A stretch of DNA of 64,000 nucleotides from Methanobacteriota archaeon (GCA_018691345.1 JABGTJ010000039.1:33074-97073), one strand, 5' to 3'; shown: positions 1 to 64,000, counted from the stretch's first letter. Program-made: numbers and translations. The notes: generated from the letters alone by a model not told the origin.

Positions 1-1453
1 ATCTGGAAGGGGTATGGCTTCTTCCACTTCAAGACGGAGTTCTAATCGTTGTCCGTCTAGCATGCCCCACGTCGAACCTGTTTGGGTCACAAGAACCTGT
101 TCTGGTACGCCTGGATAGGATGCATCCCAGAGTTGTTGCAATCGGTTTTCAATCAGCTCATCCAATTGTATCTCGGTATCCGATTGGACTTCATCACCCA
201 AGGCCCACATGGGATGTAGAATCCCCCCGACGAGGAGGAAAAGTACACCCGGAGTGAAAAACCCAAACCTAAGAAGCGAAGAGGTTGAATTCCGTAAGCC
301 ATCAAAAACAAACCCTGCGAACAAAAGGAGAGAGAGGAAAAGGAAGCCTGAAGAATGCCTTGAAAGCGAAACTGGGGCATCTTCATCGCCAAGAAGAGCA
401 CTACCTGCTGGATAGAACGCTTTTCCATCGAAATCTGCAGGTGTAACTGGACCAGCGCCTTCAAACGCGAGTTGCCCAGTCCAAGCATACGGTTGGAATT
501 TACCAGCAGTTCCTCCAAAACAGAAGGTGTAGTCACCAACTGGCATAGCTCTCCAACGGTAAGTCGTTCGAGTCGAATCATCGTCTTCCCGAACAATGAC
601 TTCGGGAGAATTCGATAATCTTCCTGAAGGTTGGATAAGGTCTGGCATTCCGTGACTTTGTTGAATTTCAATCGGAACAGTCTCCCATACCAAGTAAATG
701 TTTATGACCTCGTGCTGTTCAATGGTAAACGTCCAGCAATCACGGTCTGTTTCCAAAAGTGCCCCGTAGTGTACCGTTTCAAACTCAGTAGAACGAGGTT
801 CAAGGTCACTCGATGGTTCGTCAGAGTTACGAGATTCTACATCTTCAGACCAAGGTATTTGCAGTTCCATTGATGAAGCCCCTCTCAAGTGTAATTCCCA
901 TGTACCTGGTCGGTCGAGAACAAAGGTCATTCGAAGGCGAACTGGGTCATCCGGCCATAGAACACGGTCGCCGTTGAGATTGAGTGATTCGTCCTCAAGA
1001 GTGTAGGGGCTTGTCGTTGATAAAGATGGAACAAAATCTGCTTCAAAATTCCATTCAGTCACCGATGAGCCAAGAATAAGTGAAACATCCAATTCAGGTT
1101 TGTTGTATCCTGAAACCTCTCCGGTAAAACGCAAATCCAAAATCATCGAATCCAACAACGTTGGGAGCAATGCTAACTCAACTTGTCTGGGGTCCATCTC
1201 AAATTCAAGCGTGACCGTTTCTGGTTGAGCAGGGGAGGCAAAAATGCTGTTGGATACGACTTCTTCGCCGCTGGCAACGGAAGTGAGTTGGCATTCATCG
1301 TCTTGAATGCAGGATAAGAAAAGTTTGCCCCCGTCCGGTGATTCGGTTAGGTTTGCCTGAGAAAGAGGAGCGCAAAAGGACAACAGAAAAAGTCCGAGAA
1401 TGACTGCCATCGGCACAGGAAATGAGCGTCGAACGAGGAAAGAACGGCTCATG
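1..1453 (-). CDS. Secreted/membrane-anchored hypothetical protein (partial; C-terminus lies beyond the window start)
   Basis: Manual reverse translation from an ATG at 1453 gives an uninterrupted frame of more than 480 aa to position 1. It starts MSRSFLVRRSFPVPMAVILGLFLLSFCAPLSQA (signal peptide) and has a hydrophobic stretch LFLSLLLFAGFVF near the window edge. It is missing from the ORF track because there is no stop codon in the window. The track ORFs 153..671(-), 209..415(+) and 631..873(+) lie inside it in other frames. Confidence 0.55.
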
Positions 1454-1490
1454 TTTAACCCAACGCTCCATTGTCTTTCAAATCAATGGC

Positions 1491-2057
1491 TTATTGCTGA
1501 AACAAGGATGGATTTTTCTTGTCGATAAGGACAGTGTTGCACTTTCGGCAACGATAGCGTCTGTTGGATGGTTTCTGCCTCGGAAACTCTTGACTGCAGG
1601 TCGGGCAACACCAAAGCCACACGGCTCTGGCTCTACGTAAAGTCTCGGTAAACATCGGCCCTTGCTTGCCCGCTTTGCGACCTGGCCAAGCTGCTTCTAA
1701 TTGCCGAAACAGGGTATTGTGAGCACGTAAACCGAGGGCATGTATGTATTCGTGATGCAAGACAAAAGCAGAATAAGCCTTCCATTCAATGTTGAGCATT
1801 TGAGGGTGGATTTCAATCACTTCAACGTCGTTTGGTTGCAGTGAGTGTACATCAACACCCCGTTTCCACCGAGTAATACCATGGCGCTGCGTGGCGTTTT
1901 TCCTCAAAACACCTAAAGGGATGCTGCGTAAATCTTCGACTTGGGCATCAACCCATTCAGGCATATCCAACATAACTTCGAGGACAAAATCTCGTAGTTC
2001 GTCCAAGAGTAATACCTGCTCTTTGTTGGGTTTTGCCATAGGGGGATTCAACTCCAA
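1491..2057 (-). CDS. Putative Zn-metallopeptidase of the SprT/YgjP (DUF45) type with a C-terminal zinc ribbon
   Basis: The motif HHEYIHALGLRAHNTLF follows the H-E-x-x-H-x5-H-N-x-x-F pattern. The C-terminus has a CPTC...CRKC four-Cys ribbon. The true start is probably the MAKPNKE Met. Confidence 0.5.
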   Translation of the reverse strand: MELNPPMAKPNKEQVLLLDELRDFVLEVMLDMPEWVDAQVEDLRSIPLGVLRKNATQRHGITRWKRGVDVHSLQPNDVEVIEIHPQMLNIEWKAYSAFVLHHEYIHALGLRAHNTLFRQLEAAWPGRKAGKQGPMFTETLRRARAVWLWCCPTCSQEFPRQKPSNRRYRCRKCNTVLIDKKNPSLFQQ

Positions 2058-2539
2058 CGATGATAGGCAGGATGGCCCTCTTTGACCGCTACAAATAATC
2101 CGCTACCTGTGGCACAAACTTTCCCATTTGCTTCCAAAAGCAATTCAATTTCTGCACGGTCCTCACTTAATTCTTTGATTTGACTTGTTACTTTCAACGG
2201 AATGTCAACCGGAGTCGGTCTGCGAAGGTTAACGGTATACGAAGCGGTTACGGTACAAGGTGGTTCATCCAAACCTTGTGCGTCCATCAGGGCTACAGCA
2301 GCAGTCCAGTTACCGTGGCAATCAAGAAGCGTTCCGATGATTCCACCGTTAATCATGCCAGGGAAAGCTTGGTGATGAGATTCAGGTACATATTCCAAGG
2401 AAAGACCGTTCTCGATTCTGACGCTGTTCATTCGTAATCCTTTTTCATTGGCTGGACCGCAACCAAAACAAATCGAAGTTGGAGCGTATTGGCGCTGGAC
2501 ACCGATCTCTTCCATACCAGTGGCAAGACCTGCAAGCAC
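2048..2539 (-). CDS. Hotdog-fold thioesterase (PaaI/4HBT family)
   Basis: About 160 aa with family-like segments CFGCGPANEKGL and HQAFPGMINGGIIGTLLDCHGNWTAAVAL. Overlaps the downstream gene by 10 nt. Confidence 0.65.
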   Translation of the reverse strand: MLAGLATGMEEIGVQRQYAPTSICFGCGPANEKGLRMNSVRIENGLSLEYVPESHHQAFPGMINGGIIGTLLDCHGNWTAAVALMDAQGLDEPPCTVTASYTVNLRRPTPVDIPLKVTSQIKELSEDRAEIELLLEANGKVCATGSGLFVAVKEGHPAYHRWS

Positions 2540-2606
2540 TTGTTTTCTTTGCTTGGAGGGACGAACATATACGCATTCTTATTGAGGGAGTGAGTATGCA
2601 CGAACC

Positions 2607-3938
2607 ATGGCAGGTAAGAAGCGTAAGGCGAAAGCAAAGATTCGCGTAGCGCATGAACTGCCCCGAAGACGCAGAAATGCAATTCAAGAAGCAATGGCTG
2701 CACACAAACCGGAAGACCGCCCGGAATGGGATCGAGGAGCCAAATGGAGCAATACTCGATTCTATCGTAAAATCATCAAACCGGGGACCATGCGAACCGT
2801 TCACATGCCCTTGTTGGAAACGGACCTCGGAGATTCGTGGCCGATACCTGTAACTATTCTTCATGGAAGCCGACCAGGCCCAACGATTACCATACTTGGT
2901 GGCGTGCATGGCGATGAATTAACTGGACCGTCAACCTGCACACATTTGCTTTCGAACGCTTTTACTGATGAGGGAAAACCGCTCGACCCGACAAAAATGG
3001 CCGGTACCATTCGAATTGTACCGATTGTTAACCTCCCAGGCTACCGCGCAAAATCGAGATACTTCCCCGATGGACGTGACCTCAATCGACATTTCCCCGG
3101 AGACCCCAAAGGCTCAACCACCAAGCGTGTTGCCGCCCAGACATGGAAGTACTTGTTTTCAGATGCTGATGCGATTGTAGATTTACACAGCGCTGGAAAA
3201 GGCAGGTCAAATATGCCTCAAATTCGAGCAAACTTGGCGCATGCTGGCTCAAATATACTTGCCAAAGCATTTGGTATTGAAATCATACTGGATTCAAAAC
3301 CTCCCTCTGGCTCACTCCGTAAAGCAGCGATTGCCCTCGACATCCCCGTCGTCACGTACGAAGGTGGAGGTGCAAATACTCTGGACCACGAATCGGTAAA
3401 AGTCGCCATGCATGGAGTTCTCAATGTATTACGCTCGTTCCGTATGATTGATGGAAACCCCCTTCGCCCTCGCTTCCGTATGCTCGCAAGTGGCTCGCAT
3501 TGGTTGAGGGCCGGTGAAGGAGGTCTACTCGACATGTTTGTCTCTGCAGGCTCAGTCATGCGTGAGGGGGAAGTGATTGCAACAATTTCAGACCCGGGAA
3601 CACCAGGCATCACCGTTGATGTTGTAGCACCCGAAGATGGCCTTCTCATTGGTGCAGCAACCAATCCATTCACTGCCGCAGGAATGCCAGTAGGCCACTT
3701 TTTGCCCATATCGAAACATCTGAAACTGCTCAGCGACCAGATTGATACAAACGGGAGATTCCTCGTTTGTGGCTCACAAGGCGAAGCGGTATGGAGAGAA
3801 GAGCAAGACATTGATGAGGTGGCTGTTGAAGGCGATTGGAGTGGAGGAAGTGTTGATTCAGAATGGACAATTACCAAAGAAATCAATGAAACTCAAGGCG
3901 ACACCTTCAGTGACAATGAAGAAGAAGCTGAAGCGTGA
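2607..3938 (+). CDS. Succinylglutamate desuccinylase/aspartoacylase (AstE/AspA, M14-like) family Zn hydrolase
   Basis: Conserved motifs GGVHGDELTG, DLNRHFPG and VDLHSAG are present. The C-terminus is an acidic tail. Confidence 0.7.
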   Translation: MAGKKRKAKAKIRVAHELPRRRRNAIQEAMAAHKPEDRPEWDRGAKWSNTRFYRKIIKPGTMRTVHMPLLETDLGDSWPIPVTILHGSRPGPTITILGGVHGDELTGPSTCTHLLSNAFTDEGKPLDPTKMAGTIRIVPIVNLPGYRAKSRYFPDGRDLNRHFPGDPKGSTTKRVAAQTWKYLFSDADAIVDLHSAGKGRSNMPQIRANLAHAGSNILAKAFGIEIILDSKPPSGSLRKAAIALDIPVVTYEGGGANTLDHESVKVAMHGVLNVLRSFRMIDGNPLRPRFRMLASGSHWLRAGEGGLLDMFVSAGSVMREGEVIATISDPGTPGITVDVVAPEDGLLIGAATNPFTAAGMPVGHFLPISKHLKLLSDQIDTNGRFLVCGSQGEAVWREEQDIDEVAVEGDWSGGSVDSEWTITKEINETQGDTFSDNEEEAEA

Positions 3939-5195
3939 TCACGCATTCAGGAAGGACTCAACGGTATCTTTGACCTCTTGGTCTTCCATGTTGCGGCGCT
4001 GACTCTTAGCAACTTCAAACACGTGCGCAACCAAATCATCGGATGCTTCGTAGCCGTTTTGTTCAAGCCACCAAATGATGTTTGAGCGTCCAGCCATATG
4101 TCCGATTCGAATCACTTGCTTGAGACCAAAGTCGCCGGCAGGAACACCGGAATAGACTCGGTCAGCCAACCAGTGGTCGCCTTTCTTCATGGCTTTGATG
4201 ACGGCTGATGCATGAACACCGGTTCCGGTTTCAAAGGCATCCATTCCAAACACTGGATAATTTCGAGGGAGCGGGACTTCGATGTACTCGTTTGCCTTTT
4301 GCATGTAAGCATCAAGTTGCGTTAAATCGTTTTCAATGACACCGAGGAGTTTCAAATTGACGAGTGTTTGGTCAAGAGGAGCGTTACCTGCTCGCTCACC
4401 GACCCCAAGAGCGGTTCCATGAATCACATCTGCACCGGCTTCAACCGCTGCGATGTTATTTGCAACGCCGAGACCACGGTCTTGATGACCGTGCCAGTTC
4501 ACTTCAATTTCTGAGCGTTTGTAGCCTGAATCTTTGATAACTTCTTCGTCAATGAATTGGAGCAGTTGCTTGACACCGTTTGGAGTCACGTGCCCACATG
4601 TGTCGCAAATACACAGACGTCGTGCACCCAACTCCATAGCTCGTTCGTAGATGAGTTTGACATCCTCTGGCTTTGAACGGGTTGTGTCTTCTGTGACGAA
4701 CATTACTGGAACATCATTGTCCACAGCGTATGAGACGGCTTTCTCCATGGTTGCAAGGAGTTTGTCCATTGTCCATCCTTCTGTGTATTGGCGTATTGGG
4801 CTGGTACCGAGGAAAGCACTGGCTTGAATTGGAATTCCGTGTTTTGCTTGCATTTCAACAAGAGGTTCAATGTCACTCATGAGGGTACGAACGGCTGCAC
4901 CGGGTCGAATCTGAAAATCGTTCTCAGTAATATGGGACAGCATAGCATCAATGTGTTCCAAATGGAACGGACCTGCTCCTGGAAGTCCAAGGTCGACTTT
5001 CTGAATTCCTAGTTTTTCCATGAAACTTAGCAGTTCAATCTTTTGATCAATGGTTGGATTGCGTGCGCTGGGGCTTTGCAGTCCGTCTCGAAGCGTCTCG
5101 TCATCGAACCAAACACCGTGCGGATGATTCGCAGGGTTTCTGTTCAAATCGTAATCAACTGTATTCCAATCATAAATCAAAGAGCGCTCTTCCAT
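3939..5195 (-). CDS. HMGL-like family synthase (2-isopropylmalate, citramalate or homocitrate synthase-like)
   Basis: Motifs DETLRDGLQS and WHGHQDRGLGVANNIAAVEAGADVIHGTALGVGERAGNAPLD are typical of the pyruvate-carboxyltransferase fold. At 418 aa it has no long LeuA regulatory domain. Confidence 0.7.
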   Translation of the reverse strand: MEERSLIYDWNTVDYDLNRNPANHPHGVWFDDETLRDGLQSPSARNPTIDQKIELLSFMEKLGIQKVDLGLPGAGPFHLEHIDAMLSHITENDFQIRPGAAVRTLMSDIEPLVEMQAKHGIPIQASAFLGTSPIRQYTEGWTMDKLLATMEKAVSYAVDNDVPVMFVTEDTTRSKPEDVKLIYERAMELGARRLCICDTCGHVTPNGVKQLLQFIDEEVIKDSGYKRSEIEVNWHGHQDRGLGVANNIAAVEAGADVIHGTALGVGERAGNAPLDQTLVNLKLLGVIENDLTQLDAYMQKANEYIEVPLPRNYPVFGMDAFETGTGVHASAVIKAMKKGDHWLADRVYSGVPAGDFGLKQVIRIGHMAGRSNIIWWLEQNGYEASDDLVAHVFEVAKSQRRNMEDQEVKDTVESFLNA

Positions 5196-5278
5196 TGAAC
5201 ATCACCGCATCAGCCGACTTGGGCCGGTGCATGACGAGTCACAATGGAGTCATGTTTCAATGCGTCGGCTGAAGAAAA

Positions 5279-10019
<4,741 letters not shown>

Positions 10020-10025
10020 TCAAAG

Positions 10026-10040
10026 GGGTATATTTGTGCT
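10026..10040 (-). promoter_or_regulatory. Putative TATA box for the gyrB-gyrA operon
   Basis: The minus-strand sequence AAATATAC lies about 35-40 nt upstream of the gyrB ATG, followed by the GGAGGAATAATG ribosome-binding site and start. Confidence 0.35.
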
Positions 10041-10276
10041 TCAAAATGAATTGAAAATTACGAGATTATCCGAGATAATTTTGGCTCGCAGTCCACTATT
10101 TCCCCTACCTCACGCCCCTCTACATACATACCCTGTGACGAGGGGGTATAAAGATACTGCAAAAGGGGTGTCAAATGGCGTCGGTAAAGCCCGCGAAATA
10201 CCGCCACTAAAGGGGAAAATAAACACCGTTTTTGTGACCTTCTGAGACGGGGATTTTCGAACCGAAAAACCAACTT

Positions 10277-11146
10277 TTGAAGAAGCAGTTTCAACACCTT
10301 ACAAGCGAGAGCGTTAAGAAGCCGTCCAAAGTCGCCGAAAGTATGCCCAACCCGAAGATATGCGTCTCTCTCGAAGAAACAACCGTCAAAGCAATGGTTG
10401 ACGAAGCCGCTCGCGCCGGAATTCAAGGAGCAGACATGGTCGAAGTTCGATTTGACCGATTGTACCTTACCAAGCCTCAAGCCACCGTCGTCGAAGACGA
10501 AGAAGGAAACCGAACATCCACCATGCCTCCAGTCAACGACTGGGCTGTTGCAGATGTATCGGAACTCGATGTTGCTGAATCAATTGCTGCATTGAAAGAA
10601 GGAATTCCTCTCCCTGTCGTCTTTGCAGTTCGCCCAGTCCGTGAAGGCGGTCATTTCCCTGGAAATGAAGAAGAACGCATTGCAATACTTCAACACGCAG
10701 TGAGCTCAAACGTAGCGTGGATTGACCTCGAAATTTCCATTGTGGACAAAGAGCGCAAAGCACTGGTCAAGGCAGCAAAGGCAGCAAGTTGCCAAATTAT
10801 CGCATCGCAACACGATGTCGAAGGAACACCAAGCGCTGAAGAAATCATAACTATGGTTTCTGAAAACGGAGAGCATGGTGATGTTTTCAAGTACTGCAGT
10901 ACCGTCAACGACCACCAAGATGCATTGCAGCTTATTGATGCAGCGAACACACTATCTACTCAAGATTCAACACCGCTTTACAGCCTCATGGCTCTAGGCA
11001 ACGGCGGTGACTGGGCTCGACTCCACGCACCCACACTCGGCCAAGAAATGGTCTACGCAACCATGCGTGATGAATTCCGACTCTCTGACAAGGGCCTTGT
11101 GAACGTTCGAGACCTCCAAGATGCTTGGAGACTCCTTGAGTATTGA
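10277..11146 (+). CDS. aroD: 3-dehydroquinate dehydratase, type I
   Basis: Motifs KICVSL, VEVRFD, PLPVVFAVRP, IIASQHD...TPS and TPLYSLMALG match type I DHQase. The true start may be MPNPKICVSL at 10343. Confidence 0.75.
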   Translation: MKKQFQHLTSESVKKPSKVAESMPNPKICVSLEETTVKAMVDEAARAGIQGADMVEVRFDRLYLTKPQATVVEDEEGNRTSTMPPVNDWAVADVSELDVAESIAALKEGIPLPVVFAVRPVREGGHFPGNEEERIAILQHAVSSNVAWIDLEISIVDKERKALVKAAKAASCQIIASQHDVEGTPSAEEIITMVSENGEHGDVFKYCSTVNDHQDALQLIDAANTLSTQDSTPLYSLMALGNGGDWARLHAPTLGQEMVYATMRDEFRLSDKGLVNVRDLQDAWRLLEY

Positions 11147-11185
11147 AGACGCTTACAGCCTCTTTAGAACGGCTTTTTTGCCAGT

Positions 11186-12334
11186 TCAAGTTTGGTCCAC
11201 TGGCAAGGGATGTTCCTCGATTGAACTGTTGTGTTGAAGTGATTCGAGAGGGATTGGTTCCGGGAGTGGGACTGGTTCTTGCCATTCCTTGGCTGTCGGT
11301 TCCAGATCGTCCCCTTGACCGGGACGTTGCGCGGGAGTATCAAGGGACGGAACGATGTTTTGCACTTCTTCTGTCATCATGAGCCCAGCCTTCATGTAAC
11401 GGGCGTTGAGGATGAACGGTGCAACAAGCGTAGCCAGGAACCCTACAAGGAATACAATCGCCACAGTGTAAGGCGGTAGAACCAGACTTCGTTCAGTCGT
11501 AATAATGGTAATATCAGCAGCCACAATCGTATCTGGCGCTTCAGCATCAAAGTCATGCACGTTATCCCATGTGTCGACGACGATGTAGAAGTCTTGCCAG
11601 TCGGTTCCAGAGAAGAACGAGGTGTAAATTTCAGGACCGTCGAGGTTTAAAGCAAAATTAACCTCTGAAGTTTTCTCATACTCGTGTGAATCACGGAATG
11701 ACTTCCATCCAAGGAAATTGAAACTTCTCCATTCCGGTGGAATATCCGATAAAGAATCTTGAACATCGCCGTTGAAGTACCATGCGTCTTCATCGTGACT
11801 TGAGTGGTATGATTCTTCATAATTTGAGTATTGTTCTGAAGTGAAGAGGTAGACATCTGCATTGACCGGATTGAAATTCGTATCCTGTAATGTTATGCAG
11901 ACGGTTGTACGGAAATCAGCCGAGAGGTTGACACGCAAGGCACCAACGCTGTCGTTTCCGATGAGCATGGTTGTGAAATGATTCACTTCCAAAGGATCGA
12001 GACGGGGATTGTAATAGTTGTTGTACATCCATGGCTCTTCCGGACTCAGTTCAGCGTTATAGCCCGGTTGAGAAGAAGAGGATTTCGGTGGTTCCCCTTC
12101 ATCACGTTCCATTTCCATTTCATCTTCATAGTAGTAACCACTCCACCACATGCTGTTATGGTGCGGAACAAGAGACGTGCGTTGAACGGTTTCGTTCCAA
12201 AGCACAGGAGTTGTGTCACCTGCGCACGCATCTGCTGCCTGCACCTGAACCGCCAATGGCGATGAAAACGACATTAAGAACAAAGGCAGGAGGAGGGTCA
12301 AGGTGATTGAACCAACTCGGATGTGTGTTGACAT
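11186..12334 (-). CDS. Secreted, C-terminally membrane-anchored hypothetical protein, co-operonic with the large PKD metallopeptidase
   Basis: It has a signal peptide (MSTHIRVGSITLTLLLPLFLMSFSSPLAVQVQA), a Y/W/D-rich ectodomain, and a C-terminal TM segment (VAIVFLVGFLATLVAPFIL) followed by a short tail. It lies 48 nt downstream of the 12383..16585 gene on the same strand. Confidence 0.5.
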   Translation of the reverse strand: MSTHIRVGSITLTLLLPLFLMSFSSPLAVQVQAADACAGDTTPVLWNETVQRTSLVPHHNSMWWSGYYYEDEMEMERDEGEPPKSSSSQPGYNAELSPEEPWMYNNYYNPRLDPLEVNHFTTMLIGNDSVGALRVNLSADFRTTVCITLQDTNFNPVNADVYLFTSEQYSNYEESYHSSHDEDAWYFNGDVQDSLSDIPPEWRSFNFLGWKSFRDSHEYEKTSEVNFALNLDGPEIYTSFFSGTDWQDFYIVVDTWDNVHDFDAEAPDTIVAADITIITTERSLVLPPYTVAIVFLVGFLATLVAPFILNARYMKAGLMMTEEVQNIVPSLDTPAQRPGQGDDLEPTAKEWQEPVPLPEPIPLESLQHNSSIEEHPLPVDQT

Positions 12335-12382
12335 GGCTCCCCCTCAAGATGCTATTAGCGAGGAGGTTATACAAACTAACGG

Positions 12383-15300
12383 TCAACTTCTTCGGCGAAG
12401 TGGCCGAATATATCCGCTGTCGTCACTCCTGCGTTCATCTTTGGATAGAATTCCGGGAGCAGGCGGGGGAGTATGGTGATCCATCCCCAATAATCCGCCT
12501 TGACTTTCGACATGCTCTACATCGGTATAGGCCTCTGCGGCTTGCTTTGCTTCATCTTCAAGATCCGACGGTTCTCGCATAACCAGCCATCCGAGGATAA
12601 GAGCGACTGAAATCAGTGCCACAAGAGTAGCCAAATCCGAACCAGCATCGGTCAACCAACTTTTCCAATCTTCTACGCTAAAGTCCGAAAGAGAAGGAGG
12701 GTCTGATGGCTCTGGACTGACTTCAATTTCAAGGTCCATACGATCACAAATGCCTACACTGTCGCAGACTTCCAGTCGTATTGTGTAGAGGCCTACTTCA
12801 TCCCATGAACCAGAAACTCGGCTTTCTGAGCCTGCAATTGGGTCAATCCAATCGTCTGCTGGGTCCCCGTTTTCATTCGCATCAACCTCTATGTCGAGGT
12901 CCCATCGAATAACAAGCTCAGGACTGAGCGTTTCGTCTCGGTCCGAAATTGAGCCGTCGTTGACATTGGTATCTCGATAAACCGCTATGGCCAAGTCTGA
13001 TTCGATATCTGAAATGTTGGCGCTTATGGAATACGAATCGGTGACAATAATTTCCTCTTGTATGAATATATCATGAATAATCGGTGGGTGGTCAACAACG
13101 ACCGTGAAGAGTGAACGGGAAACATCCCCTGTTCCAAACGCATCTCGAACAGTGAGTGAAACGGTGTATTCCCCTGGAAGAGAATACGAATGCCAAGGTG
13201 TAGGTTCGGAATTCAAAGGAGAACCGTCGCCAAAGTCCCAAGTGTATTGGACAATTCCATTCCAGTTTGGAGAGTTTGTGTCGAGTGGAACATATTTGCC
13301 TTCAAAGGTTTGGTCCCCATCTCGAGTTCCATCAGAGTCGAAATACAACAAAGCATGCGGTGCTGCAAACGTTTCATCAGCTTCGTTGAAGGTTCGAGAC
13401 CAATCCAAATCGGTCACTTCAGGCAAGGAACTGGAATCCGTCATTTGTTCCTCATTGTACCAAGCATCAAGAATTCGAACGGATATGATTGGTAGAGGGT
13501 TAGCGATTTCAACAGTCAAGACACGAGCTATACTTTCTGCACCAGCCTCATCCGTGACGACCAAGACAACGGTATGGGTTCCTGGCAATGAAAATGTGTG
13601 GGTCACTTGTGGGCTTGAGCCAAACGTACCATCATCGGAGAAGCTCCAATTGTAAGTCAAATCGCTCGAATCACCGACCGTACCATCGGGGTCAAAAGAG
13701 TCTCTGCCGTCGAAGGTGTAAGGCGTCTCCACCTGACCATCTTCAACTCGGAAATCAATGAGAGCGGTGCCGGAACTTGTTGTTTTGACCACGAAATCAG
13801 CGACTGGTATCTGGTTTAATACCAGGATCGACAAAGCAGTTGAAACCGAACTTCCGTCGTCGTCAGTTACGGTTAATTCTGCTGATTTAATTCCGGGGGT
13901 ATCCCACGAAGGCATAGGGTTTGACTGAGAAGATGTCGTTTGTGTGAAATCGTCGTTTCGATCAGAAACGCCAACTCCCAAGTTTACTCCTTCAGGGAAG
14001 AACCAGGCATAAGACACAATGCTTCCGTCATCGTCCTTGAACACATCTGGCATTACAATCGAGTTGTAAGTTGAAGTCGAGAGATTATCCGAGAAAATCT
14101 GGTAAGGGATACGGTTGTTGACAATGACTTCGATGCTCTTCACGCCTAAATTGATGCCGTCAGATACCGTGAGAGTGAGGTCGTAAGTTGCATTCACACC
14201 GTTGATATCTCCCCATTCATGCGGTGCTTGGAAAAGACCAATGCCGCTGTCAATAACGCCGTCGCCCCAATTCCATTCAAAGGTCAAATTCTGAGTAGGT
14301 ACGTTGTCTGAAGTAAGTGAGGCTGAAAACAAAATCAGTTGCTCAGTAAGTATGGAGACTTGATTTTCGATAACAACGCCGTTAACCGTAATGAGCGGCA
14401 CAGGAGGGGAAATGTCCGTGATGTTCAATTGCAAAACATCGACATCCGACCAAGAACCTCCTTGGTCTTCGACTCGAAGTGTGGCGTTGTAAAGTCCGAT
14501 GTCCTCGTATGAGCGAAGCGGTGATTTGAGCCCGGAGGTCGTCCCATCCCCAAAGTTCCACGCATAAGCAACGGGTGAATCAGAATACGGCAAGGAATTG
14601 TTGTCGAAAGAGAGACCCCAAGCGTCAAATCCATCGCCAGTGAATTGGATGTTTTCCCAAGTTTGAGATTCATTTGGAGCAACGGTACCGTTCGCAGTGG
14701 GTTTCATGTTGTCCAAAATCTGGGGAGATGTCGACAAGGTGTCAACAGTGGTACCAATCATGTCGGTCATTTCCATCTCGAAGGTAAATTGAGAGTTTTT
14801 TGGAGCAGTGAACCAAATGCTTTCCTCAGTGGGGACGCCGCCACCTGCTGAAACTCTCTTCGTTTGCGTGTCGATTACGATTCCACTGCTGTCAAGAACC
14901 TTGGTCGTCACGTCTAAATCTTCAAAAAAGGCGTTTGAGAAGACTTGGTAGTTAATTTGAGCAGTATCTGATGCCCCATCACCGTCTCGATCGCTCAGTA
15001 CGGTGTTGTTGAGAGTGAGCGTTGCAGGGGAAGTGATTCGCGCTGCTTCGATATCGACGGTGCCTTGAGGATATGATGGTCCACACGAAGTATAATCGCA
15101 ATCAGCAACGGTACTCGCGTACCATGTGATGGCCCACACTTCGTTGGTGAGGTTACCGAATCCTGGAATAAGTGCGGTTGCAACGTTGCTTTGGAAATCT
15201 AAGTCAGTCACCGACCATAATCCATCCGCAGTTGCCTTCGACACCACAACGCCATCAAATTGACTCACATCAGCGGTCAGTCGCATAGTGAGAGGGGCCG

Positions 15301-16585
15301 GAGAAGATGCACCCGGAGTGAATTGGAATGCTCGAATCCCCCATCCTTCAACTGAATGCCCTGTTGAGGACCATGGTCCAGCCCAGTTGCTGTTGGTGTC
15401 TGTTGGTTGAACACGGCAAAAAGAACCAGAAGAGCACGTTGGCGTCAAGTCCAAGTTCGAGAAACCGTAGATGCCTTGGTCTGAATCAAGAACTGCTGCA
15501 ATTGAAAAGTTCGCAAAGATTTGCCCCATCGTTCTTCCAATTTTTCCGCTTTGGCCGCTCACTGGTGAGATGGCCAGATTTTCAACACCAAGTCCACCGG
15601 TTGCTGAATCCTGGACCAACTGACGAACAGCAGGTCCACCGCCAAGGTGGTCGGCAAGATACATCGTAAAGATGAATCCAGCACCATAGTCTGCGAACCG
15701 TTGATTCCACCATCGAACCGAAAGTTCGGAGGATTGAGTCCACTGGTTAAGGTGGCTTACAAGCGTCGAATCTGCTCCAAAGCAGAGGTAAATTGCGACA
15801 TCAGCGTTACCTTCATCAATCCAGAGATTTTCATATGGGTCTTGAGCATTGTGCAGAAGGTGCTCAAGTTCGTGAGCAAGAATGGATTTACCCCATGAGA
15901 GCGTAACATCTGCGTAATCAACATAGACAGCTTCACGGGCATTGGAGAGTGAAGGAGCAAAGTAACCACCGATGTTGTAGGCGCCATCGATATCGTAAAT
16001 GATGATTTGAACTTGACAATTATTGTCAACATCGGGCGGAGCAAGTCCTCGACCGTCTTGGTAGTCTTTACCGTAGTAAGTGGTCATTGTTGGGTAAATG
16101 GTTTGGTCCCATGAAGAAGCAAGATTGTTGAGAACGGTCGAACTCAAAGTTCGACCAGATTGCACCAGGAACGCTACAGTGGTTGTAGTCTTGGCGACGT
16201 ATGTATCAATGGAACCACCAGAAGTAGGGACCGTCAATTGGTCGTTGACGATGTGAGGGTTACACGCCCTTCCTGCGGCTCGTCCAGAAGTGACTGGCTC
16301 ATATGACATCTCCTCGACTCCAGGTCGACCGGCGTCGATCCATTCCTGTTTGAGGAACGAAAACGCAGATACAACCGGTTGCTCTTCTTCAATCATAAGA
16401 TATTGGTCGCCCATTTCCAGTTCGAAATCAGCCACATCACCGATGACTACGCCACCTGCATCGTAGGGCAGCACCTCGTATGTATCCTCTGATTCGGCAC
16501 TAACGGTTAGAAGAAGAGGAGAGATGCCTGACGCAAAAAGCAGCAGCACTAGGAGCATGGCGGTATTGGAGCGTAGTTCCGACAT
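12383..16585 (-). CDS. Large (1400 aa) cell-surface metallopeptidase: MA-clan (Peptidase_MA-like) HEXXH domain, multiple PKD domains, C-terminal TM anchor and acidic cytoplasmic tail
   Basis: Signal peptide MSELRSNTAMLLVLLLFASGISPLLLTVSAE. The gluzincin motif ILAHELEHLLHNAQDPYENLWIDEGNAD sits around nt 15790-15880. Repeated PKD-like segments include NFGDGTTSG..YNATLRVEDQGG, WNWGDGVIDSG and WDFGDGSPLNSEPTPWHSYSLPGEYTVSLTVRDAFG. The C-terminus carries a TM helix (LATLVALISVALILGWLV) followed by a D/E-rich tail. Confidence 0.75.
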   Translation of the reverse strand: MSELRSNTAMLLVLLLFASGISPLLLTVSAESEDTYEVLPYDAGGVVIGDVADFELEMGDQYLMIEEEQPVVSAFSFLKQEWIDAGRPGVEEMSYEPVTSGRAAGRACNPHIVNDQLTVPTSGGSIDTYVAKTTTTVAFLVQSGRTLSSTVLNNLASSWDQTIYPTMTTYYGKDYQDGRGLAPPDVDNNCQVQIIIYDIDGAYNIGGYFAPSLSNAREAVYVDYADVTLSWGKSILAHELEHLLHNAQDPYENLWIDEGNADVAIYLCFGADSTLVSHLNQWTQSSELSVRWWNQRFADYGAGFIFTMYLADHLGGGPAVRQLVQDSATGGLGVENLAISPVSGQSGKIGRTMGQIFANFSIAAVLDSDQGIYGFSNLDLTPTCSSGSFCRVQPTDTNSNWAGPWSSTGHSVEGWGIRAFQFTPGASSPAPLTMRLTADVSQFDGVVVSKATADGLWSVTDLDFQSNVATALIPGFGNLTNEVWAITWYASTVADCDYTSCGPSYPQGTVDIEAARITSPATLTLNNTVLSDRDGDGASDTAQINYQVFSNAFFEDLDVTTKVLDSSGIVIDTQTKRVSAGGGVPTEESIWFTAPKNSQFTFEMEMTDMIGTTVDTLSTSPQILDNMKPTANGTVAPNESQTWENIQFTGDGFDAWGLSFDNNSLPYSDSPVAYAWNFGDGTTSGLKSPLRSYEDIGLYNATLRVEDQGGSWSDVDVLQLNITDISPPVPLITVNGVVIENQVSILTEQLILFSASLTSDNVPTQNLTFEWNWGDGVIDSGIGLFQAPHEWGDINGVNATYDLTLTVSDGINLGVKSIEVIVNNRIPYQIFSDNLSTSTYNSIVMPDVFKDDDGSIVSYAWFFPEGVNLGVGVSDRNDDFTQTTSSQSNPMPSWDTPGIKSAELTVTDDDGSSVSTALSILVLNQIPVADFVVKTTSSGTALIDFRVEDGQVETPYTFDGRDSFDPDGTVGDSSDLTYNWSFSDDGTFGSSPQVTHTFSLPGTHTVVLVVTDEAGAESIARVLTVEIANPLPIISVRILDAWYNEEQMTDSSSLPEVTDLDWSRTFNEADETFAAPHALLYFDSDGTRDGDQTFEGKYVPLDTNSPNWNGIVQYTWDFGDGSPLNSEPTPWHSYSLPGEYTVSLTVRDAFGTGDVSRSLFTVVVDHPPIIHDIFIQEEIIVTDSYSISANISDIESDLAIAVYRDTNVNDGSISDRDETLSPELVIRWDLDIEVDANENGDPADDWIDPIAGSESRVSGSWDEVGLYTIRLEVCDSVGICDRMDLEIEVSPEPSDPPSLSDFSVEDWKSWLTDAGSDLATLVALISVALILGWLVMREPSDLEDEAKQAAEAYTDVEHVESQGGLLGMDHHTPPPAPGILSKDERRSDDSGYIRPLRRRS

Positions 16586-16672
16586 TTATGGCACCTCAAA
16601 GAACAGCAAGACTGCTAACATCTACACCAGTCGAAAAGAGGTATTTAAGAGTGGGTCTATGAGGCTTCATTC

Positions 16673-17947
16673 ATGCTCATGCGCAAACCGACGGTTTTGA
16701 CAGCCAGTTGGAGAAAACAAACAATTGCAACACTCCTCATTCTGTGTGTATGCAGTGTCCCATTTACCGCTCAAGCAGACAAGGTATATTCACCCTACCA
16801 ACCCGTAGAAATGTGTGAATACGTCGATGATTTGACGTTCAATGGAACCTTAGCGAACCAATCGGTTCAGTGGCAGTCAAGTCTCGGGCCTCGAACAATC
16901 GGCTCTGAAGCCGCTGCAATATTCCGTTCATCGGTTGAAGAAAATCTGACTGAATGGAACCAAGAAAACTTGCCACAATGGAACGTAAGCATGCATGAAT
17001 ACACTGTTCAAAACCTTACCTTCACCAACATACAAGCATCATTGAGGCCAGCCAACTACAGCGAGACTACGCCAAGAATTGTCTTGGTCGCCCACTACGA
17101 CAGCAGAGATGCCGCTGAACGAGACCCTGATCTGAATCGCACAGGCGAACCAATTATCGGCGCCAACGACGGAGCCAGTGGCGCTGCAGCACTCCTCGAA
17201 TTAGCTCGAATCATTCCGCCAATGCAACTTGAATATGAGGTCGAATTGTTGTGGACCGATGCAGAGGACAAGAACCACACACCTCACACCTTCTTTGGTG
17301 CTGACGCTTGGGGTGCAGACCAAACCCAAGTTGACATCAACCGTACCGATGCATACATCGTTCTGGACATGATTGGCGATGCTGACCTTCAATTGACCCA
17401 CATCTGGCCTGGAAATGGTTCGCTGTGGAGCACCATAACCCCACTCGCACAGTCACTCGGTATGGTCGAAAATCATCCCGATTGTAAGGGAACCCCCGGC
17501 GTAAAGATTCTTGACATGAACACCTCATTCGGGGTATCTGATGACCACCTCGCTGCACTTGCGATTGGCATCCCAGCTATCGATCTTATCGATATTCGAT
17601 TCGGACCAAATGCTACTGCGTTCGGAGGATACTGGCACACCCATGAAGACACACCAGACAAAGTGAGTGCAGAATCGCTGCAAACGGTGGGAAGATTAGT
17701 GGAATTAGGGCTCAAAAGCAACGCTTGGATTTGGAACTCTTCGATTCGCCAAAGTGCCGAAGAAACACAAGAACCGGAAGCGGAGTCGGAGACTGAAGAT
17801 GAACTCAATGAGGTCAATGAGGTCAAGGATGACAAACTGGAGTCGAAATCATACCCGTTCTTGGCTTTCATCGGTGGCTCTTCGGTGGCGATTTTACTTG
17901 TGGGCATCCTGGCTTTAAATTGGAAAATTAGAAAAACAGTGAAGTGA
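16673..17947 (+). CDS. M28-family Zn aminopeptidase, secreted and C-terminally membrane-anchored
   Basis: It has a signal peptide and the M28 motifs VLVAHYDSRD, GANDGASGAAALLELAR and ELLWTDAEDK. The C-terminal TM segment is YPFLAFIGGSSVAILLVGILAL. It is divergent from the PKD peptidase, with a shared 87-bp promoter region. Confidence 0.75.
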   Translation: MLMRKPTVLTASWRKQTIATLLILCVCSVPFTAQADKVYSPYQPVEMCEYVDDLTFNGTLANQSVQWQSSLGPRTIGSEAAAIFRSSVEENLTEWNQENLPQWNVSMHEYTVQNLTFTNIQASLRPANYSETTPRIVLVAHYDSRDAAERDPDLNRTGEPIIGANDGASGAAALLELARIIPPMQLEYEVELLWTDAEDKNHTPHTFFGADAWGADQTQVDINRTDAYIVLDMIGDADLQLTHIWPGNGSLWSTITPLAQSLGMVENHPDCKGTPGVKILDMNTSFGVSDDHLAALAIGIPAIDLIDIRFGPNATAFGGYWHTHEDTPDKVSAESLQTVGRLVELGLKSNAWIWNSSIRQSAEETQEPEAESETEDELNEVNEVKDDKLESKSYPFLAFIGGSSVAILLVGILALNWKIRKTVK

Positions 17948-17995
17948 ATTGGCGCGGCCAATGAAGGGAAGGGTATTATCCGCGCATGAACTGAC

Positions 17996-18898
17996 ATGGA
18001 CAAGGCGGAGGTGAGTACTGTGGATGAAACTGAGATGGAAGAACGGCGCGCAGCCCTGCGCTCCCGCGTTCAATCGCAACTCGAAGCATCACAGGCTGCA
18101 ACCGAATCTCGGAAGCAAGCAGTAAGTGAAGAGTTGATTGTTGAATCATCTGAACTTGAACGAGCAGTGGAAAAAGCGACCGTGTTGTTTCAAGAAAAAA
18201 TCGATGAACTCGATCACTCTGACCGTTCAAGAATTCTTACACTTGCAGCCTCATTAATTTTGATTGGAAGTATTTTCGGCATGGCAACCGGTGCGTTAAT
18301 TCTCAACGGTAACCCAGATGAATTATTGAACTCCACGCTCTTTGAAACAACGGATACGGTGGATGTGACTGGATTAGCAGTCGAGGCTGTAGAAGGAAAC
18401 GGCGTTGAAAATGTAACGATACAATTGCTTCGCTTTGGAACCGAGGAGATAATAGGGGATACTTTGACGGATGATTACGGTTATTTTAGTTTCAAAAATG
18501 TACTCACTCAACCCACCACAATGAAAGTCATTGCAAACGGGTACGTCACAGTCGAGCGTGATTTCGTTCCAGAAGAAGCGGGTGTCCGGCCCATCACAAT
18601 GACGCCTGGAGACGGAGTACGGTACGAAAACCACATCGCAAACAACGACGGTTGGACTTTAGAATCAGCAGTTGGGCTTTCAACAGCCATAGGTGTGATT
18701 ACCGTGATTACGGCTTTTATTGGCTTCCAAGCTGCGGTTGAAGTTCGACGAGCAAAACACTACCGAAGAACACAGTACTTAGCAGGCATTTCTCTTTTCA
18801 GTCGCGGCCTCATTGTTTTTGGACCACTCCTTATCTTGATTGGAATGATTATGCTGGTCATCGCCAAGGAACAATTTAGCGATGTTGGTGATGATTGA
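17996..18898 (+). CDS. Membrane protein with a carboxypeptidase-regulatory-like (transthyretin-like) extracytoplasmic domain
   Basis: Starts with a coiled-coil, then a TM segment (LAASLILIGSIFGMATGALIL), then a beta-rich segment VEGNGVENVTIQLL..DDYGYFSF..KVIANGYV, and finally two more TM segments. Confidence 0.5.
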   Translation: MDKAEVSTVDETEMEERRAALRSRVQSQLEASQAATESRKQAVSEELIVESSELERAVEKATVLFQEKIDELDHSDRSRILTLAASLILIGSIFGMATGALILNGNPDELLNSTLFETTDTVDVTGLAVEAVEGNGVENVTIQLLRFGTEEIIGDTLTDDYGYFSFKNVLTQPTTMKVIANGYVTVERDFVPEEAGVRPITMTPGDGVRYENHIANNDGWTLESAVGLSTAIGVITVITAFIGFQAAVEVRRAKHYRRTQYLAGISLFSRGLIVFGPLLILIGMIMLVIAKEQFSDVGDD

Positions 18899-20256
18899 TG
18901 TACCTCATCACGGTTGAAGGCGGTGACGGTTCGGGAAAAGGCGAGGCTGCTCGAATACTGCTCGAACTGGCTGCCGAATACCCATTTCCTGAAGTCCACG
19001 CCACACACGAACCGAGAAGGCACAGTGAACTAGGTAAGTTGGCGCTTACATCGGTTAAACTCGGCAACAAAACTCCGCTCGAAGAAGCAGGCCTCTTTGC
19101 CGCAGATCGACTCGACCATTCCCACACGTGGATTCGGCCATTGTTGCAAAAAGGAGATATTGTCATCTCCGACAGAAACATCCACTCCTCACTCATTTAC
19201 CAAGGAATTGTTGGTGACCTCGGTGTCGAACAGGTGGCTAAAATGAATGCTGCTGCAATGATTCCAGACCTCGTGCTCTGGATTGATTGTGACCCGGACA
19301 AAGCAATGAAGCGAATTGAATCCGGAACTTTGAGAATGAACAGTGAAAAGCAAGAATACTTCGAAACTGCTGAGATTCAACGTACGATTCGCAAAGGATT
19401 CATCGATTTACTTTCAGGAGACATCAAAGCACCTTCACCATTTGACAAATGCAATGTTGTTGGCCCGATTTTGAATGAAGGTGGATTGGATGAACTGAAA
19501 AAGAAATTACGTAAGGAACTGCGTGCATTTTTCAATCGAAAACCAGCACCTTTGAACGTCGTCGCAGATGAAGTGGACCGATACCTCCTTCGAACACTGG
19601 TTGCCGATGTCAAAAAACAGACTCGCCTCCCAGGTGCACCTCAAGAAAAAACGGGAATCCACATTGGATGGTTGTCTGGACGTTCGCCTGCTGAATGGAT
19701 GAAGTATGCCGAAGAAAAATGGGATTCAGAGCATGCAGGTGGTTTTGATGTGCCTGCAGCTCCTCACGCCCACTCATGTTGGTCGGTTCTTGGAACACTT
19801 TCCCTAATTGTGGGCTCGTGTGAAGTCCCTCGTCTTCACAAGGCCTTTGGACCTCATCGAATGGTAACACAACGCCATACTCAACGCCTCATCAAGTGGC
19901 TTGAAAAAACACGATGGATTCACAAACAGCAATCACACGTCCCGTTTGCAGAAGCTCAAGTCTTCAAACTCCGCGACAGCCGTTTGGGATATGGCAGGCT
20001 TGCCCTGGCGATGTGGCCATTACGCTCCAACCTTGCCTCTTGGAGAAGAGCTAACCCCGATGCCGACTGGGAAACTGCATTGCGTTCACTGCTCGTTCCA
20101 GAAGAAGGAAGGCAACCTCGACCGTCGATACGCAAGGCAATCGAACACATCTGCAAACGATTGGAGATGTTAAGCAGCGGCCATGAAAACTGCCCGGTTC
20201 CAACTACCATCGAGGAGATTTTGGCATGGTGGGAAACTCCACCTCCAAAGCCGTGA
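18895..20256 (+). CDS. tmk: Thymidylate-kinase-like protein with an atypical P-loop and a ~240-aa C-terminal extension of unknown function
   Basis: The N-terminal ~210 aa carry Tmk motifs: ITVEGGDGSGKGE (P-loop ending K-G rather than K-S/T), THEP and DRNIHSSLIYQG. The C-terminal half (from about residue 215) matches nothing I recognise. There is an ATGA start/stop overlap with the upstream gene. Confidence 0.7.
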   Translation: MMYLITVEGGDGSGKGEAARILLELAAEYPFPEVHATHEPRRHSELGKLALTSVKLGNKTPLEEAGLFAADRLDHSHTWIRPLLQKGDIVISDRNIHSSLIYQGIVGDLGVEQVAKMNAAAMIPDLVLWIDCDPDKAMKRIESGTLRMNSEKQEYFETAEIQRTIRKGFIDLLSGDIKAPSPFDKCNVVGPILNEGGLDELKKKLRKELRAFFNRKPAPLNVVADEVDRYLLRTLVADVKKQTRLPGAPQEKTGIHIGWLSGRSPAEWMKYAEEKWDSEHAGGFDVPAAPHAHSCWSVLGTLSLIVGSCEVPRLHKAFGPHRMVTQRHTQRLIKWLEKTRWIHKQQSHVPFAEAQVFKLRDSRLGYGRLALAMWPLRSNLASWRRANPDADWETALRSLLVPEEGRQPRPSIRKAIEHICKRLEMLSSGHENCPVPTTIEEILAWWETPPPKP

Positions 20257-21039
20257 TCACTCTTCTTCTTTTTGAAGTTCAAACTTAGCGTTGGCTGGCA
20301 AAATTACTTCACTTGCATTCTTGAAGAATGTCGGGCGAGCAGAGTATGCAGCAGCGGTCAAAATTGCAATTCCAAACCCGAACGGCGCACCCGTCAATGG
20401 CCGAGTGAAATTATTTGATTCATATCCTGAGAGCAATTGTGTAAAGCCATCAATCAACAAAGGGAGACAGAGTAGACTTCCCAAACCAATCCAAGCCAAG
20501 GTTCTGCGATTATTTCTATAGATTCCTTCAAGCCAAGAATCCGGAAGTAGAGAAAGGCATGAATCCCGCACGGTCCATCGATTGTAGCCAAACCTTGAAT
20601 ACACTAAACCACCCATTGCAAGACCAAAGAAAATACCGACGTCACGGGTACAGACTGGCATCTGATTCTCATTGAGCACCCATGACCTTTCGTGTTTGTT
20701 GTGGCAATTGAGATCTCCAAACATGTAGATGAATCCACTGTAAGGGTCAAGTTCTGTCCAAGCAAACGGCTCGTGCAGATGAATCGAGCCATCCTCGTGG
20801 ACATGCCTCAAACCATCTTGTGAATTACCACCAGAGAAAGCACCGTCTGCGGTTGCATAATCAAGTGCGTTTGCACGTGCACCAAGTTCAGGGACACTAC
20901 CTGTCGGTAGGAGAAAAGGAGTAAGGAAAAAAGAAACGAAGAAAAAAGTGCTGACACCGAACACCCACAAACCTACCTTCCGCTCTCTGTGACGGTCTGC
21001 CAAACCGTTTTTCTCCATGATATCAACGCAATGGCTCAC
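20257..21039 (-). CDS. DUF2085-family membrane protein
   Basis: Motif CHNKHERSWVLNENQMPVCTRDVGIFFGLAMGG fits the CH-x-ERSF...C-x-RC-x-GIY-x-G pattern. It has several TM helices. Its stop abuts the tmk-like stop, in convergent orientation. Confidence 0.55.
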   Translation of the reverse strand: MSHCVDIMEKNGLADRHRERKVGLWVFGVSTFFFVSFFLTPFLLPTGSVPELGARANALDYATADGAFSGGNSQDGLRHVHEDGSIHLHEPFAWTELDPYSGFIYMFGDLNCHNKHERSWVLNENQMPVCTRDVGIFFGLAMGGLVYSRFGYNRWTVRDSCLSLLPDSWLEGIYRNNRRTLAWIGLGSLLCLPLLIDGFTQLLSGYESNNFTRPLTGAPFGFGIAILTAAAYSARPTFFKNASEVILPANAKFELQKEEE

Positions 21040-21736
21040 AACTCATGAAGTTTGGCTCGGACAAATGCGAGTATTGATGAGCAGTGCCAGCCTCGATGAG
21101 AACATGACCGCGAAGGAGGGTGAACCGGTTGGCTTGGGAACTGGATTGCAAGCCGGGGCATTTATGGGGCTCTATCTCGGATTCAGTTTATCGGTTGTAT
21201 CCGTGCTGACCGACCCCAGTCAACTGCAACGACTGGTAACCCTCATGTGCATACCACCTATGCTTGGAGCGATAATTTTGGGACCTTTCCTTGGACGAAG
21301 AAGGCGCCCGGTATTCCTCGGTAGTAAGCCGCTTCAAGTTGCGCGTGAACTGTTGAATCCATACAACGAAGGTCGAGGACACTGGCGGGTATTAAGCCAC
21401 GTCAAAAGCGATGGAATGTCCATACGAATCGACATGCACAACCTCACCAACATCGTCGGAGTCGTCGACGCAGCTCTGGAACTTGCAGACCATCACACGG
21501 TACGATTCATCGTCGGTCAAGGAGTGGCAAACAGTCGCCAGCCTGAACTTCGTGCAAAGGTACTCAATAGAATCGAAGATAAAGTGAACATATCGCGCAG
21601 AAAACGGAGCGCCAAATCCATAGAAGTTTCACCAGAGCCGACGGTAAAATATGTTGACCAACAGAGGAAAATCAACCGTGCAATTTTGATACTTTTACCT
21701 ATCTTTTCGTTCTTCGCTTGGCTTGAAATGCGTTAA
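21017..21736 (+). CDS. Membrane protein with a C-terminal Smr domain
   Basis: TM helices (GAFMGLYLGFSLSVVSVL, IPPMLGAIILGPFLG) are followed by the Smr-like segment IRIDMHNLTNIVGVVDAALELADHHTVRFIVGQGVANSRQPELRAKVLNRIE. The true start is probably an internal Met around 21065-21104, because the annotated 5' end overlaps the divergent gene. Confidence 0.45.
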   Translation: MISTQWLTTHEVWLGQMRVLMSSASLDENMTAKEGEPVGLGTGLQAGAFMGLYLGFSLSVVSVLTDPSQLQRLVTLMCIPPMLGAIILGPFLGRRRRPVFLGSKPLQVARELLNPYNEGRGHWRVLSHVKSDGMSIRIDMHNLTNIVGVVDAALELADHHTVRFIVGQGVANSRQPELRAKVLNRIEDKVNISRRKRSAKSIEVSPEPTVKYVDQQRKINRAILILLPIFSFFAWLEMR

Positions 21737-21774
21737 CTGGCCGGGATATTACTTATATCATCGAGCAAAGTAGA

Positions 21775-22707
21775 ATGTTTATGCGCGAGGTTACATTCTT
21801 TTGGAAGTTTAATCGTATCGAACATTTAGATATCGGTTTAGTCGTCAAAATCTTCCGCCGAATCGAATTTTTATCCTATGTCAAAAGAGTCCCAAAAGAT
21901 GTTCGCTGCCTCATGAAATGCCACTTTGCAGATGGAAAAGGACCTGAAGATATTTCTGACTTGTACTTCGTTGATTATCTGGAGACCATTGTGAAGCCTG
22001 ATGCTCCTGACGAACCGTACATTCTCATGCTACGATTCAATCACTCTCTAACGAATTTGAATGCACGAACCAACGGAACAAGCGCTGTTCCTAACGAATG
22101 TTATCTTGACGGAGAAGGACTCCGATACACGCTTCAAGGACCTAAGTTGAAACTACGCCTAATTTCAGGCTTAGCGCGAATGATAGCGAAACCTGACCGC
22201 GTGAGCGCACGTAGCATCCATACATCACTCAGCAACCAAAACGGGGGATTATCATCAAAACAAATGAAATTTGCCAAATTTGCATACGATCAAGGGTATT
22301 TTGAAATTCCAAAAAGAACGCGGATTTCTGATTTAGCCGATGAATTGGGACTTGCTCGGGCAACGGTATCCGAACACATGGCCAAAATTGAATCAACGGT
22401 CATGGATGATATGTTTTCATCGTTGAACAATGTCTATCTTTCTCCCGAATCCATCCGTCAATGCATCGAAACGATGGTCATCGATGCTCGAGATATTGGT
22501 TTTTCTGACACAGATGGTTTTCGCGAAATGATGAGCTTAATGCGTACGAATCTTGAAGATGAACTTACAGCTCAAGAATTGTACCTCCAAAAACGACACG
22601 GTAGCGATGATGAGCTCATTCAAGCGAGCATGGATGAACATCGCCAAAACCTCACTCATATCGATGAAATACTCAGGTCGAAAGAGTTCCAAACTGCAAC
22701 CATTTGA
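21775..22707 (+). CDS. Transcriptional regulator with an HTH_10 (bacterio-opsin-activator type) DNA-binding domain
   Basis: The segment LSSKQMKFAKFAYDQGYFEIPKRTRISDLADELGLARATVSEHMAKIE is a typical Bat-type HTH. The N-terminal ~180 aa sensor region is unassigned. Confidence 0.65.
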   Translation: MFMREVTFFWKFNRIEHLDIGLVVKIFRRIEFLSYVKRVPKDVRCLMKCHFADGKGPEDISDLYFVDYLETIVKPDAPDEPYILMLRFNHSLTNLNARTNGTSAVPNECYLDGEGLRYTLQGPKLKLRLISGLARMIAKPDRVSARSIHTSLSNQNGGLSSKQMKFAKFAYDQGYFEIPKRTRISDLADELGLARATVSEHMAKIESTVMDDMFSSLNNVYLSPESIRQCIETMVIDARDIGFSDTDGFREMMSLMRTNLEDELTAQELYLQKRHGSDDELIQASMDEHRQNLTHIDEILRSKEFQTATI

Positions 22708-22755
22708 GATGTATCAAGCCCATCCTTTACATGGGCCGGGGATTTTAACACATCC

Positions 22756-23742
22756 ATGACGGACATGTCTGCCCTGCTACGGCGCCTCGAAAAGGGCGGA
22801 ATCGAAGTTCCAGCGCACGTCTACAAAGCCATGCTTGAAGTCGATGTTGCCGACTTTACAGACTATGATGTCGAGCCGTTTTTTGCTGACCGCCCGATTC
22901 CATTCCTTGAAACTGATGAAGGTGGCGTGAAGACCATTTCAGCACCGCACATGATTGCTACTTTATTGCACCATCTGGAATTATCAGAAGGGCAAGAGGT
23001 CGTGGTTCTCGGCGCAAAAGGAGGCTATATCGCAGCATTGGTTGCCATGATTGTTGGTGAGTACGGTAGAGTCCGCTTGCTTGACCCCTCGCAATTGGCT
23101 ATCGAGCACGTCCAATCTCGACTCACGCATTGGCCAACCGTTGAATCTCGAGTCTTGGAAGCGGTTGAAGTCGCGCCTGTTGCATTCCCTGGAGAATTGA
23201 ACCGCGTGTTGATCACCGGACAAATTCGTCAGTTACCAGAATGGCTCTCTTCTCGAATTGTCGATGGAGGATTTGCTCTTGCTCCGCTTGGTAACACTGC
23301 AGGACAACATTTGATGAAAGTCGAACGCCAGGGCGATGAGATGTTCTCAACAGACTTAGGACCGGTATCCTTTGGCCCTATTGATGTAAAGGATACTGAA
23401 ACTGGCCCGATGAACCCCTATGAACTGGCAGATTTACTCGAATTAACGCTCGAGACATGTGAAGAACTCGACATGGCTGATGAAGACGAGCGCATTGCTC
23501 TGCAAGACTTGATTGTCGAACTGCGCCTACTTCCCGCAGATTTACCCCCTCCGGGCGAAGGCGGCACCTCAATGGGTGAACACCCTATGTTTCAGTTGAT
23601 GTGGGAGGCTGCTCCTTCTTTCCTGCGCCTTTGGCCAATGGTGCAATTGATGTTGCGTCCAAACCTTGCTCAACCCGGTGCAGAAGATTGGAATGGAGAC
23701 GATGACGATGAGAGTCACCATTTTGACGAGTTTAAGCGCTAG
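22756..23742 (+). CDS. pcm: Protein-L-isoaspartate O-methyltransferase-like protein with a degenerate SAM motif I and an acidic C-terminal extension
   Basis: The protein is PIMT-like throughout: TISAPHMIATLL and VVVLGAKGGYIAALVAMIVG, where the canonical sequence would be VLEIGTGSGY. A ~100-aa D/E-rich C-terminal extension is present. Confidence 0.6.
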   Translation: MTDMSALLRRLEKGGIEVPAHVYKAMLEVDVADFTDYDVEPFFADRPIPFLETDEGGVKTISAPHMIATLLHHLELSEGQEVVVLGAKGGYIAALVAMIVGEYGRVRLLDPSQLAIEHVQSRLTHWPTVESRVLEAVEVAPVAFPGELNRVLITGQIRQLPEWLSSRIVDGGFALAPLGNTAGQHLMKVERQGDEMFSTDLGPVSFGPIDVKDTETGPMNPYELADLLELTLETCEELDMADEDERIALQDLIVELRLLPADLPPPGEGGTSMGEHPMFQLMWEAAPSFLRLWPMVQLMLRPNLAQPGAEDWNGDDDDESHHFDEFKR

Positions 23743-23784
23743 AGTGATGCACACCCCTATGAGTCACCGTCTACACGGTGCTTC

Positions 23785-24786
23785 ATGGCACGGGGTGGTC
23801 TGGACAGCGAAATCGCTCGCTTGAAGCACAGAGATGTGCGCCATCGAAGACGCGCTATACGGGTCTTGTTTGATACCGATATCCCTCGCGCACTGGAAGG
23901 ATTTGTCCCTCTGCTCAACGACAAGGATCCTTGGTTTCGCTCAAAAGCTCTTGAAGCCCATCGAAAGTGGGCCCCAAAACAAGGCATTGACTCGTTGCGA
24001 ACTCTAGCAACTCACACCTGGCTTGATGCTCGAAGGTGTGCTGCGAATCTGCTCGGTGATTTCTCTCAAGACACCACTGAAATCGCTCTCTTGCTGATTG
24101 AAGACGACGACTTAACATGCACCAGAAAGGCCGCTGAAGCTCTACTCAAAGGCGAGCAATCCATCAAGTATTCTTCCGAATTTCAATCTCATTCCGACAG
24201 TGCAATACGGCGTTTAGCTGTCTTGAGTAAAAGCGCTAATGCTGAGCACCGAACCGCTGCTTTGGCCGACGAATCAAACAGCGTCAGTGAAGCGGCCATA
24301 CAAGCCGTAGTTGACAACGGTGAAACACTTACTGAAGACAGCATGAAGAAAATCCTCAAGCGTGGTCTCAGCACCAAACCATTGCTTTCTTCTGCTGTTC
24401 AAAACGCTGGAGAGGTCTTGGTTGAAATCGCTGCGAATGCTGATGGTCAAACGATGAAAACACTGGTGAAAGAACTGCGTAGTCAGTGTGACTCGTTGGA
24501 AGATGACGCACTCCAAGTACTGTTGAAAAATGAAATGTATGCTGTTGTTGGACGATGGATGCAGGGTAAGAAAAGTCAAGAAATCGATGCATTACGATGG
24601 AAGATCGTTCGTGACAATTCGGTCGATGTGATTGAACGTGCTCGATTACTGGAGCGTCTTATTGGCCGATGCGGTGAAGTTGAAATCGCTGAAGAAAACC
24701 GACGTTTCCTTGATGAATGCACGGATGAATTACTCCGTATTTCAGCAGAGAACCTTTCTACCGCCTCCACTGAACTGGGTCTATGA
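23785..24786 (+). CDS. HEAT/PBS-lyase-like repeat protein
   Basis: The sequence is helical-repeat throughout, with the DKDPWFRSKALEA motif typical of HEAT_2 repeats. There are no catalytic motifs. Confidence 0.5.
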   Translation: MARGGLDSEIARLKHRDVRHRRRAIRVLFDTDIPRALEGFVPLLNDKDPWFRSKALEAHRKWAPKQGIDSLRTLATHTWLDARRCAANLLGDFSQDTTEIALLLIEDDDLTCTRKAAEALLKGEQSIKYSSEFQSHSDSAIRRLAVLSKSANAEHRTAALADESNSVSEAAIQAVVDNGETLTEDSMKKILKRGLSTKPLLSSAVQNAGEVLVEIAANADGQTMKTLVKELRSQCDSLEDDALQVLLKNEMYAVVGRWMQGKKSQEIDALRWKIVRDNSVDVIERARLLERLIGRCGEVEIAEENRRFLDECTDELLRISAENLSTASTELGL

Positions 24787-26618
24787 GCCGCCAATCCTCA
24801 GGCATCCGCTTCCTTATCGACGCAACAGAAGGTGATTCTCGACGTTTGTCCGTCGGCATCCAAATTAACGGACCTTTCACTTCATCAACCCTCACGATGC
24901 ATTTTCCTCGATGGGTTCCTGGTTCCTACTTCTTACGTGAACCGATTCAACATATGACGGAGTTTGTGGCGACCGACCAATCCGGAAAGGAGCTTTCTGC
25001 ATCACGGAAAGATGTTGACGCCATGCGCATCAAACTCTCTCCATCGACGACCAGCGTCATGCTGACCTATCGGCTACTAGCGGTCGACCTCTCTGTTCGT
25101 GCAAATCATTTGGACACCACCCATTTGCACATGATGCCACCCTTTACGTGGTTCATGCCGACTGAAGGAATTGATTCATCCCGAATGAATATGGAACATA
25201 TCGTTGAATTGCATTCACCGAAAGGTTGGACGGCTGCAACGCAATACACCTCGACTGGAAACCGTTCTGGGAAAGGTGAACTGACCTCGAATCAAGGCAC
25301 AACGCATTGTTTTACCTCTCCAAGCCGTGATGAATTCCTCGACGCTATTATCGAATGCAATCCAAATCCGATGGATTCTTGGGTCGTTGATGGGCGAACG
25401 CACCACCTCAAATTATGGGACAGTGGAGGACATTCCATTGATGCAGGAATGCTTGAGCGATTCAAAGAAGACATGGACCGAATAGTCAAAGAACACCATG
25501 CATTGTTTGGCATCCCCTCATGGGATCATTACGTGACCGTCATCCATCTTACTGAGAACATGAGGGGTGGACTTGAACATCTCAATTCACAAACTTCGAT
25601 GCTCCCTCGACAATGCCTCATACCAGGCCATGAAGATGAGTACCGAGACTTGGTGAGCCTGTACAGCCATGAATACCTCCACCAGTGGAACGTGAAGCGA
25701 TTACGCCCTCGAAACTTCCTCGATTATGATTTGCAACGTGAAGGCCACTCCGATTTATTATGGTGGTTTGAAGGTGGAACCTCATGGCTAGGCGACATGT
25801 TGTGTGTTCGCTCTGGAGCATGGTCGGAAGAAGACTGGCGTAAGGATTTCATGCGCAAGATGAAACGCCATACCTCTCGCCACGGTATGGACAGTGAATC
25901 ATTATCTGAATCAAGCCATGATGCATGGATTCACTTGTATCGAGGACACGCCTTCTCAAGAGAGACTCAAATCTCCTACTACCTTGAAGGAGAATTAGCA
26001 CTGATGCAATTGGATTCAGAATTACGACGTCGGTCCAAAGGAGAGGTCGGTGTCTGCGACTTAACTGCAGAGTTGTGCCGTAAACATGCTCTAGAATACG
26101 AAGGCGTCGAGCGCCTTGGCGTGACCTACAAAGACATTCGGCGAACTTTAACCTCCATGAAAGGAGGCCGGCAATTAGGCTCGATGCTCGATGCTTTGAT
26201 GCACGAGAGAAAAGCACCTGATATGGAGGCTACAATGGCCTATTTCGGACTTCAACTGGTTGCTGAAAAGGAAGTTAAAGAAGGGGAGGAGAAGCATGGA
26301 TGGCTTGGAGTGAACCTCTCGACTAAAGGTGGCAAAGTTATCGTGTCCTCCCACATGAGCGGCTCACCCGTACGTCAATGCGTCATGCCAAGTGACGAGA
26401 TTATCGCCGTTAATGGGGTGCGGACGTCATCACTTAATGGCTTGAAGACTTCACTCAAAAACAAAGCTGGAACGGATGTTGAATTGACGATATCCCACGA
26501 AGGAATCGTGCATCGACATACCGTCAAGCTCGTATCTGCTCCACAGCATGGTGTGAAATTAGAAGGGAAAGGAAACGCCAGATGGAGAGCCTACCTCGCT
26601 ACTCGTCAATCCGAATGA
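24783..26618 (+). CDS. M61-family glycyl aminopeptidase with a C-terminal PDZ domain
   Basis: Has the LYSHEYLHQWNVKRLRP HEXXH-W motif typical of M61 and a C-terminal PDZ-like segment LGVNLSTKGGKVIVSSHMSGSPVRQCVMPSDEIIAVNG. It overlaps the upstream gene through an ATGA start/stop. Confidence 0.75.
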   Translation: MSRQSSGIRFLIDATEGDSRRLSVGIQINGPFTSSTLTMHFPRWVPGSYFLREPIQHMTEFVATDQSGKELSASRKDVDAMRIKLSPSTTSVMLTYRLLAVDLSVRANHLDTTHLHMMPPFTWFMPTEGIDSSRMNMEHIVELHSPKGWTAATQYTSTGNRSGKGELTSNQGTTHCFTSPSRDEFLDAIIECNPNPMDSWVVDGRTHHLKLWDSGGHSIDAGMLERFKEDMDRIVKEHHALFGIPSWDHYVTVIHLTENMRGGLEHLNSQTSMLPRQCLIPGHEDEYRDLVSLYSHEYLHQWNVKRLRPRNFLDYDLQREGHSDLLWWFEGGTSWLGDMLCVRSGAWSEEDWRKDFMRKMKRHTSRHGMDSESLSESSHDAWIHLYRGHAFSRETQISYYLEGELALMQLDSELRRRSKGEVGVCDLTAELCRKHALEYEGVERLGVTYKDIRRTLTSMKGGRQLGSMLDALMHERKAPDMEATMAYFGLQLVAEKEVKEGEEKHGWLGVNLSTKGGKVIVSSHMSGSPVRQCVMPSDEIIAVNGVRTSSLNGLKTSLKNKAGTDVELTISHEGIVHRHTVKLVSAPQHGVKLEGKGNARWRAYLATRQSE

Positions 26619-27037
26619 GACGGTTCGTGCTGTTCAAGTATCTCCAACGGCACATGGATTGGGGGCAAGTGATCGGCGATGGTGTGACGGCTTGTCTTCG
26701 GAGGGTAAACGTTGCCTGAAAGGCACATGTCAATGACTTCTTGCTTGGTAATCGATTTGAGTTCTGAAGCAGGCCAAACATCGACTTCAATTCTCTCGTC
26801 CGCCAAATAATCAACACAGATTGCCGGAACCCGAGCCAAGTTGAGTTCGCCGGCGATCGAGTAACGATGGTGGCCGTCCAAGATAGCACCTGTTCGCTTA
26901 TCAACAATCAGCGGCTTGGTAAAGCCGCCCCATCGCTTGGTCATTTCAAGTAACTTGTCGCGATTGCGTGGCTTGATTTCTTCATGCGGCTTAAGCCATT
27001 CATACGGCACCAAGTGAACTTCTTCATCATCCCACAT
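26606..27037 (-). CDS. ParB/sulfiredoxin-like nuclease-domain protein
   Basis: The sequence LKPHEEIKPRNRDKLLEMTKRWGGFTKPLIVDKRTGAILDGHHRYSIAGELNLARVP matches the ParB N-terminal domain signature ...DGHHR.... It is 143 aa. Its 3' end overlaps the M61 gene by 13 nt, in convergent orientation. Confidence 0.6.
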   Translation of the reverse strand: MWDDEEVHLVPYEWLKPHEEIKPRNRDKLLEMTKRWGGFTKPLIVDKRTGAILDGHHRYSIAGELNLARVPAICVDYLADERIEVDVWPASELKSITKQEVIDMCLSGNVYPPKTSRHTIADHLPPIHVPLEILEQHEPSHSD

Positions 27038-27113
27038 TGAGCCCTTCGAACGGCTCTTCTGCGATAATGCTTTGTCTGTTATGCGCCCCCATTCATTGTA
27101 AAGGAGGGGGCTT

Positions 27114-28481
27114 ATGCGAATCGAAGGATGGCCGTTGCCGGCTTTAGAAGCAGATGTACCCGCTCTTGAATGCCCTGCGCATGTGCTTCAATGGATTGAA
27201 GCACTCCCTTCTGAAATCCGAGATATTGTTTCAACTGTAGCACAAAATGGAGGTGGAATTTGGATTGTTGGCGGTGCAGTGCGAGACGTTTGTCTTGGTT
27301 TAGAAGTTCATGACGTTGATTTCGCCGTATCACTTGAACCCGAACATATGATGAAAATATTTCCAGATGCCATACCTACAGGCATCGATTTTGGTACTGT
27401 GAGTTTGAGAGGTAAGGAAGCGTTCTATGAAGCAACGACGCTTCGAATCGAAAGCAACTACACAGATGGTCGTAGACCTGAACAGGTTAGGTGGGGCACA
27501 TCCCTGTCCGAGGATTTGGAACGCAGAGATTTCACGATTAATGCGATGGCTATCGATGTGGCTCGTAAAGTGATGCATGACCCTCACCATGGCCTTCAAG
27601 ACATGGAAAGAGGATTGATTCGAGCTGTCGGTCAAGCGTACGGCAGACTTTCTGAAGACGCTTTGAGAATCCTTCGCGCTTACCGCTTTTTAGACCGTGG
27701 AAAGGCAGGGATATGGGATTTTGACTTTGAACTCGGTGAAGCACTGCGTCAAAATGCGCATAAATTGAAAGTCGTGACCAATGAACGGATTTGGATGGAA
27801 TGGCACAAAATATTGAACGGCCGGAACGTTGCTAAAGTCGTTGAGAAAATGGCCCATGATGGAGTTCTCGATACCTTTTTGCCAGGCCACTGGGCATCTC
27901 AACATGCACTCCTTTCGGCACTTCAGCACCCGTATGTGCACGACTTTGACGGCCTCACTCGCTTTGCCCTTCTGCTCTGTGAATCTTTTTCTATAGAGGT
28001 AGATGAAGCATTAACCGAACTGAAACTCTCCAAAAAAGAGCGACACTACATTTTGGACCTGCACCAACGGTTTGGCCAACTCCCCAAGAACTCTATCTCC
28101 AGCCTTCGAGTGTTCCGAGCAGTACTGGAAGACAAAGCGGAGTTGCACCTCCAACTCGAAGTGGTCACTCGCAGCCATAACCTCTCACCGTCAATGGGTG
28201 GAAGCGAGGAAAAGGTAGACGATGTCTATGCGTTATTGGAACAATTGGAGGAATTACCGCCTCTACAAAGTGGCCACTCCTCTCTGGTGGACGGGCATTG
28301 GATTATGCAAAGAACAGGGCTACTCAAAGGCCGTGCTCTTGGAAAATTGAAGGGTTGGCTTCACAGATTACAGATCGAACGTGACTTGGCAAGCGAAGAA
28401 GAAGTAGAGGACGTTCTCTGTTCGCTTCATTGGATTGAAGAAAATTATCTTGATTGGCCAGTTTTACAATTTCCCGAATGA
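27114..28481 (+). CDS. cca: Class II (bacterial/eukaryotic-type) tRNA nucleotidyltransferase / poly(A) polymerase family protein
   Basis: The head-domain motifs GGAVRDVCLGLEVHDVDFAV and ERRDFTINAMA are present. Length is 455 aa. A GGAGGGGG ribosome-binding site lies upstream. Confidence 0.75.
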   Translation: MRIEGWPLPALEADVPALECPAHVLQWIEALPSEIRDIVSTVAQNGGGIWIVGGAVRDVCLGLEVHDVDFAVSLEPEHMMKIFPDAIPTGIDFGTVSLRGKEAFYEATTLRIESNYTDGRRPEQVRWGTSLSEDLERRDFTINAMAIDVARKVMHDPHHGLQDMERGLIRAVGQAYGRLSEDALRILRAYRFLDRGKAGIWDFDFELGEALRQNAHKLKVVTNERIWMEWHKILNGRNVAKVVEKMAHDGVLDTFLPGHWASQHALLSALQHPYVHDFDGLTRFALLLCESFSIEVDEALTELKLSKKERHYILDLHQRFGQLPKNSISSLRVFRAVLEDKAELHLQLEVVTRSHNLSPSMGGSEEKVDDVYALLEQLEELPPLQSGHSSLVDGHWIMQRTGLLKGRALGKLKGWLHRLQIERDLASEEEVEDVLCSLHWIEENYLDWPVLQFPE

Positions 28482-28517
28482 TGTTGGCATCAAGTTGATG
28501 AACAGGAATGACTTCCT

Positions 28518-29819
28518 ATGACTATGCAAGGCGGGACAATCAAGGATAAGGCCTTGGAAAAAATCGGCCAAAAACTCCTGAGCAAAGGATTCAATCTTTC
28601 TTCCTTGAACGACAAAGAGTTGGCTGAAGTCGCAGTTCGGTTCACTGGAGACAGTCCTCCAGCACACATTCCGAGAGAGACGGTCATTGAGATATTGGCG
28701 CAGCAAGATTCAGTAAAACAATGGGCGCAATCAATCAAACAAAACATTGCACCTAGTGCAAAAGGTGCCGTCACTGAACAGATCCGTAACCGTGTAGACA
28801 CCGTACAAGCTACGGTGTCCAAGAAAATAGAATCCGACCCTATGGCGGCTAAAATGGCAGACAACTTTGGTAAATGGCTCAAGGACTCGGGCTATACTAC
28901 TGCACAACTCACGCAAATGCTCGATTCAAATTCGGACATGTACATTTCCAACGATGAAGCAATGAAGTTTGTTCGAGAAATCTCCAAGACTGAACCACCT
29001 CAATGGGTCATCGACTCGTTGATGAAAATTATGGACTCAAACGATGATGGCCGGCTATCGGTGGAGGAATGGTGGGTGTTCCTCGAATCAATTGGGTTTG
29101 AAAAAGCACCTGAAACAGCCACTGAGGTTGAAGAAGAAATCAATGATGATGAATTTGGAGACCTTGAGGAAGAATTTCAAGGCGAAACAAAGTCGATTGA
29201 AGAACTCAAAAAAGACCAACAAGAAGCCGCTCGTATTATGGCAGAAGCCAATAATGAGGCTGCTGAAAGAATCAAAAGGCAGGAAGAAGAACTAAAGAAA
29301 ACAATGGCCAGTGTATCCGTCGAAGAAGTAACGCAAGAAATCGATGATTCTGCTCGAGAAATTGCTTCTGCCGTCGGAATTGCAAGCGTGAGTGCTGCTT
29401 CTGTTGCATCTCAAGTCGATGAGGAGGCAGTCGCTGTCCGAGTGCCCGTCACTGATGGTTCCATTTCATGGGAAATTGAAAATCCGAATGAGATTATGAT
29501 TGAGAGATTAGAACAATCGCGTCTTTCAAGCGAGGCTGATGCGATTATTGCTGAGTGTTACGAACATCTTTGCGCCCTTCGAGTCGAAGAAGTCGAGCGT
29601 ACACTGCTTGCAAAGGATGAGTTCCGTGGTGGCTACACCATCGTAGGTGAATTCGATGGCGGCCCATTCTCCGCTGGAGTGATGTTCCCTGAATCAGAAA
29701 ACGACACGATACTCGCATTCAAGATTGGTACGACAATCAGCTGCGTCGGGAAAATCGTGAAATGGTCCAGTGGAAGAAGGCAAGCGGTTCTCAAAGGAAG
29801 AGACCCTGTTCTGCGCTGA
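28518..29819 (+). CDS. EF-hand pair protein with an acidic coiled-coil linker and an uncharacterised C-terminal domain
   Basis: Two EF-hand loops: DSNSDMYISNDE (residues 136-147) and DSNDDGRLSVEE (residues 173-184, a canonical D-x-N-x-D-G-x-L-x-x-x-E). Both are flanked by amphipathic helices (TQMLDSN..EAMKFV, IDSLMKIM..EEWWVFLESIG). These are followed by an E/K-rich coiled coil and a ~120-aa C-terminal domain. Confidence 0.6.
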   Translation: MTMQGGTIKDKALEKIGQKLLSKGFNLSSLNDKELAEVAVRFTGDSPPAHIPRETVIEILAQQDSVKQWAQSIKQNIAPSAKGAVTEQIRNRVDTVQATVSKKIESDPMAAKMADNFGKWLKDSGYTTAQLTQMLDSNSDMYISNDEAMKFVREISKTEPPQWVIDSLMKIMDSNDDGRLSVEEWWVFLESIGFEKAPETATEVEEEINDDEFGDLEEEFQGETKSIEELKKDQQEAARIMAEANNEAAERIKRQEEELKKTMASVSVEEVTQEIDDSAREIASAVGIASVSAASVASQVDEEAVAVRVPVTDGSISWEIENPNEIMIERLEQSRLSSEADAIIAECYEHLCALRVEEVERTLLAKDEFRGGYTIVGEFDGGPFSAGVMFPESENDTILAFKIGTTISCVGKIVKWSSGRRQAVLKGRDPVLR

Positions 29820-29820
29820 A

Positions 29821-31023
29821 TCACTTGAGAGCTCGAGCAATAACGATTCGTTGAACTTCTTGGGTTCCTTCGTAAATCTGTGTAATCTTTGCATCTCGGA
29901 AGAAACGTTCGACTGGGAACTCCTTCGTGTAGCCATAGCCACCCAAAACTTGTATGGCTCGTTCTGAAACCCACATTGCCGTATCGCCCGCATACAACTT
30001 CGCCATGCTGGCTTCCTTCGAATGTCGGGGCCCGTTATGTTCGTAGTGCTGTTGTTTTACCCATGAGGCGCGATATACCAAAAGGCGAGCCGCATCAATA
30101 CGTGTGGCCATGTCGGCTAAATACGCCATTATCATTTGATGATAAGCGATTGGTTTTCCGAATGCTTCACGCTCATGAGCGTACTGAAGGGCCGCTTCAT
30201 AAGCCCCTTGGGCGATGCCGAGCGCCTGAGCTGCGATGCCTATGCGACTGTTATCCAAAGCGTTCATAGCAATCGGGAATCCTTTGCCGACACCCTTCAA
30301 AACATTCTCGACAGGAACCTTACAGTCTTCCAGAATGAGCGTACATGTGTCCGATGAACGGATGCCAAGTTTGTCTTCCTTTTTGCCAACTGAAAATCCT
30401 TCGAACGAAGAATCGACGATGAATGCAGTTGAACCACCGTGTTTCTTGACGCCGTAGTCTGGGTGATCGACATCCTTTGCGAACAGGACCAAGATTTGAG
30501 CCTGTGCCCCGTTTGTGACCCACATTTTCTCGCCGTTAAGAAGGAAGTGCTTACCGTCATCGGAGAGTTTTGCCTTGCAAATCATTGCCGCTGCATCCGT
30601 CCCTGCTCCTGCTTCCGAGAGAGAATAGGCACCGACATCACCTGCAGCCAAACGTGTGAGATACTGCTCTTTTTGCGCTTCGCTACCATGCAGCGCAATG
30701 GTTTTGGCACAGAGTCCAACATGGACACAGTACATCACTGCGAAAGATGGGTCAACTCGGGCGAGTTCTTCAACGATGATGGATTCAGAAATATCATCGA
30801 CAGGAGAACCGCCGTACTGTTCAGGAATGGTGACGCCTTGAAGTCCGAAATCGAGGAACTCTTGCCACTCTGCCGCCGGAGGTATCTGATTTTGATCGCG
30901 ATGTTCAACTGTAGGTGCGAGTACACTTTCAGCAAAATCCCGTACGAGTTCGCGAATCATTTGCTGTTCATCGGTTTCGGCATAATCCATAGGCGACCAA
31001 AGGGTGCTAAAACGCCGACTCAC
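29821..31023 (-). CDS. Acyl-CoA dehydrogenase
   Basis: Full-length ACAD homology, including MYCVHVGLCAKTIALHGSEAQKEQYL, AYSLSEAGAGTDAAAM and the C-terminal QIYEGTQEVQRIVIARALK. The true start is probably MDYAETDEQQ. Confidence 0.85.
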   Translation of the reverse strand: MSRRFSTLWSPMDYAETDEQQMIRELVRDFAESVLAPTVEHRDQNQIPPAAEWQEFLDFGLQGVTIPEQYGGSPVDDISESIIVEELARVDPSFAVMYCVHVGLCAKTIALHGSEAQKEQYLTRLAAGDVGAYSLSEAGAGTDAAAMICKAKLSDDGKHFLLNGEKMWVTNGAQAQILVLFAKDVDHPDYGVKKHGGSTAFIVDSSFEGFSVGKKEDKLGIRSSDTCTLILEDCKVPVENVLKGVGKGFPIAMNALDNSRIGIAAQALGIAQGAYEAALQYAHEREAFGKPIAYHQMIMAYLADMATRIDAARLLVYRASWVKQQHYEHNGPRHSKEASMAKLYAGDTAMWVSERAIQVLGGYGYTKEFPVERFFRDAKITQIYEGTQEVQRIVIARALK

Positions 31024-31111
31024 TTAACCCGTTTGTCGTATTTACCTGAAACCAAAATATGCCTCAGATTCATATACAATGGGGTTCGGGCCGTTTTAAG
31101 GATGTGTAACC

Positions 31112-31513
31112 ATGGACGATGAAGTGGTAGAATTCAGCGTAGCCCACAATAGAAAATATTCTCGAGACCACCTTTGGTATCAAGAGAAAGACGAACGCTT
31201 GATGATTGGCGTCAGCGAGTTTCTCGCTGTTGAAATCGGAGAAGTCTTGCGAGTCATTCTCCCGCAAGCAGAATACGAAATCGACGAAGGTCGAGACATG
31301 TTCTCGATTTGGACAGCAGAAGAAAAAGTAGCTTTCCCATCGCAATACTCGGGAATAATTGCTGAAGTGAACGGCGAAGTCGAAATCAATCCCGACCTTG
31401 TCAACGATTCCGCATACGACCATGGATGGATTATCATCATCGAACCTCACGAAATGGACCTCGAGAATCTCCTCGACCCTGATGAGTACGTCGAGTACCT
31501 TGCTGAACTTTGA
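31112..31513 (+). CDS. gcvH: Glycine-cleavage H-protein family (lipoyl-carrier-like) protein
   Basis: 133 aa with HLWYQEKDERLMIGVSEFLAVEIGEV...AEEKVAFPSQYSGIIAEVN...DHGWIIIIE. The K in AEEKVA is in the lipoyl-lysine position. Confidence 0.6.
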   Translation: MDDEVVEFSVAHNRKYSRDHLWYQEKDERLMIGVSEFLAVEIGEVLRVILPQAEYEIDEGRDMFSIWTAEEKVAFPSQYSGIIAEVNGEVEINPDLVNDSAYDHGWIIIIEPHEMDLENLLDPDEYVEYLAEL

Positions 31514-31549
31514 GTAAAGGTCATACCCCGTCACTCAAAGCCATGTTGC

Positions 31550-32128
31550 ATGACGGATGCAATGAATCGACTTCGAGAGAGCCTGCGTAACGCCCCTGTC
31601 ATTTGGAAAGGGGATTATCCATACTTCATTCACCCCATTACTGATGGCGTTCCTCGACTCGACCCGATGGTACTCAAAGCAGTGACTGACCTGTGCGAGA
31701 AAGCCATTGATTGGAACGGTGTCGACCTTATCCTTGGCATTGAAGCAATGGGGTTGCCCCTAACTGCACCCCTGAGTGTTCGGACGGGGATTCCGTTGAT
31801 TATCGCCAGAAAACGCTCCTATGGCCTCGAAGGAGAAGTTACCATCGGACAAGAAACTGGTTATTCCAAAGGCGAAATGTTCCTCAATGACATGAAGCCT
31901 GGTGAAAAGGTCGTTATTGTTGACGATGTACTTTCAACGGGTGGTACGCTCAAAGCAGTTCTTGAAGGAGTACGTCGAACCGGCGCCCAAGTCACGCACA
32001 TCATCGCTGTGGTCGAAAAAGGACCGGGTTTAGCACTCCTACAAGCCGAATACCCAGAAGTTGCCATCGAATCTTTAGTGCGCCTTGAAATGGACGGAGC
32101 GCGTATTGTTTTACTCGACGAGGAATGA
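31550..32128 (+). CDS. Purine phosphoribosyltransferase (archaeal HGPRT/APRT-like)
   Basis: The PRPP-binding motif VVIVDDVLSTGGTL is present. Length is 192 aa. Confidence 0.65.
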   Translation: MTDAMNRLRESLRNAPVIWKGDYPYFIHPITDGVPRLDPMVLKAVTDLCEKAIDWNGVDLILGIEAMGLPLTAPLSVRTGIPLIIARKRSYGLEGEVTIGQETGYSKGEMFLNDMKPGEKVVIVDDVLSTGGTLKAVLEGVRRTGAQVTHIIAVVEKGPGLALLQAEYPEVAIESLVRLEMDGARIVLLDEE

Positions 32129-32134
32129 CGTTCC

Positions 32135-33295
32135 TTGAAGGGTGGATTGATGAGGGAGTGGCGTTCAGGTCATACTGGGGAAGGCATGGATTTAGACCGT
32201 CACGATTTTCAATTGACCGAATTAATGGAACGAATTCAAGCGAATGATAATCGCTTGATTGCTCTTCAAGTCCCCGAAGGACTGAAAATGCAAGCCCTCG
32301 AAATGATGGACTCCATCGAATCCGAAACCAGTGCAAAGGTGATCTTGGCCGCTGACCCGTGTTACGGTGCTTGTGATTTGGTCCACGATAAGATGCAGAT
32401 GATGGGCGTCGAACTGGTCGCTCACATGGGTCATTCACAGATGAACATCGATTCAGGAATGCCGACGCAATTCATTGACGTCACCTACGACGGAGACCCT
32501 GAACTCAAACCAGTACTTGCTTACTTAGAGGCTCACAGAGCAATGGCGCGTGAACGAATGCACAACCAACCAACCTCTGAAGCACTGTCTGAGGAGGATG
32601 CACAAGACCGGTTTATGGACGCAGTTGGGCGACTTGCCCCACTCACTGGTACGAAACTTGGCTTGGTTGGTTCAATCCAACACTTGCACCTGCTCCCCGA
32701 GTTCCATGACCGATTGGAGGAAGCAGGCTTTGAAGTCGAAATCCCAATTGGTGGTGCACGGCTGTCTTTCCCAGGACAAGTCCTCGGTTGCAATTATTCT
32801 GGCGATGATGATTCCATTGGGCACTACCTTTTCCTTGGGTCAGGCGACTTCCATCCGATTGGATTGGTACTTCACACTGGAAAGCCATTGGCAATGCTTG
32901 ATCCGTACACGGGCGATGCTGAAGAGATGTCTCTTGAACGAATTGAACGCATCCTCCGCCAGCGATTCGGTCTGATTATGGCTTCAGGAGAAGCACAACG
33001 TTTCGGCATCCTCATCGGAGAAAAGCCAGGACAGATGCGTCGTAGCTTGGCTCTGAGAATGAAACGCCTGCTCGAAAAGCACGGTAAGAAAGGATATTTG
33101 CTCGCTCTTGAGCACGTAGGACCTGACCTGATTGACTTCTATCCAGTGGATGCATTCGTGAACACGGCTTGCCCGCGAATTGCGATTGATGACGCTGTTC
33201 GTTACCAAAAGCCACTCATCACGCCTTTCGAGTTGGAAGTTGCTCTAGGCGAAAAGAAATGGGAAACTGGCTATCAATTCGACGAGATACCCTGA
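32135..33295 (+). CDS. dph2: Diphthamide synthesis radical-SAM enzyme Dph2 (2-(3-amino-3-carboxypropyl)histidine synthase)
   Basis: Motifs ALQVPEGL, ILAADPCYGACD, HMGHS and VNTACPRIAIDD match the three-Cys Dph2 family. Confidence 0.8.
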   Translation: MKGGLMREWRSGHTGEGMDLDRHDFQLTELMERIQANDNRLIALQVPEGLKMQALEMMDSIESETSAKVILAADPCYGACDLVHDKMQMMGVELVAHMGHSQMNIDSGMPTQFIDVTYDGDPELKPVLAYLEAHRAMARERMHNQPTSEALSEEDAQDRFMDAVGRLAPLTGTKLGLVGSIQHLHLLPEFHDRLEEAGFEVEIPIGGARLSFPGQVLGCNYSGDDDSIGHYLFLGSGDFHPIGLVLHTGKPLAMLDPYTGDAEEMSLERIERILRQRFGLIMASGEAQRFGILIGEKPGQMRRSLALRMKRLLEKHGKKGYLLALEHVGPDLIDFYPVDAFVNTACPRIAIDDAVRYQKPLITPFELEVALGEKKWETGYQFDEIP

Positions 33296-33325
33296 GTGAC
33301 AACTGTTTTACTCGCAATTCACGCT

Positions 33326-33344
33326 GTTTCCGACGAAAGGAAAC
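33326..33344. promoter_or_regulatory. Inverted repeat GTTTCC-N7-GGAAAC immediately (3 nt) upstream of the orc1 start codon
   Basis: The sequence ctGTTTCCgacgaaaGGAAACcgtATG can be read directly. Its half-sites resemble the TTCC..GGAA cores of archaeal origin recognition boxes. It may be an Orc1 autoregulatory site or a 5' stem-loop. Confidence 0.35.
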
Positions 33345-33347
33345 CGT

Positions 33348-34580
33348 ATGTTCAATAACGGTTGGCGAAAGCCTTCCTATGTTATGAGTAACTACCTCGA
33401 CCGAATTGGCGCTGGCTGGGTACTGGCGAATCCCGAAGTGTTCAACTTCGATTATGTCCCAGAAGAACTGGTCGGCCGAGAAGATATCCAAAACGAGTTA
33501 GCCTCCAAGTTCACCACACTCCATTTGCCTGAAGGCTCAGGCCGCGTGGTAATTACTGGCCCTGTAGGCAGTGGAAAAACCGCACTTGCTCAGACTTTTT
33601 GTCGGGACATACAACGTCATCTCAACAACAAAAGGAACATCCGCTCTGTACATGTCAACTGTCGCAACGCTTCCACGAGCATGCGCGTTGTTCAACGCAT
33701 CTTGCACGAATTAGCACCCGGCCATCCAGACCGTGGACTCTCGATGGGCGAACTGCTGATGAGCCTACGGCGTATTCTACGTAAGGAAACCTCTCATCTC
33801 ATCGTTGTCCTGGATGAAGTGGACCATATGCTGCGTCGTTCGGGTGATGACCTGTTGTATCAACTGTTACGTATCGATGAAGATCAAAGTGGAAAGGGAA
33901 CGCTGTCTCTCATCCTTATCAGCCAAGAACAAGTTCTCGATGTACTGGAAACCGCCGTCATCTCGAGGATGGGGAGTACCAATCACCTTCGAGTTAAACC
34001 GTACGGAATTGAGGGGCTTGCTGCGATCGCAACACAACGAGCAATACAAGGATTAGTCCCTGGAACATGGACGCCGGAAATCATTCGTATTTTGGCTGAA
34101 AAAGCGGCGATAACCGGCGATGCTCGTCGAGTCATCGAATTACTCAATGCAGCGGTGGAAAGGTGTGAATTCCGTCAAGACGCTCATACTGAACGACGGC
34201 TTATCATCGACGATATTCACGTCCCGCTCAACAAAGAACCAACAACGTCAGGAAGTAATCTTGAGCACATTGATGACCTCAATCCAAACGCCATGTTGGT
34301 GCTTCTTGCTTTGTGCAGGCGACTCACAAAAGAGGAGTCGATGACAACCGGTGATGTCGAGCAACTCTACGCTGTAGTTTGCGAGGAGTATGAACAAAAA
34401 ATGAAGAGTCATACAACGGTTTGGAAATATTTGAAAGATTTTGAAGAGCGCCAAATCATCTCCTCCAGAGTGGCTACAATCACCGGGGGAAGAGGACGGA
34501 CAACCCACCTGGGCATGCCACATTTCCTACCAAAAGACCTCGCCAGTCGGCTCGAAATGCTGTTGAAAAAGAAGTTTTGA
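33348..34580 (+). CDS. orc1: Orc1/Cdc6 replication initiator
   Basis: Has the AAA+ Walker A (GPVGSGKTAL), Walker B (IVVLDEVDHM) and sensor motifs, plus a C-terminal winged helix (TGDVEQLYAVVCEEYEQ...RVATITGGRGRTTHL). Confidence 0.85.
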   Translation: MFNNGWRKPSYVMSNYLDRIGAGWVLANPEVFNFDYVPEELVGREDIQNELASKFTTLHLPEGSGRVVITGPVGSGKTALAQTFCRDIQRHLNNKRNIRSVHVNCRNASTSMRVVQRILHELAPGHPDRGLSMGELLMSLRRILRKETSHLIVVLDEVDHMLRRSGDDLLYQLLRIDEDQSGKGTLSLILISQEQVLDVLETAVISRMGSTNHLRVKPYGIEGLAAIATQRAIQGLVPGTWTPEIIRILAEKAAITGDARRVIELLNAAVERCEFRQDAHTERRLIIDDIHVPLNKEPTTSGSNLEHIDDLNPNAMLVLLALCRRLTKEESMTTGDVEQLYAVVCEEYEQKMKSHTTVWKYLKDFEERQIISSRVATITGGRGRTTHLGMPHFLPKDLASRLEMLLKKKF

Positions 34581-34659
34581 CATCCATTTTGTCAGTTGCG
34601 ACCATACGGTGGGGCTAAATAGAGGACGATAGTCGCAAGGGCGTTCTTGAAGTGATATT

Positions 34660-35148
34660 ATGGCTGTTGGACAACAAGGAGAATTCGTCGCAGTAGTGAA
34701 TGACACCGACCCGAAGAACGGCGGCAAGTCATATTCACTGAAAATTAGTGGAAACAATCACGCCCAATTATTGGGTAAGAAAATCGGCGATACCGTCGAC
34801 GGAATCTTCATCGGAGAAGGTGAACAAACTCTTTCCGGATACAAACTCCAAATCACCGGTGGATCCGACAAAACCGGAACGCCTCTTCGTCGAGATCTCG
34901 AAGGTGGCCGCCGACAAGCAATCTTAGTAACCCGTTCAACTGGTTTCAAGGGGCACAGCCTCGTTTTCAAGAACAAAGGTGGAGAAAAGAAGCGATTCCG
35001 CTACAAGCCTGACGGCCTACGCAAGCGACGTTTCTTCCGTGGCAACACCATCAGCCAAGACACCCGCCAAATCAATCTCAAGGTCATCGAAGCTGGTAAG
35101 AAATCACTCGGCGACATCCTCGCAAAGCCAGAGGAAGCATCGGAGTGA
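34660..35148 (+). CDS. rps6e: 30S ribosomal protein S6e
   Basis: 162 aa, matching S6e from start to end (KLQITGGSDKTGTPLRRDLEGGRRQAILVT). Confidence 0.85.
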   Translation: MAVGQQGEFVAVVNDTDPKNGGKSYSLKISGNNHAQLLGKKIGDTVDGIFIGEGEQTLSGYKLQITGGSDKTGTPLRRDLEGGRRQAILVTRSTGFKGHSLVFKNKGGEKKRFRYKPDGLRKRRFFRGNTISQDTRQINLKVIEAGKKSLGDILAKPEEASE

Positions 35149-35186
35149 AACCCGAGAGGGCTTTCGTGGAACAGGAGTGAGGAAGC

Positions 35187-36425
35187 ATGGCACGAAAGCT
35201 TCCCGCACAACCTGAAATCAACATCGGTCTTGTCGGCCACGTCGACCACGGAAAAACCACCCTCACGCAAGCATTATCTGGCATTTGGACCGATACCCAC
35301 TCCGAAGAAAGAAAGCGCGGTATTTCGATTAAACTCGGTTACGCAGACACTGCCTTTTACAAAACGAAAGAAGGACAATACTACGCTACTGGCCGCCACC
35401 CTGAAGGCAAAGCAGATGACCCAAAGGAATTGGAACGGGTTATTTCCTTTGTCGACGCCCCTGGTCACGAGACACTGATGGCCATCATGATTACTGGCGC
35501 ATCGATTATGGATGGAGCAATGCTGATGGTTGCTGCAAACGAAACATGTCCGCAACCACAGACCCGTGAACATCTGATGGCGCTTGAAATCGCCGGCATT
35601 GAGAACATTGTTATCGTTCAAAACAAAATTGACCTGGTTACGAAAGAACGTGCATTGGAATCCTATGCGGAAGTCAAAGAATTTCTCAAAGGTACCATCG
35701 CAGAAAAGGCTCCGATCATCCCAGTTTCCGCTCACCACGATGTTAACTTGGATATCCTCATCGATGCCATCGAGAAGACCATTCCAACTCCTGACCGTTC
35801 TCAACACAAGCGTTCAATCATGCACGTTGCTCGCTCATTCGACATCAACAGACCCGGCACCCGCCCGACAAAACTCCGAGGCGGAGTCATCGGTGGAAGT
35901 ATCATCGAAGGAAACTTCGACATTGGCGATGAAATCATCATTGGACCCGGCCGTAAAATCGAAAACGGTTCGAAAACAGCATGGGAGCCAATCGAAGCGA
36001 CCGTCAAGAGCATGCAAGGCGGTGGATTGGACCTCGAAAGCATGCATTCTGGTGGTCTATGCGGTATGGCAACCATGCTGGACCCCTCAATTACAACTTC
36101 AGATAACCTCTCTGGGCAAGTTGTCGCACGCAAGGGAGACCTCCCCGAAGTTCGTAATTCAATTTCCATCGACATTCATCTGATGAAAACAATGGTCGCT
36201 GGAGAAGGCGAAGCCCCTGAGAAAATCTATCCACTTCGAAACAACGAGATGTTGATGATTAACGTTGCAACCGCAACATCTGTTGGCGTTACCAAAAATT
36301 CAGAAAAAGGCAAGGCTACCCTTGACTTGCGTCTACCAATATGTGCAGATACTGGGCAGCGAGTTTCGCTTTCCCGACGAGTTGGATCTCGCTGGCGTCT
36401 CATTGGATACGGAACAATTCTATGA
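35187..36425 (+). CDS. eif2g: Translation initiation factor 2 gamma subunit (aIF2-gamma)
   Basis: Carries the GTPase motifs GHVDHGKTTL, DAPGH and NKID, and a zinc knuckle. Length is 412 aa. Confidence 0.9.
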   Translation: MARKLPAQPEINIGLVGHVDHGKTTLTQALSGIWTDTHSEERKRGISIKLGYADTAFYKTKEGQYYATGRHPEGKADDPKELERVISFVDAPGHETLMAIMITGASIMDGAMLMVAANETCPQPQTREHLMALEIAGIENIVIVQNKIDLVTKERALESYAEVKEFLKGTIAEKAPIIPVSAHHDVNLDILIDAIEKTIPTPDRSQHKRSIMHVARSFDINRPGTRPTKLRGGVIGGSIIEGNFDIGDEIIIGPGRKIENGSKTAWEPIEATVKSMQGGGLDLESMHSGGLCGMATMLDPSITTSDNLSGQVVARKGDLPEVRNSISIDIHLMKTMVAGEGEAPEKIYPLRNNEMLMINVATATSVGVTKNSEKGKATLDLRLPICADTGQRVSLSRRVGSRWRLIGYGTIL

Positions 36426-36835
36426 GCGTGAGCCAGTTGAAGGTGGTAATCTCTCAACCCGTTTTGGTCGATGCTTGTGGATGGGCGGCTGTCATCGATT
36501 CTGGAATGAACATCGATACGGAAATGAACCGTGTATTTGGACCCGCACAACTTCGACTTCTTGAAAGTGTGAAGCAAGAAATCGAAAGACTCAATCAGGA
36601 ACGCCCTCGGAAAAAAAACCTACTCCTCCCTCTCTTGGAACAAAAATCTGAACCAATCGAGGCCTTAACCAGCGAGTCTGAACATGCAGATGACCAGTTG
36701 TTCGAATTGGCATCGGAACTGAAAGTACCAGTTCTCACTGTTGATGTAGACTTGAAGCGAAGACTCTACAAAGCAGATTTACCAATTCTGGAAGTGAGTA
36801 AAAACCAACGCCTCCAACTGGTTGAATCTCTATAG
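36422..36835 (+). CDS. PIN-domain protein (the conserved archaeal neighbour of aIF2-gamma)
   Basis: Starts MSVSQLKVVISQPVLVDACGW.. at an ATG overlapping the eif2g stop (ATGA). This is the PIN-like fold with an N-terminal acidic residue in VLVD. The track ORF 36341..36835 begins earlier, at a non-plausible upstream start inside eif2g. Confidence 0.55.
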   Translation: MSVSQLKVVISQPVLVDACGWAAVIDSGMNIDTEMNRVFGPAQLRLLESVKQEIERLNQERPRKKNLLLPLLEQKSEPIEALTSESEHADDQLFELASELKVPVLTVDVDLKRRLYKADLPILEVSKNQRLQLVESL

Positions 36836-36855
36836 AACAATGCCTTAAACTTGAT

Positions 36856-37155
36856 TCACGGTAAAGTGAACAGAACATCATCTCCATGTCCATCGAGAAG
36901 ACCAATCTTGACACCTGCGTCAATCCATGCATGAGCGTAGTTAATTGCTCCAAAAGCCCGAACATGATCACCAATCGATAAAAAATGCGCCGCATCTGAA
37001 GCATAATCATCCGCCATCCGCATCATAACGGCTAACTTCTGAGCATCTGCACTTCCTTGCTCACAAAGGGAAGTCGCCTTTGCTCGTGCTCTCTTGGTAA
37101 TGTCGAGATACTTCTCAACGCGCTCTGTAGTGACTGTTTTCATGTCTTCACTCAT
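36856..37155 (-). CDS. DUF357-like small archaeal protein
   Basis: 99 aa with ...KYLDITKRARAKATSLCEQGSADAQKLAV...AHAWIDAGVKIGLL. It overlaps the upstream gene by 4 nt. Confidence 0.45.
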   Translation of the reverse strand: MSEDMKTVTTERVEKYLDITKRARAKATSLCEQGSADAQKLAVMMRMADDYASDAAHFLSIGDHVRAFGAINYAHAWIDAGVKIGLLDGHGDDVLFTLP

Positions 37156-38201
37156 TCTCCACCCTCCTTTTGGCGTTTCAAAAGTCGTCGTACGTCCTCA
37201 GTACGCCCAAGGGCTCCATAGAGTTCAACCGCTCGCGAAAGTCGCCCTTCATCTTCGGCTGTTTGTGCACGCAAGAACAACGCCTTACGTTCTTCCCAAT
37301 TCTTTGCTAATGCTGCTTCGGCAGCCGCTTGATAACGGCCTTGCCGTTCAGCTTGTGCAAGATGAGGAGCCGTCCACCGTCGAACCAACCCGGTCCGTGT
37401 TGCAGTCACCATCGTATCCGGAGTAAGACCGATTAGTAGGTCGCCGAGATCCATTGATTCACCAAGCAGCGAAAGAGCTTCGTTGTCTTCGTGTGCTGAC
37501 AGGTGATGAAGATGCCCTTCAATGCCGAGTACCCACCAGCCATCCGCACTTCGAACTCCTTCCATAGGCTCCAGTGATTCGTATTCAATTCGTTCCAGTG
37601 CATCCCATCCAAACGGATGAGGTACTCCTTCCCAAATGCCACCGTCGCTTGATTGCATCAACAACCGACCGCTCATGAGTGGAGTAACCCAACTCCATAC
37701 TCGATCTTCGAGAACTCTTTTCTGATCGCTTTGAGCTAGGCGAGCGCACCAAAGTTTGCCTTCTGCGTCTTGCCACATCATGTGTTCACGGTCAAGCCAG
37801 CCGAGCAAACGACGAACTTTACCGCTATCGAGCCTACGAAGGCCTGTTCCTTCGTGTGTAAACAAATGCAGGTGCCCTTCACGCCCAGACAGGATCCAAC
37901 CGCCTCCAGGACGTGCTAGAAGTTCAGCAAACCCACCTGGAGTCGAACGGCCTTCATGGAGCAAAGAACCATCCGATGTCGAAAGAACATAGAATCCATG
38001 CGCTGCTAAGATTCCAAGAACGCCATTGTTGGCTTGAGCACAATGGGCTTTGAACGGCAATTCTACCTTCCATCGGACCGAACCATCGGCTTCTATCATG
38101 AACAAATCCAATCCACTGCTGACCACCATGCCACCTTCAACTGGAGCGAGGGCTGCAATGCGTTGAGGTGCTTGCCAGGACCATGTGATCGACCACGACA
38201 T
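37152..38201 (-). CDS. Repeat-containing hypothetical protein (W-rich, with recurring EGHLHL motifs; possibly a beta-propeller)
   Basis: Repeated segments SGREGHLHLFTHEG and LGIEGHLHHLSAHED. There are no TM or catalytic motifs. It sits in an operon between the DUF357 gene and the ATPase gene, with 4-nt overlaps on both sides. Confidence 0.45.
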   Translation of the reverse strand: MSWSITWSWQAPQRIAALAPVEGGMVVSSGLDLFMIEADGSVRWKVELPFKAHCAQANNGVLGILAAHGFYVLSTSDGSLLHEGRSTPGGFAELLARPGGGWILSGREGHLHLFTHEGTGLRRLDSGKVRRLLGWLDREHMMWQDAEGKLWCARLAQSDQKRVLEDRVWSWVTPLMSGRLLMQSSDGGIWEGVPHPFGWDALERIEYESLEPMEGVRSADGWWVLGIEGHLHHLSAHEDNEALSLLGESMDLGDLLIGLTPDTMVTATRTGLVRRWTAPHLAQAERQGRYQAAAEAALAKNWEERKALFLRAQTAEDEGRLSRAVELYGALGRTEDVRRLLKRQKEGGE

Positions 38202-40096
38202 CAGACATCACCTCCGAGTACCTTCCAAGCAATCAATTGGGCCCGAGCAGCCTGCGTCAATTCGTAGTATCTGTTTCGACCAATGGTTCGAACGCTCAAT
38301 ATGCCGCCTTTGAGAAGACGATTGCTAATTTGAGAGAGACGAGCCCGCTTGATGCTTAATTGCGTTCGTATTTCTTCATCAGACGGTGAATAACGGCGGT
38401 CATTGGCAATTGAAATAACGACCATCTCATGGCTGGTGAGCGTCGACAAAAGAGAGGTGTCCAATGCATAGTCTTGCTTTTTCCCTGTTGGTTTGCGCTG
38501 TAAAGCTTCCAAGGCTTCAACCAATTTCCGTCGATTTACTACAGTTTCGGGTCCGTTCGAAGGCTGGAGAGCAAGTTGCAATGCCTTCATGACAGGAACC
38601 ATTCCTGCAAGTTCACTCAACAATCCATTTGGGGCCTGAAGAGGTTGTTCAGATGGTTCGACATACGCCGGTGCAGACTCAAATAACTCGTCGATTGGCG
38701 GATGTTCCAAATCTTCGTGTTCAAAGAAGCCGACTTCATCGTGAAGCAGGAAAGCAGAATCGTCCTCAGAAATCACTTCCTCCATAGGCTCTGGAGGCCT
38801 GAGTGAAGGGTCTTCCCACAGTTCGGCACCCTCGGCCGAATCAACCAATTCTTCCGCTGGAGCCGCAGCATCGGAAATTTCAGCATACGATTGGTCGGTA
38901 AAGGCACGGTTTCGAGCGAATAAACCCGTCATACCTTTGGTTGCGATGGGGTCAAGTGGAGGCCTCTGCATCGGTTCAGGTTTTGCTTTCGGCGGTGTTG
39001 CTGGGTGACCGTCACGGTAATTATCAACAGCTTCCAAATCCTTCAATGCTTCCTGATTTTCTTGATCTTCGGTGAGCTGGGCGAGATTCAAATCAAAAAT
39101 ATTGTTCACATCTTCGAGACTCTCCATGATTTTGGCATCTTGAACCTCCTCCAACGTCTGGAACGAAGATTCTTCATTTGACTCGTCTAATGGTTCCGGA
39201 AATGATTCTTCTTCAGCAACAAACATAGATTCGAAGGTAGAATGAATTTGTGGCTCAACTGGCGGCGGAGTAAACTGAGGTTCTGAAACCGGTGTTTTTT
39301 GGTCATATTTCGGCTCTACGTAGGTGAATTGGGACATTTTAGCACTGTCAATAGCATCACGCATGACCCGAATCACTTCAGCAGGAAGTCCACCGGTCTG
39401 TTCCAGCAAATGTTCTGCGTCTTCAATCGCAAATGAAAACGATTGACTGGTGGACTTTTCAATACGCTTCTCAACAAGCAATTGAATTTCTTCCGCCGTC
39501 AAGTTAGGCAACGGGTTCATTTGTTCGAGCCGTTGCAGAATAGATGCGGGTAGCATGTTCTTATCTTTCGTTTCCAAGACCACAACGATAACTGCTTGAA
39601 GTCGCTCCAGGAGCGGAAGCGTATCTCGCAAGGCGACGTTTAGAGCAGAAATATCAACGGTGGATGCGTCGAGCACAATCAAAGGTAACGACCCGGAGAA
39701 GTCCTGCGTTGCAGCCAAAATTTGGCCGATGAGCTCATTTCGGTTCTCTGGAGGATTCGTATGTACAAAATGAGTGTACATTTCTTTCAACAAATTCAGA
39801 CCTGCTTGAGAATGGGAAATATGGTCTATGTAAATCGAAAGCGGAGCCGTTTTCGAGGCACAGCGAAGCAAGGAGGTTCGCCCCGAACCGTGTTCCCCCA
39901 TCAACAAAATACGACGAGGTGAGCGGAATTTCATGTACTGTGAGAGGATTGTCAACATGTGGTTACGCCCGACAAGAAGGTTTGAGTCGCTCGCTTCCAA
40001 AGGTAAAGTCGAGAATGGATTGGCGTCCATAGGGGGGAGTGCCATTTCTTTGCCAACAATTCGCATGAAGGAGCCAACCCTCTTTGGGTATTTCAT
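38201..40096 (-). CDS. Archaeal-type P-loop ATPase (Arch_ATPase/Orc-like AAA+) with a degenerate Walker A/B, a long acidic linker and a C-terminal winged-helix domain
   Basis: The N-terminus LVGRNHMLTILSQY..PRRILLMGEHGSGRTSLL has Arg in the Walker-A Lys position. The Walker B is LIVLDAST, with no catalytic Glu. It is followed by a ~250-aa D/E/P-rich low-complexity region. The C-terminal wHTH is DEEIRTQLSIKRARLSQISNRLLKGGILSVRTIGRNRYYEL. Confidence 0.55.
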   Translation of the reverse strand: MKYPKRVGSFMRIVGKEMALPPMDANPFSTLPLEASDSNLLVGRNHMLTILSQYMKFRSPRRILLMGEHGSGRTSLLRCASKTAPLSIYIDHISHSQAGLNLLKEMYTHFVHTNPPENRNELIGQILAATQDFSGSLPLIVLDASTVDISALNVALRDTLPLLERLQAVIVVVLETKDKNMLPASILQRLEQMNPLPNLTAEEIQLLVEKRIEKSTSQSFSFAIEDAEHLLEQTGGLPAEVIRVMRDAIDSAKMSQFTYVEPKYDQKTPVSEPQFTPPPVEPQIHSTFESMFVAEEESFPEPLDESNEESSFQTLEEVQDAKIMESLEDVNNIFDLNLAQLTEDQENQEALKDLEAVDNYRDGHPATPPKAKPEPMQRPPLDPIATKGMTGLFARNRAFTDQSYAEISDAAAPAEELVDSAEGAELWEDPSLRPPEPMEEVISEDDSAFLLHDEVGFFEHEDLEHPPIDELFESAPAYVEPSEQPLQAPNGLLSELAGMVPVMKALQLALQPSNGPETVVNRRKLVEALEALQRKPTGKKQDYALDTSLLSTLTSHEMVVISIANDRRYSPSDEEIRTQLSIKRARLSQISNRLLKGGILSVRTIGRNRYYELTQAARAQLIAWKVLGGDV

Positions 40097-40135
40097 GTTT
40101 GAGCCTCACAAGGGGTGCATCAGACCTGTTAGGAT

Positions 40136-40230
40136 GCGTTAACAGTGTGGCCGATTACGCTCAAGGGAGTGGATTAACAGATTGGTAACGCCTTGTTAAC
40201 GCGTTAATTGACCCGTTAAAACCGTTAATG
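40136..40230. promoter_or_regulatory. Cluster of TTAAC/CGTTAA motifs including the perfect 12-bp palindrome TTAACGCGTTAA (40196..40207). Candidate operator in the divergent hmgA / ATPase-wHTH promoter region.
   Basis: Read directly from the sequence: gcgTTAACag (40136-40145), gaTTAACag (40172-40180), gGTAACg (40184-40190), tGTTAACGCGTTAAt, ccCGTTAAa, cCGTTAAt. Confidence 0.45.
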
Positions 40231-40316
40231 GAGAGTAATGTTCGTGCCGGAATCGAAGGAAGAGAAAACCAACGGTTGAACCGAGTCTTGCCGATTGCTT
40301 GATGGGGTAAGGGCCC

Positions 40317-41639
40317 GTGGAGAGAACTGGTCGTGACCATATGGCAGTTGAGAACAGTCGTTTGAGTGGTTTTTTCAGACACAGCGTCGCTGAACGTCGG
40401 GCAATCGTCGCCAAAATGGCGAACCTCACACAGGAACAAACCGATGCACTGGAAGCCTGCGGCGCACTCAGTGAAGATTCTGCTGACCGCATGATTGAGA
40501 ACGTTATTGGCACCATGTCGCTACCGGTTGGCATTGCAACAAACTTCGTCATTGACGGAAAGCATTACCTCATTCCCTTCTGCCTCGAAGAATCCAGTGT
40601 TGTCGCTGCAGCATCGAACATGGCGAAACGTTGTTTGAAAAACGGTGGATTCAGCACCAATTCCGATGCACCAATGATGATTGCACAACTCCAAGTCTTG
40701 GATTGCCAAGATTGGAGAAAGGCTGAGCAAGACATCTTGACAGCCTCAGATGAACTCATGGCGTTGTGCAACAGCCTCCCATCAACGATGATACGACTTG
40801 GAGGTGGTTGCAAGCGCATTGAAACACGACTCTTAGACACGATCAGCGGGCCGATGCTGATTGCACATATCATTGTGGATTGCAGAGACGCAATGGGCGC
40901 TAATGCAGTGAATACCATGGCTGAACTAATCGCTCCTCGTATCGAGCAAATCACTGGTGGACGAGTTCACCTGCGCATTCTTTCGAACCTCGCAGCACAC
41001 CGATTAGCACGCGTTCAAGCCGTATTCACTCCAGAAGAGATCTCAGAAGATGGAACGCATGAGAATGGCGTCACTGTAATCGAAGGCATCCTCGAGGCCC
41101 AGCACTTCGCCATGGCCGACCCTTTTCGGGCTGCAACCCACAACAAAGGCGTCATGAACGCAATCAGCAGTGTTGGCGTGGCATGCGGTCAAGACTGGCG
41201 AGCGATCGAGGCTGGTTGCCATGCTTGGGCAGCATACAGCAACGGAACATACGGTTCGATGACCTCATGGAATAAAGACGTCAATGGAAACCTGGTTGGC
41301 ACCATTGAGACACCAATGGCTGTAGGTATCGTTGGAGGAGCCTCTAAGGTACATCCTGTAGCACAAGCAAACCTCGCCATACTTGGAGTCGAATCGGCCC
41401 AGGAATTGGCTGGAATCATCGCTGCTGCGGGTTTATCGCAAAACCTTGGAGCTTTGAGAGCATTGTCAACCAAAGGCATTCAAGCAGGTCACATGAAGTT
41501 ACATGCACGGAACATGGCTGTATCTGCCGGTGCCGTGGGCGACGAAATCGAAATTGTCGCTGCACGACTTCAAGAAGCAACGGGGCCCAAGACACAAACA
41601 CTTGTCGGGGAATTGCTTGAAACATTGCGAAACGAGTGA
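40317..41639 (+). CDS. hmgA: HMG-CoA reductase, class II (bacterial-type)
   Basis: Carries class II signatures: ENVIGTMSLPVGIATN, DAMGANAVN and GTIETPMAVGIVGG. Length is 440 aa. The true start is possibly MAVENS at 40341. Confidence 0.85.
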   Translation: MERTGRDHMAVENSRLSGFFRHSVAERRAIVAKMANLTQEQTDALEACGALSEDSADRMIENVIGTMSLPVGIATNFVIDGKHYLIPFCLEESSVVAAASNMAKRCLKNGGFSTNSDAPMMIAQLQVLDCQDWRKAEQDILTASDELMALCNSLPSTMIRLGGGCKRIETRLLDTISGPMLIAHIIVDCRDAMGANAVNTMAELIAPRIEQITGGRVHLRILSNLAAHRLARVQAVFTPEEISEDGTHENGVTVIEGILEAQHFAMADPFRAATHNKGVMNAISSVGVACGQDWRAIEAGCHAWAAYSNGTYGSMTSWNKDVNGNLVGTIETPMAVGIVGGASKVHPVAQANLAILGVESAQELAGIIAAAGLSQNLGALRALSTKGIQAGHMKLHARNMAVSAGAVGDEIEIVAARLQEATGPKTQTLVGELLETLRNE

Positions 41640-41640
41640 T

Positions 41641-42264
41641 TCACTCTTCTTCTCCAAGCGGAAGAGTGGATTGAATGAGCCCGTCCATCTCTGACTCTTC
41701 CTTCAACACTGCAGCATCTTCCATTCCATCGAACATACCCGTTGTCTTCACTTGCTCTCTGAACCATTGCTTGACCTTCTTTCGGTCGGTGTAAGGGCAA
41801 CCAAATGTTTCCGAGAAACGACGGGTTGTTGAAAGTCGGCGAGTATTGCCATCTTTACGACGGTCAACCATACCCAATTGGGCGAGTTCGCGAACATAAT
41901 CGTAGGCTTTCTGGCCGAGTAGTTCAACCAGTCGTGATTGGGGTATTGGCTGATGGTAAGCGATGAGTGCTGCTGCTTTCAGCAATTTTTGTGGAATTTC
42001 AGTTTTGGTTTCTTTCGGCAAATGACTCGCAATATCGGGCTTAACTTCAATGGCCCATCGGTTTCCAACCTCTGCAACCTGTAAGGCACCTCCACGGCGT
42101 CGCTTCAATGTTGAACGAAGCGAATAGAGTGAATCAAGCATCTCATCTTCATCGTAACCGAGAGCCGTGGATAATTCAGATACGCTCATCGACCGACCTG
42201 CACCAAAAAGTGTGGCTTCGAGCAAAGTATCAATCGGCACTTCTGTCATTTCCTTCACCTTCAT
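41641..42264 (-). CDS. scpB: Segregation and condensation protein B
   Basis: 207 aa with the tandem winged-helix ScpB pattern (LLEATLFGAGRSMSVSELSTALG...). Located immediately downstream of scpA and smc. Confidence 0.7.
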   Translation of the reverse strand: MKVKEMTEVPIDTLLEATLFGAGRSMSVSELSTALGYDEDEMLDSLYSLRSTLKRRRGGALQVAEVGNRWAIEVKPDIASHLPKETKTEIPQKLLKAAALIAYHQPIPQSRLVELLGQKAYDYVRELAQLGMVDRRKDGNTRRLSTTRRFSETFGCPYTDRKKVKQWFREQVKTTGMFDGMEDAAVLKEESEMDGLIQSTLPLGEEE

Positions 42265-43475
42265 TCAACCAACCATTCATGGTCATTGTACGACTGTTCT
42301 TCAACTCCAATCGGCTCATTCATCTCGACGGCTGTTTGTTCTTTTTGTTGCTTAGCCAGTGCTCTTTCTTGCTCACGAGCTGATTCTTCTTCGGCCAAAC
42401 GTGCTTTTTCTGCCCGTAACTTCGCATGCCGAACTGAACCAGTGTCTTGCTCCTGAATGCGTTGGTTTTCAGCGTTTTGTTGGTCTTCAATCAATTGACT
42501 GATTTCCTCAAAAGTATCGATTTGAGGCCATGCATCTTCCAAGTAAATGACGCCATCTGGAACGCTGTCTTGGGTGATCGAAGCAAAACCGCGATGAGTG
42601 AGGAAAAGACCTGCGATAAATGAAGCGACTTTGGCTTCATCATCGTAGCCCTCTGGAACAGAACCAAACGTTTGTTCGAGAATTGGTTTCAGCGATTCCA
42701 TCACCACCAGAACTGGAACTTTCGCAGATTCGGATGTTAGACAAGAAGCTCTCAATGCTTGCCAGCAGCGTTTGATATCGCCCTCAAGGTCTTCGTTGTG
42801 CATACGCCCACCGACATCCGAGAGGTACTCCTTCAATTCCGCCTCATGAGCAAGTCTGTTTTCCTCTCGCAAACGAAGTGATTCGGCATCATCAGAAGCA
42901 TCCTTGAACGCTGAAAGTAGTTCGACCAAAGTAACTGGGCGCCCTTCATCACGTCGAACCCTGTTTTCCAATAACTCAGGGAGGAACTCGTCCGCAGTAC
43001 CCTGAAGAACGGAATTGGTGAAAAAGAAATCCTCGTCGTTGTAATCTGCTTCCCATCCAAAGCCCAGCCCGTCATCCCAGTCGTCTTCAGCCTCGTTGTA
43101 TTGTACTCGCTCAAACAAATCTTCAGCTTGGTGGTGAAGAACTTCCCAAGACATGCGTATGAGGCGGCCACAGGCAGGAAGGTCAAGAGTGGCTGCGTCG
43201 GATTTTACACGGTTTGTGAACACTTTGAGGAAACTCGACAAGTCGATGTTCCAGGCATCGAGTCCTTCGTCCCGAACCAAAGAAAGTACGAGAGCGACGG
43301 AGCGGTCAAACGGATCAACAAGCGTTTGGTGTTCTGCTTCTTCACGCTCAGCAATCGCCATAATTTTGTCTCCAAAAAGAGCCGCTTCTTGCGATTCCTC
43401 ACCTGAAGCGAGCAATTGGTCAATAACGTCCTGACGCAGGAACCATTTGTCCAATCCAGATTGTTGCTCACTCAT
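42261..43475 (-). CDS. scpA: Segregation and condensation protein A (kleisin)
   Basis: 404 aa, acidic. It sits between smc and scpB with 4-nt and 10-nt spacings. The N-terminus LDKWFLRQDVIDQLL.. and the C-terminal wH are ScpA-like. Confidence 0.65.
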   Translation of the reverse strand: MSEQQSGLDKWFLRQDVIDQLLASGEESQEAALFGDKIMAIAEREEAEHQTLVDPFDRSVALVLSLVRDEGLDAWNIDLSSFLKVFTNRVKSDAATLDLPACGRLIRMSWEVLHHQAEDLFERVQYNEAEDDWDDGLGFGWEADYNDEDFFFTNSVLQGTADEFLPELLENRVRRDEGRPVTLVELLSAFKDASDDAESLRLREENRLAHEAELKEYLSDVGGRMHNEDLEGDIKRCWQALRASCLTSESAKVPVLVVMESLKPILEQTFGSVPEGYDDEAKVASFIAGLFLTHRGFASITQDSVPDGVIYLEDAWPQIDTFEEISQLIEDQQNAENQRIQEQDTGSVRHAKLRAEKARLAEEESAREQERALAKQQKEQTAVEMNEPIGVEEQSYNDHEWLVE

Positions 43476-43484
43476 TCGCTCACC

Positions 43485-46400
43485 TCAAACTGTTTCTTCT
43501 TCGATGTCAGCCGGTTCGGCTGTTTCCTGTTCTTCTGCTTCAGCGGCTTTTACTGCAAGAGCGACCTCTGCATATTCTTCGATGTCTTCGGTCATCTCAA
43601 CCGTCCGTTCTGTGAGTGCCTCAAGTCCGGAAGGAGCAACAACTTCAGGATGGACATCAGGCATGTGATTGAGCAGTCCACCAAGGCTCGTCGGTGTTGC
43701 TAAAGGTTCGGGAACAATTGGCATTTCATGAGACGCAGCAGATGCTTCTTCAATTCGCGAGTGATTTTTGTCGTTGTCTTTTTCTGCCTCGGCAAGAGCT
43801 TTCTCGCCCAGAGCAATCGCCTTTTCGCGGTCAAAGTCAACGATACGACGGCTGCATCCGTCTCCACCGTGCGTGATTCCGATGTGATGGTCAGCAAGTC
43901 GGAGCGAAACCTTGCGCAATGTGACCATAATGAATTGTGCACGCTTACTGCGTTCTCGACACATCAATGCAATACGCTCTGCGTTGTAACCATCAAGATT
44001 CTGGTCAACTTCATCGAAGTAGTAGAACGGACTTGGGTCGTAATCTTGAATGGCAAAGATAAGCGCCAATGCTGCCATGGATTGCTCTCCACCGGACAAC
44101 TGATGCCGAGTGACCTTGGCTGACTTTCCACGAGGTTGAGCCCACAATTCGAGCCCCCCTTTGAACGGTTCATCCTCATTTTCGAGGAATAATTCTCCAC
44201 GCCCTCCATCGCTCAATGACTTGTAAGCGACTTTGAAGTTCTCGTTGACCTTTTCCAAAACCTTGACCAAACGTTCCTTGCGTTGTTCTTCGAGTTTTTC
44301 TGTGACGTCAATGAGGTGCTTGCGGCGATGTTGTAAGACCTTGAAATCACCCTTCATTTCAGCCAGCCTTGCTTCACAAGCATCGAACTGCTCAATTGCG
44401 AGCATGTTAACAGGGCCATGGGAGTCAAGTCGGCGTTGAAGCGTGCGTTCATTTCGTTCTGCATCCCCTACGCTTGGCAGAGATACGCCTTCAGCCGCAG
44501 GTTCGATGTTGCTCTGAGACATCTCGAGTTGGGTTTCTCGAATCGAGTCGTCTTTGAGGTTGAGTGCTCGCCCCATTTCTTCGACCATTCCACGCCGAGA
44601 GCGTGCGTCAAGTGCCTTTTGTTGGAGTTTAACTTGAAGGCTGGTGCGCTCTTCGATGAGTTCCAGTCGTTCATCTTCAAGGCCTTGATTCTCTTCAAGG
44701 TATTGAGAGCGTTCCTCCTCTTTCGCTCTGAGCTCTATAGAGTCGGATGCAACGCCTGCTTGGAGGGTGTCAATTCGCTCACTGCGAGTGATTGCATTCT
44801 CATTGAGCAAGTGAATTCGTTTTTGGATTTCATCAACTCGCTTTTCCAATAGTGATTGATGGTTCGCATCGCCATTCAGTGAAATTTGAGCTTGAGCCTT
44901 CGTACTTTCGGCCTCAATACGCTTTACCTTTGCAGCATGTAAACGATCTTTAAGATGGACTGGACTCGCTTCTTCCAGTTGGTTTTGAGCTTCAGTACGA
45001 ACTTCGTTCATGGAAGCAAGATGTTGTTGCGCTCCATCAAGTTCACGCAGTTTACCTGAGCCTTCGAGGCGTAGTTCACCGAGTCGCTTCTCGAGTCCAG
45101 CAACATTGCCCAATGCAGAAATGTGATTGGCTTTCACTTGCTTATGTTCCGCTCGCCATTCTTGGAAGCGAACTGCATGCTCGCCATCGGTAAGGGCATT
45201 GATTTTGCTGCGGAGTTCAGATTGTGTTCGACGTGCATCAGCAAGTGCGCCATTAACGGTGTCTGCCATGAGACGGTACCGTTCCACGTCAGCGGATAGG
45301 GCCTCGACTTCACTGGCGCCCTGTATGTTTCCACCGAAAGCAACCATTGACCTTCTCTTTGAACCACCAACCATTGCACCACCGGCTTCGGTCACATCGC
45401 CACGCAGAGTGACCAAGCGAACACCGCCCATGTTTGCACGGGCTGTCGACATACTATCGACAATCAAGGTATTGCGAAGTACGAAGCGTACGGCGACATC
45501 TATTCGTGGGTCATAGTCCAATAACTCACTGGCAAACCCGACGACACCTGGTTTACGAGAAACCATCAGCGCCTTACCCGCAGCACGCGATTGAGTGAGT
45601 TTGTTTAACGGCAAGAATGTGGCACGGCCTGCCTTGTTTTGCGACAACCATTGGATAGCCCGTGCTGCATCTTCATCGCTGTCCACGACAACGGACGTCA
45701 TGCCGCCGCCGACGGCTGTAGCAAGGGCATCGGTATGAGCAGGATCTCTAGGCTGACACAGTTCTGCCACCGTACCAATCACGCCGCGTAATTCTCCACG
45801 GTCACGTGCAGCAATAATGGCAGCAGCGCCACCAGCCATTCCCTTGGCTCCACTCTTGTTTTCCAATTCGTTCCTAGCAGTGTTGAGTCGACGCTCTGTA
45901 TCTCGCAATCGATTTTCAATCGATTGGGATTCTTCAGCCAGTTTCACTTCTGAGCGTTGTGCTGTGAATAATTCTTCAGCGAGTTGTTTTCGATTCTGGT
46001 CCGGTGCGTTAGCACCGAGTTCTTCACCTGTGAGTTGGGATTCGCCTAAAGCAAGGCGAGCGGTTTCCGCGGCTTCTTGGGCGGTTGAGATTTGCTCATC
46101 CAACATCTCTGCTTGAGTTGCGACTCGATTTACTTCCTCTTGAGCGGTGTTAAGGGCAGCAGCAGCTGCTTCAGTGTCTACAATCGCTTTCGAGAGAGCA
46201 CGCGAGAGTTCAGCGTTTGCCGTACCGGATGATTCAAGCAACACTTGCACCTCAGATTCTTCTTTCTTGGCTTCGATAAGTGCCTTCTCAGATTCTTCTA
46301 AATCAATTCGGGCATTCGCTAAACCAAGCTTGAATTCTTCAAGTGAATCAATTGCTGTTTGCAGGGATTCTGCTAATTCCACCAATTCTATTTTGTCCTC

Positions 46401-47483
46401 GATATCCTTTTCTTCAGCCTCATCAATTCGGTCACCACTGGTGGCTATTCGAATCTGAAGTTGGCTAATTGCGGCAAGCAAACCGTTCGAGTCTCCTCCC
46501 ATGAGGTCCTCAATTTGCTTCTGCAATACCCCGATTTGGTCTTCCAATCCGAGTAAAACTTGGGCGCCTTGCTTCACGTCTGCTTCCATCTGTGCAGCTT
46601 CGGCCTCAATACGAGAACGTTCCTCAACCATGTAGGTGCGTTCAGAAATCTGACTTGCTAACTTGGATTGTGCAGATACGATACGAGCGGTTTGAAGTTC
46701 CTTAACAAGGTCTTGGACCTTGAGTGCGAGGTTCTTTTCCTTGGTCAAATCTCGTAGTCGGACTTTTTGTTCTTCCTCCAGGAGCCCAATGCGTTCGATA
46801 TAGCCCTCGACCATTTCCTTTTGCCGTTCTGCCTTTCGTATTTCATCATCATATGAAGTGACGCCAGCGACGCCATCCAAGACCTTACGGCGCTCTTTTG
46901 CAGTCATTTTGGCGAGTTTAGTAACGTCACCTTGCAAAACAATATTGTAACCGTCTGGACGTGCATTTGCGGCACCAAGTAATCTGTGGAATGTTTTTTG
47001 GCTGCTCTCCTCTCCATCAAGTAAGTAGTTGGTTACAATGTTGTTCGCCTTGGTAAGGCGCACGGCACGTGTCATTCGAACTTCGTCTTGTTCGATGGGT
47101 AGTCTACGACGTCCGTTTGTGAGCATTGGGTTCGCAAAAACGAGTGTGACTTCACACGATCGAGCGGGTTTGGAGTTTTTACCGCCATTGAAAATAAGAT
47201 CCTTGGCGTTTTGAGCTCGAATCACCTTATTGCTTCGTGGACCAAGAACGAATTGAATGGCATCGCCACAATTCGATTTACCAGAACCGTTCGGCCCGGT
47301 GATTGCTGTGAACCCTCGGTCAAGTGGGACGGTAATTTCACCTTTGAACGATTTGAAGTTTGAAATTTCCAGTGCTTGAAGATACATCCCTATCCCTCCA
47401 ATCGAAGTATGTTGCCTCGACCTTATCCGCGACACCCATTCCCCACAGGTCTTAAACAATGCGAGTGATGAAGGGGCAGTCAC
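43485..47483 (-). CDS. smc: Chromosome segregation ATPase SMC
   Basis: Has the Walker A (ITGPNGSGKSNCGDAI), long coiled-coils, a hinge, and the C-terminal signature LSGGEQSMAALALIFAI and Walker B (YYFDEVDQNLD). The true start is MYLQALEISNFKSF at ~47387, preceded by GGAGGGATAGGG. The track start at 47483 is an upstream in-frame TTG/ATG. A ~110-aa acidic C-terminal tail is present. Confidence 0.9.
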   Translation of the reverse strand: MTAPSSLALFKTCGEWVSRIRSRQHTSIGGIGMYLQALEISNFKSFKGEITVPLDRGFTAITGPNGSGKSNCGDAIQFVLGPRSNKVIRAQNAKDLIFNGGKNSKPARSCEVTLVFANPMLTNGRRRLPIEQDEVRMTRAVRLTKANNIVTNYLLDGEESSQKTFHRLLGAANARPDGYNIVLQGDVTKLAKMTAKERRKVLDGVAGVTSYDDEIRKAERQKEMVEGYIERIGLLEEEQKVRLRDLTKEKNLALKVQDLVKELQTARIVSAQSKLASQISERTYMVEERSRIEAEAAQMEADVKQGAQVLLGLEDQIGVLQKQIEDLMGGDSNGLLAAISQLQIRIATSGDRIDEAEEKDIEDKIELVELAESLQTAIDSLEEFKLGLANARIDLEESEKALIEAKKEESEVQVLLESSGTANAELSRALSKAIVDTEAAAAALNTAQEEVNRVATQAEMLDEQISTAQEAAETARLALGESQLTGEELGANAPDQNRKQLAEELFTAQRSEVKLAEESQSIENRLRDTERRLNTARNELENKSGAKGMAGGAAAIIAARDRGELRGVIGTVAELCQPRDPAHTDALATAVGGGMTSVVVDSDEDAARAIQWLSQNKAGRATFLPLNKLTQSRAAGKALMVSRKPGVVGFASELLDYDPRIDVAVRFVLRNTLIVDSMSTARANMGGVRLVTLRGDVTEAGGAMVGGSKRRSMVAFGGNIQGASEVEALSADVERYRLMADTVNGALADARRTQSELRSKINALTDGEHAVRFQEWRAEHKQVKANHISALGNVAGLEKRLGELRLEGSGKLRELDGAQQHLASMNEVRTEAQNQLEEASPVHLKDRLHAAKVKRIEAESTKAQAQISLNGDANHQSLLEKRVDEIQKRIHLLNENAITRSERIDTLQAGVASDSIELRAKEEERSQYLEENQGLEDERLELIEERTSLQVKLQQKALDARSRRGMVEEMGRALNLKDDSIRETQLEMSQSNIEPAAEGVSLPSVGDAERNERTLQRRLDSHGPVNMLAIEQFDACEARLAEMKGDFKVLQHRRKHLIDVTEKLEEQRKERLVKVLEKVNENFKVAYKSLSDGGRGELFLENEDEPFKGGLELWAQPRGKSAKVTRHQLSGGEQSMAALALIFAIQDYDPSPFYYFDEVDQNLDGYNAERIALMCRERSKRAQFIMVTLRKVSLRLADHHIGITHGGDGCSRRIVDFDREKAIALGEKALAEAEKDNDKNHSRIEEASAASHEMPIVPEPLATPTSLGGLLNHMPDVHPEVVAPSGLEALTERTVEMTEDIEEYAEVALAVKAAEAEEQETAEPADIEEETV

Positions 47484-47553
47484 GCGCTTTTGACTACGGT
47501 TCGTAAGCAGCCGAAGGGATCGTTTGGAGCATCAAAAAAGGTGATAAAAAGAA

Positions 47554-48411
47554 TCACAGTGTTCCGGTTTGGCCACACTTGCTGCAACCGCCACCCTTAC
47601 AATATGGGCAGGTTGCAAGTACTTTGATACTTTTTGAAGTCGTACGCCGCATGTGAAGTTGTGAATCTTTCTTCAGTAAGTTCGAACGAGCGATTCGATT
47701 TGTGGTTCCGCTTCGAGAGCCAAGCGACATTTTGACTGAGCCAAAAGTTCCCCGAAAAGTGTCTGCCAAGTCTCTTCTCTTTGTCAAACGAGTACGAGCC
47801 TGTTCAATACCCTCTGCTTCCCAATACTTTGGACCTGCCATGAGTATTGCGCCAATGACGGCGATAATGCATTGGACAATGAAAGGCGAAACTGCAAACG
47901 GAATTAACTCAGCAATTCCAACGGAACTAGCAGCACTGGGGAGAAAGTTGAGACGATCGAGGATTGCGATGCTGAAGAGCACGGCTCCCGAAGCGAAAAA
48001 GAGGTGATAACTACGCTGGCTACGGCGGCCAACTCGGGTGAATCCAACACGGCCATAAAGCAAGACGAACAAACCGAGGCAGAGAAACAGAATATCGATG
48101 CCATCCCACATTCCCGTAGCCTGAAGACAATACGATTCATCACCGTTCGCAATCTCTGCCTCAATCGTAGGAATTGCACAATGCGGTTCGAACATACGAG
48201 TAATGACCATTTTCGAATCAGGGGCGCCTTCGATGAGATAAGGTGCCATTTTACCCATTCCGGCATTCCCTATCGAAAAACCAACCAGCGAGGTCCCAAA
48301 GAGGATACCGATGATGTCACGGATACTCGCCATAGTACCTGTAGAAGAGGACTGGACATAGCCGTTTCGCTGCCGATGGGGTGAAATGTGGCAGCATACA
48401 CCCCACACCAA
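47554..48411 (-). CDS. Polytopic membrane protein with a C-terminal cytoplasmic zinc ribbon
   Basis: It has several TM helices and a C-terminal CPYCKGGGCSKCGQTG. The true start is probably MASIRD at ~48333, because the annotated 5' end overlaps divergent nadB. Confidence 0.5.
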   Translation of the reverse strand: MVWGVCCHISPHRQRNGYVQSSSTGTMASIRDIIGILFGTSLVGFSIGNAGMGKMAPYLIEGAPDSKMVITRMFEPHCAIPTIEAEIANGDESYCLQATGMWDGIDILFLCLGLFVLLYGRVGFTRVGRRSQRSYHLFFASGAVLFSIAILDRLNFLPSAASSVGIAELIPFAVSPFIVQCIIAVIGAILMAGPKYWEAEGIEQARTRLTKRRDLADTFRGTFGSVKMSLGSRSGTTNRIARSNLLKKDSQLHMRRTTSKSIKVLATCPYCKGGGCSKCGQTGTL

Positions 48412-50055
48412 GGAGGGCTAAATATGGCGAAGATAGTCATCATCGGAAGTGGTATTGCTGGACTGTTTGCGGCTTTACGGTTGGCCGACGCGGAACATTC
48501 AGTGACCGTGGTAACCAAACAACGACCCATCGATTCATCGACCAACTGGGCCCAAGGTGGAATCGCAGCCATTCTCGACAAAACCGATGGCATAGGCTTA
48601 GAGTCTCACATTCAAGACACGCTTGCCAGTGGAGACGGCTTGTGTGACGAACGCATCGTTCGAAAAGTCATCGAAGAATCTGGTGAACGTATCCATGACT
48701 TGCTCAACATCGGAGTACGGTTTGAAACCGATGAAAACGGGGAGTTCCACTATGCAAAGGAAGGAGGGCATTCAGAACGTAGAATCCTCCATGCCAAAGA
48801 TGCGACTGGAAAGGAAATTGAGCGAGCATTGAACGATGCAGCAAGTTCTCACCGCAACATCACTCTCAAACCAAATACATTAGCCATGGACTTAATTCAA
48901 CGGGAACATCAGAACCCAGAAAAGGGAATTGCAGGCGTATGGTGCTTAGATCAAGAACGGAACTCTGTATTTACTGAGCCGGCAGATGTACTGATGCTCG
49001 CCACCGGTGGAGTCGGGCAACTCTGGTCACAAACAACCAACCCTCCGGTCGCCACGGGAGACGGCTTAGCAATGGCTTACCGAGCAGGAGCTGCGGTCAA
49101 AGATATGGCGTTCATTCAATTCCACCCGACGGCGTTAGCCATTCAATCGGACCGACCTTTCCTCATCACTGAAGCAGTTCGAGGCGAAGGCGGCGTCATT
49201 TTGGATGAGGAGGGGTTGCAATCATGGCAATCGGATGTTGAATCAACAAACGATGTGACTGCACCACTTTTGCCCCACTCTTACTCTTTCACGCTCAACC
49301 ACTCGCCTTTGGGCTCAATGGCAACTCGAGACATTGTAGCTCGAGCGATCGACCAACGGCTGAAGGAAACGGGGAAAAATCACGTCTTCCTTGTTACATC
49401 CCACATGAATCAAGAACATTTAGCCGATCATTTTCCTACGATTCAGAAACGCCTCAATCGACATGGTTTGAAATTGGGAAGAGATCCCTTGCCGGTATCT
49501 CCAGCGGCGCATTACATCGTTGGAGGACTTGCTGTTGATGAATACGGGCGCCCTTGCAGCAGAGAGACTGGAAATCCATTACCCTCATTGTATGCAATTG
49601 GCGAAGTCGCATGCACGGGAATGCATGGTGCAAACCGGTTAGCATCAAACAGCCTTCTTGAAGCAGTTGTTTACGCAGCTAGAGCGGCGAATCACATCAT
49701 TGACTCCGAACCAGAAAGCAGCGATACCCCGTTACCAGAATGGCGTGCGGATGGTCTTGAAGATCTTACTGAACACGTATCAGTGGCCAACGATAGAGAG
49801 GCTTTGACCAATACGATGTCCAGAGAAGTAGGCATCGTTCGAAGATTTAACAGACTTCACAGGGCTAAGCGCCGGTTGCAATTGCTATCAAAAGAAGTTG
49901 ATTTTATTTGGAGAAGTGCCTTGCCATCACGAGAAATAGTCGAATTACGAAACCTTATTCTCGTTGGACAATTGGTAACCGAAGACTCTCTTGCACGAAA
50001 GGAGAACCGCGGACTTCACTTCAACACAGACCTCATTGGGCGTGAAGAGCAGTAA
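48388..50055 (+). CDS. nadB: L-aspartate oxidase
   Basis: Has the FAD-binding motif IVIIGSGIAGLFAALRLA, then STNWAQGGIAA, then fumarate-reductase-family motifs HPTAL and RGEGG. The true start is MAKIVIIGSG at 48424. Confidence 0.85.
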   Translation: MAAYTPHQGGLNMAKIVIIGSGIAGLFAALRLADAEHSVTVVTKQRPIDSSTNWAQGGIAAILDKTDGIGLESHIQDTLASGDGLCDERIVRKVIEESGERIHDLLNIGVRFETDENGEFHYAKEGGHSERRILHAKDATGKEIERALNDAASSHRNITLKPNTLAMDLIQREHQNPEKGIAGVWCLDQERNSVFTEPADVLMLATGGVGQLWSQTTNPPVATGDGLAMAYRAGAAVKDMAFIQFHPTALAIQSDRPFLITEAVRGEGGVILDEEGLQSWQSDVESTNDVTAPLLPHSYSFTLNHSPLGSMATRDIVARAIDQRLKETGKNHVFLVTSHMNQEHLADHFPTIQKRLNRHGLKLGRDPLPVSPAAHYIVGGLAVDEYGRPCSRETGNPLPSLYAIGEVACTGMHGANRLASNSLLEAVVYAARAANHIIDSEPESSDTPLPEWRADGLEDLTEHVSVANDREALTNTMSREVGIVRRFNRLHRAKRRLQLLSKEVDFIWRSALPSREIVELRNLILVGQLVTEDSLARKENRGLHFNTDLIGREEQ

Positions 50056-50968
50056 TCATAGCCACCAACATTTGATTGAGCGGGGTTGCTAGACCAACTC
50101 GCTCGCCTCGTTCAACGATGGCTTGATTCAATACAGAAATCTCTGTCTTGCGACCGTTACGCAGATCCTGCAACATACTGCACATGTTGGTGGAAGTTGC
50201 CAAAAGAACTTGCCGGAGTTGCTCCTCTAATTCAGCGTCTGATGGAAGTGCTACTCGTTCTTGGCGAGCGACTGAAGCTCCCTCAAGCATGGTCGAAAAA
50301 GCCGACGAGAAAAGGTCTGGTCGTAGTAATTCACCGTTTTCGACTCCGGCTAACGCAGCAATTGGGTTGATTGCAATATTGAGTAAAACCTTCCGCCAAA
50401 CTGAGGCAACACCATCAGAGGACCACATCGGAGACAGGCCCGCTCGCTCGAGAGCATCCAGAAGCGGTTGAGCTTCTGCTTGCCCAGGGCCGCCAGGAAG
50501 CGATCCAATCACCGTTTCCCCCTTTCCTGCCCAGTGAACAGTTCCAGCAGTTGGTCTCCAAGCTCCGTGGGTTGAAGTCGCCGCAAATACACGGTGAGGC
50601 CCAAGCGAATCTTGACATTTCTCAGCGTGACCTAAGCCATTACTCAAACACAAAGCATAGCCATCTGCCGTGAGCAGTTGTCGTGCAAGAGACGCTAGAA
50701 ATGGTGTCTGCTCTGCCTTTCCAGTGAGAAATACATAGTCGATGGTGCCTATTGCAACGGGTGGTAGACCTACTTCGTCGAGCGAAAAAAAGGCATCTGC
50801 ATTCGAGATAAAATCTTCAGATTCACCTTCGAGGCGAAGGCCATCCGCTGCCATATGGGCACCATGCGTTCCTCGTCCATGGACAAACAATTCGATGCTT
50901 TCGACACGTGAGAGCAGCGCTGCGTAAAGTGAGCCAAGCGAACCTGACCCTAGAATTGCGATTCGCAT
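50033..50968 (-). CDS. panE: 2-dehydropantoate 2-reductase (ApbA/PanE family)
   Basis: Starts MRIAILGSGSLGSLYAALL (Rossmann fold). The ApbA C-terminal domain segment KVLLNIAINPIAAL is present. It overlaps the nadB 3' end by 23 nt, in convergent orientation. Confidence 0.7.
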   Translation of the reverse strand: MRIAILGSGSLGSLYAALLSRVESIELFVHGRGTHGAHMAADGLRLEGESEDFISNADAFFSLDEVGLPPVAIGTIDYVFLTGKAEQTPFLASLARQLLTADGYALCLSNGLGHAEKCQDSLGPHRVFAATSTHGAWRPTAGTVHWAGKGETVIGSLPGGPGQAEAQPLLDALERAGLSPMWSSDGVASVWRKVLLNIAINPIAALAGVENGELLRPDLFSSAFSTMLEGASVARQERVALPSDAELEEQLRQVLLATSTNMCSMLQDLRNGRKTEISVLNQAIVERGERVGLATPLNQMLVAMITALHAQ

Positions 50969-50977
50969 GGCAAGACC

Positions 50978-53530
50978 TCAGACGTAACTCGCGAGATGAA
51001 TAACAATTGACTCATCTTGATGTTCAAACCAAAGCGTCGAAAGAGTAGAATCAGACGGTGCGAACTCAAACGAGTTCCAACCGTTGGAAAGAGAACTTAC
51101 TGAGCGTACGGTCGTCCATTGTTCGCCGTTACCTTGGTAATTAATCTGAATAGGTATGCTTTGGTTACTCGAACTATAGAATGAAAAGTTCGCACCTTCG
51201 GATTGTAAAAGAGTACCGTTGTAGGCTGCCATCCACATGTTCGACCACATCCGATGAGAGGTGTTGTATCTTTGGAAAATCAATTCTGGCCCTTCTTCGA
51301 CTGTAAAGTTGAATTTGGCCTCCACCGATAATTGAGGAGAACAAACATGCATGCTGGCACCGTCAGACATACGTACAGAAAGCGACTGATTCACGTCTTG
51401 AACAGCCGGGATGTTCGAGATTTTCCTAACATCCAAATCCCAAATCCATTCCCCTTCAGTCGGCGTTGAAGGGATTGAAAGAGCAGGATTCAGTGGGCAG
51501 AGGGCATCGACGGAACTGAGAATACCACTGGAATTGAGTTCAAAGCCCCAGCCAAGTTCTGCACCACTGGTGATGTTCCATCCATGAGAAGGCACTACTG
51601 CAATCAATGGCAGTTCTGGCATTCCACCATCAAATGTTTCGTTGTTCAATTGAATAGTATTCAGTTCGGATGTTCGAAGAACAACCGGGTCTAAGCCTCT
51701 CAAACAGAGATGTTCAGGGGCTGAATCGTATTGGGCTTCAAGGTTATTTTGACCTTCAATCCATTGTAAACGCGATTGTATGTCCAACGACTGGTCAGCA
51801 TAAGGAAAACTCACGTTAAGTTGTTCATCGGAGAACGAAACAAGTGAAATACAGCGCTTAAGTTCACCTTCTGAAAGCACCATTTCCCATGGTGAGTCGG
51901 GATAAATCAAGAGGTCAGGATGGACAGAGACGGGATGGCTGTCGTATTCATCGTCTGCTAACGTAAGGAGCGAGAAGTTTGTAAGTGAGGGTGAATGCTC
52001 CAAATCAGTCCACGTCAAGTTGAGGACAACGGTTGTTTGAGTACGAGGAGGTAAAACACTTCCACATCCAAAACCATTGATAGTCAAATCATCTTCTCCA
52101 TCGCATTCCCATACCTTTGCCCAGTTTTCAAGCCCTTCTGCGAACTGGTCGTAATCCACCGCCCAATCCCTATTCACTGATGACGGATTGACAACGTTTA
52201 GTGAAATCTTAGCGTTCCAACGCTCATCCACCTTTTCAGCGCCGAAAAGAGCGTTCATGTCAAACACGACATCAGCATTCCAGTCGTCGTCTCTTTCAAA
52301 CGGAACTTGACTCGGAAGAGCAAACAAGATCGCCACAAGCATCACGATTCCAATGTTTTTCATGGCCGACAAATCGAGACCTTTCGGTTCATTAAGAAGA
52401 ACAGGAGAAGTACGGTCTGCGCCCATGAAGAGCAGCAAAGGCAGAATGAGCGTCAGAACAAGAATCCAAATTGTGAAACCGTTAAACGCTTCGAACATCC
52501 AAGCAAAGGCAAGAATGAGGAAGAACAAAAACATTTGATTCGAACTGCTTCGAGCCTCCATATGTCCAGAACGAGCAACCATGATTCGACCACCAGGGAA
52601 CGTTGGTATTGGGAGTAAGGAAATCCAACCAAAGAAAGTGAGCAAAGCACCGGCCTTGACAAACGGATGCGACCAAATGAGTCGAGTGAGGTAATCATCA
52701 AGCAGCCACTGACCCAGAATTTCGATGAGGAAAGGACCCTGTGGTACATTCTGCGCCTGGGTAATCGCCACATAATCAGGCGTTAACCACAAGCCGATTC
52801 CCCAAAGTGCAAGACCAAAGGAAATGAGAGCAGCTGGTACTGAAATGGCAACCCATCCCAACACCTTGCGATCTTCCCAAAGTCGAGCATCCATTCGAGG
52901 CAATGTAGGAATGAGGAAGAGTCCAAAGGGCCAAATCAGTGCAGTTTGCGAAAATAAGCCTAGACTCCACAACGAAATCGTTGGTTCGGGAAGAGGAGTA
53001 ATATGACCAATACGGTGGTTGAAATGTGACGCAGTACGCTTTTGGATGAGTGAAGCAAGAAATAATGACCCGAGTACAGGAAGGGTATACCCCACCAGTA
53101 CGTCCCAAAAAACCGAGTCAAAAAACCAGCCACCTTCTGGCCGAGAGCCTTCCATCCAGTACGCACCTGCAAGCGTCAGCGTGAGTGCAGATACCGACCA
53201 CATGATGAGAGTTAGACTTGAAGAAGGGAACGATCGTTCGGGTAGTGGAATCATTTGAATAATCCATTCATCGGAACGTGAGAGTTTAGCCGCCCACCCG
53301 AGTTTTTTGAAGTATTTATTTGCTTCAGCAAGCGATTCATCGATGTCTTTACCTTCTTTTGGAGAAACGACCCACGTCGGTAAAAAACCACCCGACATGT
53401 GTGAAGCGACGTAGAAATACCGACGTAAAACAGTTGCCAGAAGATCGTGTTGTTTCCAATCTTTACGGTGACTGACCATCGATTCAAGTGATGAATCTTT
53501 AGAAGTCAAGTCATCCGTATCACTTGGCAT
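50978..53530 (-). CDS. Polytopic membrane protein with a large N-glycosylation-sequon-rich extracellular C-terminal domain
   Basis: A ~100-aa soluble N-terminus is followed by at least 10 predicted TM helices, then a ~450-aa C-terminal domain with many N-x-S/T sequons (NLTWT, NFSLL, NVSFP, NITSG, NFTVE, NGTLL, NFSFY). No protease HEXXH motif was found. Confidence 0.5.
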   Translation of the reverse strand: MPSDTDDLTSKDSSLESMVSHRKDWKQHDLLATVLRRYFYVASHMSGGFLPTWVVSPKEGKDIDESLAEANKYFKKLGWAAKLSRSDEWIIQMIPLPERSFPSSSLTLIMWSVSALTLTLAGAYWMEGSRPEGGWFFDSVFWDVLVGYTLPVLGSLFLASLIQKRTASHFNHRIGHITPLPEPTISLWSLGLFSQTALIWPFGLFLIPTLPRMDARLWEDRKVLGWVAISVPAALISFGLALWGIGLWLTPDYVAITQAQNVPQGPFLIEILGQWLLDDYLTRLIWSHPFVKAGALLTFFGWISLLPIPTFPGGRIMVARSGHMEARSSSNQMFLFFLILAFAWMFEAFNGFTIWILVLTLILPLLLFMGADRTSPVLLNEPKGLDLSAMKNIGIVMLVAILFALPSQVPFERDDDWNADVVFDMNALFGAEKVDERWNAKISLNVVNPSSVNRDWAVDYDQFAEGLENWAKVWECDGEDDLTINGFGCGSVLPPRTQTTVVLNLTWTDLEHSPSLTNFSLLTLADDEYDSHPVSVHPDLLIYPDSPWEMVLSEGELKRCISLVSFSDEQLNVSFPYADQSLDIQSRLQWIEGQNNLEAQYDSAPEHLCLRGLDPVVLRTSELNTIQLNNETFDGGMPELPLIAVVPSHGWNITSGAELGWGFELNSSGILSSVDALCPLNPALSIPSTPTEGEWIWDLDVRKISNIPAVQDVNQSLSVRMSDGASMHVCSPQLSVEAKFNFTVEEGPELIFQRYNTSHRMWSNMWMAAYNGTLLQSEGANFSFYSSSNQSIPIQINYQGNGEQWTTVRSVSSLSNGWNSFEFAPSDSTLSTLWFEHQDESIVIHLASYV

Positions 53531-53604
53531 ACTTTCTCCTCAACCCTTTGTAATCCTGCTTCCCCTTTGAAGGAATCCCTCAGCCTGCTCGGCAAGAGAA
53601 AAAA

Positions 53605-54228
53605 TCACTTGTTCTTGAAACGCTTGAGACGGAAGGTTTCTTCACGTTCCATCTCTTCAAGTCGAAGTTGGATAAACACTCGTGCTTCTTCCAATTCTGG
53701 AATGACTTTGTATTCCAAAGCGTTGACACGTCGCTTCGTTGCTTCAATCTCTTGCAAGAGGCGCTTGAGTGTGGCTTCCATTTCTGATGCCTTGACAATC
53801 TTTTCAATGAGGTTGCCAAATGACTCACCCGCTTCGTCGATGTAAGGTGATGAACCAATAAATCCGACACCACGTTCTTTGAATGTGGATTTGAGGTTTG
53901 TACCGCTTACGCTTGGAACGACGACACCCATAATGTTGCGGCGCTCGACTTCAACTTCAGGATGACCGGTGTTTGCAATAGCTGCCGCACGTACAGCAAG
54001 ACCGCCCTCGATTGCGTTTGCAAGGTCGATACGCTGCTTAGCCATACGGTAAGTAGCGGTCAAGTCTCGCTTTGCTTCAATCATGTCTGAGAGCAATGAA
54101 CGGAATTCGTGGAACAAACCGTCACGCTTCATTTTCAACAATTTGTAACCGTTTCTGGTTTGCTTAATTCGCCCTTTGAGTTTAATCAACTCACTGCGGG
54201 TTGGTTTGATGTCGAGTGCCATGTTCAT
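53605..54228 (-). CDS. atpD: A-type ATP synthase subunit D
   Basis: 207 aa starting MALDIKPTRSELIKLKGRIKQTRNGYKLLKMKRDGL.., the canonical subunit D rotor stalk. It is the last gene of the operon. Confidence 0.85.
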   Translation of the reverse strand: MNMALDIKPTRSELIKLKGRIKQTRNGYKLLKMKRDGLFHEFRSLLSDMIEAKRDLTATYRMAKQRIDLANAIEGGLAVRAAAIANTGHPEVEVERRNIMGVVVPSVSGTNLKSTFKERGVGFIGSSPYIDEAGESFGNLIEKIVKASEMEATLKRLLQEIEATKRRVNALEYKVIPELEEARVFIQLRLEEMEREETFRLKRFKNK

Positions 54229-54258
54229 TCACCTCCTTTTCAGTTTTGACGAAGTTGT

Positions 54259-55638
54259 TCAAGCTCGGTTGTCTGGGTGGTACTTGTCAATCCACTTCTG
54301 ATCAAGACGGACCAGGTACTTTGTGTCGATTGCAGACATGAGGTTCCAGCACAGGTCGAGGGTTTCTTCGATCGAACGGTCTTCATCACGGGTTTGGCGA
54401 AGGAACTTGTCTTCGAAAACTCCAGAGAAATCAAGCAGTTGCTTGTCTCGCTCGTTCAATGCATCTTCACCGACAATGGCGACAAGTCCACGAAGTTCAC
54501 GGCCTTGTGCATACGCAGCGTACATTTGGTCAGAAACCGATTTGTGGTCTTCACGGGTGGTTTTCTCACCAATACATGACCCCATCAATCGAGAGAGGGA
54601 TGGTAGAACGTTGATCGGCGGATAGATACCTTGTTGGTGCAATTCACGTGAAATAACGATTTGTCCTTCAGTAATGTATCCGGACAAGTCAGGAATTGGG
54701 TGTGTTATATCGTCACCAGGCATGGTAAGAATCGGGAATTGAGTGATTGAACCCTTCTTGTTCTTGATAATTCCAGCACGTTCGTAGAGCATTGCCAAAT
54801 CTGTGTACATGTAACCTGGGTAACCACGTCGTCCGGGAACTTCTTCACGAGCAGCACCGATTTGTCGCAGAGCGTCACAATAGTTGGTCATGTCTGTGTA
54901 GATGACCAGAACGTGGTAATCCTTCTCGAAAGCGAGGTATTCAGCAGCAGTCAGTGCGAGACGAGGCGTAATGATACGCTCGACAGCAGGGTCGTCAGCA
55001 AGGTTAACGAACAAAACCGCATTCTCAAGAGCACCGGTTCGCTCCAAATCGGAACGGAAGAAATTGTATTCTTCAGCGGTAATTCCCATTGCACAGAACA
55101 CAACAATAAATTCTTCATCAGAATCCTTGAGTTTTGCTTGACGAGCAATCTGCAGAGCAATGTCGTTGTGAGGGAGACCAGACGCTGAGAAAATTGGAAG
55201 CTTCTGTCCACGGACAAGACTTGTACAAAGGTCGATTGCAGAAACACCGGTTTGGATGAAATCGTTTGGACTCTGTCGGCTGTAGGGGTTGATAGCAGCA
55301 CCAATAATGTCAGCCTTCTCTTCAGCAACAATCTCAGGCCCGCCGTCACGAGGACGTCCAGCACCATCGAGAATTCGACCGACCAGGTCGGTACTCACAG
55401 GGAGTTTGAAAACATCGCCCATGAATGTGACACCGGATTCTCGGTCAATCTTTGCAGTTCCTTCGAAAACTTGGACGATAACCAAATCGTCAGAGGTATC
55501 GAGAACTTGCCCGTTCTTGATGGTTCCATTGGAGAGTCGTAGGGTTACGATTTCACCAAAGGCAACAGGTTCAGTTTTGTTCAAAAAGACCAGAGGTCCT
55601 TTCACGTCAGTAATGGTTCGGTATTCTTTTCCAGTCAT
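54259..55638 (-). CDS. atpB: A-type ATP synthase subunit B
   Basis: 459 aa starting [18 protein letters not shown].., the non-catalytic A1 subunit. Confidence 0.9.
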
Positions 55639-55651
55639 GATATTCCTCTCC

Positions 55652-57406
<1,755 letters not shown>

Positions 57407-57419
57407 TTGGTTTGGAATC

Positions 57420-57719
57420 TTACTTCCACAGGTCGACTCCTATTGCCTTGCGAATTGTGTCACGCAAGGTGGTGTCTTCTTCCGTACCGATGCCAAGAAC
57501 GGTAGGAGAGACGGATGCCGAGAGTTGGTCACGAAGACGCTCTGGCAGCGTTGATAGGATTGTGGAGTCGACCACAACAATCCCAACGCTCTTTGAATTG
57601 AGTAGAGATTTGAAGACGGAGATCATTGCCTCTTCGCCTTCGGGGTTAAACAGGGTGTCAATACCAGCAAGTTGGAACCCAAGGGTGAATTCCGGTGTTC
57701 CTACGATTGCGATATCCAT
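57420..57719 (-). CDS. atpF: A-type ATP synthase subunit F
   Basis: 99 aa starting [20 protein letters not shown]... Confidence 0.8.
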
Positions 57720-57729
57720 TCATTTCACC

Positions 57730-58776
57730 TCACAGTATGTGTGCCTCGATGACTTCGTTCGATAGGCCAGCCAAGCGACCACGGACAATAAAGCGTAAGT
57801 CGTTCACTTCTTGGACCTTCATGGCCACATAATGAATAACTGGTAGTGCAGAGACTGGGTGGAGATAGCTCATGCGCTTCATGATGTTATGTTCGCGTTC
57901 TTTGAACCAAGTAACGACCGGGTCAAGACTGTTCATTTCTTTCGATTGTGAAAGGACTGCTTCGAATGCTGGGAAATCAAAACGGTTTGAGCCACGTAGT
58001 AGATCCATAGCAGCATCACTGCCACCAGCCGCAATCGAAGAGAATGCTCGTGTAGGAATTAATCGTCCGCCTGGAATCAACAAAGGCACTACATCTTCAG
58101 TTGAGATACCAACATGTTGAGCCTCCAGTATATTCATGAGATTTCGGTGATCGATTTCAGCACCAATCAGTTCCTTGAGGAAGCGATTAACAGCGCCTTT
58201 TCCTTCAATAGACTTCAAAGCGTGCTTGAAATAATGACGATCAAGAGCATCTTCATAGTCACTTAATCGACCATCTTCGGAAACGTTGTTCAAGTCAGAA
58301 CCAAAGGATTTGCGACGCATCTGAACGACTGCAGAACGCAAATCATCTGCGTTTTCGATAATTTTCAACCACGGGGTGTTGATGTCATTTAATTCAGGAA
58401 GAATTGAATGAGCAACTTTTTCCAACTCAACTTCGTTGACCACAGATCGTAGGACCACTTTTGCATTGTAGTACTCGAACCTCGAAGTATATGTCTCGAC
58501 AATACCACGGATTTTACCGTTGCAAAGTGAAAGCATCTTCTCAAGTTCATGCTCTAAATTGTGGGTTAATGCCGCTTCAACCAAATCGCCGCCTTTCATT
58601 TGACCTGCGTACAAGTCAATTTCTGCACGGTAACCGATTTCTCCGACTGCAACAGTCAGTTGTTCGGGTGATTGGCTGATAAGTTGGCGTAGCCTGGCAC
58701 GGTCCGCAAGTTTCTGCCGACGTGATTTAGCACGGGCAGCAACATAAGGTGTGTTTCCAAGCATTACCATCATCAT
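57730..58776 (-). CDS. atpC: A-type ATP synthase subunit C
   Basis: 348 aa, helical, in the operon position between E and F. Confidence 0.75.
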   Translation of the reverse strand: MMMVMLGNTPYVAARAKSRRQKLADRARLRQLISQSPEQLTVAVGEIGYRAEIDLYAGQMKGGDLVEAALTHNLEHELEKMLSLCNGKIRGIVETYTSRFEYYNAKVVLRSVVNEVELEKVAHSILPELNDINTPWLKIIENADDLRSAVVQMRRKSFGSDLNNVSEDGRLSDYEDALDRHYFKHALKSIEGKGAVNRFLKELIGAEIDHRNLMNILEAQHVGISTEDVVPLLIPGGRLIPTRAFSSIAAGGSDAAMDLLRGSNRFDFPAFEAVLSQSKEMNSLDPVVTWFKEREHNIMKRMSYLHPVSALPVIHYVAMKVQEVNDLRFIVRGRLAGLSNEVIEAHIL

Positions 58777-58779
58777 CCC

Positions 58780-59343
58780 TCAGTCAAAAAGTATTGAATT
58801 AATTTCAGCGAGTTGGGCGTTCCAAGAAGCTTCAAGGAGCGTATCAAAGCGCATGTCGTACGATACCGAACCATCTGGTGATTCGAGAACAAAGCCACCA
58901 AGTCCGTCTATGGCGTCACTAACCTTTCGCTTCCCAGCAAGTTCTGAGAGTGCTTTACGGTCAATTTCGACTGGACGGATTGAGTAGTCATCGCCACCAA
59001 TCTTGTCAGCTTTTGCTATCAAGGATTTGAGCAAACTTGCTCGTCCTGAGAGTTTGGGGCTTCCAAGTGTATCGCTGGCCGATTGCAGGGTCTCATCGAG
59101 AACCTTACGTCGAGCAACGAGTATTTCTTTTTGGTTCGCTTGGCGAGCGCTAGCAACGACTTCACGGGCAATTTGACTTGCTTCACGTTCAGTACGAGTA
59201 GATGCTTCCGAGCGAATGGCGTCAGACTTCGAGTTTGCTTCAGCAAGTATTGCTTTTGCTTCCTCATTAGCTGCTTTGACCATAGCCGAGGCTTCAGCCT
59301 CAGCAGATTTTGCGATATCCTTTGCGAGTGTTTCAAGCGTCAT
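58780..59343 (-). CDS. atpE: A-type ATP synthase subunit E
   Basis: 187 aa, coiled-coil N-terminus, in the operon position. Confidence 0.75.
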   Translation of the reverse strand: MTLETLAKDIAKSAEAEASAMVKAANEEAKAILAEANSKSDAIRSEASTRTEREASQIAREVVASARQANQKEILVARRKVLDETLQSASDTLGSPKLSGRASLLKSLIAKADKIGGDDYSIRPVEIDRKALSELAGKRKVSDAIDGLGGFVLESPDGSVSYDMRFDTLLEASWNAQLAEINSILFD

Positions 59344-59406
59344 ATGTATTCCTCTTTGTTATAATTTTTCACTTACTGGGTTTCCCCAGAACAGATGCCT
59401 TCTCCC

Positions 59407-59730
59407 TCACAGGAAAAGTGGCAAAGCACCGAGAATCACGATGGATTCCGGCAACGCAGTGAAAATAAGTGCAACACCGAATTTGCTTCCGTCTTCAGCA
59501 AGCATGCCGACAGCTGCGCTGCCAATGGCTGCTTGAGAAAGACCTGCACCAATTGCTGCAAGTCCTAGGGCAATTCCAGCACCGATAGCAGAGTAGCCCG
59601 ATCCGTCGGATTGGGTGAATTCTGCTGTTTCTTTTTCGGTCAATTCTGCTGTGACACCTTGAGCAACCATGGTGATGGCTGCCAAAAGGATCAATGTTCT
59701 TAGGCTCATTTTTAGGGTATTTACGTTCAT
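59407..59730 (-). CDS. atpK: A-type ATP synthase proteolipid subunit K (c-ring) with an N-terminal signal-peptide-like extension
   Basis: The C-terminal hairpin is GAGIALGLAAIGAGLSQAAIGSAAVGMLAEDGSKFGVALIFTALPESIVILGALPLFL, with the ion-binding Glu in PESIV. The N-terminal ~35 aa (MSLRTLILLAAITMVAQGVTAELTEKETAEF) are extra. Confidence 0.8.
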   Translation of the reverse strand: MNVNTLKMSLRTLILLAAITMVAQGVTAELTEKETAEFTQSDGSGYSAIGAGIALGLAAIGAGLSQAAIGSAAVGMLAEDGSKFGVALIFTALPESIVILGALPLFL

Positions 59731-59760
59731 ATTTACTACCTCCGTTTTTTGTCCGTTGGA

Positions 59761-62109
59761 CTATGATTTATTCTCCACATGGAGATTACGGCCACCGAGC
59801 GGTGCAAAGGCACGGCCGGACCCGTCGTAGAATTTGCCCATCCATTCCACAAAGTGGAGACGGGCAGCGTGAATCGTTGGGGAAAGGATTCCCAGTGCTA
59901 TAGCGAAAACTTGAATGAAGAGGAACAAGACCAGGCAGAGCAGTCCAACAAGAATACCAAAAATTCCACCGCTTGTGAATGCGTCAACCATAGGCTCGAA
60001 GCCCATGGTGATGGACACTTCTGCGATTTTGACGCCGGCAACACCGACAGCCATGATGCGCAGATAAGAGAGTGTGTTTGCGAGAAGACCGAATGTTTCG
60101 ATAGGACCCATGATAAGGCCACCAGCCCATCCGAACTTCTCGAAGATGGCCAAACCGATGATAAGGCTGATGATGCCAACAATCAGCATGACCGTCCAGA
60201 TTTGGAAGTCGAACAGATCATTGTAACCGGAAACCATGTTTCGGCACTGCATGAATCCTCCAATGAGGATGAGGAGCCAAGAGCCCTTTTCGAAGTACGC
60301 TGCTGCAGCTCCATGTGCTTTGTAGACGTTGATGAGCCCAAGCATGTAACCAATGAAGATGTGAATCGCACCAAGGTAGATGGAGAGTATAACGTATTCT
60401 TGCAATCCATGGCCTGCCTCTGCTCTGTGGAAAGGCATGTGGAGTCCGCCGAGATTGAGTAAGTCCGCCAAAGTCGATGGGACATGGACGTTAGCATAGG
60501 TCCATTCATAGAATCCATTGAAAGGTGAATCGGCACCCATTTGTCCGGTTTTATCCCAAACGAAGCCAAAGCCTTCAGCAAATATAATCCCCCAAATGAT
60601 ACACCAGACGCCCATCCAGCGAAGAATAGTAAGTCCTTTTTGCGCCATAGGGTCAACTGCAAATGCTTTGCTACCGAGCCAGGCAGCCAAGAGGAGAAGA
60701 ACAATTCCATATCCCCAGTCTCCCAAAATCATTCCGTAGATGAATGGGAAAGTCATCATGATGAGTGTTGTTGGGTCGAAAGTACCGTACTTTGGACGTC
60801 CCACCAAGTCAACCATCAGTTCAAACGGTTCAGAAGTCGAACTGTTCGTGTATTCAATAGGAGGCTCGACATCGTGGCTTCCGTCGTCATGCGAAGGAGC
60901 ATTACGAATGCGAGTCAAAGTAATGTCAAGTTCTGGAAGATTGATTTTCCCATCACCATCGAGGTCAACAGCTGCAACGAGTTTACCCATTTCCCAAGGC
61001 GGGAGATTGGCAATATTGGCGTTCTTGAGTGCTGTTTGGAACTCATAACAGTCGATAAGACCGGATTCATCCAAGTCGATGGCGTTGAAGAATTGGAAAA
61101 CAGTCTGATTTGATTTGTTCAGGTAGTTCGAGAGCATCAAGAGTTCTTCGGGGTCGGAAGAGCCGTGATCTTCGTGTTCGCCGTGATCGTGATGTCCACC
61201 TTCGTACGCCTCAACCGATACGTGAGATGCAACCTTTGACAATTCTGCCTCTACCATGCTCGCTTGGTCTGTTGGGACCCATCCATCTAGAGCAAAGGCT
61301 TGGTTGCTGACTGCAACCAATGTTGGCGCCGTAAAGACGGCAGCCTCACGGTTAAGGTATTCTTTTGCAGCGACTAGGTTTCGACCGTTTCGAAGTGTCC
61401 AGGCATCAAGTGCGGACTGTGTGTCGGTGATTTTTGATTCAAGGAGAGCGATTTCTGAAAGGAGTTTTTTTGATTTTTCAGCAGGTGAGCCCTCTCCCGC
61501 AGGAATTTGGACAGGTTTCGAGCCCAACTCTGCCATGCAGATTTGAACTTCAGCGGAGTGTTCTGAGCGGCATGCAACTGCAACGAGTCCGCCGGCAGCA
61601 TGCAGTTCAATCTCACTAAGAATGTCTGCAAAAACTTCCTTTGCCTTCGAAAAACGACGAGTTTCGCCTACGAATACTTCGAGACCTTCGTATCCTGCCA
61701 TCAATTCGAGAGGTATGTCTAATGGAGCAAGTCGATTCAAAACTTGGAATTGCTCTTCAGAGGATGAAATCGTGGCCTCAGCATCACGGATGGTATCGAT
61801 GTATTCGAGAGCTGCCGTGATTTTCTCTTCAAAGCCAACAATCATCTTGGAGGCTTCTTTGTGAGACATTGGCCCATCGGAATTAACTGCCAGTACGGCT
61901 GAAGAGACTGCTTGTACCTTGACCAGTAGGCTGCTGATGGCGTTGGCTTCATCAGAACTCATTGAAGAACCGACGCCAATGCCGTCTTCGAATCGCCCAT
62001 ACTCTTCGATATGGACGCACGAAAGGTCAGTGCAAAGACGGAGAATTTCTTCTAACTTTTCAACAGGAGCCGCTACTGTGAGACGGGACATGTCGGAAGT
62101 AGCAAACAT
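59761..62109 (-). CDS. atpI: A-type ATP synthase subunit I (stator a-subunit), carrying an inserted His-rich and double EF-hand module
   Basis: 782 aa. It has the N-terminal cytoplasmic domain and a C-terminal 7-8 TM domain with the conserved Arg (LSYLRIMAVGVAG). An insertion at residues ~305-430 (nt ~60822-61197) reads GGHHDHGEHEDHG ... AIDLDESGLIDCYEF ... AVDLDGDGKINLPEL. Confidence 0.85.
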   Translation of the reverse strand: MFATSDMSRLTVAAPVEKLEEILRLCTDLSCVHIEEYGRFEDGIGVGSSMSSDEANAISSLLVKVQAVSSAVLAVNSDGPMSHKEASKMIVGFEEKITAALEYIDTIRDAEATISSSEEQFQVLNRLAPLDIPLELMAGYEGLEVFVGETRRFSKAKEVFADILSEIELHAAGGLVAVACRSEHSAEVQICMAELGSKPVQIPAGEGSPAEKSKKLLSEIALLESKITDTQSALDAWTLRNGRNLVAAKEYLNREAAVFTAPTLVAVSNQAFALDGWVPTDQASMVEAELSKVASHVSVEAYEGGHHDHGEHEDHGSSDPEELLMLSNYLNKSNQTVFQFFNAIDLDESGLIDCYEFQTALKNANIANLPPWEMGKLVAAVDLDGDGKINLPELDITLTRIRNAPSHDDGSHDVEPPIEYTNSSTSEPFELMVDLVGRPKYGTFDPTTLIMMTFPFIYGMILGDWGYGIVLLLLAAWLGSKAFAVDPMAQKGLTILRWMGVWCIIWGIIFAEGFGFVWDKTGQMGADSPFNGFYEWTYANVHVPSTLADLLNLGGLHMPFHRAEAGHGLQEYVILSIYLGAIHIFIGYMLGLINVYKAHGAAAAYFEKGSWLLILIGGFMQCRNMVSGYNDLFDFQIWTVMLIVGIISLIIGLAIFEKFGWAGGLIMGPIETFGLLANTLSYLRIMAVGVAGVKIAEVSITMGFEPMVDAFTSGGIFGILVGLLCLVLFLFIQVFAIALGILSPTIHAARLHFVEWMGKFYDGSGRAFAPLGGRNLHVENKS

Positions 62110-62119
62110 TGGGAACGCC

Positions 62120-62446
62120 TCACTGTGAAGTTACTGAATCAAGAAGACTCTTGACTGCTTTTTCTTTTCGACTGGATGCAGACGATTCGATATTTTCGAC
62201 GATCGATGCGCCATCTTTGAGGACTGCATCTGCTTCTTTACCTGCTTTCGAGCGTGCTGCATCGAGCGTAGCCTGAGTTTCGCTTACTGAATCTTCAGTA
62301 GCGCCGGTAACAAGTGCTGCAGCCTCACGACGGGCATCGGCAGTGATTTTGTTGGACTCTGTTTGAGCGGAAGAAAGTCGCTTTTCAGCAGACTGCTCAG
62401 CCTCTTTGATTTTTCGGAGGACATCTTTCATACCCAAGTAAATCAC
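62120..62446 (-). CDS. atpH: A-type ATP synthase subunit H
   Basis: 108 aa, helical, charged. It is the first gene of the H-I-K-E-C-F-A-B-D operon. Confidence 0.65.
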   Translation of the reverse strand: MIYLGMKDVLRKIKEAEQSAEKRLSSAQTESNKITADARREAAALVTGATEDSVSETQATLDAARSKAGKEADAVLKDGASIVENIESSASSRKEKAVKSLLDSVTSQ

Positions 62447-62522
62447 CAGTGTTCCGCCGAATGGAAAGAGGTTTATGAGGCTAATGGGCGTTAAGAATGG
62501 AGTTTTCGAAGCAGGAACCCCT

Positions 62523-63272
62523 TTATTCCATCTTTGGTTTTGTTGCCCTAAAGCGTGTTGACATCATAAATGGAAGCAAAAGTCGACCCTGAACGTCATC
62601 GAATCCAACATCCTTCATCATGGAGCGATAGTAACCGTTCGTACCGTACTGAGTGTATGTGTTCGCAAGGCCTTTCCATGGATGGTTTTTCTCCTTGGTA
62701 ACGTACCTTGCAATCCATTGAACTACGGTTGCCATCCAAATCCGGCCACCAAGGCCATGGAACCAATTGGCTTTTCCAGCATCGCAAATTACCAAGCGTC
62801 CGCCGGGTTTTAGAACGCGATAAATCTCACTCAATCCCTTTTTTTTGTCCTGGAAATCACGGAAAGAAAACAGGCAGAACACCATATCGAATGTGTTGTC
62901 GTCCAATGGGATTGATTCTGCAATAGCTTCGACGTATTGAGCGGGAGACTCGCCGCGCGACTCGCGAGCGGAATCGACGCGATTTTTCGCTACCTTGAGC
63001 ATCTCTGCAGATGGATCGAGGCATGTCACATCGAGTCCGACAAGGTCTTCGGCAAAAGATCCTGGACCACATCCGACTTCGAGAATTTTCATTCCTGGAG
63101 AGGCGTGGTTTCGAACATTGCGCCTCCATCTTTTGTCTTGCCCGAAGGTCATTAACCGATTCACTCGGTCGTAATTCGGAATTGTTTCCTCGAGTTGTAA
63201 CTCGAGTTGTTCCCATGCATCGATATCGATGCCGGAAGGATCGTAACCACCTGTTGCTGAACGGTCGCCCAT
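62523..63272 (-). CDS. UbiE/MenG-family (demethylmenaquinone/ubiquinone) SAM-dependent methyltransferase
   Basis: Has the YDRVNRLMTFGQDKRWR signature and the SAM motif I ILEVGCGPGSF. Confidence 0.7.
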   Translation of the reverse strand: MGDRSATGGYDPSGIDIDAWEQLELQLEETIPNYDRVNRLMTFGQDKRWRRNVRNHASPGMKILEVGCGPGSFAEDLVGLDVTCLDPSAEMLKVAKNRVDSARESRGESPAQYVEAIAESIPLDDNTFDMVFCLFSFRDFQDKKKGLSEIYRVLKPGGRLVICDAGKANWFHGLGGRIWMATVVQWIARYVTKEKNHPWKGLANTYTQYGTNGYYRSMMKDVGFDDVQGRLLLPFMMSTRFRATKPKME

Positions 63273-63356
63273 GACGGTTCCTCACGCCCGACCTCTTTGG
63301 ATATGTCGCCCTGAATAGACTGGGAAAGAACCCGTAAAGTGGTCGTAAAAACGCCC

Positions 63357-64000
63357 TCAAGCGATACGTTCGACGGTCTCTGGAGTGATTCCTTCTTCTG
63401 GGGTTACTCGGAACACGAGAATTTTGAGATTCTCAGGAGCGTTTCGGAATTTAGATACAATCATCGAGGTTTCAAAGTCCGTACCAATTGTTCGAACTTG
63501 GAACGAGAGAACCATATCAGCAATCGATGCGAGTTCTTGTTTGACCGTAGGATCAAGACCGTTGGTTGACACGGAGACGAGAAGTAACCCTCGATTTAAT
63601 TGTACATGCGCTTGCAGCATACGGACCATAGCGATAACTCGCGCTGGGTCTTCACGTTGCAAGAAGAAATCAAGACTGTCAATAACTGCTCTAAAATAAG
63701 GGCCTAGAGCCATGACCTCGTTGGTGACTTCGGTAAGATAGTCTTGCGTGTTGTCATCAACGAAACGCGTTTGGGCAAGTCGGCGGATATCGTCAAGTCG
63801 GAAACCTTCCAATCGATATCTGCTTGCGAGAAGCTCTCTTTCAAGGACGGTTGAGTTGTATTCTTCTCCAATGGTACGGACGCTAATGTCCAGCGGCCAG
63901 TCGTACTTTTGGAAAATCCGAATAATTTCTTGTTGGCCCTCATTGGTCGAGATGTAGAGGGTGTTTTCTGCCTCTTCAGCGGGAGAAGTGAACTGTTTTG
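63357..64000 (-). CDS. KaiC/RadA-like RecA-superfamily ATPase domain protein (partial; N-terminus lies beyond the window end)
   Basis: Manual reverse translation extends the track ORF 63357..63812 upstream without a stop, to the window edge: KQFTSPAEEAENTLYISTNEGQQEIIRIFQKYDWPLDISVRTIGEEY... C-terminal KaiC-like segments are GLLLVSVSTNGLDPTVKQELASIADMVLSF and IVSKFRNAPENLKILVFRV. Confidence 0.55.
   Translation of the reverse strand, partial: KQFTSPAEEAENTLYISTNEGQQEIIRIFQKYDWPLDISVRTIGEEYNSTVLERELLASRYRLEGFRLDDIRRLAQTRFVDDNTQDYLTEVTNEVMALGPYFRAVIDSLDFFLQREDPARVIAMVRMLQAHVQLNRGLLLVSVSTNGLDPTVKQELASIADMVLSFQVRTIGTDFETSMIVSKFRNAPENLKILVFRVTPEEGITPETVERIA

Follow-up and report, generated by a model that had tools for sequence, protein, structure and literature searches.

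Within the 64-kb window (i.e., the whole stretch of DNA that was analyzed), the minus strand carries an A-type ATP synthase operon whose stator subunit I gene, atpI, contains an inserted EF-hand module. The atpI ORF encodes a protein of 782 aa, insertion included, which scored 102.2 bits against the Pfam model V_ATPase_I (PF01496; cut-off 30.7). NCBIfam subunit-I equivalog models also matched the protein strongly, with a best score of 378 bits against cut-offs of at least 670; because these scores fall below the equivalog cut-offs, the protein is a divergent member of the subunit I family. Adjacent ORFs matched the Pfam models V-ATPase_G-like (weakly), ATP-synt_C, vATP-synt_E, vATP-synt_AC39, and ATP-synt_ab, and the operon around atpI thus encodes the G-like H, c/K, E, C/AC39, and A subunits of an A-type ATP synthase. 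The position of atpH upstream of atpI is also found in related loci. The features of the locus are as follows.

59407-59730, minus strand: atpK, c subunit, operon context (PF00137, 44.9 bits).
59761-62109, minus strand: atpI, A-type ATP synthase stator subunit I (a-subunit homologue), from the ORF, PF01496, PDB alignments, and operon neighbors.
59761-60864, minus strand: conserved PPIEY..N motif with interfacial helix and membrane domain (aa 416-782 and stop codon), from PDB alignment, invariant residues, and hydrophobic segments.
60865-60894, minus strand: C-terminal half of the His/Asp-rich loop, aa 406-415, SHDDGSHDVE, a flexible linker (pLDDT <50, identity 0.29).
60895-61161, minus strand: inserted EF-hand module, aa 317-405, comprising helix 0, EF-hand 1, and EF-hand 2 (missing in relatives; Pfam, AF2, Foldseek).
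60931-60966, minus strand: predicted calcium-binding loop of EF-hand 2, aa 382-393, DLDGDGKINLPE (pattern match, conservation).
61042-61077, minus strand: predicted calcium-binding loop of EF-hand 1, aa 345-356, DLDESGLIDCYE (pattern match, conservation).
61114-61149, minus strand: amphipathic helix 0, aa 321-332, EELLMLSNYLNK, preceding EF-hand 1 (models, conservation).
61162-61203, minus strand: N-terminal half of the His/Asp-rich loop, aa 303-316, EGGHHDHGEHEDHG, a flexible linker (Poseidoniales comparison, pLDDT <50, identity 0.49).
61204-62109, minus strand: cytoplasmic N-terminal domain, aa 1-302, with predicted proximal lobe, coiled-coil hairpin, and distal lobe (AF2 secondary structure, alignment of relatives).
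62120-62446, minus strand: atpH, G-like peripheral-stalk subunit, operon context (weak V-ATPase_G matches).

Solved a/I subunits in the PDB align with the membrane half, from query residues 412-416 onward only. S681, Y682, and R684 (codon at nt 60058-60060, within NTLSYLRIM) are invariant across 18 relatives with 25-61% identity to the query, P417 is likewise invariant in distant relatives, and we take R684 in the LSYLR motif of the C-terminal membrane helices to be the stator arginine. The N-domain (aa 1-302) aligns with the N-domains of relatives. In the full-length AlphaFold model, a strand at 7-15, a helix at 93-130, distal strands at 143-181, a helix at 209-260, and strands at 271-279 and 296-301 follow one another in an order that fits two alpha/beta lobes and a coiled-coil hairpin, although the model is of low confidence (pLDDT 62, pTM 0.33) and hence too poor to predict where the module sits in the complex. 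The module follows the last proximal-lobe strand of this model (aa 296-301) and lies just ahead of the membrane domain. By comparison with module-free relatives, it is 89 aa long (i.e., one helix and two EF-hands). The original prediction had drawn the insertion as 60822-61197 (aa 305-430); an insertion of ~90-110 aa at the junction of the N-domain and the membrane domain was borne out, but the boundaries needed refining, as that range runs into the conserved PPIEY..N..PFE segment.

Residues 317-405 contain two genuine, canonical EF-hands, modeled as one paired domain. When the Pfam models PF00036, PF13202, PF13405, and PF13499 were tested against the module, EF-hand_1 (30.5, cut-off 25.4), EF-hand_5 (26.9, cut-off 25.9), and EF-hand_6 (26.3, cut-off 25.0) passed, and the pair model EF-hand_7 fell slightly short (28.0, cut-off 30). 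Both loops, DLDESGLIDCYE and DLDGDGKINLPE, matched a full 13-position PROSITE-type EF-hand pattern, with D1, D/N3, S/D5, G6, a hydrophobic residue at position 8, and E12. Among 20,000 shuffled versions of the 782-aa protein, none contained two matches to this pattern and 42 contained one. The AF2 model of the domain (core pLDDT 84-88) shows helix-loop-helix twice, with helices at 337-343, 354-363, 374-381, and 391-403 and a beta-bridge joining the two loops; DSSP assigned strand or bridge residues to both loops in both AF2 models, which are predicted structures. All of the top 50 Foldseek matches of the AF2 domain model in the PDB were EF-hand proteins (probability 0.99-1.00), including the ACF7 EF1-EF2 pair (rmsd 2.2 over 76 columns) and calcyphosine (rmsd 1.8 over 80). 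The sequences quoted in the original prediction are present at aa 304-316 (GGHHDHGEHEDHG), 345-356, and 382-393, and the helices it named beside the loops agree with the modeled ones. Its central claim of a 782-aa subunit I with two EF-hand loops holds by profile, pattern, and model. W372 sits in the linker between EF-hand 1 and EF-hand 2. Both loops are predicted to bind Ca2+. In the models, helix 0 could act as a built-in ligand of the EF-hand cleft.

A dockerin type I (PF00404) module was considered and rejected: the score reached 16.4 (cut-off 22.9), an entering helix precedes each of the loops, and the site is in the cytoplasmic N-domain. The same loop type had also been claimed for GyrA and for a 433-aa ORF. 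Both fall below the Pfam cut-offs and neither is a copy of the module, as GyrA has a non-significant 20-residue match (E 0.71) and the 433-aa ORF has ~24% identity.

The His-rich patch had been counted as part of the insertion, but the same loop is found in EF-free Poseidoniales subunit I. A His-rich loop with 5-9 His occupies the same site in all Poseidoniales subunit I proteins examined, with or without EF-hands; aa 406-415 align with the end of this loop in EF-free relatives, and Methanomassiliicoccales have a weaker form at the same site. Sequence comparison thus indicates that the His/Asp-rich loop is older than the EF-hand module and that the module was inserted into it. Most lineages have only 3-6 aa at this site, whereas Poseidoniales have a His-rich loop and haloarchaea a long acidic one, and the loop is therefore exposed and tolerant of insertions; this surface loop of subunit I accepts very different inserts (i.e., His-rich, acidic, or EF-hand). 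In the query, the module and its linkers (aa 301-415) are very acidic, with 23 D+E against 6 K+R in 115 aa.

Among the loci examined, the module is confined to one monophyletic sub-clade of Poseidoniaceae (MGIIa), in line with the expectation that it would be lineage-specific. When the insert columns were left out of the tree, the EF-positive sequences grouped in a single clade; the loci L006-L047 lack the module. It was not found in the 16 other MGIIa loci (L006-L021) or in 25 further Poseidoniales species representatives on the MGIIb side. Among representatives of 50%-identity clusters, the closest that are module-free are P0121, whose cluster is named Candidatus Poseidoniaceae, and P0122. 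Overall identity to the query is 56% for P0121, and best-segment identity is 58-73% for the MGIIa loci L006-L021. The insert-free tree points to a single insertion event in the ancestor of this one Poseidoniaceae (MGIIa) sub-clade. A scan of IMG/VR found the module on no viral contigs.

This distribution also bears on whether an assembly or sequencing artifact had joined an EF-hand gene fragment to atpI. EF-hand domains are present in 120 of the 120 best 90%-identity clusters, drawn from five sources (ENA, JGI, NCBI, Tara, and Logan), and the in-frame architecture and junctions are conserved across all of those listed. The same architecture is found in five GTDB species-representative genomes, and the EF-positive sequences are monophyletic. 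Because at least 120 independent clusters carry the module, it is not a chimera; nothing in favor of such an origin was found, and we consider it next to impossible.

We next compared the conservation of the module with that of its surroundings. Among 24 homologues with 61-95% identity to the query, D345, D347, S349, G350, and E356 are invariant in EF-hand 1, and D382, D386, G387, N390, and E393 are invariant in EF-hand 2, where position 3 (384) is D or N. In helix 0, E322, L323, M325, L326, and L330 are invariant in 24 sequences, and the helix is also conserved in stand-alone paralogues. Pairwise identity is 0.65 for the module, 0.60 for the N-domain, and 0.49 and 0.29 for the two linkers. 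Synonymous sites are saturated across the clade, and we thus used dN alone and not dN/dS; relative to L002, the module has a dN of 0.031, compared with 0.088 for the N-domain. These substitution patterns indicate that the module is maintained under purifying selection. We also looked for clade-specific compensating substitutions as possible signs of a docking surface. Subunit I had none, its only differences being M137/L and I584/L, and AtpH and AtpK in related loci showed no difference between clades with and without EF-hands.

The module also exists outside of subunit I. Small stand-alone EF-hand proteins of 66-147 aa (P0328-P0343) share 63-75% identity with it over helix 0, EF-hand 1, the LPPWEM linker, EF-hand 2, and INLPELD; because the identity extends from helix 0 to INLPELD, they represent the same module. 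Two proteins (P0332 and P0344) fuse the EF-hands to a SAP/HeH-like sequence, and the tails of P0345 and P0346 are similar. One stand-alone paralogue is a separate gene on a 39.6-kb contig. On a small-ORF contig (L083), the gene for P0346 encodes EF-hands with a SAP/HeH-like C-terminal tail. In a tree of the module (85 residues, no support values), the stand-alone proteins nest among query-type AtpI inserts. Protein searches with the insert alone returned short proteins only and not the AtpI proteins themselves, and the architectures that carry the module are therefore only partly listed. Together, these comparisons point to a recent shared ancestry of the AtpI module and the small stand-alone EF-hand proteins (i.e., a shared, shuffled module), and they document how these archaea have moved a small EF-hand module from one context to another.

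The explanation that we find most likely, with a somewhat better than even chance as a joint reading, is that an EF-hand insertion into the His/Asp loop has been kept by selection and that Ca2+ tunes or brakes the ATP synthase through it. The insertion site is the final proximal-lobe loop ahead of the membrane domain, so that two flexible tethers of ~10-15 residues would hold the module at the foot of the stator. Its neighbors there would be the proximal anchor of the E/H peripheral stalk, rotor subunit C (d), and the c-ring. Both EF-hand loops would take up Ca2+ and change conformation, the change would alter the packing of the module on a neighboring stator or rotor surface, and the altered packing would tune or brake the enzyme as cytoplasmic Ca2+ changes, thus presumably affecting its activity. 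Such tuning might, for example, limit ATP hydrolysis or ion leak when seawater Ca2+ floods in. A well-conserved EF-hand pair inside the stator thus suggests that the main energy machinery of the cell may respond directly to calcium. On the other side, helix 0 and the parvalbumin matches would be equally compatible with an EF-hand domain that caps itself, serves as a buffer, or is purely structural. The lack of clade-specific substitutions marking a docking surface in subunit I, AtpH, or AtpK, the poor full-length model, and the EF-hand_7 score just under its cut-off also weigh against this reading, and to our knowledge Ca2+ signaling is not established in archaea.

The same observations were weighed against readings without a calcium signal. 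The module could be a structural passenger, in which a stable EF-hand pair holds Ca2+ or Mg2+ constitutively in a permissive loop and is kept lest the stator be disturbed, with no regulatory role. The insertion site is a hot spot that takes His-rich and long acidic inserts in other lineages, no co-evolving positions were found in the rest of subunit I, AtpH, or AtpK, the tethering linkers are of low confidence and poorly conserved, and the parvalbumin-like matches and the conserved extra helix would allow for a capped hydrophobic cleft. In a neutral domain, however, one would not expect all ligand positions in the two loops to stay invariant, or dN to fall below that of the neighboring N-domain, across a clade with saturated synonymous sites, and the retention of the same module in other protein contexts suggests a portable function. 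We regard a passenger as unlikely, if still credible.

Two further explanations assign the module a role other than signaling, and we give each of them a low probability. In one, the His/Asp loop (binding Zn2+, Ni2+, Cu2+ or protons) and the EF-hands would form a composite divalent-metal site, which would collect or buffer cations or protons where the ion path opens to the cytoplasm and so serve local ion handling. In other proteins that translocate protons, clusters of His and carboxylates gather protons as antennae or are the sites of metal inhibition, and here a His loop rich in Asp/Glu is conserved across Poseidoniales, and partly in Methanomassiliicoccales, with the EF-hands set within it in a very acidic stretch. 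However, the His loop long predates the module, most Poseidoniales do without the module, and the loop sequence is poorly conserved in detail. The Q...ES motif of the c subunit resembles Na+ sites, which would further weaken a proton-antenna role. In the other explanation, no better placed, the EF-hand pair would be a docking or oligomerization module that binds the stand-alone homologues, its own copy (i.e., in an ATP synthase dimer) or another partner, with Ca2+ as a structural cofactor only; the fusion would then be a 'Rosetta stone' for an interaction between small protein and stator. EF-hand domains often dimerize, as in S100 proteins, polcalcins, and penta-EF-hand proteins, and the close paralogues encoded by separate genes, some with a C-terminal SAP/HeH-like motif, together with their nesting among AtpI inserts, are consistent with docking. 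Against it, no stand-alone paralogue gene lies within the 64-kb window, and the nesting comes from 85 residues without support values.

Calcium tuning of the enzyme through the module can be put in a stronger form, which we consider distinctly unlikely as a whole. Cytoplasmic Ca2+ would directly gate the ATP synthase in an abundant clade of marine archaea. The tethered EF-hand pair would work as a Ca2+-dependent clutch or brake, either where the stator arm faces the rotor (subunit C or c-ring) or where the peripheral stalk is anchored, with the stand-alone paralogues as trans-acting regulators in relatives. If true, the fusion would be a Rosetta stone exposing a Ca2+ signaling input to archaeal bioenergetics. 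More generally, should Ca2+ bind to the module and thereby influence the enzyme, a divalent-cation signal would be linked directly to energy conversion in an archaeon. Poseidoniales are among the most abundant planktonic archaea, live in seawater with 10 mM Ca2+, and have no cultured representative. The known ways in which rotary ATPases are regulated include reversible disassembly, inhibition by ADP or by inhibitor proteins, and contacts of subunit d with the arm of the a-subunit; we know of none regulated by a calcium-binding domain built into the stator. Literature searches found no paper describing such a built-in domain in a rotary ATPase stator or an EF-hand in an a/I subunit, in agreement with the novelty originally proposed.

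The Thermus thermophilus subunit (5GAR/6QUM family) and Enterococcus hirae NtpI (8WCI) resemble the 782-aa protein in the membrane domain, the LSYLR stator arginine, the operon, and probably the two-lobe soluble arm, but solved V/A-ATPase I/a proteins are 649-672 aa long and have 3-6 residues where it has the His/Asp loop and the 89-aa module. EF-free Poseidoniaceae (the P0121 cluster and L006-L021) and L023-L047 (other Poseidoniales representatives, those named being Thalassarchaeaceae/MGIIb) have the same His/Asp-rich loop, site, and operon neighbors but lack the module; those of MGIIa are 678-692 aa long. The stand-alone EF-hand proteins come from genes of their own or occur in fusions with other sequences, and do not lie within a membrane protein. 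Calmodulin, centrin, ACF7 EF1-EF2, calcyphosine, and parvalbumins have paired helix-loop-helix units and 12-residue loops like those of the module. Its identity to calmodulin-lobe-type pairs and parvalbumins is 21-34%, and it differs from them in being nested in a stator loop, in its extra N-terminal helix, and in having no second lobe. A functional analogy for the proposed mechanism comes from SCaMC (the ATP-Mg/Pi carrier) and aralar/citrin, in which EF-hand domains fused to a membrane transport protein gate it by Ca2+; these belong to an unrelated eukaryotic family, and their EF-hands are N-terminal rather than inserted in a loop.

Two systems bring the comparison to rotary ATPases themselves. 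mEAK-7 binds subunits B and E of the mammalian V-ATPase via its TLDc domain and C-terminal helix, and its EF-hand-like region is without acidic ligands and gave no Ca2+ response in the reported CD and cryo-EM experiments (PMC9263379). As here, an EF-hand-type domain is associated with a V/A-type rotary ATPase; mEAK-7, however, is a separate protein, while the loops described here are canonical and belong to the polypeptide of the stator subunit. The second is Vo auto-inhibition. The soluble arm of the a-subunit has a proximal and a distal lobe, each binding an EG stalk, and in auto-inhibited Vo of Thermus and yeast the stator arm, including the proximal lobe, contacts subunit d and can lock the rotor (PMC7367684). 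That state is triggered by loss of V1 and not by Ca2+, and involves no extra domain; the contact between arm and subunit d is nevertheless of the kind that a module tethered to the proximal lobe could make.

The original prediction held that stator subunit I of the A-type ATP synthase (AtpI) carries a pair of EF-hands, and our analysis confirms this observation. Both of the quoted loop strings are present in the protein, and the gene, its operon neighbours and the parts of the insertion are as follows.

Features of AtpI and its operon neighbours
59761-62109, minus strand: subunit I ORF, 782 aa (ORF call and PF01496 match)
62120-62446, minus strand: G-like H subunit (operon neighbour of subunit I)
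59407-59730, minus strand: c subunit K, atpK (operon neighbour of subunit I)
60895-61161, minus strand: inserted module, 89 aa, aa 317-405 (alignment with module-less relatives)
61042-61077, minus strand: EF-hand loop 1, DLDESGLIDCYE, aa 345-356 (pattern match)
60931-60966, minus strand: EF-hand loop 2, DLDGDGKINLPE, aa 382-393 (pattern match)
Directly before the module, minus strand: N-terminal half of the His/Asp loop, EGGHHDHGEHEDHG, aa 303-316 (alignment with relatives)
Directly after the module, minus strand: C-terminal half of the His/Asp loop, SHDDGSHDVE, aa 406-415 (alignment with relatives)

By the sequence tests applied, the 782-aa ORF is a member of the subunit a/I family: the Pfam model V_ATPase_I (PF01496) scored 102 bits against a cut-off of 30.7, and NCBIfam subunit-I models matched strongly but below their equivalog cut-offs. 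The minus-strand operon runs G-like H, I, c subunit K, E, C/AC39 and A, followed by two more ORFs, putatively B and D from their position. Solved V/A-ATPase a/I subunits (Enterococcus hirae 8WCI, Thermus 5GAR/6QUM and eukaryotic a subunits) align with AtpI solely from residues 412-416 on, and residues 320-396 instead match calmodulins and centrins. The stretch from the N-domain to residue 456 is free of hydrophobic segments, which places the extra segment on the cytoplasmic side, together with the N-terminal arm. In the same operon, the atpK product begins with a ~28-aa extension resembling a signal peptide (MNVNTLKMSLRTLILLAAITMVAQGVTA), after which comes an acidic spacer; comparable N-terminal extensions occur in related Poseidoniales loci (L001-L047) where the atpK match extends that far. 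Its ion-site residues, SQ...PES in most loci on the MGIIa (Poseidoniaceae) side and mostly SQ...PET on the MGIIb side, resemble those of Na+-binding c subunits.

Each loop fits the full 13-position EF-hand pattern, and two matches were obtained in 0 of 20,000 shuffles of the subunit I protein. EF-hand_1, EF-hand_5 and EF-hand_6 scored above their Pfam cut-offs, and the pair model EF-hand_7 fell slightly below (28.0; cut-off 30). Within the extra segment, confidence in a full-length AlphaFold model was limited to the EF region (pLDDT 70-83), with flanks at 303-317 and 405-463 below 50. A domain-only model (core pLDDT 84-88) showed an amphipathic helix (helix 0, aa 321-332), followed by a pair of helix-loop-helix units whose loops are joined by a beta-bridge. 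All of the top 50 Foldseek matches in the PDB were EF-hand proteins, including calmodulin lobes, ACF7 EF1-EF2, calcyphosine, centrins and parvalbumins. On its sequence features and predicted fold, the segment is thus an EF-hand domain.

The limits of the insertion were set by aligning AtpI with its nearest module-less relatives from a 50%-identity representative library and from GTDB species representatives. The His-rich patch had been predicted to be part of the insertion, but it lies outside, because the same loop is present in relatives that lack the module and is ancestral; in AtpI this His/Asp loop is split in two by the 89-aa module. At exactly the insertion site, all Poseidoniales subunit I sequences examined carry a loop containing 5-9 His (e.g. 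VDDHHHHDDDHDDDHGHHEPTPPV), and Methanomassiliicoccales have a weaker or shorter one. Haloarchaeal subunits (loci L049, L050, L052, L060 and L078; proteins P0250, P0259 and P0260) have an acidic low-complexity insert of about 30-70 aa at exactly this loop, and most other archaea and bacteria have just 3-6 residues there. These alignments mark the loop as a hot spot of repeated insertion. In the AlphaFold model, the site follows the last proximal-lobe strand (aa 296-301), and downstream a conserved PPI(E/Q)(Y/F)xN motif leads into the interfacial helix and first transmembrane helix. Elsewhere in the family, an 842-aa MGIIb-side-like relative (P0133) has an extra hydrophobic insertion of ~100 aa between C-terminal membrane helices (columns ~875-1000 of subunit I alignment A2).

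The best 120 90%-identity clusters (60-94% identity, 770-802 aa), drawn from ENA, JGI, NCBI, Tara and Logan, all share the EF-hand and PF01496 architecture, which rules out an assembly artefact at the junctions. In the 50%-identity library, a single representative (P0091) spans AtpI end to end, and the matches of most other full-length ones fall into separate stretches flanking the module. Its absence was confirmed by alignment in P0121 (56% identity, 684 aa), whose cluster members are named Candidatus Poseidoniaceae, and in P0122 (679 aa). Among the matches listed from GTDB species representatives, a sample rather than a census, the module is present in at least five (L001-L005) and absent from L006-L021, which are 16 more Poseidoniaceae-like loci, and from L023-L047, a further 25 loci of Poseidoniales in which all family-level names are Thalassarchaeaceae/MGIIb. 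EF-bearing sequences form one clade nested within the MGIIa group in a neighbour-joining tree built with insert columns excluded and without support values, most simply read as one insertion event inside Poseidoniaceae. The EF-hand feature is real, conserved and, as had been proposed, lineage-specific, being restricted among the loci listed to one MGIIa sub-clade.

Across 24 EF-bearing homologues, ligand positions D345, D347, S349, G350 and E356 of loop 1 and D382, D386, G387, N390 and E393 of loop 2 are invariant, and position 384 is D or N. The LPPW and INLPELD motifs are also highly conserved. Pairwise identity averages 0.65 in the module, 0.60 in the N-domain, 0.77 in the membrane domain, and 0.49 and 0.29 in the two flanking linkers. 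Because synonymous sites are saturated, comparison with L001 and L002 rests on non-synonymous divergence, and dN in the module is below that of the N-domain (0.031 vs 0.088 for L002; 0.130 vs 0.194 for L001). Purifying selection acts on the module, metal ligands included.

An insert-only search recovered small proteins (66-147 aa) that are 63-75% identical over helix 0, EF1, linker and EF2. One, P0337, is a separate 147-aa gene (L081 6001-6444; L082 1854-2297). On both of its contigs, which are independent and measure 39.6 and 26 kb, the gene directly downstream encodes a 430-aa GTPase with MMR_HSR1, YGR210-like and TGS domains. Others of the small proteins end in a C-terminal tail, which in P0332 and P0344 is annotated as a SAP domain (PF02037). 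In a tree of 85 module residues, stand-alone copies cluster with AtpI inserts of the query (YEFQ) type, apart from the other AtpI sub-clade (EIE type), which makes them close paralogues of the AtpI module. No stand-alone module gene was found in the 64-kb window and no module on IMG/VR viral contigs. A 10.6-kb metagenome contig (L083; 41% GC, full of small ORFs without Pfam hits, weak PHROGs matches) encodes the same module with a similar tail in a gene call (5848-6225) seemingly truncated by a frameshift. The predicted recurrence of this loop type in the window did not hold up; both candidates are unrelated and below Pfam cut-offs. GyrA (5279-8056, minus strand) has a single EF-hand-like loop in its C-terminal tail (aa ~893-914, nt 5327-5362; EF-hand_1 22.8, cut-off 25.4), rejected as a copy of the module, and a 433-aa ORF (28518-29819, plus strand) has a pair-like region (DSNDDGRLSVEE, aa ~133-193) scoring 28.8 on EF-hand_7 (cut-off 30) with ~24% identity to the module.

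In AtpI, then, a canonical EF-hand pair under selection sits on the cytoplasmic side, where two flexible 10-15-residue tethers attach it to the stator arm at the C-terminal edge of the arm's proximal lobe. Both loops would be expected to bind Ca2+, because each has Glu at position 12 and a full ligand set. Binding may alter packing of the module against a neighbour, with the peripheral-stalk anchor, subunit C (d) and the c-ring cytoplasmic loops as candidates, and this could in turn modulate the ATP synthase. We lean towards the view that the module is functional, binding calcium and acting on the stator, and consider a specific clutch or brake improbable. Nothing in subunit I, AtpH or AtpK pointed to co-evolving surfaces, which counts against modulation, and a self-capped structural or buffering domain would also fit, being compatible with the conservation of helix 0 and the parvalbumin-like structural matches. 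That Ca2+ acts on the ATP synthase through the module is a testable hypothesis.

The closest functional analogy to the AtpI module is found in EF-hand-regulated mitochondrial carriers. An EG stalk is attached to each lobe, proximal and distal, of the soluble arm in a subunits, and rotation can be blocked mechanically by contact between this arm and rotor subunit d (PMC7367684). A survey described families with calcium-binding domains specific to MGIIa and MGIIb, with ATP synthase unmentioned (PMC9258230). The nearest reported EF-hand-type domain associated with a V-type ATPase is that of mEAK-7, which, unlike the AtpI module, binds in trans; its EF-like region is missing key ligand residues and is described as having a structural, not a calcium-sensing, role (PMC9263379). 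EF-hands and subunit a/I are each known families, and we found no description of an EF-hand within an a/I subunit in the literature searched; their combination in AtpI gives a rotary-ATPase stator subunit a new domain architecture.
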